Positions 1-24,838 of a stretch of DNA of 24,838 nucleotides are shown piece by piece. The position numbers were made by a program, and so were the translations under genes. Source of the stretch: a virus. Lineage: Duplodnaviria > Caudoviricetes. The notes below the pieces were generated by a model that did not search any database, was not told where the DNA came from, and saw nothing but the letters and a program-made list of their open reading frames with translations. Location: positions 1 to 24,838 of the IMG/VR virus record IMGVR_UViG_3300009095_000069; one strand, written 5' to 3'. The stretch's first letter is position 1. Each line of letters opens with the position of its first letter.

Positions 1-23
1 GATTTTGAAAACGCCAAGAAATA

Positions 24-1184
24 ATGTTTGAACCAAGATCATATCAAGTAGAGGCGATTTCAAACGGTATAGAGTTCTTTACCAGCAAACAGGTGAGGAA
101 GTTTAACTCTATCCAAATATTGCCGACCGGTAGCGGTAAATCGGTTGTGATTGCAAATATTGCTAAAGGTCTGGAGGGTAAAACACTTGTTCTGCAACCA
201 TCTAAGGAGATCCTGATTCAGAATGTCCGTAAGTATATGAGCTATGGGTTCCATGCCGGTGTTTATTCGGCATCCGTTGGCCAGAAGCATTTAGAAAAGG
301 TAACGTTTGCAACCATTGGCAGCATAACAAGGAAAATGTATCTATTCATGAACTTTCAAAATGTAATTATTGACGAGTGCCATCTGGTCAACTCACAAGA
401 TGGAATGTACCGGAAGTTCTTTGACTATATGAAGCATGCAAGGTTCCTGGGCCTTACCGCTACTCCATATAGACTTACCACAAGTAGTGAAGGTGCAGAG
501 CTTCGATTCCTAACCAGAACGAGCCCAAGGCTTTTCAATAAGGTAAATTATTTTGTCCAAAATGATATCCTGTTTGAAAAAGGACACCTAGCAAAGTTGG
601 AATATTATTCCTTTAATGTAGTGGATAGAACAATGCTTGATATGAATAGTTCCGGCACCGACTTTACGGAATCTTCTTTAAGAGCCTACTACAGAACCAT
701 TGATATGCCAGGCACAACTATCCACTATGCAAATAGGCTACTTAAAAAGAGAAAGAACCTATTAATATTTTGTTCTCTTATCGATGAGGCAAATAAAGTA
801 GCAAAAGGTATTCCAGGTGCTGTGGTTATTTCGGGAGAAACAGAGGGGAGTTTGCGGGATAGAATAATTAAAGACTTCACGACTGGCAAAATAAAGTGTG
901 TAGTAAATGTTGGAGTGTTAACCACCGGGTTTGATTACCCTGAACTGGAAACAGTTTTAATATCAAGATCAACCATGTCTTTGGCTCTTTATTATCAAAT
1001 TATTGGTAGGGTTATGAGGCCTCATAAATCTAAAGCTTCAGGTTGGGTTGTGGATCTAGGTGGAAATATCGATCTGTTTGGGAAAATTGAAACAATGAGA
1101 ATTAATCAAGATAGCAGGGGGTTGTTTTACATTTCGAATAATGGCCGACAACTTACAAATGTACCTTTTAGGAAAGCAGCTTAA
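24..1184 (+). CDS. SF2 DEAD/DEAH-box helicase (RadD/YejH-like)
   Basis: 386 aa; Q-motif PRSYQ, Walker A LPTGSGKS, DECH, GLTATP, motif V VGVLTTGFDYP, motif VI QIIGRVMR. Confidence 0.9.
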   Translation: MFEPRSYQVEAISNGIEFFTSKQVRKFNSIQILPTGSGKSVVIANIAKGLEGKTLVLQPSKEILIQNVRKYMSYGFHAGVYSASVGQKHLEKVTFATIGSITRKMYLFMNFQNVIIDECHLVNSQDGMYRKFFDYMKHARFLGLTATPYRLTTSSEGAELRFLTRTSPRLFNKVNYFVQNDILFEKGHLAKLEYYSFNVVDRTMLDMNSSGTDFTESSLRAYYRTIDMPGTTIHYANRLLKKRKNLLIFCSLIDEANKVAKGIPGAVVISGETEGSLRDRIIKDFTTGKIKCVVNVGVLTTGFDYPELETVLISRSTMSLALYYQIIGRVMRPHKSKASGWVVDLGGNIDLFGKIETMRINQDSRGLFYISNNGRQLTNVPFRKAA

Positions 1185-1222
1185 AAAGAAGCCCAGCCGG
1201 GTAAGGGCAAAACCGGCAAAAT

Positions 1223-1311
1223 GACCAGGTGGCGGAATTGGTAGACGCATAGGGAACATTGAGGAAATGCCTTGATAAAAATCGTTGCAGGTTCGAATCC
1301 TGCCCTGGTCG
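1223..1311 (+). tRNA. tRNA-like element, Leu-type scaffold with irregular anticodon arm (possible tRNA-Leu(GAG) derivative)
   Basis: Acceptor GACCAGG/CCTGGTC; D region TGGCGGAATTGGTAGACGC; T-arm GCAGG-TTCGAAT-CCTGC; short variable hairpin GAT-AAAA-ATC; TTGAGG present but not in a canonical 5 bp stem/7 nt loop. Confidence 0.7.
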
Positions 1312-1473
1312 CAACCTTTAATAGAGTCCGGACGAAGGTGCTGGATATGGCCTGACAGACACTCGGGATAGGCGCTTAACCGAATTTAAGCAGAAATACA
1401 ATCAGCCGGCACAGGTGGCGCTGTTGTATGGATAGGACTACCACCGGTTGACAGCCTGGAAAGACAGGCACTT
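1312..1473 (+). ncRNA. Putative structured non-coding RNA between the two tRNA-like elements
   Basis: GC-rich relative to flanks; hairpins GCTTAA/TTAAGC (1374-1391), ATACAA-CAGC/GCTG-TTGTAT (1396-1429), GCCTG-GAAAGA-CAGGC (1454-1469). Confidence 0.4.
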
Positions 1474-1562
1474 GGATATATAGCTTTAATAGGAAGAGCA
1501 GTCACACTACCGAGCCATAGCGGGATTTGTGAAAGGTACCAGTTCGAGTCTGGTTATATCCA
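1474..1562 (+). tRNA. tRNA-like element with enlarged anticodon arm (CAT at the tip)
   Basis: Acceptor GGATATA/TATATCC+A; D-arm TAGCTTTAATAGGAAGAGC; T-arm ACCAG-TTCGAGT-CTGGT; stem TCACA/TGTGA encloses 21 nt instead of 7. Confidence 0.65.
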
Positions 1563-1563
1563 C

Positions 1564-1746
1564 ATGAAGGAGGCGATTTTGAAGGAAGACATAAGGAGCA
1601 ACTGTAAGGGCACCGCTCTGTATGGTGGCAAAGGTAGTAAGGTTAAGATTGTCGCCGACCGTGATCCGGTAATGATAGTTGAATTAAAAGGAGAACGATT
1701 CCCGGTTCATGTATCAAAACTTTTACTTCAAAACTTTGAAAATTAA
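1564..1746 (+). CDS. Small hypothetical protein (SH3/KOW-like beta pattern)
   Basis: 60 aa ORF in gene-dense + strand context; GSKVKIV...MIVELKGERFPV. Confidence 0.55.
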   Translation: MKEAILKEDIRSNCKGTALYGGKGSKVKIVADRDPVMIVELKGERFPVHVSKLLLQNFEN

Positions 1747-1791
1747 TTTAATGAATCAGTAAATATTTTAATATTTAATTACAAACTACCA

Positions 1792-1995
1792 ATGATACAA
1801 GAATATGCAAAACAAGATTTGGAAAAGAGGTATGCCACCCTAATTGAAATGGTACGCAGGATGCGAGGCTACCAACGAGCTTATCATATGTATCACGCAG
1901 GTGAAGACCTAAGGACTAAAAAGCGATACGAAAAGAAAGTAGATAGCATCATTGCTGAGTATGTAAAAAATTCAAAACAACAGGAATTATTTTAA
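1792..1995 (+). CDS. Hypothetical phage protein ending QQELF
   Basis: 67 aa; A-rich leader; 3 nt before the next gene. Confidence 0.7.
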   Translation: MIQEYAKQDLEKRYATLIEMVRRMRGYQRAYHMYHAGEDLRTKKRYEKKVDSIIAEYVKNSKQQELF

Positions 1996-1998
1996 GAT

Positions 1999-2799
1999 AT
2001 GCCAAACAGAATACTAAGAGACTGGACCGATAGCTTCATTATAGATGACCTTGATGTTCATACCGAAAGGTTTTTTGTACGGTTGATTATGAAAGTTGAC
2101 GATTATGGTTGTTTCTATGCTGATTCAAGATTGCTGAAAGCAAATTTATTTCCACTAAAACCCGACATAAGAGAAACCGATGTATCCCGATGGATTGCTG
2201 CGTGTGAAAAATCCGGACTAATCGTTACATACATGGTCGCGAACAAGTGGTTTTTGCAGATCACCAATTTTAAGCAAGTGCTGAGACAGAAAAATAAGAA
2301 ATTCCCTTTACCAGAAGACGTTTCAGGCGAATGCAATACATCTGCTAAGCAGATGCTAAGCAAACGACAAGCATCTGCTTCCTTGAATAGAATAGAAGTA
2401 GAAACAGAAGTAGAAACAGAAAAGAAAGTGAAGGGCGAAAAATCGCCTACACACACACAGGATGAAATTCATTCTTTTCAAAAGTTTCAAATATGGGTAG
2501 AAGCAAATGCTCCACGGGTGAATAAAATGAAACAGCCATTAACGATTGATCAGTTCTTAAAAGTTAAAAAAGAATATCACATAGATGTGATCATGGAAGT
2601 TTTAATGGCCATGCAGAACAGGGGCGATCTTTTGAAAAAGTATGTTTCGGCAAACCTAACATTGAATAACTGGTGTAAAAATCAAAAAGCAGTAACACGT
2701 GAACAGACAACAGAGCCAACAGAAACCCGGAGGCTCGTTCGAAAGAGCGAAGTCGAATCAAGAAATTCAACAGGCAATATTCGGGAGGGTACCACCTAA
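1999..2799 (+). CDS. Phage replication initiator / replisome organizer
   Basis: N-terminus MPNRIL...FFVRLIMKVDDYG...LLKANLFP typical of phage initiators; low-complexity linker with DNA repeats; directly upstream of DnaB. Confidence 0.75.
   Translation: MPNRILRDWTDSFIIDDLDVHTERFFVRLIMKVDDYGCFYADSRLLKANLFPLKPDIRETDVSRWIAACEKSGLIVTYMVANKWFLQITNFKQVLRQKNKKFPLPEDVSGECNTSAKQMLSKRQASASLNRIEVETEVETEKKVKGEKSPTHTQDEIHSFQKFQIWVEANAPRVNKMKQPLTIDQFLKVKKEYHIDVIMEVLMAMQNRGDLLKKYVSANLTLNNWCKNQKAVTREQTTEPTETRRLVRKSEVESRNSTGNIREGTT
2339..2427. repeat. Iteron-like repeats inside the initiator gene (candidate origin)
   Basis: CATCTGCT-A-AGCAGATG inverted repeat; AAGCA at 2347/2358/2369 (11 bp period); AGAAGTAGAAAC x2 (2394-2417) then a purine-rich tract. 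Confidence 0.5.
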
Positions 2800-4225
2800 T
2801 GCAGTTGATTTAGAAGCTGCAATTCTAGGAGCCATGCTGTTGGAAAATAGCAAAGTGGATGATGTTTTAGACATAATTCCAGATGAAAATTGTTTTTACA
2901 ATGAGGCCCATAAGCTTGTTTTTAAGGCAATACAGGCCATATTTTCAGCCGGGGGTAATGTTGATATGCTTACCGTTACAAATGAGCTAGATCGGTTGAA
3001 TTTGCTGGTAAACGTGGGTGGAGCTCAATTCATTGCATCACTAACCCTGAAGGTTTTATCTACTGCTCATGTGGAGGCCCATGCCCGGATCGTGATGGAG
3101 AAATTTATCGCAAGGGAGGTAATAAGGCAATGCTCTGAATTAATTGGCTCAGCTTATGATGGGAGAGATGCTTTCGAGCTTGTAGAGGAGATTGGCGAGT
3201 TCGCAATCAGCATGACAGACAACCTGGTTAAACGAAACTATGAGCATGTTTCTGTACCGATGGAGGAAATGCTTGCCGAGGTCTTGGAAATGAGTCAAGT
3301 TCCTGAAGGAGTATCAGGTGTACCAGCTGGATTTAAAGACTTAGATAAAGTTTCAGGAGGTTTTTCAAATACTGATTTAATCATACTTGCAGCTAGGCCA
3401 TCAGTTGGGAAAACAGCATTTGCATTAAACATAGCATTAGGCGCGATTGCCAACGACCAAAAGCAAACTACTGTAGGAATTTTCTCCCTTGAAATGAGTT
3501 CAAAACAACTGCTGCAGCGGATTACATCAAATGTTAGTGGGATTGAATTTAGGGCAATAAGAACTGGGAAAATGCAACCCGATGAGTTAGAAAGGGTTTT
3601 TGATTCAGGGGCAATGATTAAGAAAATGCCTCTTTATATTGATGACACAGCTGGGCTTACGATTATTCAATTAAGATCAAAAGCCCGGAAAATGAAAATC
3701 AAACATGGAGTAGGATTAATCATAATCGATTATCTACAACTGATGCACGGTGGCCCAGGTAGTAAAGGGAATCGAGAGCAAGAAATCAGCCAAATTTCAA
3801 GAGGTCTAAAAGGATTGGCTAAGGAGTTAAACATTCCAATCATTGCCCTTTCACAATTATCGAGAGCGGTAGAATCTCGGTCAGATAACCAACCTAAGCT
3901 AAGTGACTTAAGAGAATCGGGCGCTATTGAACAGGATGCAGATTCAGTGTATTTCCTCTATGCAAATAGCAAGGAAGAATTGAAAAGCAACCCTTACAAA
4001 TTCAAGGAGCGGCATTTAAAATTGGCAAAGCATAGGAATGGCAGTCTTGCAGATTTTGTATTTGACTTTAATGGGGCCTATCAGCGATTCGAGAAATGCG
4101 AATTAGCAGTAATGGATATTGAATATGAAAACAACGGATTTAAAATGCTCGGCAGTAACCAAGGATTTGGAGCAATCGGAAATGCAGGTGTATCGTCAGA
4201 AGAAGGCGAAGGGTTCCCGTTCTGA
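2699..4225 (+). CDS. dnaB: Replicative DNA helicase DnaB
   Basis: PPNAVDLEAAILGAMLL, AARPSVGKTAF, FSLEMS, IIDYLQL, LSQLSRAVESR, LSDLRESGAIEQDAD, AKHRNG; GTG start uncertain. Confidence 0.97.
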   Translation: MNRQQSQQKPGGSFERAKSNQEIQQAIFGRVPPNAVDLEAAILGAMLLENSKVDDVLDIIPDENCFYNEAHKLVFKAIQAIFSAGGNVDMLTVTNELDRLNLLVNVGGAQFIASLTLKVLSTAHVEAHARIVMEKFIAREVIRQCSELIGSAYDGRDAFELVEEIGEFAISMTDNLVKRNYEHVSVPMEEMLAEVLEMSQVPEGVSGVPAGFKDLDKVSGGFSNTDLIILAARPSVGKTAFALNIALGAIANDQKQTTVGIFSLEMSSKQLLQRITSNVSGIEFRAIRTGKMQPDELERVFDSGAMIKKMPLYIDDTAGLTIIQLRSKARKMKIKHGVGLIIIDYLQLMHGGPGSKGNREQEISQISRGLKGLAKELNIPIIALSQLSRAVESRSDNQPKLSDLRESGAIEQDADSVYFLYANSKEELKSNPYKFKERHLKLAKHRNGSLADFVFDFNGAYQRFEKCELAVMDIEYENNGFKMLGSNQGFGAIGNAGVSSEEGEGFPF

Positions 4226-4433
4226 TTCGGATTATAGACTGGAAATTCATCACAATGGCGGTCATGTAACGCACGTGAATCTTGAATTCGAAGAAATGAA
4301 TCTATACCATCCTTTCAGGAGAATAGGATACATCCGGGAAGAAATTAAAGAGCTGTTAGAGCATGTTCCTGATCAGTTAGAAAATGGAAGTGAAATTTTT
4401 TTAGTGATAAAATCAAAAGCAAATGTGGACTGA
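4119..4433 (+). CDS. Hypothetical protein (start uncertain, overlaps dnaB end)
   Basis: Fills the 4226-4422 gap; overlaps the next start. Confidence 0.5.
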   Translation: MNMKTTDLKCSAVTKDLEQSEMQVYRQKKAKGSRSDSDYRLEIHHNGGHVTHVNLEFEEMNLYHPFRRIGYIREEIKELLEHVPDQLENGSEIFLVIKSKANVD

Positions 4434-4857
4434 GGCAATGTTGAAAAGGAAATTGAAGGAGGGGAAAATTCAGCATTATAAGATTCTAACAAAGGAATCA
4501 AAAGTGCCAAAACCCAAAGAGGAAGCTAAAGCAGTCAAGGAAATCAGGGCGATGCTATTGCCCTTTCAAGACGTTTTAAAGTATAAAGTGGAGGAGGAAT
4601 TTAAATTTCACCCAGAACGTAAATGGAGGTTTGATTTCGCAATCCCGGAACTAAAAGCAGCCATTGAATACGAAGGATTAAACTCAAAAAAAAGCCGGCA
4701 TACAACCTTAAAAGGTTATTCCGGAGATTCTACAAAATACAACGAAGCGCAACGATTGGGGTGGGTGGTACTTCGGTACACAGCTATTACCTATAAAAAT
4801 GTAGCTGTTGATTTAAAAAATATTATTCATTCAAAAATTAAAAACCAAATAACATGA
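4423..4857 (+). CDS. PD-(D/E)XK endonuclease, DUF559/Vsr-like
   Basis: EFKFHPERKWRFDFA...AIEYEG...RH...KYNEAQRLGWVVLRYT. Confidence 0.8.
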   Translation: MWTEAMLKRKLKEGKIQHYKILTKESKVPKPKEEAKAVKEIRAMLLPFQDVLKYKVEEEFKFHPERKWRFDFAIPELKAAIEYEGLNSKKSRHTTLKGYSGDSTKYNEAQRLGWVVLRYTAITYKNVAVDLKNIIHSKIKNQIT

Positions 4858-5246
4858 AAACAGACACGATTCAAGACCCGGAAACAGAATTAGCACCAAT
4901 GGAAACTCTTACACAGGAGGAGAAATTTTACAACAATCTACGGGAAGTAATTTTTGAGACTACAGGTTTAATGCTTCCTGAAGTAGGAACCAGGAAGTCA
5001 AAGAAGATTGAAAAAATAATTACCGATTTCTCGGAGATTCAGTTTAAAACTGCAAAGCTTCTGGTTCAGCCAAAAATAATTAATGAAGAAGAGTTGATCC
5101 GTAATTCATCCAAACATGCATCTTCTCGTCCATTTGTTTCGGCATTAAGTCAGATTATGGAAGGCATGCACAAAAGAAGTATCGCTGGGATCTGCTCAGA
5201 CCTTAATTACCTGTACCGGATTGTAAAAGAAAGGGATACCAAATAG
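4854..5246 (+). CDS. Hypothetical protein
   Basis: 130 aa; ATGA overlap with the upstream gene. Confidence 0.7.
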   Translation: MKTDTIQDPETELAPMETLTQEEKFYNNLREVIFETTGLMLPEVGTRKSKKIEKIITDFSEIQFKTAKLLVQPKIINEEELIRNSSKHASSRPFVSALSQIMEGMHKRSIAGICSDLNYLYRIVKERDTK

Positions 5247-5285
5247 GAGGGGAAAACAAATTAAAAAAATCAAAAACATCATTTT

Positions 5286-5711
5286 ATGGAAGGCACAGAA
5301 CAATTTAAAACAGTAATTGAAAACCATCTAAATGGGTTAGCTGCCCGCGACCAATTATTTGCCAAAACACTTCAAAAAGAAAATAAAACAATTGAGGAAT
5401 GCCTCAATTATATTTTATCAACAGTGAAAAGCACAGGCAAAAACGGATTCACCGATTCCGAAATATTTGGGATGGCAGTTCATTATTACGATGAGGATTC
5501 TATTAAGGATGTGGAAGAGGTAAACGACGCTGGCCACATTGTAGTAAATCAGGATATAGAGTTATCTGAAGAGGAGAAGGATGCCATAAAGGCAAAGGCA
5601 ATTGTGTCACTGATTGAAGAGGAACGAAAGAAGTTGTTGAACAAAAAAACAAATATTTCAAAGAAGAAAAGCCAAGCATCAGAAACTACAGTAGGAACCT
5701 TATTCGATTAA
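5286..5711 (+). CDS. PcfK-like protein (AcrIIA9 anti-CRISPR family)
   Basis: MEGTEQFKTVIENHL...DQLFA...KENKTIEECLNYIL...GFTDSEIFGMAVHYYDED...VVNQDIELSEEEK...TLFD; adjacent to PcfJ. Confidence 0.85.
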   Translation: MEGTEQFKTVIENHLNGLAARDQLFAKTLQKENKTIEECLNYILSTVKSTGKNGFTDSEIFGMAVHYYDEDSIKDVEEVNDAGHIVVNQDIELSEEEKDAIKAKAIVSLIEEERKKLLNKKTNISKKKSQASETTVGTLFD

Positions 5712-5714
5712 ATT

Positions 5715-6998
5715 ATGAAACCAAGAACAATACTTCAAAGACGGGTTCATGATTTAAGTTTCAGGATCCCTAACATCCCTAAAAGTTTTCAAGAATGGGG
5801 GGAGTTTAAAAGCATAGGCCATTTTGGGTATGCAACTAAGAATAGAGTTGTTTGCATGGATTGTGGCAACTTATTTTCACCAAGCCTAGTTAGCCGTAAA
5901 CGAGCTACTTGTCCTCATTGTGAAACGAAACTAACTATACAGGTTACAAAGAAAACAACCTTAAAACAAGAGTCAATTTTTGCTGTTGCTGAAATTGTAG
6001 AAGAGTTTCAGGTTATTCGTCACTTCCTGGTTCGCACATCACATAAGATGGGAAGAGCTGCCAAAGTTTTCAGCACAGGAGTTATAGAAATTTGGGTTAC
6101 CCCAGATGGTAAATTTGAATTTATTGGCAACAATAGGACTACCGGTTGGTATTCTGATAGTTGGAATGGGGGATGGGAAATCCGTAATAAAAACCATGAA
6201 GATAAATTTGACATAGTCCCTGATTTGTGGCATCCAAAGTCCGTATTCAAGCCGGAATACCTTAAATACGGAATTGATTACAGGTTGAAAACTATTGGAT
6301 TTTTAGAGGCAATAAAATTGGTGCCCAATTGCTCAAAAGCTGAAACATTAATAAAAGCAAGAAGGTATGATCTGTTGTTTAGACCAAGAAGTCTATCAGA
6401 AGACCTTTGTTACAGGCATTGGCCTACAATCAAAATAGCTCTAAGGAATAATTACAGGCCCAAGGATGTTGGAATCTGGTTTGATTATCTCAACATGTTA
6501 TGGTTTTTCAACAAAGACCTAAGAAATGCAGTTTATGTATGTCCAAAAAACCTAAAAAAGGAACATGACCGGTATGTAAAAAAGAAACGACAGTATGAAC
6601 GTCGGATGGATGAATTAAAAAGAAGGAATAGGATTGAATCAGCCCAAGAAAGTTATGGCCAGCGCATAAAACAATTTTCGGGAATCATCTTTTCGGATGG
6701 GAAAATTACAATTAAAGTGCTAGAACATGTAAAGGAATTCGAGATTGAAGGTGATACCCTAAACCACTGTGTTTTTACAAGCGAATATTATGAAAGAGAA
6801 GATTCCCTGATTTTTTCAGCGAGGATTAATGATGAACCAATAGAAACTATAGAGTTTTCATTAACTGAAATGGTAGTCATGCAATCCAGAGGATACCACA
6901 ACGAACCAAGTGATTACCATCATCAGATACTTAAATTATTTACTAAAAATATTTCCAAAATAGCAGCTAGGATGGAGCGTGAAGCATCGGTGGCCTAG
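5715..6998 (+). CDS. PcfJ-like protein
   Basis: CxxC..CPxC zinc finger; WFDYLNML...CPKNLKKEHD; EGDTLNHCV...IETIEF...QSRG..N. Confidence 0.85.
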   Translation: MKPRTILQRRVHDLSFRIPNIPKSFQEWGEFKSIGHFGYATKNRVVCMDCGNLFSPSLVSRKRATCPHCETKLTIQVTKKTTLKQESIFAVAEIVEEFQVIRHFLVRTSHKMGRAAKVFSTGVIEIWVTPDGKFEFIGNNRTTGWYSDSWNGGWEIRNKNHEDKFDIVPDLWHPKSVFKPEYLKYGIDYRLKTIGFLEAIKLVPNCSKAETLIKARRYDLLFRPRSLSEDLCYRHWPTIKIALRNNYRPKDVGIWFDYLNMLWFFNKDLRNAVYVCPKNLKKEHDRYVKKKRQYERRMDELKRRNRIESAQESYGQRIKQFSGIIFSDGKITIKVLEHVKEFEIEGDTLNHCVFTSEYYEREDSLIFSARINDEPIETIEFSLTEMVVMQSRGYHNEPSDYHHQILKLFTKNISKIAARMEREASVA

Positions 6999-7040
6999 AG
7001 GCAAATCAAATTATTTATTAACGAATTAAAATCTCAATCA

Positions 7041-7523
7041 ATGAGGATATTCACAATCGAAGAATTTAGACAGAACATGGTTATAATAGAAAACAATGGC
7101 AATCTGGAAAGATTAAGGAAAATTTTGTTTGAAGCATTTCCCGAAGAAAATAATGAGGCCGTTGGAGGTGCTCGGTTTTATCAAGCAAATGGACCTACCT
7201 GGCATGCACTTGCGTTTAATTACCTAGGCTTACCCACCCAATCTGAAGAGCTATTTGTACTAAAAGAAGAGGCTGAACAAAAATATAATGACCTAGATAC
7301 ACTAAAGCTGAACGCAGAAAAAAGAAGCCGACTAGAATTATTGCACTACATGTTTAAACGATTTATGGACAATGTAGAAGAGCTTGATGTTAATACAGCA
7401 ATCATTTTTACCACGCCCATGGTTGACGCACTTCTTATGGCAACCCACCAGCTTGAAACCAATATAGCTACCAAAGCTATTGCCGAATTAAAAATTAAAC
7501 CTTTAAAAGATAATTCAAAATGA
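7041..7523 (+). CDS. Hypothetical protein
   Basis: 160 aa ORF, coupled to the next gene. Confidence 0.7.
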   Translation: MRIFTIEEFRQNMVIIENNGNLERLRKILFEAFPEENNEAVGGARFYQANGPTWHALAFNYLGLPTQSEELFVLKEEAEQKYNDLDTLKLNAEKRSRLELLHYMFKRFMDNVEELDVNTAIIFTTPMVDALLMATHQLETNIATKAIAELKIKPLKDNSK

Positions 7524-7909
7524 AAATAGAACTGAAGCACATTGCACCTTACTTGCCTTATGGGTTTCGAATTTTCTTAGGTGCCGATGAAATTAAAGAA
7601 GTAATTGGAATAAGAGATTGGATTGGTTGGGGTGTTATTGTAAAAGCCAAATTCGGAACTGTTGATGTTCCATTAGAAGCAGCAAGGCCAATCCTAAAAC
7701 CTTTATCAGATTACAAGGACATAAACAGTTTTGGGATGTCTAACCTAAACATTGATTTAGAAACTCAGATGGAAATATGCGAATTAGCAAATAAGAAAAT
7801 AGTATTCAATTCTATGTCGTATGAAGCAGCTCAGGTTTGTTTTGAAAACCACATAGACATTTTCGGACTAATAGACAATGACTTAGCAGTTGATTTTCAC
7901 ACACTATAA
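7520..7909 (+). CDS. Bacteroidota phage hypothetical protein (LAPYLPY...PILKPLSD type)
   Basis: IAPYLPYG, RPILKPLSD, HIDIFGLI motifs. Confidence 0.75.
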   Translation: MKIELKHIAPYLPYGFRIFLGADEIKEVIGIRDWIGWGVIVKAKFGTVDVPLEAARPILKPLSDYKDINSFGMSNLNIDLETQMEICELANKKIVFNSMSYEAAQVCFENHIDIFGLIDNDLAVDFHTL

Positions 7910-7926
7910 ACTTCTAAAACCATGAA

Positions 7927-8352
7927 ATGATTGATATGGAAACAAAACTTCAACATAGCACTAATGTTCATTCGGAGCATGTCGCCCCGCCTGACGCAAA
8001 ACCCATGTTATGTGCCGTTTGTAATTCGGATGAGTTGCCTTTGTCCGAATTAGAGGGTTACGAGGGTTTGTGTTTGGGGTGTGAATGTAATAAAATGAAT
8101 GAAAAATTAGAGGAAAAATGGAGCAAAGAATTAGCTATTTACGAAAAAAGAACTGGTCAAAAACTTGACTTCAATGAGTTCTATAACGAATGTGAAAAAG
8201 GCAATGTAGATAAGGCTAATTTGAAGCGGTTACCTGAGTTGAAATCTTGTTACGAAGATGCAATGATGAATATTGCATTCTATGAGCAGGAATATTGGCA
8301 AGGGCAACAATTAGAACTCAAATTTTATGGAGTATATGATTTACCATTTTAG
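7927..8352 (+). CDS. Hypothetical cassette-like gene (CxxC pair, ends DLPF)
   Basis: 141 aa; N-terminus reads through an attC-like right arm (PPDAKPMLCAV). Confidence 0.7.
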   Translation: MIDMETKLQHSTNVHSEHVAPPDAKPMLCAVCNSDELPLSELEGYEGLCLGCECNKMNEKLEEKWSKELAIYEKRTGQKLDFNEFYNECEKGNVDKANLKRLPELKSCYEDAMMNIAFYEQEYWQGQQLELKFYGVYDLPF

Positions 8353-8413
8353 GGTTGCTCAAATGGCACCCAACTCGCAGATTGACCCAACTCTTAACCT
8401 TAAAAACTTTGAA

Positions 8414-8707
8414 ATGGAAAATAAAAATTCAATAAACCACGAAAACGGCAATGACGGTAACAGCTTGATAGCGCCTGCGGTTGAACCCTTTCTGCCGCTT
8501 GCGTTAGGTCTAACGTACAAAACAAGGGGTGGGGATAAGGTCACGATTAAAGACCTTGATTATTACTATTCAATGCCATTTTTTGGAGATATAGTTACAA
8601 AAGAAAACAAGCATATAGTAGTTGCTTCATTCAATGCTGCTGGCCAGTATAAAGCCGGTGAACAATCGCAGTTTGATATTGTCGGACTGTGGAATGAACG
8701 ACCGTAG
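8414..8707 (+). CDS. Hypothetical cassette-like gene
   Basis: ATG at 8414 after an A/T-rich leader; YKTRGGDKV...DIV motif; the longer 8327 start overlaps the upstream gene. Confidence 0.65.
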   Translation: MENKNSINHENGNDGNSLIAPAVEPFLPLALGLTYKTRGGDKVTIKDLDYYYSMPFFGDIVTKENKHIVVASFNAAGQYKAGEQSQFDIVGLWNERP

Positions 8708-8751
8708 TAGCAGCTAATTATATAATTGACCACCCTTTTAAACAACTCAAC

Positions 8752-9468
8752 ATGAAACAGAATCTTAATAGTAATCAGGAACAGGAAGTCTTATTAGGCG
8801 ATGTTTATCATCAAATACTAAGTCTTTTTGTTAGTAAGGATAAACTGAAACCTGAACTAATGGCTCCTTTTATCCAAGAAAATTTCGCCATTGCAACAGA
8901 TGCACACGCTGTTATTTGTTTCAAAAAGGAATTATTAGGCGAAACAAAAATAGAGGCCAATGAAAAAGCGCCAAACGCATTAGCTGTAATCCCTACCGAA
9001 GAAAATATGAGTATCGAGTTTGATTCTATTGAAATGAGAAAGCAAATTTTAAAATCTCGAAAACTTGCTGATGAAATCTTTGAGGTTACAGAAAGCAAAT
9101 GCCCTGATTGTGATGGGTATGGTTTTGTCGATTATAAATTTTCAGACTACAAAGGTAATACTCACAAAGAGGATATGACTTGCCCGACTTGCGAAAATGA
9201 AAATGAGTGGCTTAAAATTATAAATAGAAAAACCGGGGAGGAAGTTGATCGTTTCTTTAAATTATTTAGGATTAAGGACTCTTTAATAGATGTTGAGCTG
9301 TTTGAAAAACTCGTGAAAACAGCAGAAATTTTATCTGTTGAGAAAATCAAATTAGTTTATAGCTCAGGGCAAGCTAGCCCCCGTAAGTTCATCGTTGGTG
9401 AGTGTATAGTTTGTTTAATGCCTGTTTATAAATCTAATGACCAAGACTTGATTTTAAATATATCATAA
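8752..9468 (+). CDS. Hypothetical protein with Zn-finger insert (CPDCDGYG...CPTC), weak sliding-clamp-like motifs
   Basis: IATDAHAVI and terminal CLMPV resemble beta-clamp motifs (ATDGHRL, xxMP); DnaJ-like CxxCxGxG. Confidence 0.7.
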   Translation: MKQNLNSNQEQEVLLGDVYHQILSLFVSKDKLKPELMAPFIQENFAIATDAHAVICFKKELLGETKIEANEKAPNALAVIPTEENMSIEFDSIEMRKQILKSRKLADEIFEVTESKCPDCDGYGFVDYKFSDYKGNTHKEDMTCPTCENENEWLKIINRKTGEEVDRFFKLFRIKDSLIDVELFEKLVKTAEILSVEKIKLVYSSGQASPRKFIVGECIVCLMPVYKSNDQDLILNIS

Positions 9469-9501
9469 CTAAACAATTGGCACCCCTAAAAATAAAACAA
9501 T

Positions 9502-10002
9502 ATGCTAAACCTAAACAAATTAGAGCGACAACTTGACGAAGCTCTCGCAAAAGAAACTCCCGAATCCCTAACTGAATGGTTGAGAGAGAAGAGTGAATTT
9601 AAGCCCCCATTCAGGGGGAAGACATTACACTTAACCTTAAAGAAGAAGTGGTTTGACATGGTTGCTTCTGGCGAAAAGATGGAGGAATACAGGGAGATAA
9701 AGCAATACTGGATAATTAGAATGTTTAATCATAATCCATTTTCCATATACAACAGAAGGGTAGCCCACATTGAGGATGAGGTAGTAAAAACAATATTATC
9801 AAATATTGACTACTTCGTCACCCATAGAATTAAGAAGTATGACTTGGTTGAGTTTAAGAATGGATACTCTAAAGCTGCACCATCCATAATATTTGAGTTA
9901 CGAGGGATTGAAATTAGGGAAGGCAAACCTGAATGGGGAGCCGAAAAGGGTAAGAAATATTTCGTGTTAAAATTAGGTGCATTACTGGAAAAGAATTTTT
10001 AA
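9502..10002 (+). CDS. ASCH/PUA-like domain protein
   Basis: LHLTLKKKWFDMVASGEKMEEYRE...F.NGY...G.PEWGA...YFVLKLG. Confidence 0.8.
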   Translation: MLNLNKLERQLDEALAKETPESLTEWLREKSEFKPPFRGKTLHLTLKKKWFDMVASGEKMEEYREIKQYWIIRMFNHNPFSIYNRRVAHIEDEVVKTILSNIDYFVTHRIKKYDLVEFKNGYSKAAPSIIFELRGIEIREGKPEWGAEKGKKYFVLKLGALLEKNF

Positions 10003-10029
10003 ATAACTGAGAAAGAAAACATTTTAGTA

Positions 10030-10527
10030 ATGATAGAATCAACTTGCAAATATTGCGGATGCACTGATACTGATTGCTCCGGGTGTATAAAGAAAACAGG
10101 TAACCCATGTTATTGGATTGATAAAGAAAAAACGATTTGTAGCGCCTGCTATTATGCTGAAGATTTGGTCCTTTCAAAGATTAAAGGGTCCAATTTTAAG
10201 GAAGAGTTTTATAGGAAACAGGAAGAGCTTTATAGTAAAGCTACATCGGAGTGGGAAGGAAAATTAGAATCCTACCTTTTAAACAACCTAAAAAACCTCG
10301 GATATGAATTTGCAAACGAGGATAAGTTTACGGAATTTCTTAAGACTCGTGTAACTCGAATACGATTTGAAGGACGGCACAATTACTATGTACTTTGTCT
10401 TGATTATAAAGTAGAAGAAAACAAGGGCAAAATCATAGGAGTTTATTCTGAAGAAATGAAAATTGTCCAAAATAGTTACGAAACAAAAGTTACTTTAAAC
10501 AGGGTATTAGAAAAAATAGGGCTATGA
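10030..10527 (+). CDS. Hypothetical protein with N-terminal Cys-rich Zn finger
   Basis: CKYCGCTDTDCSGC...CYW...CSAC. Confidence 0.75.
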   Translation: MIESTCKYCGCTDTDCSGCIKKTGNPCYWIDKEKTICSACYYAEDLVLSKIKGSNFKEEFYRKQEELYSKATSEWEGKLESYLLNNLKNLGYEFANEDKFTEFLKTRVTRIRFEGRHNYYVLCLDYKVEENKGKIIGVYSEEMKIVQNSYETKVTLNRVLEKIGL

Positions 10528-10760
10528 CCAAGGATAATTTTAAAAAAAATACTCAAGCAAATCTTTTCGACCTGCCCTCGGAATTAGCTAGGGCAGGTCC
10601 CGGCCTTACCTGCAATACTTGTGAACATAGGCAACGGTGGCAATGCAATAGCAAAGTATTTCAGTATTGCGGAGTACGAAAAAGCAACCGGACTGAAAAT
10701 GGTTTGCTGAAAATTAAATGTAAGGATGCAGCTTGTCCGTTGTACAAGCACTGCACATAA
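10524..10760 (+). CDS. Small Cys-rich hypothetical protein; its stop codon lies in the first TAAC of the array
   Basis: CNTCEH...YC...KCKDAACPLY; TAA at 10758-10760 followed by C. Confidence 0.75.
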   Translation: MTKDNFKKNTQANLFDLPSELARAGPGLTCNTCEHRQRWQCNSKVFQYCGVRKSNRTENGLLKIKCKDAACPLYKHCT

Positions 10761-10849
10761 CGGTTCGGGCTTGGCGAAGTTGCCGACTATAAAACTTAAA
10801 TTATTAACCTAACCGCCCAACGGCAATTTTGCCAAACTGCTTGTTATAT
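10755..10849 (+). repeat. attC-like site 1 (95 bp)
   Basis: ACATAAC ... TTGGCGAAGTTGCCG(10771-85)/CGGCAATTTTGCCAA(10821-35) ... GTTATAT. Confidence 0.75.
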
Positions 10850-10877
10850 GCAGTGGCGGTTACAAATACTAAATATT

Positions 10878-11042
10878 ATGAGTAAAGAAGAAGTAAAAAG
10901 AGAAATAGAATACTTGAGAGATAAACAAGCTAAATACGGATGGCGAGAAGGCGATTCGGAAAAGTTTGAAAAGCTACAAAAATTGTGGGAAAATTTCGCA
11001 CACATTGAAAAGGGAAGGTATGTTAAAGCACCTGAGATTTAG
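10878..11042 (+). CDS. Cassette 1 gene, 54 aa hypothetical
   Basis: ATG 10878 after an A/T-rich leader; unit ends GTTATATGCAGTGGC / GCCATTGCATATAAC. Confidence 0.65.
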   Translation: MSKEEVKREIEYLRDKQAKYGWREGDSEKFEKLQKLWENFAHIEKGRYVKAPEI

Positions 11043-11049
11043 CCATTGC

Positions 11050-11183
11050 ATATAACGTTGTGGCAGCTTGGCGAAGTTGCCGACTTAGACGCACAAAACT
11101 TTCAAATTAGTATAAACTTAAATAAATAGAACAAATGTCAAATTTAGCACAAACTCCGCAATTGAATATAGCTGATGTTAGTG
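11050..11183 (+). repeat. attC-like site 2 (134 bp, arms mismatched)
   Basis: ATATAAC ... GCTTGGCGAAGTTGCCGACT (identical to site 1) ... CGCAATTGAATATAGCTGAT-GTTAGTG. Confidence 0.7.
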
Positions 11184-11401
11184 GCAGTTTTTATTGGGGA
11201 ACCGATTATTACCACCACGACAACGCTTTTACAATGCAAGATTTTTTAAACAACCATTTACCTGCCGATTTCGATGTAATATTTGAAGATGGTAGCTATG
11301 CAGAGGTGCAACAACACGCTACTGATGCAATATTTTCACTTGATGCGAAAGGTAATGGCGACAGCTACCATCACGTAGTTAATTGGCATTTTCTTCGTTA
11401 A
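11135..11401 (+). CDS. Cassette 2 gene, 88 aa hypothetical (start inside site 2)
   Basis: MSNLAQTPQLNIADVSGS crosses the GTTA; unit ends GTTAGTGGCAGTTTT / AAAATTGCCACTAAC. Confidence 0.7.
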   Translation: MSNLAQTPQLNIADVSGSFYWGTDYYHHDNAFTMQDFLNNHLPADFDVIFEDGSYAEVQQHATDAIFSLDAKGNGDSYHHVVNWHFLR

Positions 11402-11407
11402 AATTGC

Positions 11408-11543
11408 CACTAACGTCCCAGCGGCTTGCCGTTCGGTGGCGTACAAATTAGTACAAATGTTTAATAAGAAGAAAAAAGATGAATACAGCACAAAAGCTTA
11501 ATAGTAACACTTCACCCGCCATTACGGCAAACCGATGTTATGT
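11408..11543 (+). repeat. attC-like site 3 (136 bp)
   Basis: CACTAAC ... CGGCTTGCCGTTCGGTGGCG(11422-41)/CGCCATTACGGCAAACCG(11517-34) ... GTTATGT. Confidence 0.75.
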
Positions 11544-11582
11544 GCTGGGCGGGTTATCAGCACTAAATTTAATTAAAAATAA

Positions 11583-11894
11583 ATGGAAAAGGTAATAATT
11601 GACAAAATGAGAGATACTATTATTGTTGAAAAAACAAACGGTAATGATGTTTTAAAGGGCAGCAAGTTTTATTGTGGCTGTTGTGGAAATGTTTTAGGGG
11701 TCGCAAAAAAGAAAATGACATTCCCCTTTTCTGTTGATACATTTAAAACTTTATTAAAGAATAAAACGTTTGATACAATGCTTTTTGGGTTGCGTCATAA
11801 AACTTGCGGACATACAATGTTTAGCTTCAAAAAAGGATATGGATTTATAAGACTGGAAACTTACATTGAAAACGTTCCGCCGCCTGACCACTAA
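11583..11894 (+). CDS. Cassette 3 gene, Zn-ribbon-like hypothetical
   Basis: YCGCCG...HKTCGH; stop TAA is part of TAAC 11892-95. Confidence 0.7.
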   Translation: MEKVIIDKMRDTIIVEKTNGNDVLKGSKFYCGCCGNVLGVAKKKMTFPFSVDTFKTLLKNKTFDTMLFGLRHKTCGHTMFSFKKGYGFIRLETYIENVPPPDH

Positions 11895-11925
11895 CTCGCA
11901 AATTGGCGCAAAACACAAGTTATCA
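11889..11925 (+). repeat. attC-like site 4 (minimal, 37 bp)
   Basis: CACTAAC-TCGCAAATTGGCGCAAAACACAA-GTTATCA; no strong inner stem. Confidence 0.55.
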
Positions 11926-11949
11926 GATGGCTTTCTTAAATTTTAAAAT

Positions 11950-12384
11950 ATGACAACATACGTTTTAACAGTTTCAGAGTTCTTTCCAAAAACTCACAAA
12001 AAATCAGGTAAGGCAACGGGTTTTCCTTTGTCAATTAAGCATTATGATAAAATACACACTATCAGAGGCAACTATGATTTGTGGGCTAAACGCTTTGAAA
12101 AAATAAACAAAGGCGAGGCAATTTTATCAGTTAGAATTTGGTCAGGTAAGCCATATCAAAGTAAACAACAAGAGATTTTCAAGTATGATAAAACTCACGG
12201 AATAGGTTTACAAAAATTAGAGCAACCAAACAATTTTGTATTTGCTTCAATTGAAGGTAAAAAAGTAAACTGGGATTTGGTTGCAAAAAATGACGGATTA
12301 AGTTTTGAAGATTTTTGCGACTGGTTCAAAGTTCGGTCAGACAAACCTATGGCGATTATTCATTTTACGGATTTTCGTTATTAA
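11950..12384 (+). CDS. Cassette 4 gene, ASCH/PUA-like protein
   Basis: KIHTIR...WSGKPYQSKQ...AKNDGLSFEDFCDWF...IIHFTDFRY; unit ends GTTATCAGATGGCTT / AAGCTCTCTGATAAC. Confidence 0.75.
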   Translation: MTTYVLTVSEFFPKTHKKSGKATGFPLSIKHYDKIHTIRGNYDLWAKRFEKINKGEAILSVRIWSGKPYQSKQQEIFKYDKTHGIGLQKLEQPNNFVFASIEGKKVNWDLVAKNDGLSFEDFCDWFKVRSDKPMAIIHFTDFRY

Positions 12385-12390
12385 GCTCTC

Positions 12391-12513
12391 TGATAACGTT
12401 CAAAGGCTTTTAGTTCGTTGGGGTTTCCCAGCACAAAAGCTCTGTTGTTCGGGCAATGAGGCATAACGCTGAGTATAAACGCTCGTTTTAATGGCGTTTA
12501 TACATTGTTAGCT
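12391..12513 (+). repeat. attC-like site 5 (tandem: hairpin 12391-12450 plus compact 53 bp site 12461-12513)
   Basis: TGATAAC..GCTTTT..TGGG-GTTT-CCCA..AAAAGC..GTTG; then GCATAAC-GCTGA-GTATAAACGC/GCGTTTATAC-ATT-GTTAGCT. Confidence 0.7.
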
Positions 12514-12535
12514 GACTGTATAAAATTTTTACTTT

Positions 12536-12862
12536 ATGAGAACATTTAAATTTGAAAAAGAACAAGACAATAGATGGTATGTGGTGCTTCCCGAATGGGA
12601 AGGCGACAAGGCAGAACTTGAAATGGTATGTGGTGCTGATGTAATGCTTGATATAGTGGCACAAGGTGAATGGCACACTTACTTAACGATAAGCGATAAG
12701 GAATTTGATAACCCAAGATTTACACTGATTTTTAATAGAGAAGAAGCTGATGGTGGATGGTATGATTTGAAAAGCGATATGCACGAATTTGAAGTGTGGT
12801 TGTGCCACGTTACAAAATTTGTATTTGATGGTCGCCTTCCAAAAATTTTATATTGCAGCTAA
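12536..12862 (+). CDS. Cassette 5 gene, DUF6717-like hypothetical
   Basis: RWYVVLPEWEGDKAELEMVCGADVMLD...WLCHVTKFVF...P; stop in TAAC 12860-63; family recognition from memory. Confidence 0.7.
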   Translation: MRTFKFEKEQDNRWYVVLPEWEGDKAELEMVCGADVMLDIVAQGEWHTYLTISDKEFDNPRFTLIFNREEADGGWYDLKSDMHEFEVWLCHVTKFVFDGRLPKILYCS

Positions 12863-12985
12863 CGTTTTGGCTATGAAAAGTAGCGGAGTTGAAACACTTA
12901 ACTATCGAATGATAGCAAACTTAAATACAATTATTAACCTTACGGTAAGCACTAACACCGATATTTTTTATAGCCGTTGTTACCT
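12857..12985 (+). repeat. attC-like site 6 (129 bp)
   Basis: AGCTAAC ... GGCTATGAAAAGTAGCGG(12869-86)/CCGATATTTTTTATAGCC(12958-75) ... GTTACCT. Confidence 0.75.
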
Positions 12986-13006
12986 GCCGTTTTTATTCAA
13001 ATCATT

Positions 13007-13243
13007 ATGAATGTACCACATTTAATAAAAGCTGGAGACACAAGAGTATTATTAGGGAAAGACTCAACTCCTCCAAAAGTAGATTGTCGAGTTTGGGCAG
13101 AAGATAGCTACCAAGAAGTGTTAGAAATACTTTTGGAAGTTAGAAAGAAAGACATCCAAATGTATGTAGAAGGGGAAAGGCCACTATTACCGCAACCGCT
13201 TAGAAAAAGAATACACGACTTTCTTTCTTCAAATGGCAGGTAA
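13007..13243 (+). CDS. Cassette 6 gene, 78 aa hypothetical
   Basis: ATG 13007; stop in TAAC 13241-44; unit ends GTTACCTGCCGTTT / AAATGGCAGGTAAC. Confidence 0.7.
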   Translation: MNVPHLIKAGDTRVLLGKDSTPPKVDCRVWAEDSYQEVLEILLEVRKKDIQMYVEGERPLLPQPLRKRIHDFLSSNGR

Positions 13244-13268
13244 CGTTTTGCAGATATATGTAGTTGCG
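13238..13268 (+). repeat. attC-like site 7 (left half only)
   Basis: AGGTAAC-GTTTTG-CAGATATATGTAGTTGCG; no local right arm found. Confidence 0.55.
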
Positions 13269-13287
13269 AAATTTAAAAACAAAAATT

Positions 13288-13746
13288 ATGAGTTACGATG
13301 AAAATAGAATATCCGACCAAATTGATGGCGGGTTAAAAGAACAAGAAAATAGCATCAAAATCGACTATGCGCTTTATAGGAAAATATCTGATACAAATCC
13401 ATTAATCAGATATGAGACATTAAAAGAAGCTAAATACGAATATTTGAACTCAAAGGATTATATAATGATAGTCTGCGAGGTTTCAGAATTGAGAAACGGC
13501 AAAAGAATTATAACTCAAGAACGAGTTATAAAAGCTCCGCAAATATGGCTACCTGCTGATAGATTTATTCCTGAGTTTGATGACATGTACTTATGTCATA
13601 TTGTTAGAAAAGAAGAATGTGGGAAATTCAAGAAATACCAATGTGTACTTAATTTTGAAAAGGGCAAGTGGAAAACGGTATTGGCTGAAAGGGTAACACA
13701 TTGGATGATTGTCGAAGAACCAATGTCTAAAATAAAGATGTTGTGA
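13288..13746 (+). CDS. Hypothetical protein with C-terminal DUF551-like domain
   Basis: W...P....YL...W......VTHWM; ATG at 13288 preferred over TTG 13264. Confidence 0.7.
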   Translation: MSYDENRISDQIDGGLKEQENSIKIDYALYRKISDTNPLIRYETLKEAKYEYLNSKDYIMIVCEVSELRNGKRIITQERVIKAPQIWLPADRFIPEFDDMYLCHIVRKEECGKFKKYQCVLNFEKGKWKTVLAERVTHWMIVEEPMSKIKML

Positions 13747-13830
13747 AAATGTCTGTAGCAATTACGGCTAACACCTAAATACACGCAACAACTACAAAAT
13801 GTCTGAAAAACAAAACAATTTAATTAAAGA

Positions 13831-14055
13831 ATGAAGATAGCAGTAAAAGCAGGGTTGAAGCCGGATCCGGTATTGACGGTATCGGAGTGGTCAGACCGGA
13901 ATAGAATGTTAGATAGCCAGAGCTCAGCGATGCCGGGACGGTATAGGACGTCGGTAACCCCGTATCTTAAAGACATAATGGATGCCCTGGGGGAGTACAG
14001 CGAAGTTGAGGAAGTGATTGTAATGAAAGGAGCGCAGCTTGACGAAATAATGTAG
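13831..14055 (+). pseudogene. N-terminal fragment of a lambda gpA-type terminase large subunit
   Basis: PDPVLTVSEWSDRNRML...PGRYRTSVTPYLKDIMDAL...EEVIVMKGAQL; stops at the Walker A region after 74 aa. Confidence 0.8.
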
Positions 14056-14123
14056 GACAAAATGAAACCTAAGCTAAACAATATCAGGCAAACTCTTTCA
14101 AAAGAAAGAAAAAAAATAACACT

Positions 14124-16586
14124 ATGGAGCAAATAATGTATGACGTAATTGAATCCTTATGCGATGATGGGTGCAGTATCATGCCGGCAAAGGATAAATT
14201 CCCGTTCAGGCGGCAATGGAAGAAGTATGTTGACAACCCTATGGGTATTAGTGAAATCAGATACACCATGGCGGAGTACGATTTGGATTCTATTTGCCTG
14301 CTATGCGGAGGTGAAAAACAAATAGAAACCATAGATATTGATGACAAATACCTGCCCGGAATAGGTGCAAAAATACTAAGCCGTATCCATGATGTTGACG
14401 TAGAACTATATGACAAGCTACTTATAGGGAAAACCCTTAACAACGGATACCATATATACTACAAGATAGACGGAGGAGAAGCGGACGGTAATAAGAAGCT
14501 ATGTAAGCGTCATGCAACGAATGATGAACTTATAGATAAGCCGAATGAGGAGTACAAATGTTTCGTAGAAACAAGAGGTAAGGGGGGATTGGTAGTCATT
14601 CCTCCATCAAACGGGTACAACTTTATTAAGTTTCCTAAGATGATGGATGAAACAAACGTTAGGCTACCGAAACTTACATGGCTTGAACGCTGCTCCTTGA
14701 TGTCTATCGTAACGTCTTTTAATCAGGTCAATGATATACCAAAATCTGCACCATCAAACTTTAAGGACTACAATGCCAAATACGACAAAGACCCCGTTAC
14801 CGATTTTAATAACCGGTTCGATGTAGTTTCGTTTTTAGATAAGCACGGATGGAGTTACAGTTCGGAAAAGCGTGGGCAATACATATACTTCACACGTCCG
14901 GGCAAGGACAAAGGTGTAAGTGCAAGTTTTAACACCCAAACACGGTACACATGGATTTACACGTCATCCACCGGGCTTGATAGCGAAAAAGGGTATTCCC
15001 CGTTTTCTTTGTTTGGGATATTGGAGTACAATAGTGATTTCAAAAAAGCCTTTCAGGGGGTTATAGAATTGGGTTTTGGGGAGTTAAAACCTGCCGAGAA
15101 GAAGAAGTTAACGCAGCTCACCACAAGTAATATCCTGTTGGGTAAAAACTATGCGATACCCAGTCAGATAGACAATGAGGAGTTTAAGGAGCATCTTGAC
15201 GAGCAGATACAGATGTATCCGTATGGTATCTTTTGGGAACAGCGGGAACATCGTGGTAAAATAGTGGCTGATGTAGATAGGACAAGGCTTTATGAGGTTA
15301 TGGACAACTTAGGGTTTAGGCTATACAAAGGTGATTTGGTAAGAGTAAAGGAGAATGAGCATGTTGTCAATTCCACAAACCAATGGGTGTTCCCGACACA
15401 AAGGAAGGAGCTTATAAACGTTCTAAAGAACTACACCCAAGAGGCAAAAGACACCGTGATAAGGAATGCCATTGATGCATTTTCGGAGCGGCATTTAAAG
15501 CACATAGTTGAGAACCTAAGAGATATTAAGCGTAGTGATTTCTTAAATGATGACAAGTCCACCTGTTACAAGTTCTTTAAGAATTGCATCGTGTTCATGA
15601 CAAAAGACGGAGTAACAGTCAGGGATTATGCCTCCTATGATAACAAGCTATTTCACGACTATAAATTTATAAACTACGAGTTCAAGTCTGGATTTAAAAA
15701 GAGATTATCGAACGATGGCAAGTGGATAGAATTTGTAAGTTTAGCCAGCACCAGTTACGGGCGTGCTATGGAGTGCGCAAGCTATTTGATACACGATTTC
15801 AAAAGTTCCGATACGTCCTATATTATTGGTCTTACGGAGGAGTGCGAGAACCCTAAGAACGGAGGCGGTGCGGGTAAAAACCTATTTATGAACCTATTGG
15901 GCAACCTAATTAGCATCAAGTCCGTACCGGGTGAGCAGGTTAAGCTGGACGAAAGATTTTTGCAGCAATGGGATGGAGAAAGGGTGTATAGTTTAAGCGA
16001 TGTACCCAAGCGATTTAACTATATGTTCTTAAAAGAATTGATAACCGGAGCAGGTACAAACAAAAAACTATGGTCTAACATACAAGTTATTGAGCCGGAG
16101 GATATGCCCAAGTTCGCCTTTTCCACTAACTTTTCGTTCAACATAACGGATGGTGCTTTGGCTCGTAGAGGTAGGACGATAGAGTTTACCGATTTCTTTA
16201 CCCGATCCAAAGGTGTTGACGTATATTTTGCCGAAAAGTACAACCACCCTACCGGATTTTTCCCTGAAAACAGATATTTTGAGCGAGGAGCAAATGTGGA
16301 AACATGTTGGACGGAATACGATTGGGATTGTTTTTTTTATGACGTATTTGATGCGATGACGTTGTTTTTATCGAGAGGGTGTAAGATACCCGAAGCAACG
16401 CTAAGCGATGGCGGTTGGAACAAGGCATTTACTTCGCAGTTTGGCGACAATACCATGCACTTTATTGAGGATACCATTCAGAAGTTTGTGGATAGGGGTT
16501 TTGTGAGCAATGAGGACATTAGAGCCACCAATGAAGAAGATTTTGTCAATGATTTGATAGCATTCAACCATATTGAAGTGATATAA
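14124..16586 (+). CDS. Bifunctional primase-polymerase (AEP/Prim-Pol) fused to a P-loop helicase-like domain
   Basis: ETIDID, T..NGYHIYY, ETRGKGGLVVIPPS; RPGK..GVSA; C-terminal GGAGKNLF (Walker A), FSTNF, ALARRG. Confidence 0.85.
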   Translation: MEQIMYDVIESLCDDGCSIMPAKDKFPFRRQWKKYVDNPMGISEIRYTMAEYDLDSICLLCGGEKQIETIDIDDKYLPGIGAKILSRIHDVDVELYDKLLIGKTLNNGYHIYYKIDGGEADGNKKLCKRHATNDELIDKPNEEYKCFVETRGKGGLVVIPPSNGYNFIKFPKMMDETNVRLPKLTWLERCSLMSIVTSFNQVNDIPKSAPSNFKDYNAKYDKDPVTDFNNRFDVVSFLDKHGWSYSSEKRGQYIYFTRPGKDKGVSASFNTQTRYTWIYTSSTGLDSEKGYSPFSLFGILEYNSDFKKAFQGVIELGFGELKPAEKKKLTQLTTSNILLGKNYAIPSQIDNEEFKEHLDEQIQMYPYGIFWEQREHRGKIVADVDRTRLYEVMDNLGFRLYKGDLVRVKENEHVVNSTNQWVFPTQRKELINVLKNYTQEAKDTVIRNAIDAFSERHLKHIVENLRDIKRSDFLNDDKSTCYKFFKNCIVFMTKDGVTVRDYASYDNKLFHDYKFINYEFKSGFKKRLSNDGKWIEFVSLASTSYGRAMECASYLIHDFKSSDTSYIIGLTEECENPKNGGGAGKNLFMNLLGNLISIKSVPGEQVKLDERFLQQWDGERVYSLSDVPKRFNYMFLKELITGAGTNKKLWSNIQVIEPEDMPKFAFSTNFSFNITDGALARRGRTIEFTDFFTRSKGVDVYFAEKYNHPTGFFPENRYFERGANVETCWTEYDWDCFFYDVFDAMTLFLSRGCKIPEATLSDGGWNKAFTSQFGDNTMHFIEDTIQKFVDRGFVSNEDIRATNEEDFVNDLIAFNHIEVI

Positions 16587-16611
16587 ATTGCTTCGTTTTT
16601 TTAATAACAGG

Positions 16612-16644
16612 AGGGCTGCCAATAGGTGGCCCTTTTCTTTTTTT
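16612..16644 (+). terminator. Rho-independent terminator
   Basis: AGGGCTGCC-AATA-GGTGGCCCT followed by a T-rich tract. Confidence 0.8.
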
Positions 16645-16683
16645 CAAATCTATAATTATTCATTAATTAACCTAATTAATTAT

Positions 16684-16691
16684 TATCTTTG
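16684..16691 (+). promoter_or_regulatory. Bacteroidota sigma70 -7 element (TAnnTTTG)
   Basis: TATCTTTG in an AT-rich gap after the terminator, 15 nt before ATG 16707. Confidence 0.5.
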
Positions 16692-16706
16692 TACAAACAC
16701 AAAATA

Positions 16707-18137
16707 ATGGTAAAATCAAGGGTACTAAAGCTTCAGAAGATAAAATGGCAGGAGTTAACATTCCTACAGGATGAAAATTTTAAAGAGTGGATTGATGGTG
16801 GCGATCAGAAGCTCCTTCAGTCAATTTTGAAGTACCAATTTATAGATCCATTTAAGGTTTGGGAACACGATGGAAAGCTTTATTGCCTTGATGGGAAACA
16901 CCGGGTTTTAGACCTTACAAAGGTAAAAGCTTCAGGAGTTGAAGTACCGGATGAGCTGGATGCCACTTTTATCGATTGTAGGGATAGAAGCGAAGCAGCT
17001 GAATTGGTCCTGGTGTATTCATCTGCCTATGCAAAGGTTACTCAGCAAGGGTTATTTGATTTCGTTGAAAAGTTCAATTTGGACATTCCCGATTTAAAGG
17101 GAATCATTGCAATACCCGATTTTTCCATTGAGCGTTTCGAACAGAAGTTTGATGTTTATAACATCGATGAAGAAGAAGAGCCTCTTCCGGATGAAATTGA
17201 GGAAAGCGATATCATTGTAAAGCCAGGAGATATTTTTGAAATAAATGGACATCGCCTAATTTGTGGCTCATTCACTGATGTCAATAGCGTTAATGAATTA
17301 ATGAAAGGGGAGCAAGCCAGAATAGTAATTTGCGACCCGCCATACAACCTCCCGGCAGACTTCTTTCTCAAAGACAACAAACGAACAAATAACCATGAAG
17401 ATTTTGCCATGGGTGCTGGTGAGATGACAGACGAGGAGTTTTCTCAATTCCTGGCCCTGATAATGCAACGATCAGTGGAAAATACAGTTCCCGGAGCCAT
17501 TCATTACATATTTATGGATTTCCGGCACGGTTGGCATATGTGCGAAGCAGCAAGAACAATTTACGGAAGCCCAATCCCAAAACAGCAGATAACCTGGTAT
17601 AAAGATATTATGGCTAATGGGTCTTTCTACCGTTCACAAAAAGAACTTTGTTTCATTTTCTCTGATGAAAAAGCAATACCACTTTGGCAAAACGATCTCA
17701 TTGATGAAGGAGGATTTTACAAGGATGAGGAAGAACTGTGCTATATTTTCAAAAATGGTGACGGAGCAAAGCACCTTTCTCACCTAGATCTGAAAGACAG
17801 AATTAGAACGAACGTTTGGAAATATCCATCAGGAGCAAGTAGAGCCAACCCGGATTACGATCAGTTAAAAAACCATCCAACACCGAAGCCAGTAGCGATG
17901 ATAGCAGATGCAATCCTAGACACCACCAACCCGGGTGATATTGTCATTGACTGGTTCCTTGGTAGTGGCACCTGTTTAATAGCTTGTGAACAGACCGGAA
18001 GAAAAGGAAGGTTCACAGAGATTGAACCAAAATACATTCAATCTGATATCATTAGGTTCAAAACCTATTGCAATAGACTGGGCATTGATTTGAAATTCAA
18101 TCACTTAAATGGAAATTTAAAAATTGAAGATTTTTAG
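16707..18137 (+). CDS. ParB-like N-terminus plus N6-adenine/N4-cytosine DNA methyltransferase (beta class)
   Basis: LDGKHR (ParB-like); GDIFEINGHRLICG, DPPY, HPTPKP, DWFLGSGT; typical pre-terminase methylase. Confidence 0.9.
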   Translation: MVKSRVLKLQKIKWQELTFLQDENFKEWIDGGDQKLLQSILKYQFIDPFKVWEHDGKLYCLDGKHRVLDLTKVKASGVEVPDELDATFIDCRDRSEAAELVLVYSSAYAKVTQQGLFDFVEKFNLDIPDLKGIIAIPDFSIERFEQKFDVYNIDEEEEPLPDEIEESDIIVKPGDIFEINGHRLICGSFTDVNSVNELMKGEQARIVICDPPYNLPADFFLKDNKRTNNHEDFAMGAGEMTDEEFSQFLALIMQRSVENTVPGAIHYIFMDFRHGWHMCEAARTIYGSPIPKQQITWYKDIMANGSFYRSQKELCFIFSDEKAIPLWQNDLIDEGGFYKDEEELCYIFKNGDGAKHLSHLDLKDRIRTNVWKYPSGASRANPDYDQLKNHPTPKPVAMIADAILDTTNPGDIVIDWFLGSGTCLIACEQTGRKGRFTEIEPKYIQSDIIRFKTYCNRLGIDLKFNHLNGNLKIEDF

Positions 18138-18224
18138 CATTGATTAAATAGTTAAAATTTAAATATGCGTTTATATGGCATAATGGGATAACGAACAGTA
18201 AATTCGCTGCTCCTAAATGCTAAA

Positions 18225-18464
18225 ATGATGAACGATCACGATTTGCTAATCCACTTGAAAATGAAAAATCAAATTATTGACTACTTCACGGATGAACTAA
18301 GGATTCATTCCGAAACGTTGAAATCATTTTACGATATGCCTATCCAAACAGAGACGAGCGATCAAGCTAAGAGTCTTCGTGAGGTTGAGGCAATTAAACT
18401 ACGTGACCGGATTAATGAGTTGAACCGGCACATATCAATCATCAAACGGATGTTTCCAAAGTAA
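18225..18464 (+). CDS. Hypothetical coiled-coil protein
   Basis: 79 aa; TAATG overlap with the next gene. Confidence 0.7.
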   Translation: MMNDHDLLIHLKMKNQIIDYFTDELRIHSETLKSFYDMPIQTETSDQAKSLREVEAIKLRDRINELNRHISIIKRMFPK

Positions 18465-18937
18465 TGGCAGGTTATAATAAATGTGACAAATTAGAGCTAT
18501 CCAAACGGATTCGAGCGGTTCAGGAATATGTCTTGATGGACTATAGCCGCAGTGACATTATAGCTCAGGCAATGACCCAATGGGGCATTTCCAAGTCTCA
18601 GGCAGTCAGGTATTACTATTTAGCCTATGATAGTTGGCAGGAGATTACGGAGAAAGACACAGCTCGTCGGCTTAATTATCATATCCACAAACGAATGAAG
18701 CTTCTTCGTCAAATTGACCGGGAATACCTTAAGACACCTCAGGGTGTAAAGGCTCAGCTTGACATTGTTCAGGATTTGGCAAAGCTGGAAGGTTTATATG
18801 TCCGGAAGCTTGAGGTTACCGGCAAAGAAGGAGAGCCAATTGCTATTAAAGTGGATCCATCACCGATTGATTATTCAAAGCTTTCAGACGCTGCATTAGA
18901 TGAAATTATAAAAGCACGAATTGATGAAGAATTATGA
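18464..18937 (+). CDS. Probable terminase small subunit
   Basis: HTH-like N-terminus; LAKLEGLY...EVTGKEGEPI...DYSKLSD..L; ATGA-coupled to TerL. Confidence 0.7.
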   Translation: MAGYNKCDKLELSKRIRAVQEYVLMDYSRSDIIAQAMTQWGISKSQAVRYYYLAYDSWQEITEKDTARRLNYHIHKRMKLLRQIDREYLKTPQGVKAQLDIVQDLAKLEGLYVRKLEVTGKEGEPIAIKVDPSPIDYSKLSDAALDEIIKARIDEEL

Positions 18938-20493
18938 GGGCACGCAAAATACTAAGGGAGCAGGCTAGACAGATCGTAAAGGATGAAGCAAAGATTCTCA
19001 TTGACACAAACCTTGCATTAGGTGAGAAGTGTAATAGACGGCTTTCGTTTTTTGTAAAAGAGTTTTGGAGTGTAATCATCCCGGATAAATTGGTTTGGAA
19101 TTGGCACCTTGATATCCTTTGCAATGAAATACAAGTAGTTTATGATCGTGTAATCGGGTATGAAGTTGAGGATCCTAATGATCCTGAAAAAAAAATAAGA
19201 GTTCGCCTCCCAAAGCTTTACGACCTAATCATCAATATCCCTCCCGGTACTTCAAAGTCTACAATCTGTACCATAATGGCACCGGCCTGGAGCTGGGGGA
19301 AGGATTCTTCGCTCCGGCACATGACCGGATCTTACTCTGCAAACCTATCCATGGACCACTCTGTAAAAAGCAGAGATATCATCAAGAGTGACAAATATCG
19401 TAGGTACTTTCCCAATGTTATCATCAAAAAGGATGAGGATAATAAAACCAATTTCAGGACCACCAATAATGGCCAGAGGTTTGTTACCTCTACCGGAGGG
19501 GCAGCAACCGGTGTGCACGCCCATATCATTACCATTGATGACCCTTTAAACCCCAAGCAAGCAGCTTCTGCAGTTCAATTGCTTGAAGCTAATAATTGGT
19601 TTGACAAAACCCTTTCCACTCGTAAGGTTGATAAGGATGTAACACCTACCATCCTAATAATGCAGCGGCTTGCAACGGATGATCCTACAGGGCATTTACT
19701 TGAAAAACGTGGGAATAAAATAAGGCATGTTTGTTTACCTGGTTCTTTGGAGTCGGGAACAGTTAAACCATCCAAATATGAGAAGTATTACAAGGATGGA
19801 CTGTTAGACCCGTTGAGGTTAAGCAGGAAAGTATTGGGTGAGTTAAAGACAGATCTTGGGTCGTCCGGCTTCTCCGGTCAGGTTGGGCAGTCACCAGTAC
19901 CTGCAGCAGGTTTAACGTGGCAGAAATGGTTTATAGAGGTGCCGGATGAAGTTTTTCCGCCGGTATCAATGATGGATAAGTATGGAACAGATTGGGATTT
20001 GGCTTACACTAGTGATGATGAAAATTCAGCAAGTGCTTATGTTTCTGCAGGCAGGATTGGAGTAAAACGATACATTGAGGATTTAGATTGGAAATGGCTT
20101 GAATTTCCTGAATTAATCAAGTGGATGAAAAGCATCAAGGGGCCACATTATATTGAAGCTAAAGCGACTGGGAAAAGCGCCAAACAAACTCTTACCAAAC
20201 TTGGAATACCAGCGATTGAGATAGCAGTGAAAGGAGGGGATAAAGTTGCAAGAGCTAATATGGCCACTCCGTGGGCAGAATCGGGAATGGTTTATATCAG
20301 GAAGTCCTTAGTCGACAAGCTGTATAATGACTCAAAGCAGGGTATATTGTTTTTCCCGAAAGGGCCTTTTACCGATTTAAATGATGCTTTGACTCAATCC
20401 TTACAACGCCTGGCTCAAAATTCAGGATTAGTAGTTGCCGGGGATGAGCCTGATAATTCATCTGATTTGGATTGGTTAGATCATGAATTTTGA
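18934..20493 (+). CDS. terL: Terminase large subunit
   Basis: NWHLD..C; INIPPGTSKS (Walker A); TGVHAHIITIDDP; IMQRL; WDLA, IEAKATG, DK..RA, D..DAL nuclease motifs. Confidence 0.93.
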   Translation: MRARKILREQARQIVKDEAKILIDTNLALGEKCNRRLSFFVKEFWSVIIPDKLVWNWHLDILCNEIQVVYDRVIGYEVEDPNDPEKKIRVRLPKLYDLIINIPPGTSKSTICTIMAPAWSWGKDSSLRHMTGSYSANLSMDHSVKSRDIIKSDKYRRYFPNVIIKKDEDNKTNFRTTNNGQRFVTSTGGAATGVHAHIITIDDPLNPKQAASAVQLLEANNWFDKTLSTRKVDKDVTPTILIMQRLATDDPTGHLLEKRGNKIRHVCLPGSLESGTVKPSKYEKYYKDGLLDPLRLSRKVLGELKTDLGSSGFSGQVGQSPVPAAGLTWQKWFIEVPDEVFPPVSMMDKYGTDWDLAYTSDDENSASAYVSAGRIGVKRYIEDLDWKWLEFPELIKWMKSIKGPHYIEAKATGKSAKQTLTKLGIPAIEIAVKGGDKVARANMATPWAESGMVYIRKSLVDKLYNDSKQGILFFPKGPFTDLNDALTQSLQRLAQNSGLVVAGDEPDNSSDLDWLDHEF

Positions 20494-20534
20494 GCCGGTA
20501 TTTAATATTTAATTAAGTTGATAAATAATTTAGT

Positions 20535-20542
20535 TAATTTTG
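20535..20542 (+). promoter_or_regulatory. Bacteroidota -7 element (TAnnTTTG)
   Basis: TAATTTTG in an AT-rich intergenic gap, 16 nt before ATG 20559. Confidence 0.4.
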
Positions 20543-20558
20543 ATAAAACTAAATAGTG

Positions 20559-21377
20559 ATGAGAAAAAACGAAATACCCAACGCTGCAGAAGTCCGCAAA
20601 GTTGCAGAGCTATTACGAAGCACACAGACTCAAATTAAGGAAATACTTAAGGATGCACAAGGCATGCAGTACTTGTCTGATCTTACTTGCGATCAAATTA
20701 GAACGATTGAACGACGCCTTTACGGGATTGTTGGGCTACAAATGGATAACGACCCAGTATCTAATCTTGAGTTTAAGCCTTTACAAAAAATCATGGGGAT
20801 AGCTGTTGACATTCGGAAGCCAATTAAGGACGAAGATCTACAACCAACCAAGACAGAAAAAGAAAAGCTCCGGGAGCGTATCATGAGTTTTTATGAAGAG
20901 ATGCAAGGAATGCTTGACGATAAGGTATTGGAAGTGTTACATGAGCCTGATGGGGTGGCCGTGCTAAGAGGAGCGGCAAAACTTGCTGATGTGAAGAATT
21001 GGAGAGAGGGAGAGTTAAACATCTTGTTTGTTCAGGAAATTAAGTTGGGCTATGCCAGTCAATTCAACATCAAAAAAGCTTTAGAAGAAGTTGAGGAGAA
21101 CGCTTCATTGCCTACTGATGAAGAAGTAATTAAGCAATCTATTGCCGAGGAGGAGAGCGATGTCCAGGGAGGAGACGAAGTAGAGAAATTGGGTATTGAC
21201 TTTGGCGACAGCCTTGCTGAAGAGAAGAGCGATGATACTACCGGACTAAAGGAGGAAACGGAAACAGAGATTCGAAGGAAAGAAGCAAAGCGTATGAGGG
21301 ATGAAGGCTTTACCAATAAGGATATTGCCCATGAGCTTAAGGTAAGTGTTCAGACTGTTTCAAACTATTTAAAATGA
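20559..21377 (+). CDS. Hypothetical protein with C-terminal HTH
   Basis: GFTNKDIAHELKVSVQTVSNYL; acidic linker. Confidence 0.8.
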   Translation: MRKNEIPNAAEVRKVAELLRSTQTQIKEILKDAQGMQYLSDLTCDQIRTIERRLYGIVGLQMDNDPVSNLEFKPLQKIMGIAVDIRKPIKDEDLQPTKTEKEKLRERIMSFYEEMQGMLDDKVLEVLHEPDGVAVLRGAAKLADVKNWREGELNILFVQEIKLGYASQFNIKKALEEVEENASLPTDEEVIKQSIAEEESDVQGGDEVEKLGIDFGDSLAEEKSDDTTGLKEETETEIRRKEAKRMRDEGFTNKDIAHELKVSVQTVSNYLK

Positions 21378-22267
21378 TTACCGAGAAATTAGAAGGTCTA
21401 ACCATTAGTTATCCTGAGGGGCAGCATGAAGTTACCCTTCAGGATGCTATTACCTTTTATGATCAGTATGGGCTTGAACTAGCTAATAGAGCAAAGGAAA
21501 TTGATGAATTGGAGGATGGGTTAACAAAGGAACTTGAAGCCATCAGGATAGGAGTTGACCAAGCCTTTTCTTTAATATCATTATTTTCTGGCCATACAAT
21601 TGAAACGCTCCACAATCATTTAAGTATCTACCATGCAATGGCCTTTTCAAAGGAAAAGCTAGAGCATCTTCTAAATTCAACCGATGAAGGCTTCAAGCTT
21701 CAATTTACCCATAAGGGAGAAACTTTATTTCTACAAGAGCCTTCACTCACACCAAAGTCAAAGTGTGAATTTGGTGAAATTATAGACTCCAAGGTAATGA
21801 TTCAAAATATCGTTGAAGAAAAGAAAAGCCGTTGGGAAATGCTGCTTTATGTGGCAGCTATTTTCTTACGTCGAGAAGGAGAGCCATACTCTGAAGAATT
21901 TATTTTCGATGATAGCGGACGATTAAATATTTACCGGTTATTGCCTCTGGACATTGCTATTCAGATCGGTGCCTGGTATGACTCCTTCAATCAATATCTA
22001 TATGATTACTTCCCGGTGTTCCATGATTCGGAAGTGAAGTCTGGAGCAAACATGAGGCGCCACATGGAACAATGGGGCTGGGTAAACTTTTTAAAAGAAG
22101 TTGCCAAGACTAAAATTTATGACATCCCGGATAGTGGTTTAAACAGCATCGATTGTGCTAGAAGAGCTAAGGCATTTGATGTGCTTGTTGATGCAAGTGA
22201 AAGTAAACTTAACAATGAGGCCTATTCCTTAGACATGGAAGCGGCCCATAAAAAGAACAATTCATAA
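21374..22267 (+). CDS. Hypothetical protein (morphogenesis region; paralog of 23513-24133)
   Basis: 297 aa, coupled at both ends. Confidence 0.8.
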   Translation: MITEKLEGLTISYPEGQHEVTLQDAITFYDQYGLELANRAKEIDELEDGLTKELEAIRIGVDQAFSLISLFSGHTIETLHNHLSIYHAMAFSKEKLEHLLNSTDEGFKLQFTHKGETLFLQEPSLTPKSKCEFGEIIDSKVMIQNIVEEKKSRWEMLLYVAAIFLRREGEPYSEEFIFDDSGRLNIYRLLPLDIAIQIGAWYDSFNQYLYDYFPVFHDSEVKSGANMRRHMEQWGWVNFLKEVAKTKIYDIPDSGLNSIDCARRAKAFDVLVDASESKLNNEAYSLDMEAAHKKNNS

Positions 22268-22872
22268 TGTTATCATACCCATACATTGAATCGGTTTTCA
22301 AGTCCGTATTAGCCCAAAGCTTTGTAATGCAAGGAAGGTTTTATTCATCACCACACTTTGGGTCAGAACTTAATACTTCCAACCTTGAACAGGTTTTGGA
22401 ACGAGCAATCGGCAATTATAAATCAAAGGAGTATCCACTTTGTTTAATGCTGCCTCCTCGTTCTATGGGTGATTATACTTCTGATCATTTCAAAGATGAA
22501 TATCAAATCACCCTTTACTTTCTTACATCGACATACAGAACGACCAAGAATCAGATTAAGGTTCCAAATACCGATGCACTTGTAAGCCAACACCCGATTG
22601 TATTTGACTGGCATGACATGAAACGTTGTGCAGTCAATTTCATAAAGGTTTTATCCGAGTTATCAATTGGCCAAAGGTTCTTTATAGGGAATAGACAGGT
22701 GGCTGTTATCGATCCTATTTCGACTATAGGGAATGACAATGTAAGTGGAGTAATGATAACCTTCAATTTAATCATAAATGAGCTATGTGCATTGGAGGAT
22801 TACACAGAAGATTATACCAGTAAAATAATTCTTCCGGAACCTTCGGATATACACCCTGAGCACCTGCATTAG
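22267..22872 (+). CDS. Putative virion structural protein (tail-completion-like)
   Basis: YPLCLM..., D...G.....F.L pattern; position; function inferred. Confidence 0.5.
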   Translation: MLSYPYIESVFKSVLAQSFVMQGRFYSSPHFGSELNTSNLEQVLERAIGNYKSKEYPLCLMLPPRSMGDYTSDHFKDEYQITLYFLTSTYRTTKNQIKVPNTDALVSQHPIVFDWHDMKRCAVNFIKVLSELSIGQRFFIGNRQVAVIDPISTIGNDNVSGVMITFNLIINELCALEDYTEDYTSKIILPEPSDIHPEHLH

Positions 22873-22944
22873 GTTTTTATCCGGCCGGTGGGCAAACCCA
22901 TACGAAACGCAATACTGTATTGTTTATAATAAAAATGTAAATAA

Positions 22945-23253
22945 ATGAATAGTTACTCCAAAGAAATGACCCCTGAAGAAGAAGTAGCTTTTCTTGCTAA
23001 GCTGAAAAGAGCAAAGGAAGGCGAAGCAATGCCGCAACCGGAAGCCTATGAATTTAAACCTAAAGTGAGAAAAATGGCCATGGTTGGTAAACTGAAAACT
23101 GAACAGGAAGAGAAACCAAGCTCCTTAGAAAACACCATTCTAATTGAGAGGATGAAGGCTTACGCCAAGCGGTATTTAAATCGTCACCCGGGTACAAAAC
23201 CAGAGCGTTTAAAACGAATTGTTTCAAAAAAATTCAATATCACACTAACATGA
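22945..23253 (+). CDS. Hypothetical basic protein
   Basis: 102 aa ORF. Confidence 0.7.
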   Translation: MNSYSKEMTPEEEVAFLAKLKRAKEGEAMPQPEAYEFKPKVRKMAMVGKLKTEQEEKPSSLENTILIERMKAYAKRYLNRHPGTKPERLKRIVSKKFNITLT

Positions 23254-23516
23254 GTTTACAGAAAACAGCTTTACTGATTCCTAAGGAATACCGTGATAAA
23301 CTTCTAGAAGAGAATGTTATCTACAAGGCAATTGCCAGCAGTTCAGACCGACACATGAAAATATTATTCACAATCTGGACTACGTTCGTTGACCCTAATG
23401 GAGGTGATGACTTAGGATGTCCATATTGTATTAAAAACATCCTTGACAGCTTTAAGGTGCTTGAGCCATATTTAATTGAAGCAGCTAAGAATGAAAAAAT
23501 ACTGGAAGACCTATGA
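23250..23516 (+). CDS. Hypothetical protein with CPYC
   Basis: 88 aa; ATGA overlaps at both ends. Confidence 0.7.
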   Translation: MSLQKTALLIPKEYRDKLLEENVIYKAIASSSDRHMKILFTIWTTFVDPNGGDDLGCPYCIKNILDSFKVLEPYLIEAAKNEKILEDL

Positions 23517-24133
23517 ATATAAAAATTGACAACAAAGCCTTTCAGGTACCAACCGCTATTGAGGATATAACCATAGGCCAGTATGTAGGGTTTTGGCAAA
23601 CTTATGGGGAAACAATCCGAGAGGAGATCGTGGCACTGGAGGCTAACGAAGATTTTCTTTCCCGAGAAGTGGAAACCTACCTGTTACATATGCAGATGGC
23701 ATGTAGGCATATTTCACATTTCACCGGGATAGGCTTGGCCAAAGTGGAGTCAGAGGTTGATATTCAGCAAGCGCTCAATTTATATTCTATTTACAAAATG
23801 ATTTCCGATGACGAAATTAATGGATCGGAAATCATAAAAGAGTTTAGTGTTGGTGGGTTTAATCTGAAGTTTAACCCACCATTTACTAATCAAGCCGGGG
23901 TTTCCTATGGTGACTTAATATTTGCTCACCGTGTAATTCCAAAATTTGAAAAAATCAGTAAAGGGGATTATTCTTTAATCCCAGAAGTTGTTGGCGAATA
24001 CTACAAGTGTGACGAGGCAGATTCAAATCAAATTAATGAACTGGTAAGCGAGGCATCATTAAAGGTTTGGGTTGGTATTTCAGAATTCATTAAGGTAACG
24101 CTTAATACAATAGTTAGGCAAATAGAAAACTAA
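23513..24133 (+). CDS. Hypothetical protein (paralog of 21374-22267)
   Basis: 206 aa; VPTAIEDITIGQY. Confidence 0.8.
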   Translation: MNIKIDNKAFQVPTAIEDITIGQYVGFWQTYGETIREEIVALEANEDFLSREVETYLLHMQMACRHISHFTGIGLAKVESEVDIQQALNLYSIYKMISDDEINGSEIIKEFSVGGFNLKFNPPFTNQAGVSYGDLIFAHRVIPKFEKISKGDYSLIPEVVGEYYKCDEADSNQINELVSEASLKVWVGISEFIKVTLNTIVRQIEN

Positions 24134-24618
24134 TGAGCATCAGGTCAGTAATGCAGAAGGCTGCAAACAAAATTAAGCCCGCTATAAAAAGGGAGCTTAA
24201 AGCACAAGGGCATTACCTATCGGGCAATCTTGAAAACTCTTTGAAGGATACCATTTTATTCGGTGAAAACGGCACTAAAATAGAAGGAACTGCATTAGGA
24301 TATGCAAAGTATTTAGAGGATGGATTCCCTGCACAATCGGCCAACTGGGGGCAATTACCATTCATGATCAAGTACTTCATAGCCAGAGGCCTTGGAGCTA
24401 AGGAAGCAAAGCAAGCAGCAGCTGCAACAATAATGAAGTGGATGAAAGAAGGTATGCCAACTGAGGGATCTAGGCGATTCAGTAAAACAGGTAATCGAAA
24501 GAGGTTTATAAAGATTGTTGGTAAAGCTATTGATCAGGAAATTGACAAGATTATTTTGGAGGGATTAGACAAAGAAATTGACAAGACATATCACAAAACA
24601 AAATCTGAAACTATTTAG
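24133..24618 (+). CDS. Putative neck/tail-completion protein (HK97 gp10-like)
   Basis: SGNLENSL...YAKYLEDG...MKEG...KRFI; basic protein. Confidence 0.55.
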   Translation: MSIRSVMQKAANKIKPAIKRELKAQGHYLSGNLENSLKDTILFGENGTKIEGTALGYAKYLEDGFPAQSANWGQLPFMIKYFIARGLGAKEAKQAAAATIMKWMKEGMPTEGSRRFSKTGNRKRFIKIVGKAIDQEIDKIILEGLDKEIDKTYHKTKSETI

Positions 24619-24620
24619 AA

Positions 24621-24838
24621 ATGGCACTAACAGCATTCAATTCAAGGCCCAACCAAGCATCGGTACTTTCTGCATACCGGCCAATAGTGTTCCAGCCTCG
24701 TTGGAATAATCCTGCACCACCATTCCCACCGGTAGTGTATTGTGATATTTATTTCGACAACACTTATTACAAAACGCTGTCATCAACTTCTTACTTAGGA
24801 GCAATCATTTCCTTGCCATATTGGACATTCGATATTCA
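24621..24838 (+). CDS. Partial ORF running off the window (putative structural protein)
   Basis: ATG 24621: MALTAFNSRPNQASVLSAYRPIVF...YCDIYFD...WTFDI, open to the window end. Confidence 0.7.
   Translation, partial: MALTAFNSRPNQASVLSAYRPIVFQPRWNNPAPPFPPVVYCDIYFDNTYYKTLSSTSYLGAIISLPYWTFDI

Follow-up and report, generated by a model that had tools for sequence, protein, structure and literature searches.

How does a phage come to carry a row of small genes, each held between two ends that are complementary to one another well beyond a 7-bp core? Six such units lie in a 24,838-nt stretch of DNA (here called the window) from a virus of the Caudoviricetes (IMG/VR record IMGVR_UViG_3300009095_000069), a fragment that is 46% complete. 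A preliminary description had read them as genes that each moved as an independent circle. We consider it probable that the units are cassettes of an integron-like system of Bacteroidota and that their paired ends make up one half of a single-stranded DNA site, which only excision as a circle would complete.

On the phage coding strand, a unit consists of a linker hairpin, an arm starting with GTT, the gene, and an arm with a terminal AAC; all units and linkers described below lie on the plus strand. The pairing counts first reported for the individual units hold. Fourteen of 15 bases pair in unit 1 (10843 to 11056; arms 10843 to 10857 and 11042 to 11056; open reading frame [ORF] from 10848 or 10878 to 11042) and in unit 2 (11177 to 11414; right arm 11400 to 11414; ORF 11135 to 11401), and 13 of 15 pair in unit 4 (11919 to 12397; right arm 12383 to 12397; ORF 11950 to 12384) and in unit 6 (12979 to 13244; ORF 13007 to 13243), the latter corresponding to the 13 of 14 counted earlier. 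Unit 5 (12507 to 12863; ORF 12536 to 12862, DUF6717) pairs over 8 plus 12 bp flanking a one-base bulge (12507 to 12530 against 12841 to 12863), and this bulge is shared with a related contig (L209). Unit 3 (11537 to 11895; ORF 11583 to 11894) is weaker, as had been stated, with 9/15 bases paired (pairing at bases 1 to 4, 8, and 12 to 16; none at 5 to 7 and 9 to 10). Its right arm is decayed, and we regard the unit as a decayed copy because relatives (L289, L290, and L292) carry an intact version. In units 1, 2, 3, 4, and 6, a left-arm G faces a right-arm T at base 11, and in unit 5 left base 12 lies opposite right base 11 across the bulge. The overlap with the last codons of the gene that had been seen in units 5 and 6 is found in unit 3 as well; in each, the terminal TAAC of the right arm supplies the stop codon, TAA.

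Compared with shuffled ends, a check proposed in the preliminary description, the own ends of the six units paired best: across bases 5 to 15, their 47 matches were reached by 1 of 720 permutations, and the score for bases 8 to 15 alone was reached by 4 of 720. The accompanying claim that pairing is cassette-specific stands to this extent, but the arms of unit 1 also enclose an unrelated gene in another contig (L284), and of 124 distinct arms, 12 were found around two or more unrelated cargo families.

The array extends past the six units, from 10524 to 13789, and is partly decayed. At its start, a 78-amino-acid gene is a decayed cassette (10524 to 10761), with a left-arm remnant at 10592 to 10605 and a right arm ending at 10761; the same cassette is intact, with both arms kept, in two other contigs (L214 and L218). 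An 81-nt linker hairpin, J0 (10762 to 10842), belongs to unit 1. The linker in front of unit 2, J1 (11057 to 11176), is chimeric, with a 5' arm of a different type from that in L287 and L288, and it contains the start codon of the unit 2 ORF (11135). Unit 3 follows its own 122-nt hairpin, J2 (11415 to 11536). The unit 4 ORF corresponds to phrog_8581, of unknown function. Comparison with L196 and L197 indicates that positions 12398 to 12467 are the 5' half of a long linker joined to a right arm, with T at base 11, that is left from a lost cassette. The 39-nt hairpin of unit 5 (12468 to 12506; loop TCGTTTTAATG) is of the P12002L_attC1 type (Qi 2023), and that of unit 6, J5, measures 115 nt (12864 to 12978). 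Unit 7 (13245 to 13772) is decayed to a linker 5' half, an ORF (13288 to 13746), and a right arm with T at base 11 (13758 to 13772); a left arm was looked for and not found. A lone cassette, U0, lies upstream (8007 to 8374), with 12/15 own-end pairing, G·T at base 11, and only the 3' half of a linker left in front. Searches of Pfam and PHROGs named a function for no cassette gene.

Related phage cassettes indicate which part of this pairing is distinctive. They were picked on bases 1 to 10 only, such that the bases beyond are unselected positions; from 42 starts examined, 13 lacked an exact 10-base own end, leaving 29 cassettes with 19 distinct arms. All 29 cassettes, and all 19 distinct arms, have G·T at base 11. 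Bases 12 to 14 are paired in 29/29, using several pair types, base 15 is paired in 21/29, and base 16 is paired in none. A control with foreign 10-mers gave a match in 37 of 1,624 trials; chance pairing is ruled out by this foreign-end control and the 720-way permutation. On the coding strand of chromosomal cassettes, base 11 is A·C in 10/13. For a classical control, a strict attC detector yielded only 4 cassettes and was therefore loosened, giving 17 IntI-linked cassettes of 20, with at least 6/7 core matches required, from loci among 22 examined. Base 7 was paired in 17/17 of these, base 10 in 10, base 11 in 7, and base 14 in 1, and base 11 was A·C once and G·T never. Pairing past 7 bp is thus no novelty in itself, being kept by classical cassettes to about base 10; own-end pairing is partly ordinary, and the fixed geometry is the distinctive part. 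Between copies of one cassette, we found no compensatory arm changes and 6 one-sided changes in 66 pairs.

The linker carries a matching feature. Linker offsets at 65 scored viral junctions were 4 nt (45 junctions), 3 nt (17), 2 nt (2), and 7 nt (1); the central spacer is uneven and partly paired, with an offset of 2 to 5 nt by inspection in the fragment. Of 67 viral junctions, the 45 with the 4-nt offset, to which the pair-by-pair comparison applies, show ungapped pairing from position 2 to 21, with mismatches that are C·A at 6 (34 junctions), G·T at 12 (27), and G·T at 15 (34). Genome linkers have G·T at 15 in 8/9. This G·T lies eleven bases into the linker stem's own arm, a mirror of the G·T in the cassette arm, and the site therefore has an uneven spacer with a mirror arm on either side. 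Within an array, two cassettes each contribute to the outer arm, and this hybrid pairs no better than chance in viruses (3.81/10 versus 4.01 when shuffled). The same viral values and those from genomes (5.33 versus 5.05; 463/2,000 shuffles) give no support for a selection of neighbors with compatible arms.

The hairpin that lies in front of a gene, rather than the one after it, is the unit's own. The linker tracks the gene behind it in 30/38 pairs versus 0/5 for the other side, counts that are biased by the search pattern and come from 8 and 5 locus groups. Because the linker travels with the gene behind, phage genes are antisense to the site, and therefore the linker precedes the gene and often provides its start codon; the ORF starts inside the linker in 29/29 related phage cassettes. 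G·T falls on the coding strand in 124/129 viral units, and A·C does so in 42/51 genome units. An initial same-pattern orientation test in genomes was uninformative (16 versus 14, plus 34 without a complete ORF), and a later one agrees that phage genes are antisense and that most chromosomal genes are not.

As first proposed, the two ends most likely pair with each other in a single folded site on an excised circle. In 5/5 units tested, folding was more stable for the circle form than for the array form, with the two circle strands of units 2 and 3 folding nearly equally well. That part of the proposal stands, but no circle was seen: among the contigs of four runs, none was listed with an own-end circle junction (right arm to own linker). 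One contig record jumps back from 11522 to 10829, and we did not count it, as both positions lie in linker arms common to many cassettes. The extrahelical bases anticipated in the folds are replaced in the arms by the G·T wobble. Both the circles and the catalysis are what we infer here.

Comparative evidence bears out the earlier view of the units as independent mobile modules. Units 2 to 5 recur beside different neighbors in other phages, and together with the 78-amino-acid gene they are 85 to 92% identical in other contigs: unit 2 at 87 to 89% in L287 and L288, unit 4 at 92% in L194 and L195, and unit 5 at 91% in L209. The similarity of shared units stops at the AAC or just short of it, with no second cassette body in common. 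One cassette body occurs at 98% identity with two unrelated linkers (L212 and L218), and the linker of unit 3 is unlike that of its relatives; exchange therefore occurs at the GTT side too. This exchange of linkers bears on an alternative in which the arms pair within the array and loop the gene out on a single strand, while a recombinase cuts on either side of the junction between stem and linker hairpin, so that bodies and linkers reassort. Looping out would account for one body with different linkers, and also for paired arms in resident cassettes next to unpaired hybrid arms. However, the linker follows one side only, a short non-hairpin site occurs at array ends on the AAC side only, and arms up to 2 kb apart would have to meet. 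We judge looping out unlikely as the whole explanation, but it may combine with excised circles as their excision step; excision of a cassette with a hybrid outer arm otherwise has no explanation in the circle model.

No recombinase was found in the fragment or in five records with cassettes in common, of which four reach at least 90% completeness. Recombinases adjoin arrays in 3 of 5 genomes, and G·T/A·C units were found at 0 of 10 other recombinase loci; in the other two genomes the best recombinase match had no array in the stretch fetched, one of them at a contig edge. At three phage loci, a recombinase gene lies 47 to 53 nt behind the array-end AAC. Among cultured phages with arrays, Polaribacter phage Leef_1 encodes the enzyme. 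The array-linked enzymes score 133 to 209 bits on TIGR02249 (cut-off, 265), and the IntI insertion (I2 helix) is absent from all 13 enzymes aligned against two IntI proteins, as it is in comparison with VchIntIA (2a3v). They branch apart from their hosts' XerC/XerD-like proteins with 98/93 support. In the tree, the array enzymes are recovered neither as a single clade nor as the sister group of IntI, and their joint branch (92/85) is drawn open. The suggestion of a distinct recombinase is thus favored by association, with Xer-like enzymes without the IntI insertion beside arrays, but the link is positional only. Arrays sit in phage operons and beside this recombinase group of their own, which speaks against integration at dif by the host's XerC/XerD.

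The non-hairpin site occurs three times in the fragment and, at the ends of arrays, next to 7 recombinase genes, and its spacing is common to these places. Behind U0 (8375 to 8391), a candidate attI-like insertion site reads AAC, 5 nt, GATT, GACCCAA, with spacing equal to that of sites adjoining recombinase genes. A second putative site (11896 to 11918; AAC, TCGCA, AATT, GGCGCAA) runs into the end of unit 4's lost linker, and a third would mark the array end (13773 to 13789; AAC, ACCTA, AATA, CACGCAA). In the mechanism that we propose, circularization at AA|C would allow the G·T strand to fold up as a single long stem. The host or another phage would provide a Xer-like tyrosine recombinase that lacks the IntI insertion, and this enzyme would bind both arms and join the G·T strand to the short double-stranded site (AAC-N5-TATA-like), after which, as in integrons, replication would resolve the joined product. 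Strand choice, which in attC depends on extrahelical bases, would here rest on G·T on one strand versus A·C on the other.

Points shared with integrons and CALINs include a tyrosine recombinase family, AAC/GTT cores, hairpin sites between single-gene cassettes, own-end complementarity, a hybrid site after insertion, and arrays without a nearby enzyme. The seven complementary own-end bases of the integron R box are present, here lengthened to 14 to 15; cassettes move singly between arrays; the fragment has the layout of a CALIN without an enzyme; and most chromosomal units of the system have the integron direction of gene then site. The units might then be classical cassettes moved by a true IntI of another bacterium, with the long pairing a lineage quirk of R boxes. 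Consistent with this, the cores, hairpins, and layout are those of integrons, classical cassettes pair past 7 bp too, and Qi 2023 (PMC9892861) obtained recombination by IntI1 at one P12002L sequence, attC2, which is the terminal stretch of the array and not a linker. However, an IntI above the TIGR02249 cut-off was found in 0 of 5 array-bearing genomes, whereas the neighboring recombinases fall under it and lack the insertion. A 7-bp R box contrasts with a 14- to 15-bp outer arm with a fixed G·T, absent from classical cassettes at base 11; two or three extrahelical bases by the L box (Nivina 2016, as far as the part consulted covers) contrast with wobbles and C·A in a main linker register without an extrahelical base; an unpaired 5- to 6-nt spacer per arm contrasts with an uneven, partly paired one; and gene then own site in the same direction contrasts with antisense phage units with start codons in the linker. 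Furthermore, P12002L_attC1, the sole tested hairpin of this type, was the one of six sites not recovered with IntI1 (Qi 2023). We therefore hold a purely classical origin to be quite improbable.

The CALIN of Polaribacter phage P12002L belongs to the same family: its attC1 is the short linker, with a loop as in 12468 to 12506, and a cassette with G·T at base 11 lies at about 30948 to 31120 of its genome. It is the single such array that we found in the literature, where the accessible part of Qi 2023 (PMC9892861) treats the sites as divergently oriented classical attCs, with one site of this type called by HattCI only, and does not mention long arms, the wobble, the antisense layout, or a non-IntI enzyme.

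Alternatively, the arms could be a relic of cassette making, in which template switching or fold-back produced one arm as a copy of the other, and no recombinase would read them. Unrelated genes enclosed by identical arms would fit, and templated changes may occur here: the arm before J0 carries three changes, each improving pairing to the left arm of unit 1, and a new perfect 10-bp inverted repeat stands in the gene holding that arm. Copying, however, yields perfect complements, not G·T at base 11 in 19/19 distinct arms and again in the linker, nor pairing that ends sharply at bases 15 to 16, and we find a mere relic no more credible than classical cassettes. Terminal inverted repeats of small nonautonomous transposons, or RNA structures controlling small genes, would explain 14- to 15-base inverted ends on each body, with G·T as G·U on phage mRNA, but are scarcely tenable given ends that differ among units (124 distinct arms), no target duplications visible at the junctions, a wobble on the noncoding strand in most chromosomal cassettes, and two Rfam matches, both far below threshold. 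Blastn of the array against annotated phages gave 3 short matches, and one linker gave chance-level matches only against phages and plasmids.

Cassettes of an integron-like system, our preferred reading, also have a counterpart in CTXphi integration via XerCD, described in the consulted part of Escudero 2016 (PMC4792948), where a folded single strand mimics double-stranded DNA without extrahelical bases and the recombinase lacks an I2-like domain and is not phage encoded. CTXphi differs in using one site and housekeeping XerCD at dif, compared with many variable sites and cargo-gene arrays here, and in that the recombinases here branch apart from the hosts' XerC/XerD-like proteins. No wobble pairs in CTXphi attP turned up in a literature search, and we do not claim that parallel.

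Integrons were reported as rare in Bacteroidetes (Neron 2022, in the part consulted). One linker motif of the array occurs in an estimated ∼3,900 genome stretches, where 53 of the 78 loci listed have titles with Bacteroidota names, and another occurs in 61 viral stretches. If the mechanism holds, attC models have overlooked a large gene exchange system common to the phylum and its phages, and the fixed arm geometry provides a detection rule along with bench predictions of strand, base, and enzyme. On an Acinetobacter plasmid, tet(X3) follows a recombinase of the array-linked family and is flanked by such arms, which suggests clinical reach. The system bears on two questions named as open in that part of Escudero 2016, the origin of the integrase from Xer-like ancestors and the making of cassettes. 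We advance only tentatively, and on balance lean against, the fuller reading that Bacteroidota and their phages run a second complete cassette system on a Xer-like recombinase without the I2 domain. Strand choice and reaction direction would be written in the DNA as two G·T-marked mirror arms, one of them cassette borne, complete only in the circle; phages would keep an antisense cassette pool of their own, captured DNA would receive a start codon, and often a stop as well, from the site, and arm pairs would be reused around new cargo. If true, an intermediate between CTXphi-like integration and integrons would still be alive today, and a route by which cassettes arise would be open to view.

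The preliminary description had held that the two ends of each gene cassette (units 1 to 6, window positions 10843 to 13244) are complementary to each other well beyond a 7-bp core, and its pairing counts for all units proved correct when rechecked against the window sequence. Its expectation that a unit's own ends pair better than shuffled ones was also borne out: with the end of unit 3 taken at 11895, the true assignment of left arms (beginning GTT) to right arms (ending in AAC) ranked first of 720 for the six units at bases 5 to 15 and within the top 4 of 720 at bases 8 to 15 alone. Cassette-specific pairing somewhat beyond 7 bases is already a feature of classical cassettes and is not new, because it also occurs in control cassettes adjoining true integron integrase (IntI) genes. 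Of the 20 such cassettes, the 17 that match at 6 or more of the 7 core positions were kept, and pairing was present at base 7 in 17, base 8 in 14, base 9 in 12, base 10 in 10, base 11 in 7, base 12 in 5, and base 14 in 1. The available text of Nivina 2016 (PMC5027507) describes the two R boxes of one integron cassette as mutually complementary.

In viral contigs, 42 distinct cassette starts were anchored on a linker pattern, and ends were picked on bases 1 to 10 only. An own end was present on those bases for 29 of the 42, and foreign starts matched in 37 of 1,624 cases. At positions outside this selection, all 29 cassettes have a G·T wobble at base 11 and pairs at bases 12 to 14; base 15 is paired in 21 and base 16 in none. 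Nineteen distinct arms are represented, and both base 13 and base 14 show four pair types. Chromosomal cassettes (exact own end in only 15 of 133 matches) have A·C at base 11 in 10 of 13, the phage-type feature on the opposite strand, and pair more loosely at bases 12 to 15 than viral ones. The linker stem repeats the arm's wobble pattern: in its commonest register (45 of 67 viral junctions), pairing is gapless, with C·A at position 6 and G·T at both 12 and 15; position 15 corresponds to base 11 of an arm beginning G-C/T-T. The site therefore consists of two mirror arms flanking an uneven spacer. Within arrays, the outer arm is a hybrid of two cassettes, with 3.81 of 10 positions paired versus 4.01 after shuffling. 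Folded on the plus strand as circles with their own upstream linkers, units 1, 2, 3, 5, and 6 give −24.0, −17.7, −21.2, −18.9, and −23.9 kcal/mol, and in array form −20.3, −11.7, −20.1, −9.4, and −14.8 kcal/mol; among these five, only units 1 and 6 show a clear plus-strand preference in the circle folds. By the IntI and extrahelical-base tests, the window's system does not qualify as an integron.

Among 179 linkers, similarity reached at least 80% in 30 of 38 pairs that share the gene behind the linker, in 0 of 5 that share the gene ahead of it, and in 63 of 3,000 unrelated pairs; the test is biased by the anchor pattern, and its first two figures rest on 8 and 5 groups of loci. The linker goes with the gene behind it, and the crossover is therefore likely at the AAC behind the gene, with the phage gene antisense to the site. 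Counter to a simple pairing of linker and gene, one cassette body at 98% identity occurs with two unrelated linkers, and J1, the linker preceding unit 2, is a chimera. Of 129 viral units that contain an ORF, 124 have G·T on the coding strand, and of 51 genome units, 42 have A·C there. With a single pattern for both sets, viral flanking ORFs were antisense in 72 cases and sense in 3 (19 ties, 2 too short), and genome flanking ORFs were sense in 44 and antisense in 12 (12 ties, 60 too short). The ORF starts inside the linker in all 29 anchored viral cassettes, mostly 41 to 53 bases ahead of GTT, as it does in window unit 2.

The array in the window exceeds the six reported units: a decayed cassette stands ahead of unit 1, a cassette remnant separates unit 4 from unit 5, unit 6 is followed by a seventh unit, and a lone unit lies at 8007 to 8374. 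The pairing observation is real, and the window's array, partly decayed and lacking a recombinase, is one of an integron-like system. At 10748 to 10761, bases 5, 11, and 12 of the arm ahead of J0 (the linker hairpin preceding unit 1) are not those found in its relatives; each of the three changes removes pairing to the arm's own left partner and creates a pair with the left arm of unit 1 (11/12), a single case of possible templated conversion. A perfect 10-bp inverted repeat at 10569 to 10599 stands in place of the linker arm found in relatives of the 78-amino-acid gene (10524 to 10761). Two other loci (L196 and L197) carry the unit 4 gene without either arm, with half a linker ahead and the stop codon fused straight onto the next linker, decay of the same kind as in window unit 7.

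Copies of the cassettes recur in other contigs: unit 2 in two (87 to 89% identity), unit 3 in four (85 to 88%), unit 4 in four (89 to 92%), unit 5 in one (91%), and the 78-amino-acid gene at up to 86%. The shared stretch stops at, or slightly short of, the closing AAC, and two unit 4 copies have a different right end with part of the following linker in common. No second cassette body was common to the window and the contigs sharing units 2 to 5 or the 78-amino-acid gene. In certain distant relatives of unit 4, and likewise of the 78-amino-acid gene, arms are absent altogether. Three other genes (L284, L285, and L286) are preceded by the left arm and first bases of unit 1, and in L284 the right arm of that unit is present as well; re-use of arm pairs extends to unrelated cargo.

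No tyrosine recombinase was found in the window, which is the complete virus record of 24,838 bases (linear, estimated 46% complete), or in five records sharing its cassettes, of which four reach at least 90% completeness. When 86 viral loci were searched by motif, four recombinase genes (three distinct) came up, each 47 to 53 bases behind an array-end AAC. Across five array-bearing genomes, no gene scored above the IntI cut-off, and the best recombinase match adjoined an array in three, lay at a contig edge in one, and had no array in the fifth; neither G·T nor A·C units were present at ten further recombinase loci. All 13 array-linked recombinases aligned lack the IntI-specific insertion (I2). 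A tree places these enzymes and IntI apart from the hosts' XerC/XerD-like proteins (support 98/93) and leaves the relation between the two unsettled. At seven array ends beside these recombinase genes, AAC is followed by five bases, TATA or a near variant, and then often CGCA or CAC, and the same spacing occurs at three places in the window; judging from sequence, these stretches are candidate attI-like sites.

Arundinibacter roseus (L130, 6382 to 8504) has a 558-amino-acid recombinase with a long additional N-terminal part, then one gene, which we take from the look of its sequence to encode a single-stranded-DNA-binding protein, and then an array. In Acinetobacter plasmid NZ_CP104735.1 (L256, 3804 to 5013), tet(X3) lies directly behind a recombinase gene of the array-linked family, flanked by GTTA and TAAC arms (11/15 paired, A·C at 11) and followed by a linker 5′ arm; it looks like the first cassette of an array of the window's type. 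A chromosomal array (L071 and L240 of genome G003) contains tandem copies of short cassettes without a long ORF.

Phage genes in the window include those for terminase, primase, DNA methyltransferase, and PcfJ. We infer a Bacteroidota host because 53 of the 78 distinct loci listed for the window's linker motif have Bacteroidota titles (a title count; the rest include chance matches) and because units of the same kind occur in Polaribacter phages P12002L and Leef_1. A 74-amino-acid terminase large-subunit fragment within 13831 to 14124 stops abruptly ahead of a primase gene, and a full terminase of a different family lies at 18934 to 20493; a mosaic joint or assembly chimera near 14040 is possible.

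The portion available of Qi 2023 (PMC9892861) reports a CALIN in P12002L, whose attC1 is a linker of the window's family; of six sites, attC1 alone was not recovered with IntI1. As described there, the attC1 oligonucleotide contained only 7 to 8 bases of the hybrid outer arms, not the circle form, which therefore lay outside that test. The site attC2 maps to the stretch beyond the AAC of the last P12002L cassette, and by the same account IntI1 recombined one of its strands; this agrees with the crossover side deduced from the linkers but shows that IntI1 is not blind to arrays of this type. The P12002L array (L210, 29237 to 32270) consists of about four units, of which three are methyltransferase genes, and two more candidate units lie outside it at 40047 to 40154 and 14622 to 15197. 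One complete integron is named in Bacteroidetes in the accessible part of Neron 2022 (PMC9024848), and none of the 11 models in that of Ghaly 2021 (PMC8352920) is for Bacteroidetes. R, L, I2, and attI are used here as in Nivina 2016, Escudero 2016 (PMC4792948), Qi 2023, Neron 2022, and Ghaly 2021. We found no published description of the window's system in the literature searched, in which subscription journals were thinly covered, and one may exist.

These comparisons establish the anatomy, conservation, mobility, and polarity of the cassettes and their association with an enzyme family. A cassette would be excised as a circle, with a folded single strand as the recombination substrate; among the contigs of four runs, none with a circle junction was listed, and as contigs drop rare forms, this neither supports nor refutes circles. 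The wobble may decide which strand is used, and the array-linked, predicted Xer-like enzyme would carry out recombination. Resolution may occur by replication, by analogy with integrons as treated in the available text of Escudero 2016, and the main candidate for excision from hybrid sites would be loop-out through the cassette's own arms.
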